Below are positions 1 to 64,000 of a stretch of 64,000 nucleotides of DNA, piece by piece. The stretch is from Nitrospirota bacterium (GTDB lineage Bacteria; Nitrospirota; Nitrospiria; Nitrospirales; Nitrospiraceae): positions 26,136 to 90,135 of the forward strand of contig JBFMAX010000010.1 of the NCBI GenBank assembly GCA_040755395.1, given 5' to 3'. The notes beneath the pieces are model-generated. The model searched no databases. It was given only the letters and a program-made list of their open reading frames with translations, and had not been told where the DNA came from. Positions within the stretch are counted from its first letter, which is position 1. Each line of letters opens with the position of its first letter. A program made the position numbers and the translations under genes.

Positions 1-744
1 CGTGCTCCCGGCCACGAAAAGTTCCTCGCCTTCGGCGAGGCGCAAGACATCGCGGGAGAGGGAGCCGTTCGCCGGCACCTCCGGCAGGGGTTGGTCGAAC
101 TTGATGTTGCCGGTACGGCGCACCCGGGCCGGATCGGCTCCCAGGGCGATGATGCGTTCGGCGTCCCGATCGGACTGCATGAGACAGAGGGTGACGGACT
201 CCAGCATGCGGCGATACAACGGGCGGACCAAGCCTATCCGTTGCCGTTCGAATGAACGGGACGACACTCGGCCGTTGACGAGCACCGTCGGCACGCCGCG
301 CCGCCGGAGCGCCCGCAACAGATTCGGCCACAGCTCGGTCTCGATAAACAGGTAGAGGCAAGGATCGAGGCGATTCACGAAGGCCGACACCACCCAGGGA
401 AAGTCGAGCGGGGCATAGCGATGCTCAGCGATGCCCGCCAACCGCTGCTCCACCGCTTCGCGTCCCGTCTCGGTCACGGTGGAAACAAGAAGCCGATGTT
501 CCGGATAGCGGCGAGCCAACTCACGGACGAGGGGCACAGCCGCCGTCACCTCGCCCAACGACACGGCATGGAGCCAGATGACTGGTTTGTTTGGTTGGCC
601 TGGTTGAGAACCCATTGCACCAAATGAACCAAACCAACCGAGTCGTTGCGGCAATCCTCTCCGGCATCGCTTCTTGGCCAGCAGAATGAGCAGGATCACC
701 GGAGAGGCGAGGATCAGGAGGACCTTGTAGAGGAGATACCACAT
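1..744 (-). CDS. waaA: Kdo transferase WaaA/KdtA, N-terminal 248 codons; the 3' end runs off the left edge of the window
   Basis: Absent from the ORF track. My own minus-strand translation from ATG 744 gives MWYLLYKVLLILASPVILLILLAKKRCRRGLPQRLG...PVIWLHAVSLGEVTAAVPLVRELARRYPEHRLLVSTVTETGRE...LFIETELWPNLLRALRRRGVPTVLVNGRVS. It has the TM anchor plus the H.VS.GE and ETE.WPN motifs of WaaA and lies in a lipid A gene context. Confidence 0.8.
   Translation of the reverse strand, partial: MWYLLYKVLLILASPVILLILLAKKRCRRGLPQRLGWFGSFGAMGSQPGQPNKPVIWLHAVSLGEVTAAVPLVRELARRYPEHRLLVSTVTETGREAVEQRLAGIAEHRYAPLDFPWVVSAFVNRLDPCLYLFIETELWPNLLRALRRRGVPTVLVNGRVSSRSFERQRIGLVRPLYRRMLESVTLCLMQSDRDAERIIALGADPARVRRTGNIKFDQPLPEVPANGSLSRDVLRLAEGEELFVAGST
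585..640. repeat. Inverted GGTTTGK / MCAAACC motif embedded in the waaA coding sequence
   Basis: ggtttgtttggttggcctggttgaga ... caccaaatgaaccaaaccaacc. It belongs to the same TTGGTnn/nnACCAA family as 7798-7888 and encodes the G/S/P-rich loop GWFGSFGAMGSQPGQPNKP. Confidence 0.35.
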
Positions 745-752
745 TGTCAGAT

Positions 753-824
753 GTGATGCGTGACGCGTGACGCGTCGAGTTCGTGCCTATCACGCCTCAC
801 GCATTACGTTTCACGCATCACGCC
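753..824. repeat. Heptamer-periodic inverted repeat array (GTGAYGC / TCACGCN)
   Basis: Left arm gtgatgc gtgacgc gtgacgc gtcgagt (753-780). Right arm tcacgcc tcacgca ttacgtt tcacgca tcacgcc (790-824). The arms are approximate reverse complements. The array fills the gap between the waaA start and the DUF374 stop. Confidence 0.8.
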
Positions 825-1473
825 TTCCGCTGTACGTCTTCATCCGCTTCCGCGGTGAGCCGGTTCAGCGCCGCTTCCAGTTCGGCACGCTTCACTTCCA
901 GGTCGGAATCGGTCGCATCAGCCGCCACCCAGATGGGCTGTCCCCACCGAAACAGCCCGCGCCCGAATGGAAGCGGGAGTTCGAAGCGATCCCAGCTTGC
1001 GAAGACTTTTTTTTTGAGCAGCTAAAGGCCACCGGCACGATCGGCAGGCCGGTCGCCTTGGCCAGTTGTACCACGCCGAGCTTGGCCACATACCTCGGCC
1101 CTTTCGGCCCGTCCGGCGTGACGGCGAGATCGGCGCCCGAGCGCCCCACCCGGATCAATTCACGCAAGGCCGCCGCCCCACCCCTTGTGCTGGATCCCCT
1201 CACGAAGCGTGCGCCGAACCGCTCGACAATCCGCGCGATGAGCTCGCCGTCGCGATGCCGACTGACCAGGGCGTACACGCCGGAACCTCGGTACGCGAGG
1301 GGCATCATGAGCTGGCGGTTGTGCCAGAACGCAAAGATGACGTGACGGCCCTCTCGGTGCAGCTTCTCGACGACCTCAGCTCCCTCATACCTGATCCTGA
1401 TGAGAACACCCAGTGTCCGGATCAGCCAGGCGCCGATCGGCGGGAAGAGCGCGAGCTTGAGCCAGTTGAACAT
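818..1473 (-). pseudogene. DUF374 (lysophospholipid acyltransferase-like) gene interrupted by a frameshift in an A9 tract
   Basis: Track ORF 892..1506 carries FAFWHNRQLMMP...VSRHRDGELIA...VTPDGPKGPRY. After ...PVAFSCSKKK the frame is lost in 9 A (9 T on the plus strand, 1007-1015). A one-base shift restores VFASWDRFELPLPFGRGLFRWGQPIWVAADATDSDLEVKRAELEAALNRLTAEADEDVQRKA*, ending at TGA 818-820. Start is taken at ATG 1473 (MFNWLKL); TTG 1506 adds only repeat-encoded residues. Confidence 0.7.
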
Positions 1474-1561
1474 CGTGAATCGTGAACCGTTATTCGTTAA
1501 TCGCAAAAGCGCCCTGGATTTCCGTCTCTCATGTTTTTCGTTTAACGAATCACGTCTTCAC
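1474..1561. repeat. Heptamer-periodic inverted repeat array (CGTKAAY / RTTMACG family)
   Basis: Left arm cgtgaat cgtgaac cgttatt cgttaat cgcaaaa. Right arm tttttcg tttaacg aatcacg tcttcac. It spans the DUF374 start and the msbA stop. Confidence 0.8.
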
Positions 1562-3281
1562 TCTGGAACTGCATCGCGTGGAGCCGTTTGTACAGCCCGT
1601 TTTGGCGGAGCAGGGTCTCGTGCGGGCCGATCTCGACGATCCGGCCCCGGTCCAACACGACGATCCGATCCGCATTTTGGATCGTCGAGAGCCGGTGGGC
1701 GATCACCAGCGTCGTGCGGTTCTTCATCAGGTTGGAGAGCGCCATCTGGACCACGCGTTCCGACTCCGTATCGAGCGCCGACGTGGCTTCGTCCAGAATC
1801 AGGATCGCGGGATCGCGCAAAATCGCCCGCGCGATCGCCAATCGCTGGCGTTCGCCACCGGACAGCTTGACACCGCGTTCGCCGATCAGGGTCTCGTAGC
1901 CGGAGGGCAGCCGCTCGATGAACTCGTGGGCATAGGCCAGCTTGGCGGCCTGAACGATCTCATCCTTCGTCGCATCCGGCCGGCCGTAGGCGATGTTCTG
2001 GGCGACGGACTCGTCGAACAGCACCACGTCCTGCGACACGATTCCGATCTGCGCCCGCAGCGATCGGAGCGTGCAGTCTCGGATGTCCACTCCGTCGATC
2101 AGAATCCGACCTTCGGTCGGCTCGTAAAAGCGAGGCACCAAGCTCACGAGCGTGGTTTTGCCGCTGCCGCTGCTGCCGACAAAGGCGACCGTCTCGCCGG
2201 CCCGAATCGAAAGGTCGATATCGGACAGCGCGTCCAAGCCGTGCCGCTCGTAGCGAAAGGTGACGCCTTTGAATTCCAACGCGCGCGCGATGGGAGACAG
2301 CTCGACATGTCCGCGGTCCCGATCCTGTTCGGTGTCCAGATCCAGCACTTCGAACACGCGTTCGGCCGCGGACAGCGCCTGCTGGATGGTGTTGTTCGCC
2401 CCGGAGAGCCGCCGGATCGGCGCATAGGCCATGAACATCGCCGCGAGAAACGAGAAGAAGGCCCCGGGCGTCATGGCGTCATGAATCACCAAGTACCCTC
2501 CGTACCACACGATACCGGCCACTCCGATAACGCCGATGACCTCCATGTGGGAGGATCCGAGGGATGAGACCTGGATCGCCTTCATCGTCGTCTGCAAGAA
2601 CGCTTTATTGCTGGCTCTAAAGCGAAGCGTTTCGGTCTCCTCCCGCCCGAACGCCTTCACCATCCGGATACCCGCCAAGGATTCCTGCAGCAATGACGCC
2701 ATGTCGCCGATCCGCTCCTGTCCCCTCGTCGCCAGATTCCGCAGCCGCTGGCCCATGCGAACCATCGTGTAGGCGGAGAGAGGGATGACGACGATCGAGA
2801 GGGCGGCGAGTTCCCAGTTCTGATAAAAGATCACGCCCAGCATCGCGACGAAGGTCAGGCCTTGCTGGAAGACATCCTTCAGCACCCCCGCCACCGCGTT
2901 GGCCATCAGGTTCACGTCGTTGATGACGCGCGACACGAGCCGGCCGGACGTATTGGCGTCGTGAAATCCGACGGGCAGGCGCAGCAGTTGCCCGAAGAGC
3001 GCCTGGCGGATATCCGTGATCACCTGATTGCCGACGTAATTCATGAGATAGTTTTGCCCGTAACTGAAGACGCCCTTCAGCACGGCCACGGCCAGAATGG
3101 CGAGCGGCAGGACGATCAGCAACGTCTCGTCCTTGTTGATGAAGATGCCGTCCAGGACCGGCCGCACCAGCCAGGCATAGGCGCCGGAAAGTCCGGCCAC
3201 CAGCGCGGCGCAGACGAACGCCGCCGCGAGCCGGACCCGGTAGGGCTTGAGATAGCCGATCAGCCGGAGAAACTGCTTCAT
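1542..3281 (-). CDS. msbA: Lipid A export ABC transporter permease/ATPase MsbA
   Basis: Six-TM exporter domain, Walker A GSSGSGKTT, signature LSGGERQR, Walker B ILILDEATSALD. ATG 3281 overlaps the lpxB stop (ATGA). GTG 3290 is an alternative start. Confidence 0.88.
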   Translation of the reverse strand: MKQFLRLIGYLKPYRVRLAAAFVCAALVAGLSGAYAWLVRPVLDGIFINKDETLLIVLPLAILAVAVLKGVFSYGQNYLMNYVGNQVITDIRQALFGQLLRLPVGFHDANTSGRLVSRVINDVNLMANAVAGVLKDVFQQGLTFVAMLGVIFYQNWELAALSIVVIPLSAYTMVRMGQRLRNLATRGQERIGDMASLLQESLAGIRMVKAFGREETETLRFRASNKAFLQTTMKAIQVSSLGSSHMEVIGVIGVAGIVWYGGYLVIHDAMTPGAFFSFLAAMFMAYAPIRRLSGANNTIQQALSAAERVFEVLDLDTEQDRDRGHVELSPIARALEFKGVTFRYERHGLDALSDIDLSIRAGETVAFVGSSGSGKTTLVSLVPRFYEPTEGRILIDGVDIRDCTLRSLRAQIGIVSQDVVLFDESVAQNIAYGRPDATKDEIVQAAKLAYAHEFIERLPSGYETLIGERGVKLSGGERQRLAIARAILRDPAILILDEATSALDTESERVVQMALSNLMKNRTTLVIAHRLSTIQNADRIVVLDRGRIVEIGPHETLLRQNGLYKRLHAMQFQSEDVIR

Positions 3282-4408
3282 ACGCGACACTCCGACAGCA
3301 CCACTTCGGCGGCGCGGCGCGACGCCCCCGGCTCACCCAGCGACTGCCTGACCGCGCGCAGCGCGGCCTTCATCTCATCATACGCGGTCATGTCGGTCAG
3401 CAGGCGGACCGCTTCCCGGTTCAGCCGTTCAGGCGTTGCATCCTGTTGAATCAGTTCCGGCACGATCTTTCGTCCCGCGACGAGATTCACCAGTCCGATG
3501 CAATCGACCTGGATCAGGGCGCGCGCGATCCAATACGTCAGCCGGGGAACCCGGTACAGGAGGATCATCGGCGCGCCGATCACCGCCGCCTGGAGCGTCG
3601 CCGTTCCGGAGGCGACGAACAACAGATCCGACGCCGCCATCACCTCGTTGGCCTGATCGCGCCGGACCCGTACGGTCACCGCCGCGTTGGTTAAGAGTTC
3701 CCGAATCAAATTATCCTGGATCGAGGACGCCTGAGCCAGCAGAAACTCGACTCCGGGCCGCTCGGACGCCAGACGCCGGGCCGCCTCCAGCATGACCGGC
3801 AACAGCGACCGGACCTCTCCCTCCCGGCTTCCCGGCAGCAACCCGATCACCGTTCCCGCCCGATCGACGCCGAACCGTTTGCGGAGCTCCGCCTGATCCA
3901 GGGCGGGGGCCACGGCATCCAGCAGGGGATGCCCGACGAAGGTACAGCGGACTCCGGCCCGGTGATACAGCGGCTCTTCGAACGGCAGAATGACCACCAC
4001 ATGGTCCACCCGTCGCTGCATCCATTTGATTCGGCGGGGCCGCCAGGCCCAGATCTGCGGCGCGATGTAGTACAGGACCCGCAGCCCCGCCGCCTTGGCC
4101 ACGCGCGCGAAATGCAGATTCAGGCCCGGGTTGTCGATCAACACGACGAGATCGAAGGATTCCGTGCGAAGCACGCGCCGGACGGCCAGGATCCGCCGGA
4201 GCATGACCGCGACGGCCGACGGACCGATCAGACCGATGATGTCGAGATGCGGAACGCCGGGCACCAGTTCCACCCCGGCTGCCCGCATGGACTCCCCGCC
4301 GATGCCCAGAATCGACAGGCCGGGGTCCAGCGCTTTCAGCGCCCGAGCCAGATTGGCCCCGTGCAGATCGCCGGAGGCTTCGCCGGCAATGATGAGGATG
4401 CGCGGCAT
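3278..4408 (-). CDS. lpxB: Lipid-A-disaccharide synthase LpxB
   Basis: N-terminus MPRILIIAGEASGDLHGANLARAL, 376 aa, typical of LpxB (GT19). Flanked by lipid A genes. Confidence 0.9.
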   Translation of the reverse strand: MPRILIIAGEASGDLHGANLARALKALDPGLSILGIGGESMRAAGVELVPGVPHLDIIGLIGPSAVAVMLRRILAVRRVLRTESFDLVVLIDNPGLNLHFARVAKAAGLRVLYYIAPQIWAWRPRRIKWMQRRVDHVVVILPFEEPLYHRAGVRCTFVGHPLLDAVAPALDQAELRKRFGVDRAGTVIGLLPGSREGEVRSLLPVMLEAARRLASERPGVEFLLAQASSIQDNLIRELLTNAAVTVRVRRDQANEVMAASDLLFVASGTATLQAAVIGAPMILLYRVPRLTYWIARALIQVDCIGLVNLVAGRKIVPELIQQDATPERLNREAVRLLTDMTAYDEMKAALRAVRQSLGEPGASRRAAEVVLSECRV

Positions 4409-4416
4409 GACAGAGC

Positions 4417-4511
4417 CGTTATTCGTTAATCGTTACACGTTAAACGGGAAGAAAAGAGGAATGAATGCTGATCGTCTTTCACGGTTAACGAATAACGTTT
4501 CACGCTTCACG
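4417..4511. repeat. Heptamer-periodic inverted repeat array (CGTKAAY / RTTMACG family)
   Basis: Left arm cgttatt cgttaat cgttaca cgttaaa (4417-4444). Right arm tttcacg gttaacg aataacg tttcacg cttcacg (4477-4511). cgttattcgttaa is the exact reverse complement of ttaacgaataacg. Confidence 0.85.
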
Positions 4512-5460
4512 CGTTCTCGTGGCGCCGCATGAATTCGCCGATCGCCTCCAGAATCTTATGGGCCAGCTCCAGCGCGGCGGCCCCGTCCTCGCCGGACACG
4601 ACGGGGCGTGACCCGGTCGAAACGGCCTGCAGAAAGGCCTCGAGCTGTAGTTTGAGCGGTTCCTCATCGCTCCCCTGGACGTTCTGGATGTCGAGCGTCG
4701 GCCGTTCACCCGGCTTCGTCACCCGCCGGCAGATCATCCCCTGGCGTGAGGAGAAATCGACGGAGACATACCTGTCGCGCTGAAAGACCCGCAGACGCCG
4801 CATCCGGTTCATCGACACCCGGCTGGACGTCAAATTGGCCACACAGCCGCTGCCGAACACGATCCTGGCGTTGGCGATATCGATGTTGGGCGAAAGCACC
4901 GGCACGCCGGCGGCCCGTATCTCTTCCACCGGACCAGGTTCGAATGAAAGGACCAAATCCAGATCATGGATCATCAGATCCAGAACAACGTCGACGTCCG
5001 TGCCCCGTTCGCCGAACGGGCTCAACCGGTGACATTCGATGAACCCCGGCCGGCCGATCGAGGATTGCACGGCCTGCATGACCGGATTGAACCGCTCGAT
5101 GTGGCCGACCTGCAGGAGACAGCCGTGCTTCCGCGCCAGCTCCACGAGGTCGCGGGCCTCGCCCGGCGTGACGGCGATCGGTTTCTCGACGAGCACATGC
5201 TTGCCCGCTTCAAGACAGGCCTTCACCACGGCGTAATGCGCCGACGTCGGCACGGCCACGCTGACCGCATCCACTTCCTTGAGCAACCGCTCACGATCGA
5301 GGAACGCCCGCACGCCATAGCGCTCCGCGATCACTCGGGCCCGTTCCGGATTCACATCCATGACGCCCGCGAGCGTCGAGCCGGCCAGGCTCGCATACAG
5401 GCGGGCATGATGCTGGCCCAGATGGCCGACTCCGATGACGCCGGTGCGTAGCTTCCGCAT
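4507..5460 (-). CDS. Gfo/Idh/MocA-family NAD(P)-dependent oxidoreductase embedded in the lipid A cluster
   Basis: Rossmann motif MRKLRTGVIGVGHLGQHHARLY. ATG 5460. The track start 5538 reads through the repeat array. Confidence 0.8.
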   Translation of the reverse strand: MRKLRTGVIGVGHLGQHHARLYASLAGSTLAGVMDVNPERARVIAERYGVRAFLDRERLLKEVDAVSVAVPTSAHYAVVKACLEAGKHVLVEKPIAVTPGEARDLVELARKHGCLLQVGHIERFNPVMQAVQSSIGRPGFIECHRLSPFGERGTDVDVVLDLMIHDLDLVLSFEPGPVEEIRAAGVPVLSPNIDIANARIVFGSGCVANLTSSRVSMNRMRRLRVFQRDRYVSVDFSSRQGMICRRVTKPGERPTLDIQNVQGSDEEPLKLQLEAFLQAVSTGSRPVVSGEDGAAALELAHKILEAIGEFMRRHENA

Positions 5461-5466
5461 AAACCC

Positions 5467-5570
5467 CGTTACTCGTGAAGCGTCAACCGTTAACCGTGAA
5501 GGCGAAGTGTGTCTTAGTGTGTCTTTATGGAGTGTCATCCCGGTTAACGAATAACGTTTAACGATGAACG
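5467..5570. repeat. Heptamer-periodic inverted repeat array (CGTKAAY / RTTMACG family)
   Basis: Left arm cgttact cgtgaag cgtcaac cgttaac cgtgaag. Right arm gttaacg aataacg tttaacg atgaacg. The spacer contains gtgtgtctt twice. Confidence 0.85.
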
Positions 5571-6385
5571 TCTCCGTACAGCCCGACGATCGCGATGCCC
5601 GCTTGCTCGGCCATGCGCACCGTGTCCTCCCGGTCCAGGAGCACGCTCTTGCCCGCCTCCAGCGCGAGCACCGCGGCTTTCACCGACTCCATGACCTCGA
5701 TCGTCCTGGGGCCGACCGCCGGCAGGTCGAAGCGAAGATCCTGCTGCGGCTTCGAGCGCTTGACCACCACCGCGCCCTCCTTGGCCAGTTCGCCTCCACG
5801 GCGGATGGCGCCGTCGGTCCCCTCGATCGCTTCGACCGCTACGACCACCCGGTCCTTCACGACGACGCACTGGCCGATGTCGAGTCGGCCGATCTCCCGC
5901 GCCACCTCCCAGCCGTAGCGCACGTCCTCCCATTCCTTTGTGCTGGGCTTCCGTTTGGTCACCGAGCCTTCTTCGACCAGGATGCCCTGCAGGCCGAACG
6001 TCGATTCCCGGATCGTGATCCCTTCGCTCTCCAACTCGGCCGCGATGCCTCGGAGGATGTCGTCGTCCTTCCATCGCGCCAACCGGGTGGCCAGCGCCAA
6101 CGCGCGGAAATCCGGCCGCACCGCGGTGAAGACGTGCGTCTTGCTGATGCCTCCCAGCATGACGGCCTGCCGCACGCCGTCTCCCTTCAGCGCGTTGATC
6201 AGCTTGTTGAACTGGCCGATCTTGATCCAATGGATCCGATCCACATGCTTCGCCAGTTCAGGGTCCGTCTCGCCCTCGTGCGCCACGGCCGAGACGGCGT
6301 AGCCCTGCTTCCTGGCGTTCTCGGCGAAAATGATCGGAAACCGGCCGTTGCCGGCGATCAATCCGATGCGTTCCCCGTGTCCCAT
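5558..6385 (-). CDS. lpxI: UDP-2,3-diacylglucosamine hydrolase LpxI (DUF1009 family)
   Basis: RIGLIAGNGRFPIIFAENARKQG ... MLGGISK ... IGQCVVVKD, 275 aa. Lies between lpxA and lpxB as in other LpxI-type clusters. Confidence 0.8.
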   Translation of the reverse strand: MGHGERIGLIAGNGRFPIIFAENARKQGYAVSAVAHEGETDPELAKHVDRIHWIKIGQFNKLINALKGDGVRQAVMLGGISKTHVFTAVRPDFRALALATRLARWKDDDILRGIAAELESEGITIRESTFGLQGILVEEGSVTKRKPSTKEWEDVRYGWEVAREIGRLDIGQCVVVKDRVVVAVEAIEGTDGAIRRGGELAKEGAVVVKRSKPQQDLRFDLPAVGPRTIEVMESVKAAVLALEAGKSVLLDREDTVRMAEQAGIAIVGLYGDVHR

Positions 6386-6419
6386 GATGTCCTGTTCAAC
6401 GGCGGGACGATCCCCGCCC

Positions 6420-7229
6420 CTATTCGTCCTCGTGCTCGTGCTCGACGTCGACCGAGCGGCAGATGCCGCGCTTGGTACCTTCCATGAACGCGACGACCTC
6501 CATCACATCCTTGCTGTCCTTGAACTGCTCGCGCGCCAGCTTGACGGCTTCGGCCATGCGATGGCCGGTGCGGAACAGCAGGTCGTATGCACGCTTGAGA
6601 GTCGCGATCCGGTCGCTGGAGAACCCGTGGCGTTTGAGCCCGATGTAGTTGATGCCGTACATCCGCGCCCGGTAGCCGCCGGCCGCCCGCATGAACGGCG
6701 GCAGATCCTGGCCCAGCGCCGAACACCCGCCGACCATCGCGTAGGCGCCGATCCGCACGTATTGATGAATGCCGGACAGGCCGCCGATGATGGCATGGTC
6801 CCCGATGGTGATGTGGCCGGCCAGGCTGGCGGCGTTCGCCAGGATCAGATGGCTGCCCAGATGGCAATCATGGGCGACATGGACGTAGGCCATCAGGAAA
6901 TTGTGATGGCCGATCGACGTGAGGCCGCCGCCCTGGGCCGTCGCGCGATTGACCGTGACGTATTCGCGCAGGATATTGTCGTTCCCGATGACGACGCGGG
7001 TCGGCTCGCCCTTGTACTGCAGATGTTGCGGGGGACCGCCGATCGAGGCGAACGGAAACAGCTCGCACCGCTCGCCGATCTCCGTCCACCCTTCCACGCA
7101 CACGTGCGACATCAGCCGCGTGCCGCGCCCGATCTTGACGTGCTCGCCGACGACGCAAAACGGTCCCACGACGACATCCTCGGCCAGCTCGGCCTTGGGA
7201 TGCACAACTGCGGTCGGATGAATGTTCAC
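6420..7229 (-). CDS. lpxA: Acyl-ACP--UDP-N-acetylglucosamine O-acyltransferase LpxA
   Basis: NIHPTAVVHPKAELAEDVVVGPFCVVGEHVKIG hexapeptide beta-helix repeats, 269 aa, GTG start. Confidence 0.9.
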   Translation of the reverse strand: MNIHPTAVVHPKAELAEDVVVGPFCVVGEHVKIGRGTRLMSHVCVEGWTEIGERCELFPFASIGGPPQHLQYKGEPTRVVIGNDNILREYVTVNRATAQGGGLTSIGHHNFLMAYVHVAHDCHLGSHLILANAASLAGHITIGDHAIIGGLSGIHQYVRIGAYAMVGGCSALGQDLPPFMRAAGGYRARMYGINYIGLKRHGFSSDRIATLKRAYDLLFRTGHRMAEAVKLAREQFKDSKDVMEVVAFMEGTKRGICRSVDVEHEHEDE

Positions 7230-7241
7230 TCGTGTACCTCC

Positions 7242-7321
7242 CGTTAATCGTTAACCGTTATTCGTTAACCGCCTTGGGTGCGCAGACCTTGCGCTTCACG
7301 TTTAACGTTTAACGATTCACG
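7242..7321. repeat. Heptamer-periodic inverted repeat array (CGTKAAY / RTTMACG family)
   Basis: Left arm cgttaat cgttaac cgttatt cgttaac. Right arm cttcacg tttaacg tttaacg attcacg. Lies between the lpxA start and the fabZ stop. Confidence 0.85.
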
Positions 7322-7767
7322 TCCTCCGTTTTCTCTTCCGTCACCATCGCGGTCAATTCCGCCTCGCAGACCAGGTCCTCTTCCACGTAGGCCTTGGCCC
7401 GCATCTTCCAGAACGGCGGCCGCTTCTTGAGCACTTCGACCTCGAATCGCAGTTGATCGCCGGGAATGACCGGCTTGCGGAACTTGGCGTGATCCACCCC
7501 CGTCAGATAGACCACCGGGCGCCCGGTTTGCGCCAGGGATTTGAAAGCCAGCACGCCGCCCACTTGGGCCATCGCTTCGAGAATGAGCACGCCGGGCATG
7601 ACCGGGCGGTTCGGGAAATGCCCCTGAAAGAACTGTTCGTTGATCGTGACGTTCTTGATTCCGACGACCCGCCGGTCCAATTCCAACTCGCGAATCCGGT
7701 CCACCAGCAGAAACGGATACCGGTGCGGGAGCAAGGTTTGGATGTCCACGTTCTCCATCGCTGCCAT
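7309..7767 (-). CDS. fabZ: 3-hydroxyacyl-ACP dehydratase FabZ
   Basis: [14 protein letters not shown] ... [23 protein letters not shown] 7767 is preceded by GAGGAGG. TTG 7794 (track start) is an alternative. Confidence 0.9.
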
Positions 7768-7797
7768 TTCCGCTGCCTCCTCAGCTCGGTTCAAGAA

Positions 7798-7888
7798 GGT
7801 TTATTTGGTCTATCGTGTGTCTTTGGTGCGGAAGCATCTCGATCCGGCCGACCCAATAAACCAAACGAACTACATGAACCAAACAAAC
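7798..7888. repeat. Inverted repeat of the TTGGTnn / nnACCAA family
   Basis: ggtttatttggt (7798-7809) pairs with acccaataaacc (7851-7862), followed by aaacgaactacatgaaccaaacaaacc. The spacer contains gtgtgtcttt, as in 5501-5525. Confidence 0.5.
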
Positions 7889-7896
7889 CGGTGTTG

Positions 7897-8439
7897 CTAC
7901 CGGTTCTGCCGGTCGAACTCCTTGACCACTTTGTCCGTCAGATCGAGCCCCGGCTGATGATAGATGACGATTTTGATGTTGGCTTCGTTGCCCTTATCCA
8001 GCACGGCGGCGTACCCTTCCCGCTCCGCGACGGCCAGCGCGGCCTTCTGGATCTTCTTCGAATATTCCGCCACCATCTCGCGCTGCTTCTCCTGCACCTC
8101 GCGATTGAACTCCTGCACGCGACGCTGATAGGCCTCGAATTTCGCGCGCAGCAGTTCCTGCTTTTCCCGTCTGGCAGCCTCGCTGAGCGTGTTGTTCGGG
8201 TCCTGGAGGGATCGTTCGATCGACTTCAATTCTTGATCGTCGGAGTCGACGATTTTCTGGCGGGTTGCGGAAAAGCTCCGCAGTTCTTCCAGGGCCCGTT
8301 TCCCCGTTTTGGACTTTTCCATGACGACCTGCTGGTCGATCACCGCCACTTTGAACGACTCCGCCGCCGACGAACAGCCCGACCAATGTTCCAGCAACGC
8401 GATGCAGACCACTACCGGCAGAAGAGGTCCCGGCTTCAT
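7897..8439 (-). CDS. OmpH/Skp-like periplasmic chaperone, lipoprotein-type signal
   Basis: MKPGPLLPVVVCIALLEHWSGC followed by a K/E/Q-rich coiled region. GGAGG lies before ATG 8439. The track start 8529 is upstream. Confidence 0.75.
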   Translation of the reverse strand: MKPGPLLPVVVCIALLEHWSGCSSAAESFKVAVIDQQVVMEKSKTGKRALEELRSFSATRQKIVDSDDQELKSIERSLQDPNNTLSEAARREKQELLRAKFEAYQRRVQEFNREVQEKQREMVAEYSKKIQKAALAVAEREGYAAVLDKGNEANIKIVIYHQPGLDLTDKVVKEFDRQNR

Positions 8440-8520
8440 CCTCCGCCCCTCATCGATTCCGTTCACGCTTACTCGCACACCATGTCCCCGTTTCATCCTG
8501 GAGCTTGATCGTGGAAGAGC

Positions 8521-8588
8521 GAGAGGCAAGGGGCTCGGGGCGAGGGGGAAGAGACTCCGACCTCTAGCCTCGGGCCTCGGGCCTATCG
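8521..8588. repeat. Heptamer-periodic G-rich / C-rich repeat arms (GGC/GCC family)
   Basis: Left arm gagaggc aaggggc tcggggc gaggggg. Right arm cctctag cctcggg cctcggg cctatcg. Confidence 0.6.
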
Positions 8589-8600
8589 GTTCAGAACAGC

Positions 8601-9200
8601 TTACGGAAATTCTTTATTGAACTCCTGGATGACACGGTCCGAGATATCGACGGACGCGTCGCTGTACACCGTCGGCCCGCCCCGCCCCTTTTCGATCACC
8701 ACCTGCAAGCCCAACTGCTTGGCGACTTTGGCCGTCACCGTCTCGATTTTCTCGCGGAACCCGTCCAGGACATCCTTCTGTTTCTCCTGCACTTCCCGGT
8801 TCAACTCGGCGGCCTTTTGCTGATATTCGGCCATGCGACGACGAAACTGCTCTTCGCGTTCCCGCTTCGCCGCCGCGCTCAGGACACTGGCCTGTTTGAC
8901 GAAATCCTCTTCCATCCGCCGGAGCTCTTTCTCGTCCAATTCGATGAGCGCCTGCCGATTTTTCGTGAACGTCTCCAGGGATTCCTTGGCTTTCTTGCCC
9001 GCGGACGTCTCGTTCAGGATCCGTTGCGGATCGATGACGCCCACGCGGCCTTCCGGCTGCGTCCCCGCTGCCGCGCACCCGACGAGCGCCGCAAGCGCGA
9101 CCGTCGTGACTGCAAGTCCCGCGGCCCGGCGACAGCTCGCCCGCACCGCCGGCTTGCCGTCCCCCGCCGGACTTTCCCGCCGATCTCTTTCAACGTTCAC
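8601..9200 (-). CDS. Second OmpH/Skp-like chaperone, lipoprotein-type signal
   Basis: Only the last ~200 codons of track ORF 8601..10016 are plausible. They read ...AAGLAVTTVALAALVGCAAAG, then IDPQRILNETSAGKKAKESLETF... GTG 9200 follows AGGGAGG. ATG 9224 is an alternative that overlaps the bamA stop. Confidence 0.7.
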   Translation of the reverse strand: MNVERDRRESPAGDGKPAVRASCRRAAGLAVTTVALAALVGCAAAGTQPEGRVGVIDPQRILNETSAGKKAKESLETFTKNRQALIELDEKELRRMEEDFVKQASVLSAAAKREREEQFRRRMAEYQQKAAELNREVQEKQKDVLDGFREKIETVTAKVAKQLGLQVVIEKGRGGPTVYSDASVDISDRVIQEFNKEFP

Positions 9201-9223
9201 GCTCACCTCCCTATGGACACGCA

Positions 9224-11611
9224 TCAGAAGAGTGACCCGATGGTGAACTCGAAGACGCCTTTTCGCTCGAACGGTTTCGGATCCAGGTTGATCCCGTAGG
9301 CGGCCCGCAGCGGACCAAACGGCGAAATCCATCGGGCTTCGATCCCTGCCGCCGGCCGCAGATTGAACGAGAGCCGCTCGTCCTCGCCGGTGTTTGGGTC
9401 GCCGAAGCCCTTGCCGTAATCGAAGAAGATGACGCCGTTCAGCTTGGCTTCCGACGAAATCGGGAAAATGAAGTCCACGTTGAAAATGAGCTCCTTTGAA
9501 GCGCCCAGCAGAAATCCGTCCGGAGTCACCGGGCCGGCCCGGCCGAAAAAGAATCCTCTCACGGTGTTGATGCCGCCGACGAAGAATCGCTCCGTCAACG
9601 GAATGGGCTTTCCCCCGAGCCCTTCGACGATTCCGAACCGCGCCCGAAGCGAAATCCGCGTGTCGAACGGCAGCGGCGTGTATTTCAGGGTATCCAAGGC
9701 GAATTTGTAAAAGTTGTTGGTCCCACCCAGGTAGGGCGTGCCGAGGGACACATCGACGCTGTGGCGCCAGCCGGTGCGCGGATCCAAATAATAATCGCGC
9801 GTGTCGCGGGAAAGCCCGAAGCGAAATCCCGTGGTGCTCTGAGTCCCAAACTGGTCCCTGATGAACTGCGGGATATTCGTCGTGAAACCGAAGATGGACC
9901 CGGCGCTGGCGGTTCCTCCGAACGGGTTCAACGTATTTTGAAACGTGTTCGGATCGTCGTAGCGAATGATCTCCGCCACGGGGGTGAAATACCCCGAGAT
10001 GTATTCGGAAAACCACCGTCCGAACGTCGCGGAGACCCCGCGTTTCTCCTCGAAGAACGTGCCGAACAGCGTTTGGGTTGAATACACATCCAACTGGAGC
10101 GAGGTCAGCGAATCCTGGATGTAGGGATTCCGGAAGCTGATCAGGCCGATGGAGCGGAGCTGTCCCAACTGGCCGCGGATTCGGCCGGTATATCCCCGGC
10201 CGCCGAGATTCCCCTCGGTGATGTCAGCGATCAGGACGAACCGGTCCAACGTGCTGAAGCCGCCGCCGATACTGAACATGCCGGTCGATTTCTCTTTCAC
10301 TTTGACATCCAAGTCGACTTTGTCCGGTTCCACCTGCGTCGGCAGAATTTCGACGGTCTCGAAGTAGTTCAAATTGTTCAACCGCTGAAAGCTCCGTTTG
10401 ATCGAGACGGTGTCGATGACGTCCTGTTCGTCCAGGCGCAATTCCCGCCGAATGACGTTGTCGCGTGTCTTGTCGTTGCCGGTGATGTTGATCCGCCTGA
10501 TCCGCATCATCTCCCCTTCCTTGATATGGAACAGGATCGTGGCGGTCTTCTCTTGATTGTCGGGCGTCACCGACGGGCTCACGTCGGCGAACGCGTACCC
10601 TTTCGCCCCGTACATGTCCGTGATCCGCGTGATTTCGTCCCGAATCTTCGCCCGCTGAAAAATCTCACCGGGCGTAATTTTCAGACCCGCGCGCAACTCC
10701 GGATCCTCGAAGACGGTGTTGCCGCGGAAGCCGACCTCTTTCACCGTAAACGGCTCGCCTTCGACGATCCCATAAGTGACCGTAAACCACTTCTTGTCCT
10801 CCGACAACTCGACGGTCGGCATCCCGATCTGGACGTTCAGATAGCCCTTGTTCAGATAGACCTCTCGTATGCGCTCGATGTCGTTCGCGAGTTCCTCGCG
10901 CTTGAGAATGCCGGCATCCGACAAGAACGAGGGGAGCTTGAATTGCGTGAACAGGCCGTACCACGGAACCCATTCACGGGTGGCCATGACCTTGAAGAGT
11001 TCGTCTTTCGACACGGCCCTCATGCCGTCGAAGACGACCGTCTTGATGCGGGCCTTTTCCCCCTCTTTGATAAAGAACGTCAGGCGCTTGCGGTCTTCAT
11101 CCAGCGTCTGAATGACGGGAATCACTTCGGCTTTATAATAGCCGTCCTCTTGGTAGGTCTGCCTGATCTTCTCCGCGCTTTCTTTTGCCTGCTGTTGATC
11201 CAGAAACGACTGGCTCTTGATGGTGATTTTTTCTCTCAGCTTGTCTTCGCTCAGATTCTCGTTGCCGTCGAACACGATCTCGGTGATGAAGGGTTTCTCC
11301 CGGACCACGAAGACCACCAAGAACCCGCCCGGGACCGATTCGGTCTCCACCTGAACGTCTTCGAAAAATCCGGTCTCATACAGGATTCTGACCTGATTGC
11401 GGATCGCTTCCGGGGTATAGGGGTCGTCGACCTTCAGCGTAATCCGACCGCTGATCGCCGCCGCCTCGATCCGCTTGTTGCCCCGCACCTCGATGGATTT
11501 GACCAGCGGGATCGCCTCCTGGGCCGCTCCGTTCGTCGCGAAGACCAGGAGGCAGAAGACCGGCAGCAGAGGACCGGCTGCGCTCCACTGAGGTCGTTTC
11601 CTTTCGATCAC
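9224..11611 (-). CDS. bamA: Outer membrane protein assembly factor BamA
   Basis: 795 aa with a signal peptide. Five POTRA-like units: IEVRGNKRIE, ITEIVFDGNENL, IKTVVFDGMRAV, VKEVGFRGNTVF, IRRINITGNDKTRD. The C-terminal barrel ends FEFTIGSLF. Confidence 0.9.
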   Translation of the reverse strand: MIERKRPQWSAAGPLLPVFCLLVFATNGAAQEAIPLVKSIEVRGNKRIEAAAISGRITLKVDDPYTPEAIRNQVRILYETGFFEDVQVETESVPGGFLVVFVVREKPFITEIVFDGNENLSEDKLREKITIKSQSFLDQQQAKESAEKIRQTYQEDGYYKAEVIPVIQTLDEDRKRLTFFIKEGEKARIKTVVFDGMRAVSKDELFKVMATREWVPWYGLFTQFKLPSFLSDAGILKREELANDIERIREVYLNKGYLNVQIGMPTVELSEDKKWFTVTYGIVEGEPFTVKEVGFRGNTVFEDPELRAGLKITPGEIFQRAKIRDEITRITDMYGAKGYAFADVSPSVTPDNQEKTATILFHIKEGEMMRIRRINITGNDKTRDNVIRRELRLDEQDVIDTVSIKRSFQRLNNLNYFETVEILPTQVEPDKVDLDVKVKEKSTGMFSIGGGFSTLDRFVLIADITEGNLGGRGYTGRIRGQLGQLRSIGLISFRNPYIQDSLTSLQLDVYSTQTLFGTFFEEKRGVSATFGRWFSEYISGYFTPVAEIIRYDDPNTFQNTLNPFGGTASAGSIFGFTTNIPQFIRDQFGTQSTTGFRFGLSRDTRDYYLDPRTGWRHSVDVSLGTPYLGGTNNFYKFALDTLKYTPLPFDTRISLRARFGIVEGLGGKPIPLTERFFVGGINTVRGFFFGRAGPVTPDGFLLGASKELIFNVDFIFPISSEAKLNGVIFFDYGKGFGDPNTGEDERLSFNLRPAAGIEARWISPFGPLRAAYGINLDPKPFERKGVFEFTIGSLF

Positions 11612-11784
11612 CGGAGCCCTTCCCGATCATCCGGGTGCTCCGGCATCCACGCAACGCCCGCCGCATGCCGAGCGGCTCCGCGGAGTTGAGCGCCGGACGC
11701 GTAGACGCTTGCGGCGGCGAGCAAACTCCTCTTCAATCGTCCCTCCATCGACGCCAGACCTCAAAGGCGTTGAAAAACTTGTGA

Positions 11785-11813
11785 ATTATATTGATCGACG
11801 TGCGCAATGTAAA
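11785..11813 (-). promoter_or_regulatory. Sigma70-type promoter facing bamA
   Basis: Minus strand TTTACA-17 nt-TATAAT. Lies ~170 nt upstream of the bamA start. Confidence 0.5.
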
Positions 11814-11848
11814 GAAGTTTCCTGCAGGGGCGGCCTCGCGCGCTCGCC

Positions 11849-11877
11849 TTGACTTCCCGTACCCCATCACATACTAT
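11849..11877 (+). promoter_or_regulatory. Sigma70-type promoter of galU (likely leaderless transcript)
   Basis: TTGACT-17 nt-TACTAT. The -10 element ends 7 nt before ATG 11885 and no SD is possible. Confidence 0.5.
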
Positions 11878-11884
11878 CGGCCGC

Positions 11885-12778
11885 ATGTCCCGTTCGGAGA
11901 TCCGCAAAGCCGTCATCCCCGCCGCCGGCCTCGGCACGCGGTTCCTTCCGGCCACCAAAGCCTCGCCCAAGGAAATGTTGCCGCTCGTCGATAAACCGCT
12001 GATCCAGTACGTCGTCGAGGAGGCGGTCGCATCCGGCATTCAAGACATCATCGTGATCACCGGACGCGGCAAGCGTGCGATCGAAGACCACTTCGACCGC
12101 TCGTTCGAACTCGAAGAAAATCTGAAAGGGAGCGGCAAGGCTCAGGTGCTCAGCCAGATCCGACGCATTTCCAACCTGGCGAACTTCTGCTACGTCCGCC
12201 AGTCGGAGGCGCTGGGTTTGGGCCACGCCGTGCTGTGCGCGCAACATCTGATCGGCGACGAGCCCTTCGCCGTCATCCTGGGCGATGAGATCATCGACGC
12301 TCCGACGCCGGCGCTGGCTCAACTCATCCATGTCTACAAGAAGCGGAAAGGCGCCGTCTTGGGAGTGCAGGAAGTGCCCCGGAGCGAGGTCAGCCGCTAC
12401 GGCATCATCGCGCCGCGGCGTCTGGCGCCCGGACTGCATCGCGTCGAGGACCTCGTCGAGAAGCCCGCGCCGGCCGACGCGCCGTCCCTCTACGCGGTGA
12501 TCGGGCGCTATGTGCTGCCGCCCGAGATCTTCCCGATCCTGCGCAAAACGCAGCCGGGCAAGAACGGAGAGATCCAGCTCACCGACGCGCTGCGCCAATT
12601 GGCCAAGCAATCGCCCATGTTCGCCCATGAGGTGCAAGGGCAACGCCACGACGCCGGAGACAAATTGGGATTTCTCATTGCGACCGTCGAGTTCGCGCTC
12701 AAGAACCCGTCACTCGGACCTCCGTTTTCCGACTACCTCAAACGGTTGCGACTCCACGCCGGCGGGCCGCGTGCGTGA
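11885..12778 (+). CDS. galU: UTP--glucose-1-phosphate uridylyltransferase GalU
   Basis: MSRSEIRKAVIPAAGLGTRFLPATKASPKEMLPLVDKPLIQY. The track start 11849 lies inside the promoter. Confidence 0.9.
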   Translation: MSRSEIRKAVIPAAGLGTRFLPATKASPKEMLPLVDKPLIQYVVEEAVASGIQDIIVITGRGKRAIEDHFDRSFELEENLKGSGKAQVLSQIRRISNLANFCYVRQSEALGLGHAVLCAQHLIGDEPFAVILGDEIIDAPTPALAQLIHVYKKRKGAVLGVQEVPRSEVSRYGIIAPRRLAPGLHRVEDLVEKPAPADAPSLYAVIGRYVLPPEIFPILRKTQPGKNGEIQLTDALRQLAKQSPMFAHEVQGQRHDAGDKLGFLIATVEFALKNPSLGPPFSDYLKRLRLHAGGPRA

Positions 12779-12865
12779 GCCGCGACCTCGCCGGATTTTG
12801 CGCAAGACGGCCCGGCGTCGGTTCCGGAACCGCGGCGATCTCCCGCGCGTCCGGCCCGGCGCGCA

Positions 12866-12874
12866 TGGTATGAT
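12866..12874 (+). promoter_or_regulatory. Possible extended -10 element (TGgTATGAT) upstream of lon
   Basis: TGGTATGAT lies 42 nt before the lon ATG. No convincing -35 element. Confidence 0.3.
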
Positions 12875-12916
12875 GCATCGGACCGGACAACGACTCGACC
12901 TCAAGGACTTCGCCCG

Positions 12917-15421
12917 ATGAACGAACCGACCGAACAAGACCTTCAGAATCCCCAGAACATCGACATCCCCGACCAGTTGCCGCTGCTGCCGGTCCGGGAC
13001 ATCGTCGTCTTCCCTTATATGGTGTTGCCGCTGTTCGTCGGCCGCGAGATGTCCATCAAGGCCATCGAAGCCGCGCTGGCCGGCAATCGCATGATTTTCC
13101 TCGCCACGCAAAAAGCCCTCGACGTGGAAAATCCCAAACCGGACGACATCCACAGCGTCGGCACCGTCGGCATCATCATGCGGATGCTGAAGCTGCCCGA
13201 CGAACGCATCAAGATCCTGGTGCAGGGCCTCGCCAAGGGAAAGGTCGAAGAATACATCCAAACGGAGCCCTACTATTCCGTCCGCATCTCCAAAGTCGCC
13301 GAAGCCAAGCCGCCGATGCCCTCGCTCGAAACCGAAGCGGTCATGCGCACGGTCAAGGAGCAGATCGAGCGAATCGTGAGCCTGGGCAAGGTGCTCATTC
13401 CCGACGTCATGGTCGTCATCGAGAACCTCGAGGACCCGGGCCGCTTGGCGGACATGGTGGTCTCCAACCTCGGCCTCAAGGTGGACATCACCCAGCGCGT
13501 CCTGGAGATCACGGACCCGATCCAACGGCTGCGGCAAGTCAGCGACATCCTCGGCCAGGAGATCGAGGTCCTGTCCATGCAGCAGAAGATCCAGGCCCAG
13601 GCCAAGGGCGAAATGGACAAGACCCAGCGCGAGTATTTCCTGCGCGAGCAGCTCAAGGCGATTCAGAAAGAACTGGGCGAGCTGGACGAGCGGGCCGAGG
13701 AGATCGCGGAGTTCCGCAAGCGCATCAAAGACGCCAAGATGCCGGAGAAGGTGTTGAAGGAGTGCGAGAAGCAGTTGAAGCGGCTCGAAAAGATGCATCC
13801 GGACACGGCGGAATCGGCGACGGTGCGGACGTACCTGGAATGGATGGTCGAGTTGCCGTGGAGCAAAAAATCCAAGGACAACCTCGACATCAAGGCGGCG
13901 GCCAAAGTCCTCAACGAGGACCACTACGATCTCGAGAAGGTCAAGGAGCGCATCCTCGAATACCTGGCCGTCCGCAAACTGAAAGACAAGATGAAGGGCC
14001 CGATTCTTTGCTTCGTCGGGCCTCCCGGCGTCGGCAAGACGTCGCTCGGTAAGTCCATCGCGCGGGCGTTGGGCCGCGAGTTCGTGCGGGTGAGCCTGGG
14101 CGGCGTGCGGGACGAGGCGGAAATCCGCGGGCATCGCCGGACGTACGTCGGCGCTCTGCCGGGCCGGATCATCCAGGGCATCAAACAGGCGGGCACGAAC
14201 AATCCCGTCTTCATGATGGACGAGGTCGACAAAGTCGGGATGGATTTCCGCGGCGATCCCTCCGCGGCCCTGCTCGAAGTGCTGGATCCGGAGCAGAACC
14301 ATGCCTTCACGGACCACTACCTGGGCGTGCCGTTCGACTTGAGCGAGGTGATGTTTATTACGACCGCGAACTTGATGGATCCCATCCTGCCGGCGCTGCG
14401 GGACCGGATGGAGATCATCGAGATTCCCGGCTACACCGAAGAGGAGAAGTTGGGCATCACGCAGAAGTACCTGATCCCCCGGCAACTCTCCGAGCACGGC
14501 ATCACGGAGAAGCACATCCGGATCGCCGAGCCGGCCATCCGCCAGATCATCTCCCACTACACCAGGGAAGCCGGCGTCCGGAACTTGGAACGGGAAGTCG
14601 CCAACGTCATGCGGAAGGTGGCGAAAAAGGTCGCCGAGGGGAAGGGTCAATGTTACACGATCACACCGGCCAACCTCCACAAGTATCTCGGCGTCCCGAA
14701 ATTCCTGCCCGAGTCTGAGTTGGACAAGGATGAAATCGGGGTGGCGACGGGGCTGGCTTGGACCGAATCCGGCGGCGACGTGCTCTACATCGAGGCGACG
14801 GTGATGAAAGGGAAGGGACAGCTCACGTTGACCGGCCATCTCGGCGACGTGATGAAGGAGTCGGCTCAGGCCGCGCTCAGCTACGTCCGCTCGCGCGAGA
14901 AATCGCTGGGCATCAACCCGGACATGTTCTCGAAGAACGATCTCCACATCCATGTGCCGGCCGGCGCCATCCCCAAAGACGGGCCGTCCGCCGGCATCAC
15001 CATGGCCACCGCGATCGCCTCCGCCCTCGCGAACATTCCCGCCCGCCGTGACATCGCCATGACCGGTGAGATCACGTTGCGCGGACGCGTGCTGCCGATC
15101 GGCGGGCTCAAGGAGAAGATCCTGGCCGCCAAGCGGGCCAAGCTTTCCGCGGTCATCCTGCCCAAGCGCAACAAGAAGGACCTGGAAGAGATCCCCAAGC
15201 ACTTGCTGAAAGGCATTCAGTTCATCTTTGCGGACACGATGGATGACGTGATCAAGGCGGCGTTGCGGCGGGACCACTCCGGTAAGCCGGCCGCGAACGC
15301 CAAGCCCGTCCAGCGGCGAGCCGGCCGGGAGAAATCCGACCGCGCCAAGACGCCGCGGGCGGCCCGAGCCGTCCGGCCCGCTTCACGAGCCCGCGTATCC
15401 GTGCCGCCGGCCTCGCCTTAA
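12917..15421 (+). CDS. lon: ATP-dependent Lon protease
   Basis: 834 aa with a LON N-domain, Walker [10 protein letters not shown] and the protease motif [14 protein letters not shown]. Confidence 0.95.
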
Positions 15422-15426
15422 CCCAC

Positions 15427-16479
15427 ATGCCGCCCGGCCCGTCGAGCCAACAGGCTCCGCTCCTCAGTGAGTTCGCGCTGATCCGCTCTCTGCGCCGGCG
15501 CTTCGGCCGGACCGGCCCCTCCGTCGTGCGCGGCATCGGCGAAGACGCGGCGATCATCAGGATGCCGGCGGGATCCCGGCTCCTCCTGACCACCGATCTG
15601 CTCGCCGAAGGCGTCCATTTCGACCTGGCGACGACCACGCTCGAAGATGTCGGATACCGGGCGGCTGTCGCCAATCTGAGCGACATCGCGGCCATGGGCG
15701 GCGTTCCCCGGCATCTCCTCGTGTCGCTCGCTATTCCTCCCAAGCGGACGGCCGCTGAGATCGACCGGCTGTACCGGGGATTCATGCGGGCCTGCCGCGG
15801 ATACGGCGTGCAACTCGTCGGCGGCGATACCTCCGCGTCGCGGGACGGACTCTTCATCAACATCACGTTGACCGGCTCCGTGCGCCCCGACCGCGTGCTC
15901 ACGCGAGCCGGGGCGCGGGTGGGCGACTTGATTTACGTCACGGGGACGCTCGGCGACTCGCAGGCCGGCCTGGCCCTGTTGCAGACCGGCGACCGCGCGC
16001 CGGCTTCGCTCCTCGACAAAGCGGCCGATCATGTTCGGCGGTTCCTGATCCGCCGTCACCTCCGTCCTTCAGCCCGCGTTCGGGAAGGCCGGCTGCTTGC
16101 CGAGCGGCGGCTGGCTTCCGCGGCGATCGACCTCTCGGACGGTTTGTCCGGCGACCTCGCTCACTTGTGCGAGGAAAGCCGCGTCGGCGCGGAACTCGAT
16201 CTCCGCGCCATTCCTGTGTCGAGCGCATGCCGGTCATATGCCGACGCCCGTCGCCTGAACCCGGTGGACGTGGCCCTGAGCGGCGGGGAAGACTATGAGT
16301 TACTTTTCACCGTGCCGCCGGCCAACCGCCGCAAGGTGGAAGCTCTGGCGCATCGCGCGCGTTTTCGAGTGTCCTGTATCGGCTTGATCACCGCCCGCCG
16401 ATCCGGGATTCGAGTCAAGCGGGATGATGGTTCCCGGCAACCGCTGACCGTCACGAGTTACGAACATTTTCGTCGCTGA
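15427..16479 (+). CDS. thiL: Thiamine-monophosphate kinase ThiL
   Basis: SEFALIRSL...GIGEDAAII...TTDLLAEGVHF...GGDTS, an AIR-synthase-like fold typical of ThiL. Confidence 0.85.
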   Translation: MPPGPSSQQAPLLSEFALIRSLRRRFGRTGPSVVRGIGEDAAIIRMPAGSRLLLTTDLLAEGVHFDLATTTLEDVGYRAAVANLSDIAAMGGVPRHLLVSLAIPPKRTAAEIDRLYRGFMRACRGYGVQLVGGDTSASRDGLFINITLTGSVRPDRVLTRAGARVGDLIYVTGTLGDSQAGLALLQTGDRAPASLLDKAADHVRRFLIRRHLRPSARVREGRLLAERRLASAAIDLSDGLSGDLAHLCEESRVGAELDLRAIPVSSACRSYADARRLNPVDVALSGGEDYELLFTVPPANRRKVEALAHRARFRVSCIGLITARRSGIRVKRDDGSRQPLTVTSYEHFRR

Positions 16480-16488
16480 GCCCATTCC

Positions 16489-16983
16489 ATGATCAACGGG
16501 CAACTTTCGCGCATCCGGTCGGCCCTCAATCAAGTTCTTCACCTGCACGAACCGCCCCACCGGACGGCTCTGGCCTTCGCCATCGGGGTCTTCATCGCCT
16601 TCTCGCCGACCTACGGGCTTCACACCGTCATGGTGTTGTTCTGCACCTGGGCGTTCCGGCTGAACTTCCTGGCGCTCTTTGTCGGCGCCGGCATCAACAA
16701 CCCGTGGACGCTGGTGCCGATTTTGGGCGCGACCTACTGGACAGGTGCCGTCCTGCTCGGCCTGCCGGATGGCCCGTCCTTCAATTGGAACGATCTCAGC
16801 TTCATGTCGATCTATCGGCAGGTCATGCCGTACGCCGTCCCGTTCTTTCTCGGAGGGACCGTGTTGAGCGTGCTGGGAGCCGCGATCGGCTACCCGATCG
16901 CCTACTATGTCATTTCGAAACATCGCCGCGCCCGCGCACCGCGGCGAGAGGAACCGTTGCCCCGCAGTCCCCAGGTCGGCTAA
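16489..16983 (+). CDS. DUF2062-family membrane protein
   Basis: PHRTALAFAIGVFIAFSPTYGLHTVMVLFCTWAFRLN...NPWT. Three or four TM segments. Confidence 0.7.
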   Translation: MINGQLSRIRSALNQVLHLHEPPHRTALAFAIGVFIAFSPTYGLHTVMVLFCTWAFRLNFLALFVGAGINNPWTLVPILGATYWTGAVLLGLPDGPSFNWNDLSFMSIYRQVMPYAVPFFLGGTVLSVLGAAIGYPIAYYVISKHRRARAPRREEPLPRSPQVG

Positions 16984-17003
16984 GATGAGCCCGGACCCTC
17001 GCC

Positions 17004-18428
17004 ATGAAGTCCGCCGGTCGCTATCCCGCCAAGTTTCCCTATGATGGATCGGCGCTGATCGCCGACCCGATTCACGAGTACATCTCCTTCACAGTCCCCT
17101 ACTCGACCCCGGATCCGGCGGAACGAACGGAGAAGGACCTGATCGATTCCCCCTGGGTCCAGCGACTCCGGTACATCTATCAACTGCAAAGCGCGCGTTG
17201 GGTCTATCCGTCGGCCGAGCACAGCCGGTTCGTCCACTCGCTGGGCACCATGCACGTCGCCGGCCGGTTCGCGAAACACCTCTACCCGTTCCTGCGCGAG
17301 GTCGCCAAAGATGCGCCGTCGGCCAACTATGTCGAAGAACTGCTCCGCATCACGGCCCTGGTCCACGACATCGGCCACGGGCCGTTCTGCCATTTCTTCG
17401 ACGACAACTTCCTGAAGGCCTTCCACCTGACCCACGAGAAACTGGGGCAGATCATCATCCGGGACTATCTGGGCCCGATCATCCGCAAGATTCGCCGCAG
17501 TCCGTCCGGCCCGTTCGCCAAAGGCGAGGAACTGAACCCCGATCAGATCGCCCACCTGATTCTGAAGGACAAAGGCAAAGATTTCTCCCGGATGCCGCGC
17601 TGGCTGACCTTCCTCCAGCCGGTCATCTCCGGCAGCTACACTGCGGACAATCTGGACTATGTCCTCCGCGACTCCTACATGTGCGGCGTGGCGGTCGGGC
17701 CGGTCGATCTCAGCCGGCTCATCCACTACACGATCGTCACCGAGAAAGGCTTCACCATCCACAAGACCGGCCTACCGGCCCTCCAGATGTTCCTGAACAC
17801 GCGGATGTACCTCTATTCTAACGTGTACTACCACCGGACCACCAGAGCGATCGACATCCACCTGCGCGACATCTTCGGCGAGACGATGCGGCTGATCTTC
17901 CCCGGCGATCCGCGCAAACGGATGGAGGACTACCTGACTCTGACCGATTGGTCCTTGCTGGAAGAGGTGCGTGAGTGGAGGAAATCCCGGCAGGCGCCAC
18001 GCCGGCGACTCGGCGAAGAATGGGGACGGATCCTCGAACGCGACGTCAAGTGGAAGATGGCGTACAGCACGGTGTTGAAAGAGAAGGGGCAGGAGCGCGG
18101 CATGGATTTCCCGAGTCGCGAGCACTTCGAGCGGGTCATCCAGAAGGAACTGCCGGCCAAGCTGCAGAAAATCCCGTTCCGGGTCGATATGGCGCCGTTG
18201 GACCCGCGACCCGACCCGAAAGACACGCGCGGCATCCCGCTCTACGTATACGATCCGGGCACACGCTTGGTGTCCACCGAACCGCTGGAGGAGTTTCTGG
18301 ACCTCCTGCCCACCCGCCTCGTGCAATTCCGCATTTACACCCCCTCCCATGAGCACGATGCGGCTCTCTCCCAAGCCGCGGGGACTGTCCTCAATAAAGC
18401 CCCGTCGAGCATCGAGACGAATGTGTGA
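17004..18428 (+). CDS. HD-domain (SAMHD1/dGTPase-like) phosphohydrolase
   Basis: PWVQRLRYIYQLQSARWVYPSAEHSRFVHSLGTMHVAG ... LVHDIGHGPFCHFFD. Confidence 0.8.
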   Translation: MKSAGRYPAKFPYDGSALIADPIHEYISFTVPYSTPDPAERTEKDLIDSPWVQRLRYIYQLQSARWVYPSAEHSRFVHSLGTMHVAGRFAKHLYPFLREVAKDAPSANYVEELLRITALVHDIGHGPFCHFFDDNFLKAFHLTHEKLGQIIIRDYLGPIIRKIRRSPSGPFAKGEELNPDQIAHLILKDKGKDFSRMPRWLTFLQPVISGSYTADNLDYVLRDSYMCGVAVGPVDLSRLIHYTIVTEKGFTIHKTGLPALQMFLNTRMYLYSNVYYHRTTRAIDIHLRDIFGETMRLIFPGDPRKRMEDYLTLTDWSLLEEVREWRKSRQAPRRRLGEEWGRILERDVKWKMAYSTVLKEKGQERGMDFPSREHFERVIQKELPAKLQKIPFRVDMAPLDPRPDPKDTRGIPLYVYDPGTRLVSTEPLEEFLDLLPTRLVQFRIYTPSHEHDAALSQAAGTVLNKAPSSIETNV

Positions 18429-18720
18429 AGATCTGTCGTAAGAGTCTATCTCGGCTGATGAGCGAAGAAAGATGGCCGGGCTGATCGCTTCCACTCACAC
18501 CCATTGCACGAAGCCCGACTGGACAATGGGTACCCGGCCGTGTTGGTCCGCCGTAAGCCTCTGCTCCACTTGGCTGCGCAACTCGTTCCGTTCTGATCTT
18601 CGCTCGAATGGAGCTTCGAAACGTGCTCGCCGTTCTGCATCCGTTGCCCTTCCTCGTTTGCCAGTTGTAAGCCCTTGCGAGACATCCGCCGCGGTGATAG
18701 GCTGGGCGACCGAGGGCGCA

Positions 18721-19080
18721 ATGGGAGTGTTCTCCGTACATATCCGTGTCGCGAATCCTGCGGATCAAACTCGCTGGCGCGAGCTTGAGTTGATCGTGGA
18801 CACCGGCGCCACCCTGACTAAACTTCCCGGCGAGCTGTTGCAGGAGCTTCGCATTGCACCCCAGTTCTCCGTTCCCGCTGTCACGTCCGAGAATCGAACG
18901 GTCACGCGCCAGGTCGGCCAAGCCTGGGTCAGTCTTGATGGACGAGCGGGAATTGTACCGGTGGCTTATGGCGATCGTGGCGAACCCATCTTACTGGGAG
19001 CCACCACCTTGGAAATCCTTGGATTCACTGTCGACCCGATTGAGCAGAAACTCGTGCCCCGTCCCCTCCGCGAAAAATAA
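18721..19080 (+). CDS. Retropepsin-like (clan AA) aspartyl protease, ~119 aa
   Basis: MGVFSVHIRV...LELIVDTGATLTKLP...ILLGATTLEILG, with the D-T-G-A motif. The track extension from 18472 is S/R/C/W-rich and implausible. Confidence 0.65.
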   Translation: MGVFSVHIRVANPADQTRWRELELIVDTGATLTKLPGELLQELRIAPQFSVPAVTSENRTVTRQVGQAWVSLDGRAGIVPVAYGDRGEPILLGATTLEILGFTVDPIEQKLVPRPLREK

Positions 19081-19221
19081 TCAGAGACAGCCATTTTTCC
19101 ACTGCTCATCCGTTGCGCTCACCTGCCGAGCTTGGCCATGCTGAAAAGGGGCGGGAGTCTTTTATCGGCTGTCGTAGCCTTCACGCTTTGTAGGCATAAC
19201 TACAATTGGGCATGGCGTGAT

Positions 19222-19608
19222 TCACCACGGCTGAACGCCGCCTCCCTCCGAGACCCAATAGACCGCGATCTTCTGCCGGGCGCAGAAGGCCTGAAGCCCA
19301 TCCATGCGCTCACGGTAGTTGCGAGTGTCGGGCAAAGCGACCGCGACGTCGTCGCGGTTTTGGGGATTCTCTGTCTGCTTGATCGCGTTGAACAGCGCGT
19401 ACGAGACATTGCGCCAGGCGCGATCCCATTGGTTGGCTGCCTCAGTCTCACCCTTGCACTCCACGACGAGGCGCTTACCTGGTTTCGAGTTAAGGGCTTC
19501 AACATCAAAGCCCCTTCGCATGCCTAGGCGCGGCGGCGCGACATCGAAATCGCCGTGCTTGAGCCATGTCGCGATCGCGTTCTTCACCTGGTCTTCCGTG
19601 ATCGGCAT
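19222..19608 (-). CDS. Small hypothetical protein with a PD-(D/E)xK-like motif (cassette gene)
   Basis: AGGAGG lies 6 nt before ATG 19608. MPITEDQVKNAIATWLKHGDFDV...GFDVEAL...RLVVECKGE. The D...E.K arrangement resembles a restriction-endonuclease fold. Confidence 0.5.
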   Translation of the reverse strand: MPITEDQVKNAIATWLKHGDFDVAPPRLGMRRGFDVEALNSKPGKRLVVECKGETEAANQWDRAWRNVSYALFNAIKQTENPQNRDDVAVALPDTRNYRERMDGLQAFCARQKIAVYWVSEGGGVQPW

Positions 19609-19725
19609 CGCGAGCCTCCTATTCGAACAAGGGGTGAGTATGAAGCCCACAGGGACGGTCAGCAGCGTGAAAATGACGCTCAAAAGGCCACGGGATGATT
19701 CTGCATGACATTCCTCCTCTGTGGA

Positions 19726-19806
19726 GCCTAACGCTCCGCATGAACGGCCGAGCAGTAGCGAGGTTCGGCGCCACCTAGTGGCGCGAATTCGATGCGGTTG
19801 TTGGGC
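19726..19806 (-). mobile_element. attC-like integron recombination site (81 nt)
   Basis: On the minus strand: R'' GCCCAAC, L'' ccgcatCgaa, a structured spacer (GCGCCAC-tag-GTGGCGC), L' ttcatgcgg, R' GTTAGGC. One extrahelical base is present. The site starts 6 nt after the upstream stop codon. Confidence 0.6.
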
Positions 19807-19812
19807 TGTCGT

Positions 19813-20704
19813 CTACTCATGAACAATAGAGTCCAAAGAGAAGACATCTCCGCTCTCGCGTACCCAGTACTCTCTGCCACGGCGGATGGTCATGTCTGGC
19901 ACAGGCACAAGCGCTCTTGGATTGTGAATCAGGATGAAGTCGTCGCCCAACCGACGCGCCGGATTACCCGCATCTACATGCGAATAGAGAACCGCACTTA
20001 GGCGCCGATAACGGTCCTGAAAGAATACGTCCGTTTCGATTTCGGCGCCTTTCTTTCGCTCCACCGCGCGGCGATACTGATAGCTCGTTTCCGTGGGGAC
20101 GCTAGGGTCACGATGGAAGGTGACTTGCATGTCGCCGATAGGAAGAACAGCCCGTATGATTCGCGGAACCTCTCTCTAACCGTGCGTGCGGTATCTGACA
20201 ACCGTTTACCGCGACAATCCATGCGGAGTCGTTCGAAACGATCCCCTGGGCGGTGTACTTATCGAAGGCTCTAACCTTCGTCTCGATCGCGTGCCGTAGT
20301 CGCATGATGACCTCGTCGTCCGGAACACGTGTTGCCACCGGGGCACCAAAGTTGTAATCAGGTACGCGGTCAGGATTCTCATCAGAGCCCTGTGTGGGGC
20401 AAATGGCTTCGACCCAGATCGTTGTTTCTCCTAGGGACAGAAGGACGTCCGGCCCCGGTTTCGGGCAGGACACCGGGAGGCCAAGATCGAGTAAGGCGCA
20501 CGTGAGGTACATCTCCCAGAAGCGCTCGTCGAAAGCGCTCTGGATCTCCGTACGGAAGTGCCGGTCAGCATAGGGTCGATACGTTCGCCAGAGGCCCTCA
20601 GTCAGCTCCCGGGCAGCCATGGCAGGTTCAGATTCGCCGACACGAATATTGACGTAAGCCGGATCAGAGGCATCTGCGTCGGAGATGAAGAGTGGCTCAG
20701 TCAT
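19813..20704 (-). pseudogene. Frameshifted hypothetical cassette gene (~295 codons in two frames)
   Basis: Track ORFs 20108..20719 and 19813..20130 overlap and are collinear. The frame switches near the (ag)4 run at ~20170-20177. No family was recognised. Confidence 0.45.
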
Positions 20705-20710
20705 GAACCA

Positions 20711-20772
20711 GCCTAACACTGAAGCTCAGCCGTGCCCTGTCTTTGCGCGTCGGCTGCAGCGTTAGGTTAGGC
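20711..20772 (-). mobile_element. attC-like integron recombination site (62 nt)
   Basis: On the minus strand: R'' GCCTAAC (contains the DUF2442 TAA stop), L'' gctGcagccg, spacer, L' cggctgagc, R' GTTAGGC. The next ORF's ATG follows 6 nt later. R''/R' fit RYYYAAC/GTTRRRY and are perfectly complementary. Confidence 0.65.
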
Positions 20773-21012
20773 AGTCACACGGACAGTGTCGTGCAGGAAC
20801 TCGTGGGCAAAGTCCGCTCCGTTCGGCCAGACCAGGGTGTGAAACTCGGGATCCACACGAAACCGTTTGAACTGTTCGAGATCCCTGAGCGGCTCAAACA
20901 CTGGTCCTGTGAGTTCGGGTCCTAAATCGATTTCCCCCTCGGTTCCATCACGAAATTTCAACTTGACGACATAGCCTGATACGTACCGAGCTTCTATGAC
21001 GTGGTAGTCCAT
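20767..21012 (-). CDS. DUF2442-domain protein
   Basis: MDYHVIEARYVSGYVVKLKFRDGTEGEIDL...VWPNGADF. The usual partner of DUF4160. Confidence 0.75.
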   Translation of the reverse strand: MDYHVIEARYVSGYVVKLKFRDGTEGEIDLGPELTGPVFEPLRDLEQFKRFRVDPEFHTLVWPNGADFAHEFLHDTVRVTA

Positions 21013-21021
21013 GGCTTTCTC

Positions 21022-21144
21022 CTACTCCAGCGGCGGAATCCTCTTCAAGGGGTGGTGCTGCCGAGCAAGCTCCCAGTTTTCCAGCAGTTCACTTTTGCGA
21101 AGCTCATGCCGCTCTCGGACCAGCGCCAGCGCACGCCTGGGAAG
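21022..21144 (-). pseudogene. 5'-truncated DUF4160 remnant
   Basis: Only LPRRALALVRERHELRKSELLENWELARQHHPLKRIPPLE resembles the DUF4160 C-terminus. No PPHFH-type N-terminus exists in any frame. Upstream sequence is occupied by the end of ORF 21221..21949. Confidence 0.4.
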
Positions 21145-21220
21145 CTGGCCTGGGGGAACAAAAGGGGGCAGACCTCCGCGCGCGGGACGCGACCGCTGCA
21201 CGCCGAGGTTCGGCGCGTCG

Positions 21221-21949
21221 TCACTTGCACCCGCCCCAGCCCTGGATCGTCGTGAACGTTCTGCGCTCCCCCACCAGACCAAAGCTCACCTGATAATAGA
21301 AGGGCGGCACATACAGCGGGCTAGGCCGATCGGCGTAGAACACGAGCGTCTCCCGGTTGCCGTCTCGCTCGCGCCGAACGAGGACCTTCTCGATAAAGGT
21401 GGTCATCAAGCGTTCCGGGAACCAGCGGAGCCCAGCGACTACCTCCCGCTCCGGCGTGCCCTTCCGGAGCACCGCGTCAAGCTCGATTCGGCGCGGTGGA
21501 TTGCAACCCCGGGCGAACCAGGCATCGGCCTGCGCCAGCGTTTCGCGGACTGGCAGCCGGGTGCCGGTGACTGGGTGGACGAAACTCCAGTCATCGAGCC
21601 GCGCGGTATCGTCGAGCCAGACCTTCAGCATCACCGCGGGGATATCCAGACCATGAGCCCCTGCACGGATCGGATACCACCAGTCCACCGAGACTCGACT
21701 CTCGGCGGTAAATGGCGGCTGCCCGAGGCGCCCTTCGACCTCCTCCGGGGTGCTCGTGGCGGTGATCCAGCCCACGTCCAGCCGCATCCGATCGACCTCC
21801 GGCAGGGGAGCGACGCTACGGTCAGTGCACGTGCCAGTTACGGAGGCGACGGCGACTACTAGCGGTATGACGACCAGCGCAACGCCCCGAACGGCCCTCA
21901 AGGTCGGGCCCTCCCGAAGCCCATATCCTACGCCAAATTTATCGCTCAT
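21221..21949 (-). CDS. Hypothetical exported or membrane-anchored protein (242 aa)
   Basis: N-terminal hydrophobic segment VALVVIPLVVAVASVTGTC. No family was recognised. It shares the 13-mer cgaggttcggcgc (21203-21215) with attC 19726-19806. Confidence 0.45.
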   Translation of the reverse strand: MSDKFGVGYGLREGPTLRAVRGVALVVIPLVVAVASVTGTCTDRSVAPLPEVDRMRLDVGWITATSTPEEVEGRLGQPPFTAESRVSVDWWYPIRAGAHGLDIPAVMLKVWLDDTARLDDWSFVHPVTGTRLPVRETLAQADAWFARGCNPPRRIELDAVLRKGTPEREVVAGLRWFPERLMTTFIEKVLVRRERDGNRETLVFYADRPSPLYVPPFYYQVSFGLVGERRTFTTIQGWGGCK

Positions 21950-22105
21950 CAGCCGAACTATTAAGTCTGCTGCAGGCTACCCGCGCAGCATAGCATGGGA
22001 ACCTCAGCGCTCCACTGGAAGGCAAGTCTACTGAACAATCAAACGCTTCTTCAAGATTTCATCCTGCTTCGCCCACCGGGATAGACTGCGAATCCCGCAG
22101 ACATA

Positions 22106-22164
22106 GAAACAGGGACAGGCTACTTTTCGCGAGCAGTTGTATCAACTCGGAGTCGGCGGGAAAG
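22106..22164 (-). promoter_or_regulatory. Copy A of a 59-nt repeated promoter-like module
   Basis: Minus strand TTGATA-17 nt-TAGCCT. About 80% identical to 24315-24373. Lies ~160 nt upstream of ORF 21221..21949. Confidence 0.45.
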
Positions 22165-22329
22165 GATGGGAAAGGACACCAAGACGGTCGGGAAGGGGCT
22201 TCCGCGATGATGACGCTGTTGTCGTAGCGAGGACGGCGCCTCGCTCGTTTAGTAAAAAACATGCCTGGAATGCCCCATGTTTGTCGAGGCGCTTTGTACG
22301 TGGACATGGTGGTGAGCGTGAGTTGACGC

Positions 22330-24150
22330 TTACATGCGAGCCAACACTTCTCGGACCTTGCCCGCCAAGGTTCTGGACGTAAAGGGTTTCTGAAGAAAGT
22401 TCACGTCCGACGAGATCACCCCTCGAGGCCCCAGCACATCATCCGGGTAGCCCGACATATAAAGCACCCTGATCTCTGGTCGAAGCGACTTGACGTGCCG
22501 GCCCAGCTCCGGACCGTGCATCCCGGGCATGATCACGTCGCTGAGCAGCAGATGGAGCGGGCCTCGATAGGTGTCGAGGATCTGCAACGCCTCAAGGCCG
22601 TTGGCGGCTTCAAGCACGCGATAACCATGGCGTTCCAGAGACTCACGCGCAATCGCTCTGATCGTCGCTTCGTCTTCCACGAGGAGGACGGTTTCCGTGC
22701 CTCGGTCTGGAACGGCAGCCAGTTGGTCTCTTGCAGGCGTTTCCTGTGCCGTCTTGCTCGATTGTGGAAAATAGATCTTGAAGGTCGTCCCTTGACCGAG
22801 CGCGGTCTCCACCGCCACGTAGCCCTTGTTCTGTTTCACGATCCCGTACACTGTCGAAAGACCCAATCCAGTGCCCTTTCCGGGTCGTTTGGTGGTGAAA
22901 AAGGGCTCGAAGAGACGGACTTGGGTCTCGGAATCCATTCCCATTCCGGTGTCTTGTATCGACAGCATGACATGCGGGCCGACCTGACTCCCGGGGTGAC
23001 TTTGAGCGAACGCCGCATCCATGAGGACATTGGCGGTCGCAATGGTGAGTACGCCGCCCTGCGGCATAGCGTCCTGCGCATTAAGAACGAGGTTCATAAT
23101 AAGTTGATGCAATTGAGCGGGGTCCATTTGCACCTGCTGAAGATCCGGAGTGAGGTCCAGTCGCAATTCGATGTGTTCCCCTATCACCCGCCTGAGCATC
23201 TCGGCCATCTCTGTGACAACCGTGTTCAAATCGATGACGACGGGTTGAATGGTCTGTCGCCTACTGAAGGTGAGAAGACGACGAGTCAAAGCTGTAGCCC
23301 GCTCCCCCGCGCGTCGAATCTGGACGATTTTCGCCAGACGGGGATCGTCCGGATCGAACTCTATTTCCAAATCATCAGCGTATCCGTTGATGACCGTGAG
23401 AAGATTATTAAAGTCATGGGCGATGCCGCCTGCCAATTGACCGATGCCTTCCATTTTCTGCATGTGGCGAAGCTGTGCTTCCAATGCGCTTTCACGCTGG
23501 TGGCGGCGGTAACTATCATAAAGGGCCCCGACGGCCTGAGTCAGGAGCTCAAGCTGGGACAACTCCGTCCCCGTATATCCACCGGGCCGGTTGGCGACTC
23601 CGATCAGCCCCACGACTTCCGAGCCTCGCAACGTGGGCACGCCCAGGAAATGACGGAGAGGCGGATGACCGGGCGGAAGCCCGCCGGCCCGAGGATCGGC
23701 AGCCGGATCATTGGCAAGCACAGGCTGACCGCTTGTGATGGCCAAGCCAAACAAATTATCAAAGCGGGTGAATTCCAAATACCCGACCGCTTGATACGCG
23801 CGCAGAGCCGTCTCATAGAATTCCCTGTTGACGGTCTGATCCCAGACGATCCCTTCGTGGGCAAGGATCCGTAACACCGGACCCTCCACAACGACCCCTA
23901 TAAATCCGTACTCACTGGCGGTCTGTTCCAACACCACGCGCAGGAGGCAGGCGCTCGCCTCTCGCCAGTTTCCACTGCCGAGAAAGGTCAGCATAGTCCT
24001 ATGGATCGCTTCCAGTTGTGTGGTTTTACTCTGAAGCGCCTCCTCTGCTTGCCGATGCGCCGCTTCCGCTCGTTCGAGTTGGCGACAACGTTCACGCAAG
24101 CGAGTCAGTTCCTCGATCAACGCTTCTCTTGTTAACTCGTCATCGACCAT
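22330..24150 (-). CDS. Hybrid sensor histidine kinase (coiled coil-GAF-HisKA-HATPase-REC)
   Basis: GGGAGG lies before ATG 24150 (MVDDELTREALIEEL). H-box GGIAHDFNNLL, N-box NLVLNAQDAM, G-boxes DTGMGM and GKGTGLGLS. C-terminal receiver VLLVEDE...LLLSDVIMPGM. Confidence 0.85.
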   Translation of the reverse strand: MVDDELTREALIEELTRLRERCRQLERAEAAHRQAEEALQSKTTQLEAIHRTMLTFLGSGNWREASACLLRVVLEQTASEYGFIGVVVEGPVLRILAHEGIVWDQTVNREFYETALRAYQAVGYLEFTRFDNLFGLAITSGQPVLANDPAADPRAGGLPPGHPPLRHFLGVPTLRGSEVVGLIGVANRPGGYTGTELSQLELLTQAVGALYDSYRRHQRESALEAQLRHMQKMEGIGQLAGGIAHDFNNLLTVINGYADDLEIEFDPDDPRLAKIVQIRRAGERATALTRRLLTFSRRQTIQPVVIDLNTVVTEMAEMLRRVIGEHIELRLDLTPDLQQVQMDPAQLHQLIMNLVLNAQDAMPQGGVLTIATANVLMDAAFAQSHPGSQVGPHVMLSIQDTGMGMDSETQVRLFEPFFTTKRPGKGTGLGLSTVYGIVKQNKGYVAVETALGQGTTFKIYFPQSSKTAQETPARDQLAAVPDRGTETVLLVEDEATIRAIARESLERHGYRVLEAANGLEALQILDTYRGPLHLLLSDVIMPGMHGPELGRHVKSLRPEIRVLYMSGYPDDVLGPRGVISSDVNFLQKPFTSRTLAGKVREVLARM

Positions 24151-24314
24151 GGGCCTCCCTCTGAAGTTGAAGCGACCGGCAGCTTGTTGCCGTACAATTG
24201 CCGACTCTTGAGTAGAATGAGTTCTTTTCCAACCATCGGAGCATACGTTATCTCGTTCGTGAAATCGAGAGGGAGGGGTTGCGAGCGCTTCCGCCGAGCG
24301 GCTTCTGAGGCCGC

Positions 24315-24373
24315 GAAACAGGGACAGGCTACTTTTTGTAAGTAGTTGTGTCAACTCGGTATCGACTGGAAAG
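24315..24373 (-). promoter_or_regulatory. Copy B of the 59-nt repeated promoter-like module
   Basis: Minus strand TTGACA-17 nt-TAGCCT. Contains the palindromes ctactttttgtaagtag and agttgtgtcaact. Lies ~170 nt upstream of the kinase ATG. Confidence 0.45.
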
Positions 24374-24431
24374 TATTTTCATGCACTCCACAAAAGGGTT
24401 GGTGGGGCCTGCGTCGCGAATTGTGCGGATT

Positions 24432-24569
24432 CACCCGTTGCTCTACGCGATGCAACGGGTGCCCGGCTCCGTACTTGCCGAGTAAATGCTGTCCGCTCAA
24501 GCGGACGCCGAGGACTGTTCGCAGTTCCATTCGAGCCGGGGACCCGTTGCGTTCAAATTTGCGACGGGT
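24432..24569. repeat. Two paralogous 10-bp-stem hairpins in a ~500-nt non-coding region
   Basis: First hairpin: cacccgttgc-tctacgcgat-gcaacgggtg (24432-24461). Second hairpin: acccgttgc-gttcaaattt-gcgacgggt (24542-24569). Both loops are 10 nt. Confidence 0.5.
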
Positions 24570-24665
24570 GGACGGAATGGAACAAGTTCCGCAGGCGAGC
24601 AGATAGGAGGCTTAGTACGGTTGCCCCGGAGCACTGAGCAGCACGGAACCCGCCAGCCTTTTTGG

Positions 24666-25652
24666 TTATTCTTTCGCCGGAACGGCTACGGAGGCGGGTG
24701 TCGCTTCGGGAGCGGCGCCGTTGCGGGGGAACGGGAGATCGAGGAGGGCGTAGGGATTGACCCGCGCGCCGTTGAGCTTGACGCCCCAATGGAGATGCGG
24801 TCCGGTCGCGCGGCCGGTGGCGCCGACCTTCCCGATCACCTGGCCGGCTCTTACCAGATCGCCGTCACGCACGAGCACTTCCGAGAGGTGGAAGTACATG
24901 GAATACAGCCCCAGTCCATGATCGAGAAAGATGCCCTTGCCGGAAAAGAAATGATCGACCGTAAGGCGAACGACCCCGTCATTGCTTGCCACGACCTCCG
25001 TGCCCAGCGGCGCGCCGATGTCTTCGCCGTTGTGCGGACTGCGCGGTTGCCCGTTGAGCACCCGCACGCTGCCGAACACCCCGGTCTTCGATCCCCGCAC
25101 CGGCTCAATGAAAGAGGCCTGCCACAGCCGGAGCCGGGAATCCTGGGCCAACGCGGTTCGAATCTGCTCCTGCTCGGCCTTCCAGCGGGCCAAGGCCTTT
25201 TCATCCAGGTCCACCTTGTCCTTGGGCAACTTCAGATACTCGACCGAGAATTTTTCCTTGATGACCAGGACGTTGTAGCTTAATCGGCGCGCCTGCTCGC
25301 CGGATCGAACCTCCACCGCCAGTTCATGCGTCCCCGGTTCATCCTGCATGTCGATGCCCAGCAATCCCACATAACCGGGAGGCTCGCCCGGCCGCGGTTC
25401 GAGGAAGAAGGGAACGCGGCGCCCGAGGAACGTTCCTTCCACGTCGGTGATTCCTTCTCCCGCAGGCACCTTCACGACGATGACTTGCCCCTGCTTACCG
25501 CTGTACTGGCCGTCCGATCCTTTCTGCGGCGCGGGCGTGTTCGGCAACAACTCCACCGGAAACACGCTGGCCAGCAGGATAATAGAGGTCACGGCCAGGC
25601 GGTCGGCCCGCGACATGCCTTTCGCATGTTGCCGTGACGTATCGGTAGTCAT
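24666..25652 (-). CDS. M23-family metallopeptidase
   Basis: PHNGEDIGAP ... MYFHLSEVLV ... GATGRATGPHLHWGV (H...D and H.H motifs). ATG 25652 overlaps the pafA stop (ATGA). The track ORF extension to 26180 is an out-of-frame shadow of pafA. Confidence 0.85.
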   Translation of the reverse strand: MTTDTSRQHAKGMSRADRLAVTSIILLASVFPVELLPNTPAPQKGSDGQYSGKQGQVIVVKVPAGEGITDVEGTFLGRRVPFFLEPRPGEPPGYVGLLGIDMQDEPGTHELAVEVRSGEQARRLSYNVLVIKEKFSVEYLKLPKDKVDLDEKALARWKAEQEQIRTALAQDSRLRLWQASFIEPVRGSKTGVFGSVRVLNGQPRSPHNGEDIGAPLGTEVVASNDGVVRLTVDHFFSGKGIFLDHGLGLYSMYFHLSEVLVRDGDLVRAGQVIGKVGATGRATGPHLHWGVKLNGARVNPYALLDLPFPRNGAAPEATPASVAVPAKE

Positions 25653-27025
25653 CGATAGAACCGCAATCCGGCGACTTGCGAAACCAGTTCTTCCACACGG
25701 CGGTTCACCGCGCTGAAGGGGTCCATGCAGAGGATCGTTTCTTCCCAGTAGCCGTTCAGCTTCAGGTAGGTCCAGTCCACCGTGTAGGACCGATTCTTGG
25801 CCCGCGCAAAGCGGATGAAGTCCCCGCGCACTTTGGCGCGGGTCGTCTGGGGCGGCACGGACATGGCCCGCTGGACTGACTCTTCGTCCACGACCCGCTC
25901 GATCATGCCGCGCGACTCCATCAGATAGTACAACCCGCGCGTGCGCTTCACATCGTGGTACTGCAGGTCCATCAGAAACACGCGGGGATCGTCCCAGCCG
26001 CACCCCCTCTTGTCCACGTAGGATTGAATGAGGAGCTTCTTGCTCACCCAATCCACCTCGCGGGTCAACTGCATCGGGTCTTCTTCCAATCGATCCAGCA
26101 CGTTGCCCCAGCGGGCCAACACGTCGTCCATGGTCGCGTCGTGCGATTGTTCCTTCAGGTAATCGTGCGCTCGCTCCCAATAGACCCGCTGGATTTCCAC
26201 GGCGGTCATCTGCCGTCCGTCGTCCAGCTTGACCTTTTTCTTGAGCGTCGGATCGCGCGAGATTTCCCGGATCGCCTTGACCGGGTCTTCCAATTCCATG
26301 CCGCTCACCGCATAGCCGTCCTCCACCATCGACAGCACCAGCGCCGCGGTGCCCACCTTCAGGTAGGTCGTATATTCGGACATGTTGGAATCGCCGACGA
26401 TGATGTGCAACCGGCGATACTTTTCGGCGTCCGCATGCGGTTCATCGCGCGTGTTGATGATGCTGCGAGACGAGGTCGTCGATGACGAGGTCTTCTCATG
26501 GATATGCTGCGCGCGCTGGGAGATGAAGAACTGGGGCTTGCCGGACACCTTGAGCACCTTGCCGGCGCCCGAGTAGATCTGGCGCGTGACGAAAAACGGG
26601 ATCAACTGCTCGGTGACCTTCCAGAAATCGACGTCGCGCCGCATCAGGTAATTTTCATGGCAACCGTAGGTGTTGCCGAGCGAGTCGGTGTTGTTTTTGA
26701 AAATGTAGATTTCCCCGGACAGGCCCTCCTCTCTCAGCCGTTCCTCCGCCGCCGGGAGACAGGCTTCCAGCAGCCGTTCCCCTGCCTTGTCGTGCACCAC
26801 CAGGTCCAGGATGTTGTCGCATTCGGGGGTGGAGTACTCGGGATGGCAGCCGGTGTCCTGGTAGAAGCGGGCGCCGTTCACCAGAAAGGCGTTGGAGGGC
26901 CAGCTGTTGGGAATAAGGCCCTCGAAGATATAGCCGAGGACCTTTTCCATCGGAAGATAGATCCGGCCGTTCGGCGAGAAAATCAGCCCGTATTCGTTCT
27001 CGAGACCGAAGATCCGTTGTCTCAT
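25649..27025 (-). CDS. pafA: Pup/UBact--protein ligase PafA
   Basis: MRQRIFGLENEYG...SNAFLVNGARFYQDTGCHPEYSTPE. Lacks the Dop-specific loop. Last gene of the proteasome cluster, as in actinobacteria. Confidence 0.85.
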   Translation of the reverse strand: MRQRIFGLENEYGLIFSPNGRIYLPMEKVLGYIFEGLIPNSWPSNAFLVNGARFYQDTGCHPEYSTPECDNILDLVVHDKAGERLLEACLPAAEERLREEGLSGEIYIFKNNTDSLGNTYGCHENYLMRRDVDFWKVTEQLIPFFVTRQIYSGAGKVLKVSGKPQFFISQRAQHIHEKTSSSTTSSRSIINTRDEPHADAEKYRRLHIIVGDSNMSEYTTYLKVGTAALVLSMVEDGYAVSGMELEDPVKAIREISRDPTLKKKVKLDDGRQMTAVEIQRVYWERAHDYLKEQSHDATMDDVLARWGNVLDRLEEDPMQLTREVDWVSKKLLIQSYVDKRGCGWDDPRVFLMDLQYHDVKRTRGLYYLMESRGMIERVVDEESVQRAMSVPPQTTRAKVRGDFIRFARAKNRSYTVDWTYLKLNGYWEETILCMDPFSAVNRRVEELVSQVAGLRFYR

Positions 27026-27120
27026 GGCCGCCGCCCTGTCGGAACCCTCGCACACAGGATACACTGGCGGTCGGCCTTCTTCAACAGAAGGCGCTCATCG
27101 GGCCATCCGGGGAAGGCTCG

Positions 27121-27807
27121 TCAGGCGGAGATCAGTTGGCGGATTTCGGACGACGGGATGCGGCGGAATTTGCGGCCCTGGCGGGTACGGTCCAAGACGG
27201 CGACTTCCAGCCCTTCCGGCATGAACTTCTGGTTGGCCCCGTGTTCGAGCGCCGCGACACACAGGGAGAGGGCCGCCTTGAGCGTCGGCACCCGGGCGGG
27301 AAACCGCTCTTTCAGGAAATTCTGTAGCGCCTCCGCCCGTCCTCCGATGACGGCGTAGTTGTGTTCGTCGAAGATGCTGCCGTCGAACGAGATGCGGTAG
27401 ATTTCGTTCGGACTCTCGGCCGCGCCGACCTGCACGACGAGGATTTCCACTTCCAACGGCTTCAACTCCTGGCTGAAGATCGTTCCCAAGCTCTGCGAAT
27501 AGCCGTTGGCGAGGGAGCGGGCCGTGACGTCCTCCCGGCTGTACATGTAGCCCTTGAGGTCCGCGTGACGAATGCCCGCCTTCCGCAGGTTTTCGAACTC
27601 GCTGTATTTGCCGGCGCCGGCGAAGGCGATGCTGTCGTAGACTTCGGACACCTTGTGCAGCGACGCGCTCGGATTGTCGGCCGCCAGCAACACCCCATCG
27701 ACATATTCCATCGCGATGATCGACCGGCCTTTGGCGATGCCCTTCTTGGCATACTCCGCCTTGTCCTGCATCATCTGTTCGGGCGAGACGTAGTACGGTA
27801 GCGGCAC
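27121..27807 (-). CDS. prcA: 20S proteasome alpha subunit PrcA
   Basis: (V/M)PLPYYVSPEQMMQDKAEYAKKGIAKGRSIIAMEY. The GTG start lies 2 nt after the prcB stop. Confidence 0.9.
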   Translation of the reverse strand: MPLPYYVSPEQMMQDKAEYAKKGIAKGRSIIAMEYVDGVLLAADNPSASLHKVSEVYDSIAFAGAGKYSEFENLRKAGIRHADLKGYMYSREDVTARSLANGYSQSLGTIFSQELKPLEVEILVVQVGAAESPNEIYRISFDGSIFDEHNYAVIGGRAEALQNFLKERFPARVPTLKAALSLCVAALEHGANQKFMPEGLEVAVLDRTRQGRKFRRIPSSEIRQLISA

Positions 27808-27809
27808 GG

Positions 27810-28628
27810 CTACACTCCACGATTTGCGATCAACTCGTCGTACAGGCCCCGAATCCTCTGCTCCGGCACGTCGGCGATGCCCGCGGCGCTGACGGTCTTG
27901 ACCGTCGGGAAAATCCCCCGGATGAGATCCGGCCCGCCGGTTCCCACGTCTTCATCCGCCGCGTTGTACAGGGCCAGGAGCGCCAGCTTGATGGCTTCGT
28001 CCTCGGAGAGGTTCTTGCGAAAATGCTCCCGCATCGTGTTGCGCGCATCCTTGCCGCCCGAGCCGACGGCGTGATAGTCGGATTCTTCATATCGCCCGCC
28101 GGTAATGTCGTACTTGAAGATCCGCCCCTCCTCCCTGGCGAAGTCGTAGCCGGCGTAGAGCGGCACCACGACGAGGCCCTGGAACACCATCGGCAGGTTG
28201 GCCTTGACCATCTGCCCCAGCTTGTTGGCCTTGCCTTCGCACGAGAGGGGGACGCCCTCCAACTTCTCGTAATGTTCCAGCTCGGTCTGAAACAGCTTGG
28301 CCATCTCGATGCACGGACCGGCGGCGCCCGCGATGGCCATGGCGCTGTGTTCGTCGATCCGGAAGACTTTTTCGATGCGGCGGTCCGCGATCTGAAATCC
28401 CTCGGTGGCCCGCCGATCCCCGGCCATGACGACGCCCTCCCGGTACTTGAGCGCCAGCACCGTCGTGCCCTGAGGGACGGGCAGTGCGGGGCCGCCGCCC
28501 GATGACTCGGGCGCCCGCTCTGTCGCCCGACTACGGCCGTAGATACCGGAGGCGAACTCCGGCCGCTGTTTCATCAACAGGTCGAAGAAACTGGAGTTAT
28601 CGTGGTCAGGGAAAAACGGCAGGTTCAT
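27810..28628 (-). CDS. prcB: 20S proteasome beta subunit PrcB (with propeptide)
   Basis: Propeptide MNLPFFPDHDNSSFFDLLMKQRPEF..., then PQG/TTVLALKY with the catalytic Thr. Confidence 0.9.
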   Translation of the reverse strand: MNLPFFPDHDNSSFFDLLMKQRPEFASGIYGRSRATERAPESSGGGPALPVPQGTTVLALKYREGVVMAGDRRATEGFQIADRRIEKVFRIDEHSAMAIAGAAGPCIEMAKLFQTELEHYEKLEGVPLSCEGKANKLGQMVKANLPMVFQGLVVVPLYAGYDFAREEGRIFKYDITGGRYEESDYHAVGSGGKDARNTMREHFRKNLSEDEAIKLALLALYNAADEDVGTGGPDLIRGIFPTVKTVSAAGIADVPEQRIRGLYDELIANRGV

Positions 28629-28698
28629 CGCGACGAACGACGCTCACTCTTGTCGGGATCGGCGGACAGGGGCCGTGGCAACGGCTTCGTCCGGATCA

Positions 28699-30198
28699 TC
28701 ACGCGGTCAACTTGGCCAGGAGAGACTCCGCCGACCCGCAGCTTTCCAGCAATTCGTACGTCAGAGACTCCGTGCCGCGCAACGGATCCATCAAGGGGAT
28801 CTTTTTGATGGTCGTGTTGCCGACGTCGAAAAGGACCGACGTCCAACTCGCCCCGTAGACGGCCCTGGCATACTTGGTCACGCAGCGGCCCCGGAAGTAG
28901 GCTCTCGTCCCGGTCGGCGGGGTCGACTCCGCTTTGACGATCTCGCTGTCCGGCACCAACCGATCGATCATGTTGCTGCGCTCGAGCGTGTAGTACAGAC
29001 CCTTCTCCCGGCGGATGTCGTGATACTGGAGATCCATGAGACGCACGCGGGGGTCATCCCAGCCGCAACCCTTCCGCTCCATGTAGGAACGGATCATCTG
29101 CCGTTTGGCCACCCAGTCCAGTTCACGGACGAGCAGCATAGGATCGCGCTCCAGCTTATCCAGGACTTCTTCCCAGCGCACGAGGATGTCCTTGGTCACC
29201 TGGGACAGCTCATGACAGGCGAAAAAGTCCATCGCGGCCTTCAGATAGATCCGTTGGATGCCGATCGCCGAGGTCACCCGGCCGTCGGCCAGTTTCAAGG
29301 GTTCTTTCATGTCCAGATCGCGCGAGACTTGCTTGACGGCCTGAACCGGGTCATCGAGTTCCATCGTCGGCAGCTCGGCCCCTCCTTCGATCAGATCCAG
29401 CACGATCGCCGTGGTCCCGACCTTCAGGTAGGTCGGGAGTTCGGCCATGTTGGCGTCGCCGACAATGACGTGTAGGCGGCGATACTTGGCCGGATCGGCG
29501 TGCGGTTCGTCCCGGGTATTGATGATCGGGCGCTTGACCATCGTATTGAGATCGACCAGACATTCGAAGAAATCGGCCCGTTGAGAGATCTGATACTCCG
29601 CCGGCGCGGTCTGATTCTCGGCGCCGACCTTGCCGGAACCCGCGAAGATTTGTCTGGTGACGAGAAACGGGGTCAACACCCGGACGATCCGATCGAACGG
29701 CACCGACCGCGACAGCAGATAGTTCTCATGGTACCCGTAACTGTTTCCTTTGCCGTCGGAGTTGTTTTTGTAGAGGACGAACTGCTCCTTGCCGCGCGCC
29801 TGCGCCATCTCCCGCAGACATTGCTCCATGATGCGTTCGCCCACCCGTTCGAACGCGACCAGTTCCCGGGGATTGGTACACTCGGGTGTGGAATACTCGG
29901 GATGCGCGCCGTCCACATACAGGCGGCCGCCGTTGGCGAGCACCTTGTTCAACTGGCGGTTGTAATCCGGGCTGGGCCGCTCGCGCTCGCCCTCGACCTC
30001 GAAGCCCCGAACGTCGAGCAGCGGATTCTCGTTCTCGTAATCCCAAATCGCCTGGGGCGCGGGTAGCGAGGGATAATGGCCGATCAGATGGAGTGAATTG
30101 GAAACGGGGTCGAGTGCATTCGCATCCCTGGCGGCGATCCCGAATTCTGTTTCTGTACCCAGAACGCGCGGCAAAATCGTCTTTCCTGATCCCTGCAT
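28699..30198 (-). CDS. dop: Depupylase/deamidase Dop
   Basis: LGTETEFG, plus the Dop-specific insertion AIWDYENENPLLDVRGFEVEGER... before GGRLYVDGAHPEYSTPE. 499 aa. Confidence 0.85.
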   Translation of the reverse strand: MQGSGKTILPRVLGTETEFGIAARDANALDPVSNSLHLIGHYPSLPAPQAIWDYENENPLLDVRGFEVEGERERPSPDYNRQLNKVLANGGRLYVDGAHPEYSTPECTNPRELVAFERVGERIMEQCLREMAQARGKEQFVLYKNNSDGKGNSYGYHENYLLSRSVPFDRIVRVLTPFLVTRQIFAGSGKVGAENQTAPAEYQISQRADFFECLVDLNTMVKRPIINTRDEPHADPAKYRRLHVIVGDANMAELPTYLKVGTTAIVLDLIEGGAELPTMELDDPVQAVKQVSRDLDMKEPLKLADGRVTSAIGIQRIYLKAAMDFFACHELSQVTKDILVRWEEVLDKLERDPMLLVRELDWVAKRQMIRSYMERKGCGWDDPRVRLMDLQYHDIRREKGLYYTLERSNMIDRLVPDSEIVKAESTPPTGTRAYFRGRCVTKYARAVYGASWTSVLFDVGNTTIKKIPLMDPLRGTESLTYELLESCGSAESLLAKLTA

Positions 30199-30213
30199 GG
30201 AGTCAAGCAGAAC

Positions 30214-31977
30214 TCAGAGGTAGTGCCCCGTGCTGATGGTTTCAATTTGCCGGGACTCCGCGGGACCTCCGCTGATAGTCCGGACATGGACGATCTTTTC
30301 GCCTTTCTTGCCGGCGATCTTGGCCCAATCGTCGGGGTTGGTCGTGTTGGGAAGATCCTCGTGTTCCTTGAACTCTTCGCGGATCGCCCGTATGAGATCC
30401 TCCGACCGGATTCCCCTTCCCTCCTGAGCGATGGCCCGCTTCACCGCGTACTTCTTGGCTCGGGAGACGATCCCCTCGATCAGGGCGCCGCTCGCAAAGT
30501 CCTTGAAATAGAGAATTTCTTTCTCGCCGTTGGCATAAGTCACTTCGATGAATTTGTTCTCTTCGGATGTGGCGTACATCGCGTCCACCGTCGTACCGAT
30601 CAACGATTCCACGAGCGCACGGGCGTCGCCGCCGTGACGCTGTAACTCGTCCTGGTCGAACGGCAGATCGGGAGTGACATACTTCGAAAAGATGTCGCGG
30701 GCGGCCGTGGCGTCAGGGCGCGAGACCTTCACCTTCACATCCAACCGGCCGGCGCGCAGGACCGCCGGATCGATGAGATCCTGCCGGTTGCTGGCTCCGA
30801 TCACGATGACGTTGCGCAGCCGCTCCACGCCGTCGATTTCGGAGAGGAACTGCGGCACGATCGTCGATTCGACATCCGACGAGATGCCGGTGCCGCGGGT
30901 GCGGAACAGCGCGTCCATTTCATCGAAGAAGACGATGACCGGGTGACCTTCCGAGGCCCGTTCCTTCGCCTTCTTAAACACCTCCCGGACCTGCCGCTCC
31001 GACTCGCCGACGTACTTGTTCAGCAGCTCCGGTCCCTTCACATGCAGGAAGTAGCTGCGGATCTGCTTGCCGGTGAGGTGTCCCAGTTTCTTGGCGATGG
31101 AGTTCGCGACCGCTTTCGCGATGAGCGTCTTGCCGCACCCGGGAGGCCCGTAGAGCAGCACCCCCTTCGGCGCGCTGAGCTTGTATTCGGCGAACAACTG
31201 CGGGTGCAAGAACGGCAACTCGACCGCGTCCCGAACCTGTTCAATTTCCTTCTGGAGCCCGCCGATGTGGCTGTAGTCCACATCCGGCACTTCCTCCAGC
31301 ACCAACTCCTCCGCCTCGGACTTGGGGAGTTTCTCGATCACATACCCGGAGCGCGGGTCATAGAGCAGATGATCGCCGACGCTGAGCCGTTCGTTCGTGA
31401 GCGGATCGCCCAGCTCCGCGACTTTCTCCTCGTCGAAATGCAGCGTGACGAGCGCACGGTTGCCCTCGATGACGTCCTTTAGCCGCACCACTTCCCCCTG
31501 GCCGTCGAACCCGCGTGCTTCGATGACGTTCAGCGCTTCGTTCAGGATCACTTCCTGCCCTTTGCGCAACTCCTTGCTCTTGATCGACGGATGAATGCTG
31601 ACCTTCATCTTCCGGCCGGACACGTACACGTTTGCCGTGCCGTCTTTGTTCACGCTCGAGAAGATGGCGTAGGTGGAGGGCGGCGCGGTGAGTTTGTCCA
31701 CTTCGGCCCGCAACGCTTCGATCTGAGCCTTCGCTTCCTGCAGCGTGGCGGCCAGTTTTTCATTTTGCCTGGTGGCTTGCTCGAGTTGATAACGGGACTG
31801 ATAGAGGCGGCGCAGCTCCTCCTCCATCGACTGGATCTGGACGCGGAGTTTTTCGACTTCGCGAAGGTGCTCGTCGTTCTTATGCATGGCCTCCAAATCT
31901 CCGTCGGACAAACGCTTTGTAATTTTCTTCACGGAATCGCGGAGGGACCGCAGTCGGCTCCCCTTGGACTCGGCCAT
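30214..31977 (-). CDS. arc: Proteasome-associated AAA ATPase Arc/Mpa
   Basis: N-terminal coiled coil, Walker A GPPGCGKT, Walker [10 protein letters not shown]. The C-terminus ...TGHYL fits the Mpa GQYL-type docking motif. Confidence 0.9.
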
Positions 31978-32037
31978 TGCAGCACTGTTTCGATCGCTCG
32001 AAACCCTTACCAGATCACGATGCGCGAATCTGTCGCG

Positions 32038-32066
32038 ATTCTATCATCCGCTTCCCACACGGTCAA
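32038..32066 (-). promoter_or_regulatory. Sigma70-type promoter of the arc-dop-prcBA-pafA operon
   Basis: Minus strand TTGACC-17 nt-TAGAAT. The ~55-nt leader contains the hairpin gtttcga-GCGA-tcgaaac (31987-32004). Confidence 0.5.
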
Positions 32067-32185
32067 CTGCGCCGCGTAACGGCGCGATGGAATCAGCGCG
32101 CGCCGCGCAGCGCGACTCACTCCTTCCCGCCACGCCGGAGTATGACCGGCCGCGCAGAAGCGAGACCCGCATCCGTCGCTCGCCT

Positions 32186-32818
32186 TCACACCGAAGATGT
32201 CACGGCGTTCGCGAGCCGACGGACGGCATCGCCGACATCTTCGGCTCCGAGCACGGCTGAAATGACCGCGACGCCGAATGCGCCGGCCCGCCGGACTTCA
32301 GACGCCCGCGGCGGCGTGATGCCTCCGATGGCAAAGACCGGAATCCGACACCGACGGCAGGCGTCCTCGAGCGTCCCGATCCCGATCGGCGGTCCGTACC
32401 CGCGCTTCGACGGCGTGTCGTAGATCGGGCCGAGCACGGCGAAGTCGGCGCCGTCGGCCTCGGCCCGCACCGCCTCGTCGGCCGAATGAGTCGAGACGCC
32501 GATCAACCGCTCCGGTCCCAGGATCCGGCGCGCGGCGGCCACCGGCAGGCTGCTGGCCCGCAGATGCACGCCCGCGGCTTCCACCACGTTCACAAGATCG
32601 ACGCGGTCGTTGATGAATAATTTCGCTCCACGCTCCCGAGTGAGCGTATGGACTTCTTGTGCGAGTGCGAGAAGCGCGCGCGTGCCGAGGTCCCGCTCCC
32701 GCAACTGAACCGCGGACACTCCCGCGTCGATCGCCTGACTGAGCAGAGGAACCAGGGGACGACCGCCGGTCTGCAGGCGGTCGGTGAGCAGATAGAGGCG
32801 GAAATCAACGGAAGGCAT
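32186..32818 (-). CDS. thiE: Thiamine-phosphate synthase ThiE
   Basis: MPSVDFRLYLLTDR...AVQLRERD...INDRVDL...FAIGGI. ATG 32860 (track start) adds 14 residues encoded by a repeat arm. Confidence 0.85.
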   Translation of the reverse strand: MPSVDFRLYLLTDRLQTGGRPLVPLLSQAIDAGVSAVQLRERDLGTRALLALAQEVHTLTRERGAKLFINDRVDLVNVVEAAGVHLRASSLPVAAARRILGPERLIGVSTHSADEAVRAEADGADFAVLGPIYDTPSKRGYGPPIGIGTLEDACRRCRIPVFAIGGITPPRASEVRRAGAFGVAVISAVLGAEDVGDAVRRLANAVTSSV

Positions 32819-32827
32819 GAGAGACAC

Positions 32828-32906
32828 GCGAGGTGTCAGGGGTTGGGCGTGAGGTGACATTCCAGCTTCCTCTCACGCCTAACGCCTTACGCTTCACGCT
32901 TCACGA
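32828..32906. repeat. Heptamer-periodic inverted repeat array (GYGAGGT / YTNACGC)
   Basis: Left arm gcgaggt gtcaggg gttgggc gtgaggt. Right arm ctcacgc ctaacgc cttacgc ttcacgc ttcacga. Confidence 0.75.
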
Positions 32907-32910
32907 GGGG

Positions 32911-33705
32911 TCACAGCATGCCTTCGATCGGGCTGCTGGCGGTGGCGTACAGCTTTCTGGGGATCCGTCCGGCCTTATAGGCCAACCGGCCGGCATGAAC
33001 GGCGTATTTCATCGCTTCGGCCATCACGATCGGATCTTTGGCGCCGGCGATCGCCGTGTTCATCAACACCGCATCGGCGCCGTATTCCATCGCCAAGGCG
33101 GCGTCTGACGCCGTCCCGACCCCGGCGTCGACGATCACGGGCACGTTCACCGTTTCCAAGATGATCTTGAGATTGTAGGGATTCCTGATGCCGAGCCCGG
33201 ACCCGATCGGCGCGGCGAGCGGCATGACGGCGGGGCATCCGATATCCACCAGTTTCTTGGCCACGACCGGATCGTCGTTGGTATAAGGCAACACGATGAA
33301 TCCTTCTTGAATGAGAATCTTGGCCGCTTCGATCAACCCGGCCGTGTCGGGAAACAACGTCCGTTCGTCCCCGATCACCTCCAGCTTCACCAGGTCAGAG
33401 ACCCCGGCGGCTCTGGCCAAGCGCGCGTACCGTACCGCGTCCTCAACCGTATAACAGCCGGCCGTATTCGGAAGAATCGTGTATTTCTTCGGGTCCAGAT
33501 AGTCGAGCAAGTTTTCCTTCGACCGATCGGTGATGTTGACCCGTCGCACCGCGACCGTCACCACGTCGGCTCCGGACACCTCGATGGCTTTCTGCGTTTC
33601 GATGAAGTCCTTGTACTTCCCGGTCCCGACCCAGAGTCGCGACTTGAATTCACGGCCGGCGATGATAAGCCGGTCACCTCGGTCTTCTGATCGCATGATT
33701 TTCAC
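32911..33705 (-). CDS. thiG: Thiazole synthase ThiG
   Basis: [19 protein letters not shown]...VLPYTNDDP...[13 protein letters not shown]. Confidence 0.95.
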
Positions 33706-33736
33706 CTGTTCATGTTCGCATTATTAGGTACAGTAA

Positions 33737-33818
33737 CGTTCAGCGTTCAGCTTTCAGCAATCAGCCGTCAGCGCAAATCCCATCCGCTGAGTGCCGACCG
33801 CTGATGACTGACTGCTCC
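33737..33818. repeat. Heptamer-periodic inverted repeat array (nnnTCAG / CTGAnnn family)
   Basis: Left arm cgttcag cgttcag ctttcag caatcag ccgtcag. Right arm ccgctga gtgccga ccgctga tgactga ctgctcc. It overlaps the 3' end of the thiS ORF. Confidence 0.85.
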
Positions 33819-34028
33819 CCCTCCGATAAAGCTGATGATTTCCACGCGATCGCCGTGCTGCAACCCGCGGCGTTCGAACTCCTGCCGGTCCACTATCTCA
33901 AGGTTCACTTCGACGGCTACCCGATCCGGCCTGATGGCGAGTTCGCGCAGCAAGTCGGCCACCGTTTGCCCGGAATTCACCCTGCGCACCTCGCCGTTTA
34001 CCCGGATTTCAATGTCTGCATCCGTCAT
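33768..34028 (-). CDS. thiS: Sulfur carrier protein ThiS with a 15-residue extension after the GGG terminus
   Basis: MTDADIEIRVNGEVRRV...GDRVEIISFIGGG (71 aa), then AVSHQRSALSGWDLR before TGA 33768-33770. Confidence 0.8.
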   Translation of the reverse strand: MTDADIEIRVNGEVRRVNSGQTVADLLRELAIRPDRVAVEVNLEIVDRQEFERRGLQHGDRVEIISFIGGGAVSHQRSALSGWDLR

Positions 34029-34041
34029 GGACCGTCGTGTA

Positions 34042-34071
34042 ATCCTAGGTGACGCGCAAACCGCTTGTCAA
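34042..34071 (-). promoter_or_regulatory. Sigma70-type promoter of thiS-thiG-thiE
   Basis: Minus strand TTGACA-18 nt-TAGGAT, ending 13 nt before the thiS ATG. Confidence 0.45.
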
Positions 34072-34159
34072 CAAACAGGCGGGCTGGAAGGACGACCGAC
34101 TATCCGCTAGGATAGGGAGCCATTACGACCTTCCACATACGCGTGAAGATCTCCACATC

Positions 34160-34621
34160 ATGTCGGAGAACAACCGTCGGCTCAGTTCACTGTTCCATTC
34201 GATCGCGGACCTACTCGCCGCGCATCGGGCGAACCCGTATCGAATCCGGGCGTACCGTCGCGCCGCCGACTCGGTCGCCGCTCTCCATGAAGACATCGCG
34301 GACATCGCGCAGCGGGGAGAGTTGAAGGAAATACCGGGGATCGGTCGAGACCTGGCGGCGAAGATCCGTGAATACCTTGCCACCGGCGCGATCCGGTCGT
34401 ACGAGGATCTGAAAACCCCTTTGCCGGACGAGGTCGCCGATTGGTCAACGTTGCCGGGACTGTCGGAATCGGCGGTCAGTTATCTCTATTTCCGTCTGGG
34501 GATTCGGACGCTGGCCGATCTCGAATCCCTGGTCCGGTCCCATCTGCTGCGGACACTTCCCGGCCTGACCGTGCGGGAAGAGGAGTTGCTGAACGCCATC
34601 CGGGCGCGCCGACTGGACTGA
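34160..34621 (+). CDS. Stand-alone helix-hairpin-helix protein resembling the PolX N-terminal (8 kDa + fingers) region
   Basis: MSENNRRLSSLFHSIADLLAAHRANPYRIRAYRRAADSV...LKEIPGIGRDLAAKIREYL...LPGL. 153 aa with no palm or PHP domains. Confidence 0.6.
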   Translation: MSENNRRLSSLFHSIADLLAAHRANPYRIRAYRRAADSVAALHEDIADIAQRGELKEIPGIGRDLAAKIREYLATGAIRSYEDLKTPLPDEVADWSTLPGLSESAVSYLYFRLGIRTLADLESLVRSHLLRTLPGLTVREEELLNAIRARRLD

Positions 34622-34655
34622 CGCGAACCGGCGGCAGCCTATCCTCGCGCCCGCC

Positions 34656-36008
34656 TCAGGTGGACGGTCGCAGCTCTTTGAAGATCTTCCAAGTCTTGAG
34701 CAACTCGACGGCCTTCTGGAGCTGCACGTCATCTTCCAGGGAAGTTTCCGTGCCGGGGTCTTGGCCGGGGTTCGACCCCCCCGAGCCGTTCTTGCGCGTC
34801 GGATCGTCGGGTGTTTTTGGTTGGGGCAGCGATTCTTTGCCCGCGGAGGGCTTCGCTTTGGGGTTCCCCTCCTCCTTCTCGGAGGCCTTGGCCACCGTCG
34901 TCGGCTGCGGCTTCACGATGATGTCGGGCGTAATCCCGGTCGACTGGATGGATCGTCCCTTCGGCGTATAGTACTTCGCAGTGGTGAGCCGCAACCCCGA
35001 TCCGTCCCCGAGCGGCAGAATGGTCTGGACCGAACCCTTGCCGAACGTGGTGGTCCCCACGATGACCGCCCGCCCCCAGTCCTGGAGCGCGCCGGCCACG
35101 ATCTCCGAGGCGCTGGCTGAGCCCTCGTTCACGAGCACGATCATCGGAGAGTCGTCGATCGGCTCCTTGATCCGGGAAAAATATTCGTCCTTGCGCCCAT
35201 CGCGCCCTTTGATATAGACGATCAATTTGCCGTTGCCCACGAATTGCTCGGAGACGTCCACGGCCGTCGTCAGCAACCCGCCGGGATTGTTCCGCAGATC
35301 GAGAATGGTGGACTGCAGCTTCTGCTCCCGGAACTGCTTGAGGACACGGCTCAGGTCTTTCGCCGTCGATTCCTGAAACTGCGTCAAGCGGATATAGCCG
35401 ATGTTGTTGTCGATGACCTTGGACTTCACGCTTTCGATTTTGATGATATCCCGGACCAACGTGAACACCAACGGGTCCTGGACGCCGTCGCGCTGGATCG
35501 TCAAGCTGACTTTCGTCCCCTTGGGCCCGCGCATTTTCTGCACGGCGTCCATCAGCGTCAGATCCTTGGTCGGCTCGTCGTTCACCTTGGTGATGAAATC
35601 GCCGGCCTTGATGCCGGCCCGATAAGCGGGAGTCCCTTCGATCGGGGCGATCACCGCCAGGCGGTTGTCTTTCACCCCGATCTGGATGCCGACCCCGCCG
35701 AACTCGCCTTTGGTCTCGACCTGCATCTCCTTGTACATTTCGGGCGTCATGTAGGCCGAGTGCGGGTCCAGTGTGGCAAGCATGCCGCGGATGGCGCCCT
35801 GCACCAAGTCCTTGACTTTCGTTTCTTCGACATAGTGTTTCTGAATCTGGGTCAGCACTTCGGAGAAGGTCTTCAACTCCTCATAGGTCTCCGTGGCGTG
35901 GCCGGTCCGTTCCCAGCCTTTCCCGATCAGCACACCCATTAAGAGTGCGACCACGACCATTGGCCCCAGATACCAAGATCGACGCCGCAGTTGCTGTTCC
36001 ATAGTCAT
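34656..36008 (-). CDS. ctpA: Carboxy-terminal processing (S41) protease
   Basis: TM anchor, PDZ domain, VLVNEGSASASEIVAGALQD and TFGKGSVQ motifs. ATG 36008. Confidence 0.9.
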   Translation of the reverse strand: MTMEQQLRRRSWYLGPMVVVALLMGVLIGKGWERTGHATETYEELKTFSEVLTQIQKHYVEETKVKDLVQGAIRGMLATLDPHSAYMTPEMYKEMQVETKGEFGGVGIQIGVKDNRLAVIAPIEGTPAYRAGIKAGDFITKVNDEPTKDLTLMDAVQKMRGPKGTKVSLTIQRDGVQDPLVFTLVRDIIKIESVKSKVIDNNIGYIRLTQFQESTAKDLSRVLKQFREQKLQSTILDLRNNPGGLLTTAVDVSEQFVGNGKLIVYIKGRDGRKDEYFSRIKEPIDDSPMIVLVNEGSASASEIVAGALQDWGRAVIVGTTTFGKGSVQTILPLGDGSGLRLTTAKYYTPKGRSIQSTGITPDIIVKPQPTTVAKASEKEEGNPKAKPSAGKESLPQPKTPDDPTRKNGSGGSNPGQDPGTETSLEDDVQLQKAVELLKTWKIFKELRPST

Positions 36009-36028
36009 GTGTTCCTTTCCCTTGAAGG

Positions 36029-37228
36029 CTACGGTCGTTTCGCCAACCACAGGAGCGGATCGACAGGTTCCGCTCCTTCGCGCAGTTCAAAATAGAGCGT
36101 ATTCTCTCCCGTCATTCCGGTATCGCCGGTCTCCCCGATCGTCTGCCCCGCCTCGACCCGTTCGCCGACGCCGGCCAGGATCTTGGAGGCATGGGCGTAG
36201 AGGGAAAAAAATCCGTTGGCATGGTCTAGGATAATGACAAGCCCGTACCCTTTCAACCAGTCGGCGTACGCAACCGTGCCGCCCATGACCGCCCGAATCG
36301 TACTCCCTTCCTGGGTTCGAATTTCGATCCCCTTGCGCTGAATGTACGTCTCGAAGGTCGGGTGTTTCTGCCGCCCGAAGAACGAGACGACTTGGCCGTC
36401 GGCGGGCCAGGGCAGAGTCCCCTTGAATCCCCGAGGCGCCAGCCCCCCGGCGGGCGGGCGGGCCGCCGCCGCTTTGCGGCGTTGCTCCAATTCCCGCAGG
36501 AGGCCGTCCACCCGGGCCGCCGACCGCTCCAGCTCTTCGACCGCCCGCTCATACGACTCTTTCTGCTGCGTGATCTTCGCTAGCAGTACGCGCTTTTCCT
36601 TCTGTAGCTCCCGGATCTCGTTCAGCTTGCGCTCCGTGCTTTCCTTATACGCCGCCAGTCCTGCCCTGGCCTCGGCGCGCTGACGTTCCGCCTGCTCGGT
36701 ACGGGCGACATCCGCGCGATAGGTTTTCATCACCTCGTATTCCCGACGGGACACGGCCGACAGGTACTGAAAGCGCCGCTGCAAATCGCCATAGGAGTCG
36801 GCGCCGAGCAGCGCCTTGAGATACCCGAATCGCCCTTCGGTATATTGTACACGGAGTCTGGCGAGAATGGCGTCCCGGCGCTCATCGATCCTGGACCGCA
36901 GGTCGGCCAACTGCGCGTTGATCTCTTCCAACTCCCGATCCTTTTTTTTGAGCTTGCGGTCGATCTCCTGCCGTTCCTGACGATAGCGCATGAGCCGTTC
37001 GTCGAGGGTCTGAATACCCTGCAAGATCGACTCCCGCTGCTTCTCGGCTTCGTCCGCCCGCTTCCGTTTTTCCTCGATCTTACCCTTGAGCTGCTCCAGG
37101 GTTTTGCGTTCCCGCTCGATCTTTTGCGTGATGGGATCGTGTCGCTCCTTCTCGGCCGGAAGCGGCGGAGCCGCGATCACCGTCCACGCGAGCGCAATGG
37201 CGACCGGAACTGCAGGTCGTAGCCTCAC
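36029..37228 (-). CDS. EnvC-like coiled-coil protein with a degenerate LytM/M23 domain
   Basis: Long coiled coil followed by GIEIRTQEGSTIRAV...ILDHANGFFSLYAHAS...TLYFELR. The final H.H motif is absent. Adjacent to ftsEX. Confidence 0.8.
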   Translation of the reverse strand: MRLRPAVPVAIALAWTVIAAPPLPAEKERHDPITQKIERERKTLEQLKGKIEEKRKRADEAEKQRESILQGIQTLDERLMRYRQERQEIDRKLKKKDRELEEINAQLADLRSRIDERRDAILARLRVQYTEGRFGYLKALLGADSYGDLQRRFQYLSAVSRREYEVMKTYRADVARTEQAERQRAEARAGLAAYKESTERKLNEIRELQKEKRVLLAKITQQKESYERAVEELERSAARVDGLLRELEQRRKAAAARPPAGGLAPRGFKGTLPWPADGQVVSFFGRQKHPTFETYIQRKGIEIRTQEGSTIRAVMGGTVAYADWLKGYGLVIILDHANGFFSLYAHASKILAGVGERVEAGQTIGETGDTGMTGENTLYFELREGAEPVDPLLWLAKRP

Positions 37229-38124
37229 GATCGCGTCTCCCCGAACCTCGACAGCGAGACGAAGCTGCCGGCAAACCCCAGCAGCACGCCCGCCAGCACG
37301 AGCAGCAGACAGAGATGAACGGGGAAGAAACTCAACCAGGATTCCACCTTCAGAAAGCGACCCGTCGATTCAACCTGGTGCCGGACGAACTCGAACCCCG
37401 CCTTCAAGATCGCCAAGGACAACGCGCTGCCGAGGCCGCCCAGGAAGGCCCCCTCCAGGAGATAAGGAATTCTGATAAACGCCCGCGTGGCCCCGATCAG
37501 CCGGAGGATTTCGATCTCGTCTCGGCGCGTGTACAGCGTCAACCGGATCGTGTTGGCGATGATCGTCACGGACGCGGTGGAGAGAATGACGCCCGCGGCG
37601 ATCGCCGCCAGCTCGATGTGGCGAATGATGCGCGCCAGCGTCTCGATCAAGTCCCGGCTATATTCGACCTGGGCGACGCCGGGGAGCGTCTGGATGCGCT
37701 CCGCCCACCGTTTCACCGAGTCCGACGAGCGGAATTGCGGAGCCAACGTGATCTCGAAAGACGCCGGCAGCGGGTTCTGGCCCAACCCTTCCAGCAGATG
37801 GGATTCGGACGGAAATTGGGCTTGAAACTCGGCCAAGGCCCGCTCCTTGGAGACGTAGGTCAGCGACGCCACCGCCCGGTCCGCCTTGAGGCGTTGTTCG
37901 AGCTCGGACAACGTCTCTCCGGCGAGACCGTCGTCAAGGTAGACCATCACCCTGATGTCTTCCTGGAGGGAGCCCGCGACGGTGCGCAGATTGACGTAGA
38001 GCAGCAGAAACACCCCGACGCACGCCAGCGTGAACGCCGTGGTCGCCACCGCGACCACGGTGGTCGTTCGATTGATGCGCACATTGGCGAAAGCCTCTCT
38101 GAGGAGATAGAGCGCCCGCCTCAT
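37225..38124 (-). CDS. ftsX: Cell division permease-like protein FtsX
   Basis: MRRALYLLREAFANVRINRTTT with four TM segments. It overlaps both the ftsE stop and the envC-like start. Confidence 0.88.
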   Translation of the reverse strand: MRRALYLLREAFANVRINRTTTVVAVATTAFTLACVGVFLLLYVNLRTVAGSLQEDIRVMVYLDDGLAGETLSELEQRLKADRAVASLTYVSKERALAEFQAQFPSESHLLEGLGQNPLPASFEITLAPQFRSSDSVKRWAERIQTLPGVAQVEYSRDLIETLARIIRHIELAAIAAGVILSTASVTIIANTIRLTLYTRRDEIEILRLIGATRAFIRIPYLLEGAFLGGLGSALSLAILKAGFEFVRHQVESTGRFLKVESWLSFFPVHLCLLLVLAGVLLGFAGSFVSLSRFGETRS

Positions 38125-38789
38125 GTTCCGAGCCGCTGGTCCGCGACCAGCTTGCCCTCCATCAGCGTCACGATCCGCCGGTTGACCTGTGCCATGACCT
38201 GGGGATCGTGGGTCGCCACCATGACCGTCGTTCCTCGCGCATTGATCAACTTGAACAGCTCGATGATCTCGCTCGTCAACTCCGGGTCCAGGTTGCCGGT
38301 CGGCTCATCCGCCAACAGAATGATCGGACCGTTGACGATCGCGCGCGCGATACAGGCGCGCTGCTGCTCTCCGGCCGACAGGCTGCGCGGAAATTGCTCT
38401 CTCTTGTGATCCACTCCGACGGCTTTCAGCGCTTCCGTGACCTTGCGCCGAATCTCAAACCCCGCGGTTCCCTGCACCATCAGCGGCAGCGCCACGTTCT
38501 CAAACACCGTCTTCTTCGGCAACAACCGGAAATCCTGAAAGACAATCCCTATTTTCCGCCGCAGATACGGGATCTCCGACGCCCTCAACTTGGCGACGTT
38601 CCGGCCTTGAACCAAAATTTGCCCTTCATCCGGTCGCTCCGCAGCGATGAGCAGCTTCAACAAGGTCGACTTCCCCGCCCCGCTGGCGCCCATGAGCACC
38701 ACAAATTCGCCCTTCTCGATTTCAAGACTGACATTGGAGAGCGCCGGCCGCCGGTCGTAGTATTTGGAGACATGGAAGAGTTGGATCAT
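38121..38789 (-). CDS. ftsE: Cell division ATP-binding protein FtsE
   Basis: MIQLFHVSKYY, Walker A GASGAGKST, signature LSAGEQQR, Walker B ILLADEPTGNLD. Confidence 0.9.
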   Translation of the reverse strand: MIQLFHVSKYYDRRPALSNVSLEIEKGEFVVLMGASGAGKSTLLKLLIAAERPDEGQILVQGRNVAKLRASEIPYLRRKIGIVFQDFRLLPKKTVFENVALPLMVQGTAGFEIRRKVTEALKAVGVDHKREQFPRSLSAGEQQRACIARAIVNGPIILLADEPTGNLDPELTSEIIELFKLINARGTTVMVATHDPQVMAQVNRRIVTLMEGKLVADQRLGT

Positions 38790-38800
38790 CTTGAAGCCAC

Positions 38801-38900
38801 GGCGCGAGGCGAGTGGCAAGCGGCGCGAGGAGATCTAAAGCAGAGGCTGAACAGCGGCTTTTCTCCGCCACCCCAGGCCCCTCGCCGCTCGCCTCTAGCC
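38801..38900. repeat. Heptamer-periodic inverted repeat array (GGCGMGN / CCNCTNG family)
   Basis: Left arm ggcgcga ggcgagt ggcaagc ggcgcga. Right arm ccccagg cccctcg ccgctcg cctctag. Confidence 0.75.
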
Positions 38901-38906
38901 ATCCAT

Positions 38907-39293
38907 TTACCACCGCAGATCCTCGCCGGGCACCTCGAACGCACTTTCGATGTGTTGGATCTGTCCGTCTTCATGTTCTCCATCCTGCAGAAGCACGACG
39001 TCGAACCGACAAGCCGGCTGTCGCAACCGGTGCCGAGCGAGATACTGCGCCGCCAGCCGCACGAGGCGCATCCGCTTCCGCTCATGCACCGCATAGACCG
39101 CCCCTCCGAAGGCGGACGTTCGACGAGCTTTGACCTCGATGAAGACCAACACAGGGCCGTCCTGCGCCACGAGATCGATTTCGCCGCCCGAAGACCGAAC
39201 GTTCCGGGCGAGGATCCGATATCCCTTCCGTCGCAAGTACCGTTCGGCTTCCGATTCGGCATGCTGGCCGAGGCTGCGTCGCCCGTCGTTCAT
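38907..39293 (-). CDS. yraN: YraN-family (UPF0102) endonuclease-like protein
   Basis: AERYLRRKGYRILARNVRSSGGEIDLVAQDGPVLVFIEVKAR. Confidence 0.85.
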   Translation of the reverse strand: MNDGRRSLGQHAESEAERYLRRKGYRILARNVRSSGGEIDLVAQDGPVLVFIEVKARRTSAFGGAVYAVHERKRMRLVRLAAQYLARHRLRQPACRFDVVLLQDGEHEDGQIQHIESAFEVPGEDLRW

Positions 39294-39342
39294 CTCGATC
39301 CGTGAGAACCGCCGGCCTCCCGCGCCCGATGCGTCTTTACAT

Positions 39343-39999
39343 TCATATGCGGAGAGCGGAAGTCCGTCCCGCCAGACAGTCCTGGACAGGACGAAAGGTC
39401 CGACGATGGATCTCGCATGGCCCGTACTCCGCAAGCAACCGCAGATGCTCCGACGTGCCGTAGCCCTTGTGGGCCAGAAAATTATACTGCGGATAGGCCC
39501 GATGATAGTCGGCCATCAGACGATCTCTGGTGACTTTGGCGACGATCGACGCCGCCGCGATGGAGAGGGATAACCCGTCGCCCTTGATGATCGGACGCTG
39601 CGGCAGCCCCACGAGCGGAAGCGCCACGGCGTCGATGAGGAGAAAATCCGGAGACGGGTCGAGCGCGCAGACCGCGCGCGCCATAGCCAGCCGGGTCGCC
39701 TCCAGTATATTCAGAGCATCAATTTCGCGCCCGCTAGCCGAGCCGATGCCGACGCCGACCGCGCGGCGGAGAATGTCCTCGCACAGTCGTTCCCGCTCGG
39801 ACGCGGGAACCTGTTTGGAGTCGTTCAGACCGGGGACCCGACAACGACAGGGAAGGATGACGGCGGCGGCCACAACCGGACCGGCAAGCGGTCCTCGGCC
39901 GGCCTCATCCAGACCCGCGATGCGGCGGTAGCCGCATCGCCGAGCCTCCGCCTCAAATTCGTCGGTGGGTCCCACCGATGGGATACTCCAGACCGGCAA
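39343..39999 (-). CDS. rnhB: Ribonuclease HII
   Basis: IAGLDEAGRGPLAGPVVAAAVIL ... DSKQ. Confidence 0.9.
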   Translation of the reverse strand: MPVWSIPSVGPTDEFEAEARRCGYRRIAGLDEAGRGPLAGPVVAAAVILPCRCRVPGLNDSKQVPASERERLCEDILRRAVGVGIGSASGREIDALNILEATRLAMARAVCALDPSPDFLLIDAVALPLVGLPQRPIIKGDGLSLSIAAASIVAKVTRDRLMADYHRAYPQYNFLAHKGYGTSEHLRLLAEYGPCEIHRRTFRPVQDCLAGRTSALRI

Positions 40000-40047
40000 C
40001 GCCGGAAACGGGCGGCGCCGCGAGGACGATCGTCGAGTCGAACGCTT

Positions 40048-40485
40048 TCAGCCCTTGACGGCTGCGACCGGCTCCGGTTCGGCGACGGCTTCTGCGGAGC
40101 CGGGGGAACGGGCCCCGCTTCCGGGAGATTTGGATTCCCCCGAAAACTCCCGCTCCTCGACTTTCGCCGTCTTGCCCTTCTTGTGCCGCAGATAATACAG
40201 CTTCGCCCGGCGCACCTTGCCTTGACGGACTACATCGATACGCGTGACGACCGGCGAATGGATCGGGAAAATCCGTTCCACCCCGACACCGTATGAAATT
40301 TTCCGTACCGTGAAGGTCTCGCTGTTCAACGACCCCTTCCGGCCGATCACCACGCCTTCGAAAACCTGGATGCGTTCTTTTTCGCCTTCGACCACTTTCG
40401 CATGAACGCGAACGGTATCCCCGATCTCGAAGTTGGGCACCGTCTTCTTGGTCAGCGATCGTTGGATCCGTTCCAACCGATTCAT
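40048..40485 (-). CDS. rplS: 50S ribosomal protein L19
   Basis: [10 protein letters not shown]...[34 protein letters not shown] lies before ATG 40485. Carries a ~30-aa C-terminal extension. Confidence 0.9.
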
Positions 40486-40489
40486 GGCG

Positions 40490-41281
40490 CTATCCCTCCT
40501 CCCCGCACCGCACCGGCGCCGCTTTGGCGCTTGCGCGGACGATTTCATCAAGCAATCGTTGATCTTCTTCGTTGAAGACTCGGTCCCGCAGCAGGTCCGG
40601 ACGCTTCAAATAGGTGCTCCGCAAGGCTTCACGCCGCCGCCAGATCCTGATCGCCTCGTGGTGCCCGGACAGCAACACCTCGGGCACGGTCAGTCCACGC
40701 ACCTCCGGCGGCCGTGTGTACTGAGGATAATCCAACAACGAATCGGCGAACGACTCGTGCGCCGCCGACTCCGGATCGCCCAATACCCCGGGCACCAGCC
40801 TGGCCGCCGCGTCGATGATGACCAACGCCGGCAGCTCTCCCCCCGTCAGCACATAGTCTCCGAGCGACACTTCCTCGGGGTTTAACCCCAAGCGAACCCT
40901 CTCGTCGATGCCTTCATAATGGCCGCAGAGGAAGACGAGCCGTCGCCGCTCGCCCGCGAGGTTTCGAGCGTAGTCCTGCGTGAACGGTCGTCCCTGGGGC
41001 GTGGGCATGAGCACACGAAGGGCGACGCTTCCGTCGCCGGCTTGGCCGTATTCCTCCCGGAGCGCGTCGACGGCGCGGAAGATGGGCTCAGCCTTCATCA
41101 CCATACCGGCGCCACCTCCGTACGGGACATCGTCGGCAACCTTGTGCCGATCGAACGTATAGTCACGCAGGTTACGGACACGGACTTCCAACAGACCTTT
41201 CTCTTGGGCCCGTTTGAGGATGCTCTGGCCCAGTACAGGCGTCACCATCTCGGGGAACAAGGTGAGAATGTCACACCGCAT
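40490..41281 (-). CDS. trmD: tRNA (guanine37-N1)-methyltransferase TrmD
   Basis: [12 protein letters not shown] ... [16 protein letters not shown]. Confidence 0.9.
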
Positions 41282-41804
41282 CCTGATACTCCACAAGTCC
41301 CTCCATCGGACGGATCGTCATGATCCGGTCGGCGACGTCCACCGACGCCACGACATCCGTCGTCGCGGGAATCAGAACCTCCCGGCCCTGCCGGCGGACG
41401 ACAAGGACATGGTTTGCGGGCAATTCCCATACCTCTTCGAGTGTTCCCAGGGGTTCGCCCAGTTCGGTCTTGACCTGCATGCCGATGAGGTCATGTTCGT
41501 AATATCGACCCGCAGGCAAGGCGGGGCTTTCGCTCCGAGGAATTTGAATCAGGCCGCCGCGAAACGCCGCGGCTTCTTCCGGCGTCGTCAGCGCCTCGAA
41601 ACCGATGATATATGACCCGCCACCGGTTCGTACCCTTTTCACCGCGGTTGCGAGCACCTGTCCGGACGGCGAGCGCAGAATCGCCCGGGAAAGCGTTTCG
41701 AATCGACCGGGAACATCGCTCAACGACCGCACCCGGACTTCGCCGCGAACGCCGAACGGCTTCTCGATTTTGCCGATCGTGACAAGATCCAACGAGTCAT
41801 TCAT
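41271..41804 (-). CDS. rimM: 16S rRNA processing protein RimM
   Basis: VTIGKIEKPFGVRGEVRV plus a PRC-barrel C-terminus. Confidence 0.85.
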   Translation of the reverse strand: MNDSLDLVTIGKIEKPFGVRGEVRVRSLSDVPGRFETLSRAILRSPSGQVLATAVKRVRTGGGSYIIGFEALTTPEEAAAFRGGLIQIPRSESPALPAGRYYEHDLIGMQVKTELGEPLGTLEEVWELPANHVLVVRRQGREVLIPATTDVVASVDVADRIMTIRPMEGLVEYQDAV

Positions 41805-41886
41805 CGCCGGCTCCGGCGAGTCGCTGACAATCAACAGCTATCGGTCTTCAGCGTTGATGGCCAAGCGGTGGCCGCTGACCACCTTT

Positions 41887-42171
41887 TTACGACGCCTTCT
41901 TTGCCGCGGCTCGTTCACTTTCGAACTGCTGCCAGACTCCGGAACGACGGAGCAGGGTTCGGACCGTCACGGTCGGCTGGGCGCCCTGTTTGAGCCACTT
42001 GAGCACCCGATCCTGCTTGAGTTCCGGCAAGGCCGGATTTTTCAATGGGTCGAAGGTGCCCAAGATCTCCAGGAACCGTCCGTCCCTGGGCATCCGCGAA
42101 TCCGCCGCCACGACTCGATAGAACGGACGCTTATGTCGGCCGGCCCGCGCCAATCGCAAATGAACCGCCAC
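41887..42171 (-). CDS. rpsP: 30S ribosomal protein S16
   Basis: [42 protein letters not shown]. Confidence 0.92.
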
Positions 42172-42209
42172 GTGAATTCCTCCTCGAGATTAGGATTGAA
42201 GTAAGATGG

Positions 42210-42273
42210 CTATCAGACTTCAGCCGTCAGTTTTCAGCGGAGATTCTTTCATGCTGACAGCCGACCGCTGACA
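42210..42273. repeat. Heptamer-periodic inverted repeat array (nnnTCAG / GCTGAnn family)
   Basis: Left arm ctatcag acttcag ccgtcag ttttcag. Right arm gctgaca gccgacc gctgaca. Confidence 0.8.
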
Positions 42274-42284
42274 ACCTGCTCGTG

Positions 42285-43631
42285 TCACATCGACCGCATC
42301 AACCGCGCGAGATGCCGCCGGCTTCCTGCGCCGGTCATCGCCTTCATCATTTTTCGCGCGGTCAGGAACTGCTTCAACAATCGGTTGACCTCCTGCACGC
42401 TGGTCCCGCTGCCCCGGGCGATGCGCTTTTTTCGGCTTCCGTTAATAATGGTGTGGTCACGGCGCTCCCGAGGCGTCATGGAATCGATCATCGCGACCAC
42501 GCGCTTCAATTCCCGCTCCGGCAACCCGTCCTGCGCCAGATCCTTCAACCGCTGACCGCCCGGCAACATGCCGAGGATCTGCTCGAACGATCCGATCCGA
42601 TTCACCTGCCCGAGCTGCTCGCGAAAATCCTCCAGCGTAAAACCGCCGCCGGTCAGCTTCTTCTCAGCCGCCTCCGCCTGTTCGCGCGTGTAGGCTTCCT
42701 GGGCCTTCTCGACGAGCGACAGGACGTCCCCCATGCCCAGAATGCGCGAGGCCAGCCGGTCCGGGTGAAACGCTTCCAGCGCATCCAGTTTCTCCCCTAC
42801 ACCGAGGAACTTAATCGGTTTGCCGGTCACCGCACGAATGGAGAGCACTGCGCCGCCCCTCGCGTCTCCTTCGACCTTCGTCAGAATGACGCCCGTCAAC
42901 CCGACCCGCTGGTCGAATCGGCTCGCCATGTTCACCGCGTCCTGACCGGTCATCGCATCGGCGACCAACAACACTTCATGCGGTTCCACCGCCTGCTTGA
43001 CCGCGGCCAACTCGGCCATCAACTCGTCGTCGACGTGCAACCGTCCGCCGGTGTCCAGGATGACCAGGTCGTAGCCCTGGTCACGGCCCCGCTCGACTCC
43101 CTCCCGGCAGATTCGCACCACATCGGCCTGAGACGCGTCGGCTTGGTCGAACCGATGGACGTCGACGCCCAGATCACGGCCCAGGATAGCCAACTGATCG
43201 CCGGCCGCTGGCCGCCTGGGATCGGCCGCAACGAGCAAGACCCGCCGGCCTTGCTGCTTGAACAGTCGCGCCAGCTTGCCGCACGTCGTCGTCTTCCCGG
43301 CGCCCTGCAACCCGACCATCATCACGATCGTCGGCGGAACCGAGGCGAGGCTGAAACCGGATTTCTCCCGGCCCATCATCTCGCGCAACTCGTCCCAGAC
43401 GATCTTCACCACCTGATGGCCGGGCGTGAGACTCTGCAGCACCTCCCGGCCGACCGCCTTCTCGCGGACCCGGTCGATGAATTCCTTGACGATCTTGAAG
43501 TTGACGTCCGCTTCAAGCAGCGCCAGCCGGACTTCTTTCAGCGCCTCCGCGATATTCTGTTCGGTCAGGACACCATGACCGCGGAGCTTGCGAAGAATCT
43601 TATCGAGTTTTTCACTCAGCGCGTCGAGCAT
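42285..43631 (-). CDS. ffh: Signal recognition particle protein Ffh
   Basis: GLQGAGKTTTCGKLA, DTGGRLH, TKVEGDARGGA and a Met-rich M domain. Confidence 0.95.
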   Translation of the reverse strand: MLDALSEKLDKILRKLRGHGVLTEQNIAEALKEVRLALLEADVNFKIVKEFIDRVREKAVGREVLQSLTPGHQVVKIVWDELREMMGREKSGFSLASVPPTIVMMVGLQGAGKTTTCGKLARLFKQQGRRVLLVAADPRRPAAGDQLAILGRDLGVDVHRFDQADASQADVVRICREGVERGRDQGYDLVILDTGGRLHVDDELMAELAAVKQAVEPHEVLLVADAMTGQDAVNMASRFDQRVGLTGVILTKVEGDARGGAVLSIRAVTGKPIKFLGVGEKLDALEAFHPDRLASRILGMGDVLSLVEKAQEAYTREQAEAAEKKLTGGGFTLEDFREQLGQVNRIGSFEQILGMLPGGQRLKDLAQDGLPERELKRVVAMIDSMTPRERRDHTIINGSRKKRIARGSGTSVQEVNRLLKQFLTARKMMKAMTGAGSRRHLARLMRSM

Positions 43632-43718
43632 GAGCAGGAACCGTTGGAGACCAGCTTGGACGATGCGTCCGGTAGGGCTTCGATCGCCTCGAAAGATTTA
43701 CAAAAAGAGCATCGGGGC

Positions 43719-43748
43719 AGTCTAAACAACGGCCCGGGAAGAAGTCAA
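43719..43748 (-). promoter_or_regulatory. Sigma70-type promoter facing ffh
   Basis: Minus strand TTGACT-18 nt-TAGACT, ~80 nt upstream of the ffh ATG. Confidence 0.4.
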
Positions 43749-43910
43749 GGTATTCTCTGTGTGAAGGCGTGTCTTCGCCGGCCAAACCGGCTTCGGCGTC
43801 GGACGGGAGTCGGGACCTCTCTTGAGCGCGAGGAGCGACCGAAGCCGTCGTTCCTCGGTCGCTTCGCGTGGGACTCGTTCTTCGCACGAGGCCGACCTCG
43901 GTCCATTTTA

Positions 43911-43939
43911 TTGACTTCACCCAGGGGTTTCGCTATGGT
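43911..43939 (+). promoter_or_regulatory. Sigma70-type promoter of the DUF4321 gene
   Basis: TTGACT-17 nt-TATGGT, 51 nt upstream of ATG 43991. Confidence 0.45.
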
Positions 43940-43990
43940 GCCAGCCGCCGGCTCCGTGCGACTACGCAGACCGAAGCCAGGAGGGGAGGG

Positions 43991-44251
43991 ATGAGAAAGT
44001 CACCGTGGGTGCTGATGATCTTTATCCTCGTCGGAGGATTGCTCGGCGGCATTCTCGGAGAGATTCTGCACGTCATGGCCCCGCACGGAGCCATTCAAAA
44101 CATTTTCTCGACCGCTCTCACTCCCGGAATCAACCCGCCGGTGACGGTCGATCTGGTGTTGCTCAAGATTACGATGGGCTTCACGATCAAAATGAACCTG
44201 CTGACGTTCCTGGGTATTTTCCTGGGCATTTACCTCTACAAACAGGTCTGA
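43991..44251 (+). CDS. DUF4321-family small membrane protein
   Basis: GGAGGGG lies before the ATG. MRKSPWVLMIFILVGGLLGGILGEIL...LLTFLGIFLGIYLYKQV. Confidence 0.7.
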   Translation: MRKSPWVLMIFILVGGLLGGILGEILHVMAPHGAIQNIFSTALTPGINPPVTVDLVLLKITMGFTIKMNLLTFLGIFLGIYLYKQV

Positions 44252-44254
44252 GTC

Positions 44255-46252
44255 TCACGGCTTGACCTCGAGCTCTTTCATCCTCAAGGCCCGGATCCGG
44301 TTCCGCAGTTCCGCCGCCCGTTCGAACTCCAATTCCTTGGCGGCCGCTTTCATGTCCGCTTCCAGACGCCGGATGAGTTGCTCGACGTCGCGCTCCTCCT
44401 GATAGACGGCTTCGGGCTCGGCTGCCAGGTCTCGCGTGAGATAGTCCATCTGAGCCACCGCGTACTCCAGCGACGGGATGCCCTTCTTCACGCTTTCCGG
44501 CGTGATGCCGTGCGCCTCATTGTACTCGGCCTGAATCCTCCGCCGCCGCGCGGTCTCTTCGATCGCTAACCTCATCGAATCCGTGACCGTATCACCGTAC
44601 AGAATCACGCGGCCTTCGACGTGCCGGGCCGCGCGGCCGGCGGTCTGAATCAGCGACCGGTGCGACCGCAGGTAGCCTTCCTTATCCGCGTCGAGGATCG
44701 CGACGAGGCTGACCTCCGGAATATCCAGCCCCTCGCGCAAGAGGTTGATTCCCACCAGCACGTCGAACACGCCGCGCCGCAGATCGCGCACGATTTCGGC
44801 CCGCTCCAACGTTTTGATGTCGGAGTGCAGATAGCGAACTTTGACGCCCAGATCATGGTAGTACTCGGTCAGGTCTTCAGCCATCCGCTTGGTCAGCGTC
44901 GTGACCAACACGCGATTGCCTTTGGCGGCTTCCGCCCGCACTTCGCCCAGCAAATTGTCCACTTGCCCCTTTGCGGGACGCACCTCGATGACCGGATCCA
45001 TCAAGCCGGTCGGCCGGATGATCTGCTCGACCACCTCCCGGCCGGCATGTTCCAGTTCGTATGGTCCCGGCGTCGCCGACACGTAAATGACCTGGTTCAA
45101 GCACCGTTCGAACTCCTCGAATTTCAGCGGCCGGTTGTCGATCGCCGACGGCAGCCGAAACCCATAGTCCACGAGGGTCTTCTTGCGCGAATAGTCGCCT
45201 TCGTACATGCCTCCCACTTGCGGAATGGTGGCGTGCGACTCGTCGACGATCAGGAGAAAATCCTTGGGGAAGTAGTCCAGCAACGTCGGCGGCGGCTCGC
45301 CCGGCGCGCGACCGCTCAGATGCCGTGAATAGTTCTCGATCCCGTGGCAGTAGCCCATCGCCCGTATCATCTCCAAATCGAAGCGCGTCCGTTGCTCGAT
45401 CCGCTGGGCCTCGAGCAACTTGCCCTCCTGCTTGAAGAACGCGATCCGTTCCTCCAGTTCCTGTTCGATTCCGCTCAAGGCACGCTCGTAACGGTCCGGC
45501 GCGATCAGGTAGTGGGTATTGGGGTAGATCGGCACCTTCGGCAACCTGCCCAATGACTCGCCGGTGAGCGGATCAATCTCGTGAATCGCATCCACCACGT
45601 CGCCGAACAGCTCGATGCGCACCGAGACGGCGTCCGAGGAGGCCGGAAAGACCTCGATCACGTCGCCTCGCGCACGGAAGGTCCCACGGTGAAAATCGGT
45701 ATCGTTGCGCGCATATTGAATCTCCACCAACTTGGACAGGATCTGTTCGCGCCGGATCTCCATGCCTTCTTCGAGATAGAGCAGCATGCCGTGATAGACC
45801 TCCGGCGAGCCGAGGCCGTAGATGCACGACACCGACGATACGATCACCACATCGTTCCGCTGCAACAGCGCCGTGGTCGCCGCGTGCCGCATCTGATCGA
45901 TGGCGTCGTTGATCGACGCATCCTTCGCAATGTAGGTGTCGGTCTGGGGAATGTAGGCTTCCGGCTGGTAGTAGTCGTAGTAGCTGACGAAATATTCGAC
46001 CGCATTGTGCGGGAAAAACTGTTTGAATTCCTGGTAAAGCTGTCCCGCCAAGGTCTTGTTATGGACGAGCACAAGCGTCGGCTTCCGCACCCGTTCGATC
46101 AGGTTCGCCATCGTGAACGTTTTGCCGGAGCCGGTGACGCCGAGCAAAACCTGGTGCTTCTTTCCGGCCTTGACCCCGGCGGCCAATTTCTCAATCGCCT
46201 GGCCCTGATCTCCGCACGGCTTGAACGGCGCCTCGAGCTTAAACGGCTGCAT
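44255..46252 (-). CDS. uvrB: Excinuclease ABC subunit B
   Basis: [20 protein letters not shown]...[12 protein letters not shown]...DESH... and a C-terminal UVR motif [21 protein letters not shown] lies before ATG 46252. The track start 46522 is spurious. Confidence 0.95.
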
Positions 46253-46340
46253 ATCCCCGATCTCCTCCGGAACCCATCTTAGCAAATCACATGACCCGTG
46301 CGCGAACCCGTGGCCATGAAGACTTGTCGCCGGTTGAACT

Positions 46341-46369
46341 TTGTCCTCCGACCCTGTTCTGTTTATAAT
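46341..46369 (+). promoter_or_regulatory. Sigma70-type promoter of rpoH
   Basis: TTGTCC-17 nt-TATAAT. The 14-nt palindrome cgtgcgcgcgcacg (46377-46390) sits at the predicted 5' end of the transcript. Confidence 0.5.
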
Positions 46370-46410
46370 GTTCGAACGTGCGCGCGCACGGCGAGAGCGC
46401 ATAGGGATCG

Positions 46411-47412
46411 ATGAGCGAATCCGAACCGCAGATTCAGCAGGACACCTGGGAAGCCGAGGACGGCGAACCGGCGGGCACCGATATCGCTGAAGAAGGCGTC
46501 TTCCCCGAGCCGACCGGGTCATCTTCCTCTCAGGAGCGCGACCACGCCGAAGCGACGACGTCTCTCGTCCCGGTCACGGCGCTGCAACAGTATCTGGCCG
46601 AAGTCCGGCGCTATCCCTACCTGACCAAAGAAGAAGAACTCCGGCTCTTTCACGAGTACCGCGTGATGGGCAGCCGCGAAGCCGCCGTCAAGCTCATCCT
46701 TTCCAATTTGCGTGTCTCCGTGGCCATCGCCGCCGAATACCTCCATACCGGCGCCGACCATATGGACCTGATTCAGGAAGGCAACGTCGGCTTGATGCAG
46801 GCGATCAAGAAATTCGATCCGACCAAAAACGTCCGCTTTTATGCCTATGCCGCCTGGTGGGCCCGCGCCTATATTCTCCGCTATCTGCTGAACAACTTCC
46901 GCCTCGTGAAGGTCGGCACGACCCAGGACCAGCGCAAGCTCTTCTACAACCTCAAGAAGGAGAAAGCCAAACTGGAGCGGGAAGGCTTCGTGCCGGACGC
47001 CAAGCTGTTGGCGGATCGCCTGAACGTCCGAGAACGGGACGTGATTGAAATGGATCAACGGCTGGGCAGTTGGGAATTGTCCCTGGACCAGCCGCTGGGC
47101 GAGGACAAAGACGGCACGCTGCTCGACATTCTGCCCTCACAGGATCAGCCGGCGGACGAGCAAATCGCCGATACGGAACTCAGGGCGCTCTTTCGGCGGA
47201 AATTGGCTGAATTCATCAAGACTCTGGACGAGCGAGAAGAGGACATCCTGCGGAACCGCGTCCTGTCCGAGACCCCTCTGACCCTGGAAGACCTCGGCGC
47301 CAAATATGGAATCACCAAAGAGCGGACCCGGCAGTTAGAGGCTCGGATCATCAAGCGCCTCCGCGACTACATCAAAAAGGAGGTGAAAGACTTCGATCGG
47401 TTACGCGCCTGA
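46411..47412 (+). CDS. rpoH: RpoH-type (sigma-32 family) RNA polymerase sigma factor
   Basis: Sigma70 regions 2-4 ([19 protein letters not shown]...). RpoH-box-like [14 protein letters not shown]. Lies immediately upstream of groESL. Confidence 0.8.
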
Positions 47413-47510
47413 GTCTCCCGGACTAATCGCCACCATTCTTATGCAATTTCAACGACTTAGAGTCAAGGACTCACGCGTTGCGGTGGCCGCCAAGAAATTC
47501 TGGCCCCGCC

Positions 47511-47540
47511 CCCTTGACTTGCCTCCGACCGGCGCTATCT
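47511..47540 (+). promoter_or_regulatory. Candidate groESL promoter (sigma32-like CCCTTGACT-13 nt-CGCTATCT; also readable as TTGACT-16-TATCTC)
   Basis: Compared with the E. coli sigma32 consensus CCCTTGAA-N13-15-CCCCATNT. Confidence 0.45.
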
Positions 47541-47543
47541 CTC

Positions 47544-47560
47544 CTAGCAAATTTTGCTAG
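47544..47560. promoter_or_regulatory. Perfect palindrome CTAGCAAA-T-TTTGCTAG at the predicted groES transcription start
   Basis: 8-bp arms with a 1-nt centre. It is neither CIRCE (TTAGCACTC-N9-GAGTGCTAA) nor HAIR. Confidence 0.5.
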
Positions 47561-47563
47561 CCG

Positions 47564-47596
47564 CCGCCTCCTCTGGGGAGGCGGAATCCGCTTTTT
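47564..47596 (+). terminator. GC hairpin plus T5 (rpoH terminator or groES leader attenuator)
   Basis: ccgcctcc-tctgg-ggaggcgg followed by aatccgcTTTTT. An alternative small hairpin, gcgg-aat-ccgc, abuts the T-run. Confidence 0.45.
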
Positions 47597-47666
47597 AAAC
47601 AACCGGCTTCAAAAGCAGTAGTCGCGACCAATCGCAGACCAAAACCAACAGGAGGAGGGTGTTCGT

Positions 47667-47981
47667 ATGGCCACGGAGACCAAGGAGAAGGAAAAGAAAG
47701 CCTCGACCGCAGCGAAGAATTTTCAGCCGCTCGGCGACCGTGTCTTCATCACATACACGGAGGAGATGGAGCGGACCGCGGGCGGCATTTACGTGCCGGA
47801 CTCCGCAAAGGAAAAGCCCCAGAGAGGCATCGTGCAGGCCGTTGGGAAGAAGGTCGAGAACGTGAAGGTCGGCGATCACGTATTGTTCGACAAATATTCC
47901 GGAAGCAAGCTGCGGATCGACGACGAAGAATGCCTGATCATCAAGGAAGAAGACATTCTGGGCGTGTTCACCAATACCTGA
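47667..47981 (+). CDS. groES: Co-chaperonin GroES
   Basis: FQPLGDRVFI...ERTAGGIYVPDSAKEKPQRGIVQAVG. AGGAGGAGGG lies before the ATG. Confidence 0.95.
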   Translation: MATETKEKEKKASTAAKNFQPLGDRVFITYTEEMERTAGGIYVPDSAKEKPQRGIVQAVGKKVENVKVGDHVLFDKYSGSKLRIDDEECLIIKEEDILGVFTNT

Positions 47982-48057
47982 GCCTGGACGTTGCCCCGTC
48001 ACGCGCGAACCGTTGTCCACAATGACACACTGAGACACACTGAATAATCAACGATAA

Positions 48058-49713
<1,656 letters not shown>

Positions 49714-49726
49714 GAACAGAGCGAAC

Positions 49727-49761
49727 GGCTGATAGCGAATAGCCGTCAGCGGTCAGCTTTG
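49727..49761. repeat. Short heptamer-periodic array (AGCnnnn)
   Basis: ggctgat agcgaat agccgtc agcggtc agctttg. Confidence 0.55.
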
Positions 49762-49764
49762 GCG

Positions 49765-49802
49765 GACGGGCCAAGCGGGCACCCGCTTGGCCCGTCGTTT
49801 TT
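49765..49802 (+). terminator. Intrinsic terminator of groEL
   Basis: gacgggccaagcggg-ca-cccgcttggcccgtc (15-bp stem) followed by GTTTTT. Lies between convergent groEL and glnE-N. Confidence 0.8.
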
Positions 49803-51505
49803 CACCCCCGCTTCAGGGCCCGCACGGCCGCCCGCAGCAGGCGAGAGCGGCCCGGCGTAAAGAAGAGTCGGCGGAACATGGCGTTGACGCGTTCCGTGTG
49901 GCGGCGATAGTCCGCAGTGAAGCGATCCACGGCTGTCTTTCGGTCGCGTCCGGCGTAGCCGAGCCGGATCGCGCAACGCTGTAACTCTTCTTCGGTCTCC
50001 GGCAACGCATGGGTTTGGAGGTCATGCACCATCTGCAGTTTGTGTTCCACATCGCGTAGAAAGACATAGGCCGCCGCCAGCGCCGACTGCTCCGTCGCCG
50101 ACAACAACCCCAGTTGCCGGAATCGACCCAGCGCTCCCAGAGTGCTGCGGTCCAGAATGCGCGGCAGGACTTTCCCGCATATCACCTGGACCGTTTGGAC
50201 GAGAAATTCGATTTCCCGAATCCCTCCAATGCCCAGCTTGACATTCCGCCGCTCATGACCGCGGTCGGCCATTTTCCCGTCGATCAGATCTTTGACCGCT
50301 CGCACCTCTTTCAGAACAGCCTGGACGTCCGCGCCGCGCTGTGAAGGCTCGGGACCGCCAAGAACGAAGGGCCGCGTGAGGCGCAGAAAGGCGCGCCCGA
50401 CCTCTCGGGAGCCGGCGACCGGCCAGGCCTTGAGCAGCGCGAGACGTTCCCACACTTCCCCCCTCGTCCGATAGTACCGGGCATAATCCTCCAAGGATCT
50501 CGCCAACCGCCCGACTGATCCCTCGGCGCGAAGCCTCAGATCCACACGAAAGACATGGCCTTCCCGCGTCGGAGCCGCAAGCGCCTGCGTCAGACGACGT
50601 GCAAGCTGTTCGAAATACTCTTCGTTGGAGAGTTCCTGCCGCACTCCTCGGGCGCTTCCGGCATCGGATGCATACACGTAAATCAGATCGACGTCGGAGC
50701 TGTAGTTGAGCTCTCCCCCGCCGAGTTTGCCCATGCCGATCACGGCAAATCCGGTTTCCACCGTCCGTCCCTTGGCGTCGCGGTGCATCGGGACTCCGTA
50801 TTTCCGTCGCAGGTCCTCCTCGACGATTTCGTATGCAGCCTGGATCAGAACCGCGGCGAGATCGGAGAGGGCGGCGGTGGTGTCCGGCACATCGTCCAGG
50901 CCCAGCAAATCGCGCACGCCGATGCGCAACATCTCCCGGCGACGGAACCGCCTGAGGGCTTCCAGCTTGAGCTCGACCGTCGTCAGGTTGGCCAAAGTCC
51001 GGCGCAGCGCTTGGTCCAAGGACGCGCGCGTCGGCCGTCTTGTCAGGACCTGCTCCTCTATCAGCCAATAGACGAGCAGCGGATCGCGGATCAGCGTCTG
51101 GGCGAGCGAATCGCTGTTGCCGAAAATCACGCACAGAAGATGCAACATGCGGGGCGAGCCATGCAGATATTCGAACAGCGCCGCACGGTTGATGCCGGAC
51201 TGTAGAAATCGCTCCCAATGATTCAATGCCTGGTCCGGATCGGCGGTCCGCGCAACGGATTCCAGCAGATCGCCCAACATCTTCGCCAAGAGATGCCGCG
51301 TGCGGGGTTCTCCGGCCATCGCTTGGATGTTGGCGTCGGCCTGCGCGACATCGGTCAGCCCGTAAGGCTTGAGGATGGCAGCGACTTCGCCGGAATCGAG
51401 TCTGGGCGCCAACAGGAGCGCGCTCGGGTCTGATGATCGCGCGTCGAGTTGAGACACCACCGGTCCTGTGCGCAGAGGGCGGGACACCGAAGCCTTCCGT
51501 GTCAT
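49802..51505 (-). CDS. glnE: GlnE N-terminal-half homologue (adenylyl-removase-type nucleotidyltransferase module) as a separate gene
   Basis: 567 aa. [22 protein letters not shown] matches the N-terminal NT motif of full-length GlnE ([20 protein letters not shown]). Confidence 0.75.
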   Translation of the reverse strand: [567 protein letters not shown]

Positions 51506-51575
51506 GCGGCGGCATTATACCGGCGCGGATAGAGACGCACAACGAATCGCCGTTCAGGTATACTGGCGCAAGAAA

Positions 51576-51657
51576 GCTGTCAGCTATCAGTCATCAGCTC
51601 TGAGCTTTATATCGAACGCTCTGTTCTTGGCTGAACGCTGAGAGCTGACGGCTAAGA
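51576..51657. repeat. Heptamer-periodic repeat array (GCTnnnn / nnnTCAG family) in the divergent glnE intergenic region
   Basis: Left arm gctgtca gctatca gtcatca gctctga gctttat. Right arm gctgaac gctgaga gctgacg gctaaga. Confidence 0.8.
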
Positions 51658-51669
51658 ACTTTTCCTTTC

Positions 51670-53928
51670 ATGACGATTGAAGAACGCATCAATGCGCTCA
51701 AGCTGCTGTGCCCCGATGTAGCGGAAGATATCCTGCGCGATTTCGTGTCGCGCATGGACCCCGACTACTTCGCGCACGTCCGGCCCGACGACATGGCGCG
51801 ACACGTCCGGCTCGCGTCGCGCCTGGACCCGGACCGCCCCTGCCAAGTCCACATTCAGCCCAAGGAAGACCCGTCGTTCGAGGTCGTGGTCGTCGCCTAC
51901 GACTACTTTTCGGAGTTCGCCACGATCTGCGGGCTGCTGTCCGCTTTCGGGCTCGACATCCAGGAAGGGCGTATCTACACGTTCTCCGACGCGGCGCCCG
52001 CCGTTGCGCCGCACATCGGATCGACATGGCCGTCGCGCCGCCCCAAAGCGCGTCCCGGCCTTGCGCGAAAAAAGATCGTCGATCTCTTTCGGGTTCGCCC
52101 CATGCCCGGCGTCGCGTTTTCTCCAGAGGAGCAACGCCGCCTGAGCGACGAATTGGACCGCATGATCCGCCTGCTGGATGCGCGGCAGTTCGAGCAGGCG
52201 CGCCAGCACGTGAACCGGCAGTTGGTCGAACGGCTCGGCAAACAGCGGGGCACCTTCACCGGCCTGCTGCAACCGGTTCAGATCACCTTCGACAACAGCC
52301 AGTCCGCGACCGACACGATCATGGACATCCGCTCGGACGACACGCCCGCGTTCCTGTATGCGTTCGCCAACGCGCTGGCCATGCGGAACGTCTACATCAC
52401 CAAAGCCCAGTTCGAGAACGTGGGTCCGAAGCTCCATGACCGCTTTTACGTCCGCGACCGTAACGGGCAGAAGATCGTCGATCCGGATGAACAGCAGAAC
52501 CTCCGGATCACCGCGGTCCTGATCAAACAGTTCACCCACGCGCTCACCTGGGCCCCCGACCCTGCAAAAGCGATCGAAGCCTTCGATCAGTTTCTGGACT
52601 TGATCCTCAAAGACGAGCGGGGTTCCAAGCGTCAAAAGGGCCTCGACTTCGTCAAAGACAAGAGGTCCTTTCCCCTGCTGGCCCACCTGCTGGGCGCCAG
52701 CGATTTCCTGTGGGAAGATTTCCTGCGCCGGCAGCATACCAATCTCCTGCCGATGCTGGAGACCTATCGGGTCGAGCCGCTCATCAAATCGAAGCAGGAG
52801 CTGGACAAGATCCTTCGGCGGCGCTTGGCGACCTGCAGAACCGACGAGCGGCGGCGGCAGGCGTTGAACCAGTTCAAGGACGAAGAGCTGTTCCGGATCG
52901 ACATGAAGCATCTTCTCGATCCCTCCACGAGCCTTGCCGACTTTTCGTTGGCCCTCACCCAGTTGGCCGAAGCCATCGTAAGTCGGAGCGTGACGGACTG
53001 CCGCGCGAAATTGGATCGTCTTCACGGCCGGCCGAGGCTCCCCGACCGCCGCCTTTGTCCATTCACGGTGCTGGGGATGGGCAAATTCGGCGGCCGTGAA
53101 CTGGGCTACGCCTCCGACATCGAAGTGCTCTTCGTCTATGGAGGCCCCGGCCGGACCGACGGCAGACACCCGCTGGACAACAGCGAGTACTTCGAACGGC
53201 TGGTCCAGGAACTCTTACGCTGGATCGAAGCCAAGCAGGAAGGGATTTTCCACCTGGATGTGCGCTTGCGGCCGCACGGGAGCAAGGGATCGCTGGTCAA
53301 CGCCCTCGACGAAGTCCGGACGTACTACAGTCCCGCGGGGCTGAGCGCCCCGTTCGAGCGGCAGGCGCTCATCAAGCTGCGCTACGTGGCCGGAGACGAG
53401 GGCTTGGGACGGCAGGTCGAAGCGCACCGCGATGCGTTCGTGTACAGTGGAGCGCCGTGGGATCTGGCGACGGCCCTCGACCTTCGGCGGCAGCAGGTGA
53501 AGGAACTGGTCGAACCGGGACGGATCAACGTGAAATACAGCCCGGGCGGGCTGATCGACGTGGAGTACGCCGTCCAGTATCTCCAACTGATGTACGGCCA
53601 TCAGCATCCGACGCTGAGAACCACGAACACGATGGACGCGCTGGCGGCCTTGGTCGAGACGGGACTGGTCGCCCGCGACGACGGTCTGCGTCTGCGCAAG
53701 GCCTACCTGTTTTTCAGAACTCTGATCGACGGGTTGAGGATGGTGCGGGGAAATGCAAAGGATCTGGTGCTGCCCGAGCCGGAATCGGACGACTTCGTAT
53801 TCCTCGCCCGGCGCGTCGGGTACACCGCCGAGGACTGGCAGGCCGGCGCAAGCCACTTACAATCCGACCTCGCCCGCCATATGGCCGACACCCGGGCGTT
53901 TTTCGAGCGACGGTTCGGCGCGGTCTGA
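51670..53928 (+). CDS. glnE: ACT-ACT-GlnE C-terminal-half (adenylyltransferase-type module) fusion protein
   Basis: 752 aa. Two ACT-like units: FEVVVVAYDYFSEFATICGLLSAFGLDIQEGRIYTF and TIMDIRSDDTPAFLYAFANALAMRNVYITKAQFEN...FYVRD. These are followed by GMGKFGGRELGYASDIEVLFVY, resembling the C-terminal NT motif of GlnE. Confidence 0.75.
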   Translation: MTIEERINALKLLCPDVAEDILRDFVSRMDPDYFAHVRPDDMARHVRLASRLDPDRPCQVHIQPKEDPSFEVVVVAYDYFSEFATICGLLSAFGLDIQEGRIYTFSDAAPAVAPHIGSTWPSRRPKARPGLARKKIVDLFRVRPMPGVAFSPEEQRRLSDELDRMIRLLDARQFEQARQHVNRQLVERLGKQRGTFTGLLQPVQITFDNSQSATDTIMDIRSDDTPAFLYAFANALAMRNVYITKAQFENVGPKLHDRFYVRDRNGQKIVDPDEQQNLRITAVLIKQFTHALTWAPDPAKAIEAFDQFLDLILKDERGSKRQKGLDFVKDKRSFPLLAHLLGASDFLWEDFLRRQHTNLLPMLETYRVEPLIKSKQELDKILRRRLATCRTDERRRQALNQFKDEELFRIDMKHLLDPSTSLADFSLALTQLAEAIVSRSVTDCRAKLDRLHGRPRLPDRRLCPFTVLGMGKFGGRELGYASDIEVLFVYGGPGRTDGRHPLDNSEYFERLVQELLRWIEAKQEGIFHLDVRLRPHGSKGSLVNALDEVRTYYSPAGLSAPFERQALIKLRYVAGDEGLGRQVEAHRDAFVYSGAPWDLATALDLRRQQVKELVEPGRINVKYSPGGLIDVEYAVQYLQLMYGHQHPTLRTTNTMDALAALVETGLVARDDGLRLRKAYLFFRTLIDGLRMVRGNAKDLVLPEPESDDFVFLARRVGYTAEDWQAGASHLQSDLARHMADTRAFFERRFGAV

Positions 53929-53937
53929 TCAGACCGC

Positions 53938-54741
53938 TCAGTCCTCGTCGACCACTCCTTCCAACGCCAGCCCGGACAACTCGTCATAGGCCCGCAGCAG
54001 ATCGGAGACCGAGAGCACGCCGATGATCGTGCCGTCCTCAGTAACCGGCAAGTGCCGAATTCCGTTCTCCTTCATAAGGCGGATCGCCTCGGTCATCGGT
54101 TCGGTGTCCTCAATCGTGAGGATCGACTTGCTCATGCACTGCTTGACGGTTGTGGTATTGGGATCGAGGCCGCGCGCCACCGCTTTTCGGCTGAGATCGG
54201 TGTCCGTGATGATGCCGATATATCGAAGGCCGTCATCGACCAGGAGGGACCCGACTTTCCACTTTTGGAGCAGCCGGCCGGCCTCCTTGATCGTCGCATC
54301 CCGATGGATGCTGCGGACATCGTGCGACATGTAGTCCGCCACCTTCACCCCGGCCAACACACTCGTTCGCCCGTTCCTGGAAGCCACCGCCGCCTTTTTC
54401 GCCTCCAGCTCCGAGATACAGCTTTCGATGACGCGCTTCCGCTGCTGAAGGCTTTCGCGATAGATATCCTGCGCCCCCCCTTCCTGCGCCTCTTCGGGCA
54501 AATTGACCAAGCCCGCCGCCTCGCCCAACTTGGCGTACTGGTAGGCTTCCAGTAGATCGGACGCCTCGCCGAAGACCCGGCTGATCAGTTGTTCGGTGGC
54601 GACGTCGAACTCATCGATGGAGGCGGACGACTTTTTTCTGGAGAGAAACGGCTGGAACTTCGCGAGCTGCTGGCGGAACCGTTCGAGGTCCCGGTCAAGA
54701 AACAGACCCCTGCTTAAGCTGGTCTTCATGGGCTTCTGCAT
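53938..54741 (-). CDS. CBS-pair domain protein with an uncharacterised N-terminal domain
   Basis: C-terminal tandem CBS motifs: VADYMSHDVRSIHRDATIKEA...GSLLVDD...GIITDTDL and ILTIEDTEPMTEAIRLMKENGIRHLPV. Confidence 0.8.
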   Translation of the reverse strand: MQKPMKTSLSRGLFLDRDLERFRQQLAKFQPFLSRKKSSASIDEFDVATEQLISRVFGEASDLLEAYQYAKLGEAAGLVNLPEEAQEGGAQDIYRESLQQRKRVIESCISELEAKKAAVASRNGRTSVLAGVKVADYMSHDVRSIHRDATIKEAGRLLQKWKVGSLLVDDGLRYIGIITDTDLSRKAVARGLDPNTTTVKQCMSKSILTIEDTEPMTEAIRLMKENGIRHLPVTEDGTIIGVLSVSDLLRAYDELSGLALEGVVDED

Positions 54742-54864
54742 ATCCGCTCCCTCACCTCGTCATTGGGAGCCCAAGCATACTCCAACGCCATGGGCCGCTC
54801 AAGAGGGGAGGGAGGCGCGGAGAAAGCGCGGGTCTTCCGCCAAGCAGCCCGTTCGGCCGCCGCC

Positions 54865-56280
54865 TCATCCTCCTCCCCGCTTGCCTTGCATCTCTTTCTC
54901 ATAGAATTCCAACATCTGGGCGATTTCATCCTTGGTCATCCCCTTCTCGATCCACTTATGGCCCTCCTTGCGAAGCATCTCTTCCGCCGCCTCGGGCGAC
55001 AACTCCCGCACCAGCGGCAGGAACTTGGTATAGAAATGCTTGGCCACTTCGTAGAAGCCCTGCCAGTGGACGTAATCCGGCGCGACCTTGGAAAGCCCGT
55101 GTCTGGCTCTCCGGCCCTCGTGGTGCCACAGTTCGTAGAACACCCATTCGATCTTTTCGTCAAACGGGGTCGGCGTGATCTTCTTCATTTCTTTAAGCCT
55201 GTCCATCGCCGCCTTGGCCGGTTTTCCAAATTTTTCGTTGTACAGCGTGATCCCCTGGTCCATTTGCGTGAAAAATCGCTCGACAATCTCGGGACTGTGG
55301 CACGAAGAACAGACCTGCTGCATGGCTTTCCGCCGGACTTCGTAATTCTCCAGCCGCGTCGAGATGACCGGACGTAAGGTCCAACTGATCCGGTCGCCCA
55401 CATCGTGGGTCACCTCCTGCGTCGTCGTCGCGCTCATATGGCAGGTTGCGCAAGTGGGATACAAATAATCTCTGCCCGGGTGCCACTTCTCCGCCGGTTC
55501 AGCGAGCTTCATCTTGTCCTTGTTCGCGCTGAACATGACGCCGTGCTTGCTCTCGTAGTACGCCTCAATCTGGGGATGATCCGGTCCCATGTGACAGCGG
55601 CCGCAGCTTTCCGGTTGCCGGGCCTGGGCGACGGAGAAACTATGTCGCGCATGGCAGGCGGAACAGGTCCCCTTTGATCCGTCCGGATTCACGCGGCCGA
55701 TTCCGGAATTGGGCCAGGTAGCCGGATGGAGCTTTCCGTTTTCCATCACCTTGACGACGCTTCCGTGGCAGCCGGCGCATCCGGCCGTGACTACTTCGGG
55801 CCCCTCCACTACGTTGCCCAGGAAATTGTCCAATGACCCGATGAACTGCGCACCCTTGGCGTGGTGGGACCTCGCAAACTCCTGCGCTTCCTTGTCATGG
55901 CAGCGCATGCAGTCTTTCGGCGTGACCAGGGTCGAGACCACCGTGCCGTAGTGGTCAAAGGCGTCAGGTTCGCCCTTCTCCGCCCGGTGGCATTCCACGC
56001 ACCCGATGCCTTTCGGCGCATGCCTGCTGACCTTCCAGTCGTTGATGCCCCCGATCGACACGTCTTTGGCCAGATGGCAGTCGATACACTTCTTGTTCTC
56101 GGCCGAGATGAACGGCCGCAGGCCGCCGCCTCGCCGCTCTTCCACCTGAACGTATCCGACGCCGGTCAGCGCGAGGAACAACACCAAGCACAGCCCGCCG
56201 ATCAGGTAGCGGGTGAAATTCAATTTGCCGTTCGGCGCCGGCTCCTGGTATCGGCTCAGTTCGCCGTCTGTCTCGTCCAC
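54865..56280 (-). CDS. Membrane-anchored octaheme cytochrome c (HAO/octaheme nitrite-reductase-like family)
   Basis: Eight CxxCH motifs: CIDCH, CVECH, CMRCH, CAGCH, CSACH, CGRCH, CATCH, CSSCH. One N-terminal TM helix. GTG 56280 is preceded by GGGAGGAA. TTG 56316 (track start) is an alternative. Confidence 0.85.
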   Translation of the reverse strand: MDETDGELSRYQEPAPNGKLNFTRYLIGGLCLVLFLALTGVGYVQVEERRGGGLRPFISAENKKCIDCHLAKDVSIGGINDWKVSRHAPKGIGCVECHRAEKGEPDAFDHYGTVVSTLVTPKDCMRCHDKEAQEFARSHHAKGAQFIGSLDNFLGNVVEGPEVVTAGCAGCHGSVVKVMENGKLHPATWPNSGIGRVNPDGSKGTCSACHARHSFSVAQARQPESCGRCHMGPDHPQIEAYYESKHGVMFSANKDKMKLAEPAEKWHPGRDYLYPTCATCHMSATTTQEVTHDVGDRISWTLRPVISTRLENYEVRRKAMQQVCSSCHSPEIVERFFTQMDQGITLYNEKFGKPAKAAMDRLKEMKKITPTPFDEKIEWVFYELWHHEGRRARHGLSKVAPDYVHWQGFYEVAKHFYTKFLPLVRELSPEAAEEMLRKEGHKWIEKGMTKDEIAQMLEFYEKEMQGKRGGG

Positions 56281-56320
56281 GGGTTCCTCCCACAACAGGC
56301 GATGGGCACGAGGCAAGTGG

Positions 56321-56381
56321 CTAGATGCGGAGAACGATTGCTTTTTCCTCTAGCCTCTAGCCCATCTCGTCCCTAGCCTCC
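56321..56381. repeat. Heptamer-periodic repeat (CCTCTAG family) with a partial inverted arm
   Basis: Left ggctagatgcggag. Right ctctagc ctctagc ccatctc gtcccta gcctccc. Confidence 0.6.
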
Positions 56382-56383
56382 CA

Positions 56384-57421
56384 TCACATTCTTGTATCCA
56401 GAATCATCAGCGTCGCGACCGCGACCACAACCAGGGTTCCGACCACCGCATTGACGATCGCCATCGGCCAACCCCGTTTCGACAATTCCTTGTCGATAAA
56501 CGGGTACACGACGAACACCACCGCTCCGCCGAACAGGCTCCAAAGCGCGACCGGTCCGGGCAGCAACGTGATCCACATGTACGGCGCCGAGAAATACCAA
56601 GGCGGCGAAACATCCACAGCGACCTCCTGGAGATTGGCCGGCTGGCCGAGGGTCGGAGGAAAGATCATGACCAGATCCACAATCAAGACCAGCAATCCGA
56701 CCGCGATCGCACTCATCGTCAACGTATGCTCCGGGTAGAACGGATGGTACCCCCGGCTCCCCTGCACATCCGCAAAGCCAATGAGTCGGACCACCAGCAC
56801 GTGACCCAGGACGAGGCACGCCAGCAAAACGGGCAAGAGTTTCGTGTGCAAATCGTAGAGCCGCAGAAGTGTGTTGGCTGAGACCTCTTCCCCGCCGCGC
56901 AGGAGATGGAGCAGCGGCGTCCCGACAATCGGCAGCGTCCCCAGCATGTTGGTCACGACCGTCATCCCCCAGTATGAGACGTTGTCGTACACCAACGAAT
57001 AGCCTGTGAATCCCATCGCGAAGGTCACGAACAGCACGATCGAGCCGGTGACCCATTTCAGTTCACCGGGTGCCCGGTAGGCGCGTGTCAGGAAGACGCG
57101 AATCACATGAAAAAGCAAAAACAGGATCATCAGGTCGACGGAAAACTTATGCAGACCGCGCACGAACCAACCGAGATAGATCTCGTTCGTGATCTGCTCG
57201 ACGCTCTCGTAAGCCTTCTCCGGCGACGGCACGTAGTAAAACGTCAGCATCAGACCGGTTGCCACCAGAAGCCCGAACAGGGTGAGCGGAATCGCCCCCA
57301 GCGTATAGGGCCACCAGTCGAGGTGTTGCGGCAGGTCCTTCTGGATGTAGTCGATCCACGTCTTGGTCTTGCCGTCTTGCTCGGCCGATTTGACGTGAAT
57401 CTGCGATACCAATGACTTCAT
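56384..57421 (-). CDS. Cytochrome b (fused b6/subunit IV-type)
   Basis: Helix B GLHKFSVDLMILFLLFH (H-x13-H) and helix D LHTKLLPVLLACLVLGH (H-x14-H), ~8 TM segments. ATG 57421 overlaps the Rieske stop (ATGA). Confidence 0.85.
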   Translation of the reverse strand: MKSLVSQIHVKSAEQDGKTKTWIDYIQKDLPQHLDWWPYTLGAIPLTLFGLLVATGLMLTFYYVPSPEKAYESVEQITNEIYLGWFVRGLHKFSVDLMILFLLFHVIRVFLTRAYRAPGELKWVTGSIVLFVTFAMGFTGYSLVYDNVSYWGMTVVTNMLGTLPIVGTPLLHLLRGGEEVSANTLLRLYDLHTKLLPVLLACLVLGHVLVVRLIGFADVQGSRGYHPFYPEHTLTMSAIAVGLLVLIVDLVMIFPPTLGQPANLQEVAVDVSPPWYFSAPYMWITLLPGPVALWSLFGGAVVFVVYPFIDKELSKRGWPMAIVNAVVGTLVVVAVATLMILDTRM

Positions 57422-57927
57422 CCCGTCCACCAGCTCTTAGCTATCAGCCTTCCGCTGCCAGCTTCCCCTACATTCTCCTCCTCCTTCATTTGAATATTCA
57501 CGTACAACTGACCGTTGCGTCTCACGACCTGATAGCGATCCAGCGGGCGCGGCGGCGGGCCGGCGATGTTGCGCCCGGTTTTGTCGAACACGCCCTGGTG
57601 GCACGGACACACGAACTGCCCGCGTTCCTTGCTCCAAGAAACCAGACAGCCGAGATCAGTGCAGCGCCGGGAAAAGGCCGTGATCCCTTCCTCGGTCTTG
57701 AGCACCATGATCTTATGACCGCCGAGATTCATCGGCACCGGTTCGCCCATCGGCACGCGCGCTTCGGCTCCGATCAAGACCGCTTCGTACTGTCTCGGCT
57801 TTTGGCTCGGCACCAGGAACTGCATAAAACGCAGCGCCAGCGCGCCCATCCCGAAGAGCGCCCCGAACGCCATCACGGCCTGGCTCAGAAACCGGCGCCG
57901 CCCGATGTCGTTGTGAATCACAGCCAT
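57418..57927 (-). CDS. Rieske-type [2Fe-2S] protein with an atypical box I (C-T-D-L-G-C)
   Basis: Twin-arginine signal GRRRFLSQAVMAFGALFG. Box I is CTDLGC (tgc act gat ctc ggc tgt, read directly) and box II is CPCH. Confidence 0.85.
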   Translation of the reverse strand: MAVIHNDIGRRRFLSQAVMAFGALFGMGALALRFMQFLVPSQKPRQYEAVLIGAEARVPMGEPVPMNLGGHKIMVLKTEEGITAFSRRCTDLGCLVSWSKERGQFVCPCHQGVFDKTGRNIAGPPPRPLDRYQVVRRNGQLYVNIQMKEEENVGEAGSGRLIAKSWWTG

Positions 57928-57943
57928 GGGAACCGCCGGGAAT

Positions 57944-58025
57944 CGTTCATCGTGAATCGTGAATCGGAGAGGCCTTTCTTACGTTTAACGAATAACGTTT
58001 CACGTTTAACGTCGTCACGAATACG
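57944..58025. repeat. Heptamer-periodic inverted repeat array (CGTKAAY / RTTMACG family)
   Basis: Left arm cgttcat cgtgaat cgtgaat. Right arm tttaacg aataacg tttcacg tttaacg tcgtcacg aatacg. Confidence 0.85.
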
Positions 58026-59181
58026 CCTTCTCCCCATGCTGCGCCAGATCGAGGCCCAGAATTTCGGCCTCCTGGTCGACGCGCGACGGCATCAGCCGCT
58101 GAAGGGCTTTGATCAAGAGCATCGTCATCACACCGGCGTAGGCCCAGGCCACGACAGCGGCAACCACCTGGGCCACGAACTGATAAGGATAGCCGTAGAA
58201 CAGGCCGTCGCTCCCGTCGGGATTGACTGCCGTAGAGGCGAACAACCCGGTAGAGATCATGCCCCACGTCCCGCCGACGCCGTGCATGCCGAACACATCC
58301 AGCGAGTCGTCGTACCCCAAGATCGGCTTCACAAAGTTCACGGCCATATAACACAGCCCTCCGGCCCCGATGCCGATCACCATCGCCGACAGCGGACCGA
58401 CATAGCCGGCCGCCGGCGCGATCGCCACCAGGCCGGCCACGGCCCCGCTGACCGTGCCCAACGCCGTCGGCTTGTCCCGTTGCAGCCACTCCGCAGCGGT
58501 CCAGGCCAATGCAGCGGAAGCCGCAGCCAATTGAATCGCCACGAACGCGCCGGTGACTGCCGTCATCGATGCCGCACCCGGTCTGCCTGCAAAACCCCAC
58601 CACCCCACCCACATGAAGCCTGCGCCGCAGATCGAGAGGGGAAGATGATGCGGCATCATGTCCGTCCGTCCGAATCCCTTCCGCGGTCCGATCAGGATCG
58701 CAGCCACCAGGGCCGCCACCCCGGCGCTAATGTGGATGACCGCCCCTCCGGCGAAGTCCAGGCTGCCCAGATTGGCCAGCCACCCGCCGCCCCAGAGCCA
58801 GGACGCCAACGGCGCGTAGACCAGCGCCATCCATAACGTCCCGAACAGCAGAAAGAACGGCAATCGGATCCGCTCCACCACCGCGCCGGCTACCAGTGCG
58901 AGCGCCAACGCCGCGGCCACGGCGGAAAAGATCGACGGCAACGAGCCGGCATCCTGCCCCGAATCGGGTGCCAACCCGACCGCACGGCTCACACCCGACG
59001 CGTCGTCGGCACACAGCCATCCGATCGACGCCAGCAAGAGCGCCGAGAGGGGAAGCGCCATGGCGTTGAGCGCGTTCTTCCTCCGCACCATCCCGCTGTA
59101 AAACAGCGCCACGCCCGGAATGGTCAGGAGGGTGAACGTGTTGGCGACGAGCAGCCAGAGAATCTGGTCGGAACGAGCCAT
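58015..59181 (-). CDS. amt: Ammonium transporter (Amt family)
   Basis: MARSDQILWLLVANTFTLLTIPGVALFYSGMVRRKN...LDFAGGAVIHISAGVAALVAA. ATG 59181 overlaps the upstream TAA (TAATG). Confidence 0.9.
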   Translation of the reverse strand: MARSDQILWLLVANTFTLLTIPGVALFYSGMVRRKNALNAMALPLSALLLASIGWLCADDASGVSRAVGLAPDSGQDAGSLPSIFSAVAAALALALVAGAVVERIRLPFFLLFGTLWMALVYAPLASWLWGGGWLANLGSLDFAGGAVIHISAGVAALVAAILIGPRKGFGRTDMMPHHLPLSICGAGFMWVGWWGFAGRPGAASMTAVTGAFVAIQLAAASAALAWTAAEWLQRDKPTALGTVSGAVAGLVAIAPAAGYVGPLSAMVIGIGAGGLCYMAVNFVKPILGYDDSLDVFGMHGVGGTWGMISTGLFASTAVNPDGSDGLFYGYPYQFVAQVVAAVVAWAYAGVMTMLLIKALQRLMPSRVDQEAEILGLDLAQHGEKAYS

Positions 59182-59414
59182 TAGGCTGCGGCTCTCTTGA
59201 GAGAGACTCGATACTCGCAACGCCGGACCGGCTGAAGCGAGACCATCCCGGCTCGGCTCAGCCGGTCGACCGCCAGAAATACCTGCGACCAACTGGCATC
59301 GGTCAAAAAATAGGCGAGTGCTTCCAACGTCTGCGGGTTTTGCGCGCGCAAGGCCTCAAGAACCCGCTCCTCGGTGGACGTGCAATGGATAAAGTCGTGG
59401 GCTGACGCGCTCAT
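59181..59414 (-). CDS. Small (77 aa) winged-helix-like protein translationally coupled to amt
   Basis: GGGAGG lies 5 nt before ATG 59414. MSASAHDFIHCTSTEERVLEALRAQNPQTLEALAYFLTDASWSQVFLAVDRLSRAGMVSLQPV. The family assignment is only fold-level. Confidence 0.5.
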   Translation of the reverse strand: MSASAHDFIHCTSTEERVLEALRAQNPQTLEALAYFLTDASWSQVFLAVDRLSRAGMVSLQPVRRCEYRVSLKRAAA

Positions 59415-59438
59415 GATGACCTCCCTTGCAGAGAGATC

Positions 59439-59454
59439 AGCAACTCCGGTGCCA
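59439..59454 (-). promoter_or_regulatory. Sigma54 (RpoN) promoter
   Basis: Minus strand cTGGCAC-cggag-TTGCTg, an exact match to TGGCAC-N5-TTGCW. Lies 24 nt upstream of ATG 59414. Confidence 0.7.
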
Positions 59455-59515
59455 GGACGCATCTGCCGAAAACTCCCACGAATGCAGACCATCGCGCCGA
59501 AAGGCGACACCGGCA

Positions 59516-59529
59516 CGACAATTTTGTCG
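59516..59529. promoter_or_regulatory. 14-nt perfect palindrome CGACAATTTTGTCG upstream of the sigma54 promoter (candidate activator site)
   Basis: Centre lies ~75 nt upstream of the -24 element. Confidence 0.35.
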
Positions 59530-59670
59530 GAAAACAGACAAAAAGGAAGGGAGGCAGACAGAGGGTGGCCCCGCTTTCCGCTGTGCTCGCGCAACGCGCG
59601 CAAGATCCATTTTCCGAAAGCGGGCGGTCCGGGGGGCCCATTGCGCTTCAAATGCTGCCGGGAGCGTCGG

Positions 59671-60060
59671 TCAGCAGGTGGGAATGGACCTTGTACGGGC
59701 CAGGTAGGAAGCCACGAATTCGTTGAGGCGCGCCTCGGCTTCGGGAGCGATCCTGACGATTTGCAGTCCGAATTCGAGGCCGTTCATCCAGCGGACGGCT
59801 GCTCGTTCCACGTCCAGAGGCCTCGGGTCATTCGGAAGAAACACGCGCAGGGTGAGGTTCATATCGAGGTAGATCGGGTGGTTGCCTTCGATACGATAGC
59901 CGTTGATGGACAGGTCGGACACGGTTCCGGTCCCCATGAAATCTTCAGCGAGGTAGTAGACGAAGCATCGCACGGGGATTCGACGGTACAGCCGCTTGCT
60001 TGGGCGGTCGCCCATGCCGTCGTTCTGTCTCTCTGATCCGGAGGTTGAGCCCATGGTCAT
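59671..60060 (-). CDS. PilZ-domain protein
   Basis: RLYRRIPVR (RxxxR) and DLSINGYRI (D.S..G) c-di-GMP-binding motifs. Confidence 0.75.
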   Translation of the reverse strand: MTMGSTSGSERQNDGMGDRPSKRLYRRIPVRCFVYYLAEDFMGTGTVSDLSINGYRIEGNHPIYLDMNLTLRVFLPNDPRPLDVERAAVRWMNGLEFGLQIVRIAPEAEARLNEFVASYLARTRSIPTC

Positions 60061-60181
60061 GATTTCCCGGCCTACTTAAACTTAAAGCGTTTCGGCAGCG
60101 GTTGGACATCCGTGTGGACGAGCAGATGTCGCCGCAAGGCGGCTTGTGCGACGTCGATCATCATTCATCATTGCAACCCCG

Positions 60182-60376
60182 TTAGGCACAGGTCCCGGCT
60201 AAAACGGCCAGGGTCACGAACTCCACAAGACTGAACATATCCACGGTCTCCTTGCCTGGCATACGGTCATCGTTTTGTCCCTCATCACAAAGCATAGAAG
60301 GAACCGAGACGGGACGGTATTCCCCGAAGAACCTACCTCCAAAGGAGGGATACGGGTTCCAATCGCCTTCTGCCAC
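60182..60376 (-). CDS. Doubtful small ORF; possibly only the last 18 codons (MFSLVEFVTLAVLAGTCA) are translated
   Basis: AAGGAGA lies 8 nt before ATG 60238. The region has lower GC. No family was recognised. Confidence 0.2.
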   Translation of the reverse strand: MAEGDWNPYPSFGGRFFGEYRPVSVPSMLCDEGQNDDRMPGKETVDMFSLVEFVTLAVLAGTCA

Positions 60377-60550
60377 ACCACCAAAGGCTCACGAATTACC
60401 TAGACAACCTCATTAGTTACAAACTTATCCCCAGGGGAACACTATCAACCGTTCCGGAGTGGAAAAGAGGAAGGACTGTGTGCTCCAAAGTAGGGATGGA
60501 CGGCGGGTCATAAAGGAATGCCCTGGATCGCCCTTAGGCGAAGTGGCAGG

Positions 60551-62461
60551 CTAGAAGGGCGAGTCAAGAACCGCGCGGACTTTCTCCAGCAGCACGTCCG
60601 GCGTGAACGGTTTCTGGACGAAAGCCGGAACCGGATCGGATGGATCCCGACGGAGTGCGACGTGATCGGTGTATCCGGACATATACAGCACTTTGATCTG
60701 CGGACGGATCGACTGGGACAGTGTCGCCAATTCCCGGCCGTTCATCCCGGGCAGCAACACATCGGTCAGCAGCAAGTGAATGGGACCCGAGTGCTCGCGA
60801 CAGAGCGACACCGCTTCTTCGCCGCTTTGCGCTTGAAGGACGGCGTAGCCGTTGGATTCCAGGATCGTGCAGACCAGGGCGCGCACCATGCCGTTGTCTT
60901 CGACGACCAGCACGGTTTCGGATACGCTCGGGGCACGGCTGCGAACCGCTGCTTCCTCCCCGATGCGAACGTCGGTAACGCGCGGAAAGTACAGTTTGAA
61001 GGTCGTGCCCCGACCCAGCACGCTGTCGACGGTGATGAACCCGCCGCTTTGCTTGACGATCCCGTATACGGTCGACAACCCCAGCCCCGCGCCCTGCCCG
61101 GGCTTGGTGGTAAAGAACGGATCGAACACATGCGCCAGAGTATGGGAGTCCATACCCATCCCCGTGTCCCGGACCAGCAGGCGAACGTACAGACTCGGCT
61201 CGATATGCGGACCTGGTCCGATATCGGCGGCCACCACGTTGGCCGTTTCCAATGTCAGCGTACCGCCTCCGGACATCGCTTCACGGGCGTTGACTGCCAG
61301 ATTTACCAGCACCTGTTCAAGTTGGCCGGGATCGATTTTCACGCCGCCGACGCCGGAACCGGAGACCACGACCAAGGCGATGTCGTCGCCTAACAACCGG
61401 CGCAACAGGTCGGCGTAGTCGGCCAGGACCGCGTTCAAGTCCAGAAGTTTGGGTTGCACCACCTGCTTCCGGCTGAACGTGAGGAGTTGATCGGTCAGCT
61501 TGCTCGCTTGTTCACCGGCTTTCTTGATCTCCGTGACATATCCGCGAAGCGGGTCCGGCCGGTTAAGCCGGCTGAGGATCAGTTCGCAATAAGCTGTGAC
61601 GACGGTGAGCAGATTGTTGAAATCGTGCGCCACCCCTCCGGCAAACCGCCCCAGCGCTTCCATTCGCTGAGCGTCACGCAGGTGCTGCTCCAATTGCCGC
61701 CGCTCCGTGATGTCCACCAACATCGTGACCATCGGGGAATCAGCCGCCGCACCAAGGACCTTCATGAAGACGAGGGCCGCGCGGATGTCGCCGCTCCTGC
61801 GCCGGAATGCGCATTCGACGTTTGAAACCGCGCCTTCGTCGCGCAGTCTCTTGAGGATCTTGTCCCGTTCAGCCGGAACGGCCCAGAGGTTCAGCTCCTG
61901 AACGGTCTTCCCGATCATCTCCTCCGGTGCATATCCGAACAGCTCGGCATAGCGCTCGTTCACCTCGAGGAGCCGACCCTCGACCGTGCCCAAGCTGATC
62001 GGAATCGGACCTGCCCGGAACACGGCGGTGAGTCTTTCCCGGGCTCGTTCCTCCTTCGCTTGTTCTCGCCGGAGTTTGCCGCACTCGGCCGCCTCGTTCA
62101 GTTCCCGCTCAATCGTGGACACCAGCGACGAGAGGTCTTCTTTCAAACACAGGTTTCTGGCGCCGGCCCTGATCAGCGAAACCGCCGCCTTTTCGCCGAT
62201 CCGATCGGAGACGATCAGGAGAGGCACATCGAGTCCTTTGCGCTTCAACACCGACAGCGCCCCGAGCGCGCTGAATTCCGGCAAGACGTGATCGGCGAGG
62301 ATGAGGTCCCAGGGTTGGCGTTCCACAGCCTCTTCAAAAGCGGGTTCGATGGCCACTCGTTCCACCGACGGCTCATACCCCCCGCGCTGCATGGCCTGCG
62401 CCAGCCGTTCGACTTCTTCGTCCGATTCGTTGACGCAGAGGACGCGGAGGAGCCTGCCCAT
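60551..62461 (-). CDS. Hybrid sensor kinase/response regulator (REC-PAS-HisKA-HATPase-REC)
   Basis: ATG 62461 (MGRLLRVLCVNESDEE...DLILADHVLPEF). PAS motif NERYAELFGYAPEEMIG. H-box GGVAHDFNNLL. DTGMGM and GQGAGLGLS. C-terminal receiver LLLTDVLLPGMNG. Confidence 0.85.
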   Translation of the reverse strand: MGRLLRVLCVNESDEEVERLAQAMQRGGYEPSVERVAIEPAFEEAVERQPWDLILADHVLPEFSALGALSVLKRKGLDVPLLIVSDRIGEKAAVSLIRAGARNLCLKEDLSSLVSTIERELNEAAECGKLRREQAKEERARERLTAVFRAGPIPISLGTVEGRLLEVNERYAELFGYAPEEMIGKTVQELNLWAVPAERDKILKRLRDEGAVSNVECAFRRRSGDIRAALVFMKVLGAAADSPMVTMLVDITERRQLEQHLRDAQRMEALGRFAGGVAHDFNNLLTVVTAYCELILSRLNRPDPLRGYVTEIKKAGEQASKLTDQLLTFSRKQVVQPKLLDLNAVLADYADLLRRLLGDDIALVVVSGSGVGGVKIDPGQLEQVLVNLAVNAREAMSGGGTLTLETANVVAADIGPGPHIEPSLYVRLLVRDTGMGMDSHTLAHVFDPFFTTKPGQGAGLGLSTVYGIVKQSGGFITVDSVLGRGTTFKLYFPRVTDVRIGEEAAVRSRAPSVSETVLVVEDNGMVRALVCTILESNGYAVLQAQSGEEAVSLCREHSGPIHLLLTDVLLPGMNGRELATLSQSIRPQIKVLYMSGYTDHVALRRDPSDPVPAFVQKPFTPDVLLEKVRAVLDSPF

Positions 62462-62612
62462 CGAAAAAGCCGCTTTCGAGGTGTGAGCGAAAGGATTACA
62501 CACATACCCCCTTGCGCCTCGCGAACTCAACTGGAAAATCGCGCTCCCCCCAAAAGAGGAAGGGGGTAGGAATCCAGAGGGGGCCCGGGTGGGGAAACCA
62601 GACGCGGCTGCC

Positions 62613-63935
62613 TTACGAGTACGCGCGCTCGTTGTGTTGGCTGATATCCAACCCGATCGACTCCTCCTCGGGCGACACCCGGAGACCCACTGCGCGTTGC
62701 ACCACCTTCAGAATCGCAAACGTTCCCGCACAGGAAAACGCCGCGACCGTGAGCGCAGCCAACATCTGGACCCCGAACAAGCCGGGGTTGCCGAAGAAGA
62801 GACCGTCGGCGCCGCCGGGGTTGACGGCCTTGGAAGCAAACAGTCCTGTGGCGAGAATGCCGAAGATGCCACCGACGCCATGGATGCCGACGACGTCCAG
62901 CGAGTCGTCATAGCCGAACTTCCCTTTCCAGATGATCCCGAGATAACTCAGAACGCCGGCCGCCAATCCGATCACCAGCGCGGAGAACGGCCCCACATAG
63001 CCGGCGCCCGGCGTGACCGTCGCAAGGCCGGCAATGGCGCCGCTAGCGACCCCCAAGACCGTCGGCGTTCCCCGATGGACCCACTCGATCAGCACCCAGG
63101 CCAACGCCCCGGCCGCCGCCGCGGTGTGCGTGGCGACAAACGCCGTCACTGCGGTTTGATTCGCCCCAAGGGCGCTGCCCGCGTTGAAGCCGAACCACCC
63201 GAACCAGAGCAGCCCCGTCCCTAAGAGCGTCATCGGGAGATTGTGCGGCGCCATGTAATCGGTTCCGTAGCCGTGACGCACGCCGAGCGCCAGCGCGCAG
63301 ACAAGGGCGCTGACCCCGGAGCTGATATGCACGACGGCGCCTCCGGCGAAATCCAGCGCCCCCAGGCTCCCCAGCCACCCTCCGCCCCACAGCCAATGAG
63401 CGACCGGCGCGTACACAAACAGGGACCAGAGCGCGGCGAACAACACCAGCGCGCCGAATTTCATCCGCTCGGCGAAGGCGCCGGTAATCAAGGCCGGGGT
63501 GATCGCCGCAAACATGAGTTGAAACACCATGAACGCTTGATGGGGAACGGTGGGACCGTAGGTTGCGTGCGGCGCCATCCCCACCCCGTTCAACCCGACC
63601 CAGTCGAGCCCGCCGATGACGCCCCATAGATCGGGACCGAAGGCCAGACTGTACCCGACCGACACCCACAGCACACTGACCAGACACAGAATGACGAAAC
63701 TCTGCATGATCGTCCCGAGCACGTTCTTGCTCCGGACCAGACCGCCGTAAAACAGCGCCAGGCCCGGCACGATCATCGCCAGCACCAAGGCCGACGAGAC
63801 CAACACCCACGCCGTGTCCGCGGCATTGACCGCGGCTGCGCCGGCCGCAGACGATCCCTCCTGCGCCCAGGTTGTTTCTCCGACGATCAATGAAATCCCC
63901 CATAGGCACGCCGCCCTCCGTCCGGTCTTCTGCAT
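62613..63935 (-). CDS. amt: Ammonium transporter (Amt family) with a signal peptide
   Basis: MQKTGRRAACLWGISLIVGETTWAQE..., then LDFAGGAVVHISSGVSALVCA. 440 aa. Confidence 0.9.
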   Translation of the reverse strand: MQKTGRRAACLWGISLIVGETTWAQEGSSAAGAAAVNAADTAWVLVSSALVLAMIVPGLALFYGGLVRSKNVLGTIMQSFVILCLVSVLWVSVGYSLAFGPDLWGVIGGLDWVGLNGVGMAPHATYGPTVPHQAFMVFQLMFAAITPALITGAFAERMKFGALVLFAALWSLFVYAPVAHWLWGGGWLGSLGALDFAGGAVVHISSGVSALVCALALGVRHGYGTDYMAPHNLPMTLLGTGLLWFGWFGFNAGSALGANQTAVTAFVATHTAAAAGALAWVLIEWVHRGTPTVLGVASGAIAGLATVTPGAGYVGPFSALVIGLAAGVLSYLGIIWKGKFGYDDSLDVVGIHGVGGIFGILATGLFASKAVNPGGADGLFFGNPGLFGVQMLAALTVAAFSCAGTFAILKVVQRAVGLRVSPEEESIGLDISQHNERAYS

Positions 63936-64000
63936 AATTCTGTCCCGCTCCTTTCGGGGTCCGGAGCGCCACGCGGGACAAGTCAGCGCGGCGCTCCCGA

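Follow-up and report, generated by a model that had tools for sequence, protein, structure and literature searches.

A conserved aspartate occupies the position of the box I histidine ligand in Rieske subunits of a Nitrospira cytochrome b and octahaem cytochrome c module

We found a Rieske iron-sulfur protein encoded in a Nitrospirota genome in which the first cluster-ligating histidine is replaced by aspartate, and our comparative analyses demonstrate that this His-to-Asp substitution is real and fixed. The Asp-type Rieske protein is strictly paired with a cytochrome b that carries PPWY in place of the PEWY motif of the quinol-oxidising (Qo) site and an altered cd1-helix segment, and this pairing is new. 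Ligation by two cysteines and two histidines defines the Rieske centre and is regarded as universal among complex-III-type enzymes, in which the two histidines underlie the high potential of the cluster and the coupled transfer of electrons and protons with which the Q cycle begins. The initial annotation of this DNA knew of no characterised complex-III-type Rieske protein with such a substitution; likewise, we found no paper describing the Asp variant in the literature that we searched. Our preferred explanation, which we hold with moderate confidence, is that a [2Fe-2S] cluster ligated by two Cys, one His, and one Asp operates with a remodelled quinol-oxidising site to feed assimilatory nitrite reduction.

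The Rieske protein and its cluster-binding motifs

The features of the module are collected in Table 1. Pfam PF00355 matched the Rieske open reading frame with an E value of 1e-12 (48.1 bits versus a cut-off of 20.3), and the top Foldseek matches of its AF2 model were the Rieske domains of 8hn2 and 9rk4 (Rieske domains at a probability of 1.00, with target-normalised TM-scores of 0.72-0.74). This model is cofactor-free and of moderate confidence, with a pLDDT of 70-81 in the domain. In phmmer alignments to the solved Rieske structures 9rk4, 8hn2, and 9rk3, D91 was positioned opposite the ligand His of CTHLGC, confirming the initial reading that Asp replaces the box I His. Box I is therefore C-T-D-L-G-C instead of the C-x-H-x-G-C that provides the His ligand, and box II retains C-x-C-H and the bc-type disulfide pair. 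We assigned C89 as a cluster ligand and C94 as a disulfide cysteine in box I, and C107 and H110 as ligands and C109 as a disulfide cysteine in box II. The in-frame nucleotide pattern from box I to box II is TGYNNNGANNNNGGNTGY, then 36 N, then TGYCCNTGYCAY.

Table 1. Positions of the module genes and Rieske and cytochrome b motifs in the window (the whole 64-kb stretch of DNA analyzed)
Feature	Position	Strand	Evidence
Octahaem cytochrome c (Nitrospira ONR), 8 CxxCH, N-terminal hydrophobic stretch	54865..56316	-	ORF, profile and structure matches
Cytochrome b, b6-like N-terminal part fused to subunit-IV-like C-terminal part	56384..57421	-	Pfam PF00033 and PF13631
Qo motif P-P-W-Y replacing PEWY, cytochrome b residues 273-276	56594..56605	-	Translation, locus comparison
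cd1-helix segment W-G-M-T-V-V-T-N	56948..56971	-	Fixed A152G, T153M, G156V; cd1 by bc1/b6f homology
P-G-E-L-K-W replacing P-R-E-L-N-W (R119G, N122K)	57053..57070	-	Fixed clade differences
Rieske iron-sulfur subunit, Asp-type, 169 aa	57418..57927	-	ORF; Pfam PF00355; Foldseek; orthologue of N. moscoviensis P0096
C-terminal extension, residues 149-169 + stop	57418..57483	-	Absent from 13/13 orthologues checked; pLDDT 33-35
Box II C107-P-C109-H110	57598..57609	-	Translation; invariant
Box I C89-T-D91-L-G-C94	57646..57663	-	Translation; 120 orthologue clusters invariant except G93 in one
D91 codon GAT, box I histidine ligand position	57655..57657	-	Aligned with CTHLGC His of PDB chains
Predicted N-terminal membrane-anchor helix, residues 13-38	57814..57891	-	AF2 helix 7-38, block pLDDT 86-93
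Twin-arginine motif R10-R-R-F-L14	57886..57900	-	R10-L14 invariant in 121 sequences
Ammonium transporter (amt), directly upstream of Rieske	58015..59292	-	Pfam PF00909

Mapped by motif, H110 would correspond to the quinol-binding His181 of yeast, the box II histidine that serves as the hydrogen-bond partner of quinol and stigmatellin and as a proton acceptor in bc1; the other proposed proton acceptor is Glu272 of PEWY (PMC9162462). The initial annotation was silent on the retained box II His being the equivalent of the quinol hydrogen-bond partner seen in bc1 structures. Its observation that this is the sole His of the cluster-binding stretch is borne out, with H5 and H71 the only other histidines in the protein. 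H5 precedes both the Tat motif and the membrane anchor and, given the topology that these suggest, should be cytoplasmic, and H71 is conserved in only 68% of orthologues. We detected no extra conserved His or Cys in the Rieske domain of the orthologue alignment that might supply a substitute ligand and no second Rieske motif within the window.

The rest of the protein is a normal Tat-anchored Rieske subunit, as originally described, and its RRRFL motif, membrane helix, disulfide pair, and proline loop are invariant throughout. Consistent with a complex-III-type subunit, we observed the twin-arginine signal-anchor together with a cytochrome b gene immediately downstream in all loci. The NCBIfam models of b6f/bc1 Rieske proteins scored the protein at 41-55 bits relative to family cut-offs of 97-275 bits (NF045928, TIGR01416, and NF010001 at 52-55 bits versus 97-250), indicating that the Asp-type Rieske protein is a relative, rather than a member, of the b6f/bc1 iron-sulfur subunit equivalogs. 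Translational coupling to cytochrome b had also been suggested. The overlap of the Rieske stop codon TGA with the cytochrome b ATG is real (ATGA, 57418-57421), but it is confined to this genome because of the 21-residue C-terminal extension; the orthologues are shorter (145-150 aa), and a spacer separates them from cytochrome b.

Conservation and selection

A single-base change of CAT to GAT would suffice to generate the Asp codon, whether through faulty sequencing or assembly, a mutation in one strain, or decay of a pseudogene, but we found nothing else in support of such an origin. The identical sequence was present in L001 (Logan SRR29635775), a contig from an independent assembly. CTDLGC was present in 119 of the 120 best homologue clusters, with CTDLVC in the remaining one, and Asp occupied the box I position in 170 protein cluster representatives overall. 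We also observed Asp in cultured N. moscoviensis and in all 22 species-level Nitrospira genome loci. Both Asp codons are used: of the 27 Asp-type stretches that were read, 18 have GAT and 9 have GAC. These stretches count the N. moscoviensis gene three times and the window twice. In contrast, all readable relatives outside the Asp clade have His, amounting to approximately 250 cluster representatives (138 + 2 + 102 by search), as do loci L005-L007 and L030-L040. The orthologue comparison called for in the initial annotation gave no CTHLGC orthologue in the clade. These findings, along with Asp in more than 22 species, a dN/dS of 0.1, and high expression of the gene in N. moscoviensis, refute error, strain mutation, and pseudogene formation, which we now regard as having practically no chance of explaining the substitution.

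Residues C89, C94, C107, C109, H110, G112, and G123-L129 were invariant in the orthologues, as was R10-L14, and this set includes the disulfide cysteines and the proline loop. The dN/dS ratio was 0.10 over the whole gene; it rose to 0.23 in residues 45-83 and fell to 0.04 in residues 84-131, demonstrating that the cluster-binding loops evolve under strong purifying selection and are more constrained than any other part of the gene. When Asp-type representatives were compared with His-type relatives, D91 was the sole Rieske column that told the two groups apart. An Arg-Arg before C89, S97, and Q111 were rejected as Asp-coupled changes: P0272 and P0275, which form a divergent Asp-type lineage, carry Ser-Val, Gly, and Met/Gln at these positions, so those residues are specific to the Nitrospira clade. 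Candidates for further ligand variants (P0121, P0123, P0132, and P0134; for example, CTVLGC...CPAH) proved to be fragments or frameshifted calls. P0121 has no record as a gene.

The retention of all other cluster-site residues bears on whether a cluster is present at all. The [2Fe-2S] cluster may have been lost, leaving a site that binds mononuclear Fe or Zn or nothing and a Rieske protein with a structural or assembly role, while electrons reach the octahaem cytochrome by another route. Cluster-free proteins of the Rieske fold do exist, as NirD shows. A mononuclear Fe site can be accommodated in an engineered Rieske scaffold, and the box I His-to-Cys variant of the archaeal Rieske ferredoxin ARF assembled no cluster (PMC2946596). 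However, nothing varies at the three remaining ligands, the disulfide cysteines, the proline loop, or the Tat motif, the cluster loops are the most constrained region, and the adjoining cytochrome b retains its four haem histidines as well as a Qo site that is altered but still recognisable. We therefore view loss of the cluster as unlikely.

The partner cytochrome b and its Qo site

When aligned to cytochrome b6 chains, the cytochrome b kept all four haem histidines (in GLHKF, LFHVI, DLHTK, and LGHVL). The haem-ci Cys was absent, with Y-T-L-G-A at residues 39-43 rather than Y-C-L-G-G, the Cys of which we take to bind haem ci/cn covalently in cytochrome b6 of the b6f/Firmicutes type. We found PPWY in every cytochrome b adjoining an Asp-type Rieske protein wherever the locus covers the motif, so that none of these modules has the Qo carboxylate of PEWY or PDWY at position 2. 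Cytochrome b proteins beside a His-type Rieske protein have PEWY, PAWY, or PDWY.

The closest modules with a His-type Rieske protein (P0122/L005, P0270/L067, and P0300/L068) share the three-gene Rieske-cytochrome b-octahaem architecture, and their Rieske and cytochrome b proteins are 47-50% and 40-47% identical, respectively, to those of the Asp type. These sisters differ from the Asp-type modules in having C-(T/P)-H-L-G-C and PEWY, W-A-T-(T/V)-V-G-T-N (W-A-T-x-V-G-T-N) at the cd1 segment, and P-R-E-L-N-W, the Arg of which presumably contacts a haem b propionate.

Origin of the substitution and its octahaem partners

In the cytochrome b tree, the Asp/PPWY modules formed one clade with a bootstrap of 100, even when the diagnostic columns were removed, and this clade was sister to the His/PEWY clade. 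The Rieske tree left P0272 and P0275 unplaced (bootstrap, 24-30), and we considered two origins of the Asp; the tree of the longer cytochrome b supports a single origin, and convergence is unsupported. Together, these phylogenetic comparisons indicate that the Asp substitution arose once, on the same branch as the remodelling of the Qo pocket, and that both have been retained since. This remodelling takes in the Glu-to-Pro change of PEWY, three substitutions in the cd1 helix, and R119G with N122K.

On one and the same branch, the Qo site lost its carboxylate (E to P) and the tip of the Rieske cluster acquired one, which is consistent with a different role for Asp91. The cluster may be kept without Asp91 as a metal ligand, with water, hydroxide, or a residue of cytochrome b or the octahaem protein completing a second iron that has three-coordinate protein ligation and with Asp91 acting as a second-sphere proton relay that replaces the PEWY Glu. 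The intolerance of ARF to a Cys ligand at box I also points in this direction. Asp is shorter than His, yet D91 sits exactly at the ligand position of a rigid, disulfide-braced, and otherwise unchanged loop; a ligand supplied by a partner would prevent the head domain from moving as Rieske proteins require; and the domain has no conserved extra His or Cys. These points make a non-ligand role for Asp91 rather improbable. We give similarly little weight to a more far-reaching proposal, in which the Qo site would have transferred its second proton-accepting carboxylate from the PEWY Glu to the cluster as its Asp ligand, giving a cluster with both acceptors, His and Asp, and a potential far below that of known bc-type Rieske proteins. 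The Asp/PPWY modules would then represent a mechanistically distinct class of Rieske/cytochrome b complex, and if this doubtful proposal were true, how, or whether, quinol electrons bifurcate would change.

The initial annotation suggested that the Asp fits a dedicated role with the neighboring octahaem cytochrome. This idea is weakened by our comparison, since two unrelated octahaem types occur in the Asp-type modules and the same two families recur as partners of the His-type sisters. Octahaem type is not correlated with Asp or His, and tuning of the Asp to the ONR partner cannot by itself account for the substitution. Unlike octahaem type, the remodelled Qo site of cytochrome b tracks the Asp without exception.

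The module in nitrogen assimilation

An operon of the Rieske gene with cytochrome b and the octahaem cytochrome had been recognised initially, and comparison among genomes corroborated it: 22 genome loci and N. moscoviensis all keep the order amt-Rieske-cytochrome b-ONR. Identity to the N. moscoviensis proteins (L002) was 75% for Rieske, 80% for cytochrome b, and 86% for ONR, and ONR identity across the Nitrospira loci was 83-96%. The nearest solved structure to ONR was 4qo5, followed by hydroxylamine oxidoreductases. The ONR start codon is uncertain; the public gene call is 471 aa.

Judged by orthology and gene order, these genes constitute the Nitrospira ONR module, defined in PMC6606698, which cites Koch 2015, as a Rieske/cytochrome b pair with an octahaem nitrite reductase. 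In the literature, this module is assigned the role of reducing nitrite to ammonium with quinol for assimilation. N. moscoviensis supplied with nitrite as its sole nitrogen source expresses the Rieske/cytochrome b genes highly, together with ONR (PMC6606698; PMC12342949). The published evidence bearing on quinol-dependent nitrite reduction by the module is evidence of expression. Genes for amt, P-II, and a GlnE-like protein provide nitrogen-assimilation surroundings.

This genomic context also informs the direction of electron flow. Asp and PPWY may instead be an adaptation to reversed or nonbifurcating operation, in which electrons pass from the periplasmic multihaem protein into the quinone pool or quinol is oxidised without a Q cycle, and a lower-potential Rieske centre would be expected to favour reverse flow. 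The Acidithiobacillus ferrooxidans bc1 complex also runs in reverse, and we know of no report of an A. ferrooxidans Rieske protein without a histidine ligand. As in the Asp-type modules, this complex has PPWY without a carboxylate at position 2; Pro at this position is thus known from A. ferrooxidans and from an APWY clade, one member of which has been suggested to run the Q cycle in reverse (PMC4122944). However, the A. ferrooxidans PPWY has an independent origin in a gamma-proteobacterial clade and has been ascribed to adaptation to low pH rather than to flow direction (PMC4122944). Furthermore, the amt, P-II, and GlnE-like context argues for electrons flowing towards nitrite. ONR is also reported to be repressed by ammonium in N. 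japonica, which points the same way. We consider reversed or nonbifurcating operation quite unlikely, even more so than the alternatives above that concern the cluster itself.

Proposed cluster and closest known systems

The closest PDB matches of the Asp-type Rieske protein include the anammox proteins Kuste4569 and Kustd1480 (PDB 9rk4 and 9rk3), with 9rk4 the best (E=4e-18) and 9rk3 the third (2.6e-15), and these anammox proteins, which are likewise small b6f-type Rieske domains, were among the top fold matches. Kuste4569 and Kustd1480 differ from the Asp type in having CTHLGC, 2His/2Cys ligation, and measured potentials of >+300 mV. The anammox complexes have hexa- or octahaem cytochromes in place of cytochrome c1 or f (PMC12954380) and, unlike the ONR module, carry NAD(P) oxidoreductase subunits. 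Canonical b6f, bc1, and menaquinol Rieske proteins (Chlorobaculum tepidum 8hn2, PetC, and QcrA) share the fold, Tat anchor, box II, disulfide, proline loop, and cytochrome b adjacency with the Asp-type protein, but they have a box I His, whereas the Asp-type protein has Asp and an octahaem electron acceptor. We take G112 and F114 to resemble the low-potential menaquinol type.

In our preferred explanation, the [2Fe-2S] cluster would be retained, with C89 and C107 on one iron and H110 and the D91 carboxylate on the other. H110 would still accept the electron and first proton from quinol, and D91 would remove one of the two redox-linked protonatable ligands. An anionic oxygen ligand replacing a neutral imidazole would lower the midpoint potential of a scaffold that, with G112 and F114, may already be without the Ser/Tyr hydrogen-bond donors of high-potential Rieske proteins. 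Electrons would then go from the cluster to the octahaem enzyme in place of cytochrome c1 or f. We infer the ligation, potential, and proton coupling of the Asp-type cluster, and the energetic rationale for a lowered potential is qualitative.

A precedent for a carboxylate ligand is provided by RsrR, an Rrf2-family regulator, in which two Cys bind one iron and a His and a Glu bind the other, with the ligands coming from two subunits. According to PMC9338935, which cites Volbeda 2019, RsrR has a natural [2Fe-2S] cluster with Cys, His, and Glu carboxylate ligands. RsrR differs in its unrelated fold and in serving regulation rather than an electron-transfer chain. One histidine of a Rieske or Rieske-like site is also exchanged in the H64C and H44C variants of ARF and in 3Cys/1His clusters (mitoNEET). 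The ARF variants are engineered and have Cys instead of Asp. The box II His of ARF was replaceable, with H64C giving a low-potential cluster, but His-to-Cys exchange at box I, the position changed here, abolished cluster assembly (PMC2946596). This failure indicates that the box I position is not freely exchangeable and counts against our preferred explanation.

Significance

A conserved natural His-to-Asp variant offers a ready-made experiment on what each Rieske histidine contributes. The Asp variant is expressed in cultured N. moscoviensis and so is directly testable, it is accompanied by a matched Qo change, and the close His/PEWY sister modules can be used as controls. A modest practical consequence concerns annotation, as the atypical cofactor site is concealed when these proteins are named "cytochrome b6-f iron-sulfur subunit" or "ubiquinol-cytochrome c reductase iron-sulfur subunit". 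Finally, the finding bears on how nitrite-oxidising bacteria, to which quinol is expensive, pay for nitrogen assimilation, since the potential of the Asp-type centre sets the energy conserved by the module.

An aspartate replaces the box-I histidine of an operon-encoded Rieske protein

The product of the Rieske open reading frame matches the Pfam Rieske domain (E=1e-12), and its N-terminus combines the twin-arginine motif RRRFL with a predicted helix. In alignments with the solved proteins 9rk4, 8hn2, and 9rk3 and with 128 His-type relatives (histidine at the box-I ligand position), D91 lines up with the box-I histidine ligand, so the His-to-Asp replacement reported in the initial annotation is correct as stated. 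The box-I histidine, one defining feature of the Rieske motif, is thus absent, and the protein falls well short of the score cut-offs set for the named b6f and bc1 subunit families. Its ancestry lies with the small b6f-type Rieske subunits found in Rieske/cytochrome b complexes, and it functions as they do.

Features of the Rieske operon, its surroundings, and a divergent Asp-type locus
Feature	Position	Strand	Remarks
GlnE/GlnD-like nucleotidyltransferase	51670-53928		
CBS-pair (CBS-domain) protein	53938-54741	-	operon
Octahaem cytochrome c	54865-56316	-	operon; eight CxxCH motifs
Cytochrome b	56384-57421	-	operon
Rieske ORF	57418-57927	-	operon; 169 aa
Box II, C107-P-C109-H110	57598-57609	-	translation
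Box I, C89-T-D91-L-G-C94	57646-57663	-	translation
D91 codon, GAT	57655-57657 (+ strand numbering)	-	
amt	58015-59292	-	operon
Hybrid PAS histidine kinase with receiver domains	60551-62530		
Second amt	62613-63935		paralogue of amt 58015-59292
PilZ protein	within 51670-63935		
Octahaem cytochrome of divergent Asp-type module	L065:3009-4268		

The operon is the already known Nitrospira gene cluster of the octahaem cytochrome c ONR plus Rieske/cytochrome b. The order amt-Rieske-cytochrome b-octahaem was found in 22 of 22 genome loci as well as in N. moscoviensis, whose Rieske, cytochrome b, and ONR genes are jointly highly expressed with nitrite as the only nitrogen source (PMC6606698, PMC12342949). 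The nearest match of the octahaem protein was PDB 4qo5, followed by hydroxylamine oxidoreductases, and the region 51670-63935 as a whole looks like a nitrogen-assimilation regulon.

The amt/Rieske spacer (57928-58014, minus strand) includes short repeats in tandem, namely heptamers resembling GATTCAC and a duplicated CGTTAAACGT, and could be a regulatory site; it is not conserved across the genus, since only 3 nt separate these genes in N. moscoviensis. The Rieske stop codon overlaps the cytochrome b ATG (ATGA), and in this genome a 21-residue C-terminal extension predicted to be disordered (EEENVGEAGSGRLIAKSWWTG; 57418-57483, minus strand) reaches the cytochrome b start codon. In each of 13 orthologues examined, the protein ends at 145 to 150 residues and a spacer precedes cytochrome b; the extension looks like the result of a lost stop codon.

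The aspartate is conserved and under purifying selection

An independently assembled public contig (L001) is identical to the window sequence, which speaks against a sequencing error at the D91 codon. CTDLGC was present in 119 of the best 120 homologue clusters (70 to 95% identity) and CTDLVC in the other, and two further searches brought the total of cluster representatives with aspartate to 170. All 22 species-level Nitrospira genome loci and cultured Nitrospira moscoviensis likewise encode aspartate; none shows the CTHLGC contemplated in the initial annotation. Among 27 Asp-type stretches read, with the N. moscoviensis gene counted three times and the window twice, GAT and GAC were used 18 and 9 times. 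In a representative library clustered at 50% identity, where the entire Nitrospira group is a single entry, all 138 next representatives with a readable motif had histidine, as did 104 more relatives from the nearest outgroups; our survey for Asp or Glu box-I variants covers these homologue and outgroup neighborhoods.

Across 24 orthologous sequences including L001, pairwise dN/dS was 0.10 for the whole Rieske gene and 0.04 for residues 84-131, the cluster-binding segment and the most constrained stretch of the protein, these values being rough because dS is close to saturation. The identical independent assembly, the 170 representatives, and the dN/dS of 0.10 together refute a sequencing error or pseudogene as the source of the aspartate.

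Five His-type relatives (P0228, P0259, P0391, P0396, and P0422) have a box II of S-P-C-H rather than C-P-C-H. This places serine at the position of the box-II ligand cysteine and is another unusual cluster-site variant.

D91 as a probable cluster ligand

Most likely, C89 and C107 would bind one iron of a [2Fe-2S] cluster, with H110 and the D91 carboxylate on the other. RsrR, as referenced in PMC9338935, provides a precedent for a natural [2Fe-2S] cluster with Cys, His, and carboxylate ligands. In the archaeal Rieske ferredoxin ARF, a box-II variant had a low-potential cluster and a box-I His-to-Cys variant assembled none (PMC2946596), which counts against easy acceptance of Asp ligation. We consider it improbable that the cluster has been lost or replaced by a mononuclear site; C89, C94, C107, C109, H110, G112, the G-P-P-P-R-P-L loop, and R10-L14 show no variation across 121 sequences. 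It is likewise unlikely that D91 is a non-ligating proton relay next to a three-ligand cluster, and the aligned 121 sequences have no further conserved His or Cys in the periplasmic Rieske domain. The AF2 model of the protein had a mean pLDDT of 69.7.

If D91 is the ligand, its anionic oxygen would lower the potential of the iron that undergoes reduction, and one of two redox-linked ionizable ligands would be lost. Gly112 and Phe114 stand where high-potential Rieske proteins have their Ser and Tyr hydrogen-bond donors. Kuste4569 and Kustd1480, the closest relatives with solved structures, each carry two His ligands, with potentials above +300 mV (PMC12954380).

Cytochromes b paired with Asp-type Rieske proteins have an altered Qo motif

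Every cytochrome b adjacent to an Asp-type Rieske gene, where the locus covers the Qo motif, has PPWY, whereas those adjoining His-type Rieske genes have PEWY (L005 twice, L037, L067, and L068), PAWY (L006/L007), or PDWY (L039). Compared with the His-type sister clade, Asp-type modules show fixed differences in seven columns of cytochrome b: the Qo-motif change E274P; A152G, T153M, and G156V, changing W-A-T-x-V-G-T-N to W-G-M-T-V-V-T-N; R119G and N122K, changing P-R-E-L-N-W to P-G-E-L-K-W; and K28. From homology to bc1/b6f, W-G-x-T-V-x-T-N is presumably the cd1 helix, part of the wall of the Qo pocket and of the surface on which the Rieske head docks. In the Rieske protein, position 91 alone distinguishes the representatives of the Asp type from the His-type relatives used for comparison. 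The cytochrome b is one fused polypeptide, not split b6 plus subunit IV, with a b6-like N-terminal half and all four haem histidines; residues 39-43 (57293-57307) read Y-T-L-G-A versus Y-C-L-G-G in b6, and the cysteine binding haem ci/cn in b6f is therefore missing.

Structures of bc1 show the box-II histidine (yeast His181) forming a hydrogen bond with stigmatellin; this residue is seen as the initial proton acceptor, the other proposed acceptor being Glu272 of PEWY (PMC9162462). This module retains the quinol-binding histidine H110 and has Asp for the other histidine ligand and Pro for the PEWY Glu. Adaptation of the module to reverse or non-bifurcating operation is a further alternative, which we regard as very unlikely. 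In its favor, PPWY is otherwise known from the bc1 of Acidithiobacillus ferrooxidans, and in the related APWY clade one member has been suggested to run the Q cycle in reverse (PMC4122944).

Origin of the Asp-type module and its octahaem partners

The Asp type extends beyond Nitrospira. P0306, P0311, and P0320 are Asp-type proteins of a lineage labeled 'Deltaproteobacteria' in MAG records, and P0306 (locus L066), 55% identical to the window protein, has a pair of amt genes and one for P-II as neighbors. P0272 and P0275 (locus L065), from a divergent lineage, are 42% identical and have CTDLGC with a PPWY cytochrome b. At L065, a gene resembling a GAF/AAA+-type sigma-54 activator (2-823, minus strand) precedes the module.

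Trees were built by neighbor joining only. In the cytochrome b tree, all Asp/PPWY modules fell in one clade (bootstrap 100), with the same support once the seven diagnostic columns were dropped, and the sister His/PEWY clade likewise encodes Rieske-cytochrome b-octahaem modules; the Rieske protein is too short for its tree to place P0272. The simplest reading is a single origin, with one branch bearing the changes in both Rieske and cytochrome b, which were then kept to about 42-46% identity. The Asp-PPWY pairing is then one evolutionary event rather than replicated covariation, and the argument for Rieske-cytochrome b coupling rests on persistence of the pairing. Literature searches for CTDLGC and for Rieske with aspartate-ligand phrases returned nothing relevant, and the publications cited here on the Nitrospira ONR cluster do not mention the substitution; the His-to-Asp exchange and the co-inherited Qo-site remodeling appear undescribed in the literature searchable here.

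Among His-type loci, L005 (1-8808; JGI metagenome 3300013233) holds two complete His/PEWY Rieske-cytochrome b-octahaem modules flanking a cluster that encodes NapD, a 4Fe-4S protein, and a molybdopterin oxidoreductase. Upstream in L068 there are also genes for NapD and 4Fe-4S ferredoxin, and its cut end has a 766-aa gene without a domain call.

The octahaem of Asp-type L065 shares 62% identity with its counterpart in a His-type module (L005b) but only 29% with Nitrospira ONR, indicating that octahaem partners were swapped between Rieske/cytochrome b lineages. Nitrospira ONR is itself closest (35%) to the octahaem of His-type L068. These identities cross the Asp/His split, so both Rieske states have been paired with both octahaem families. 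The initial annotation had suggested that the aspartate fits a dedicated role with the neighboring octahaem cytochrome; the case for adaptation to the octahaem partner is weakened by these pairings. Because octahaem type does not follow the Asp/His split, the quinol-oxidizing site is indicated instead.
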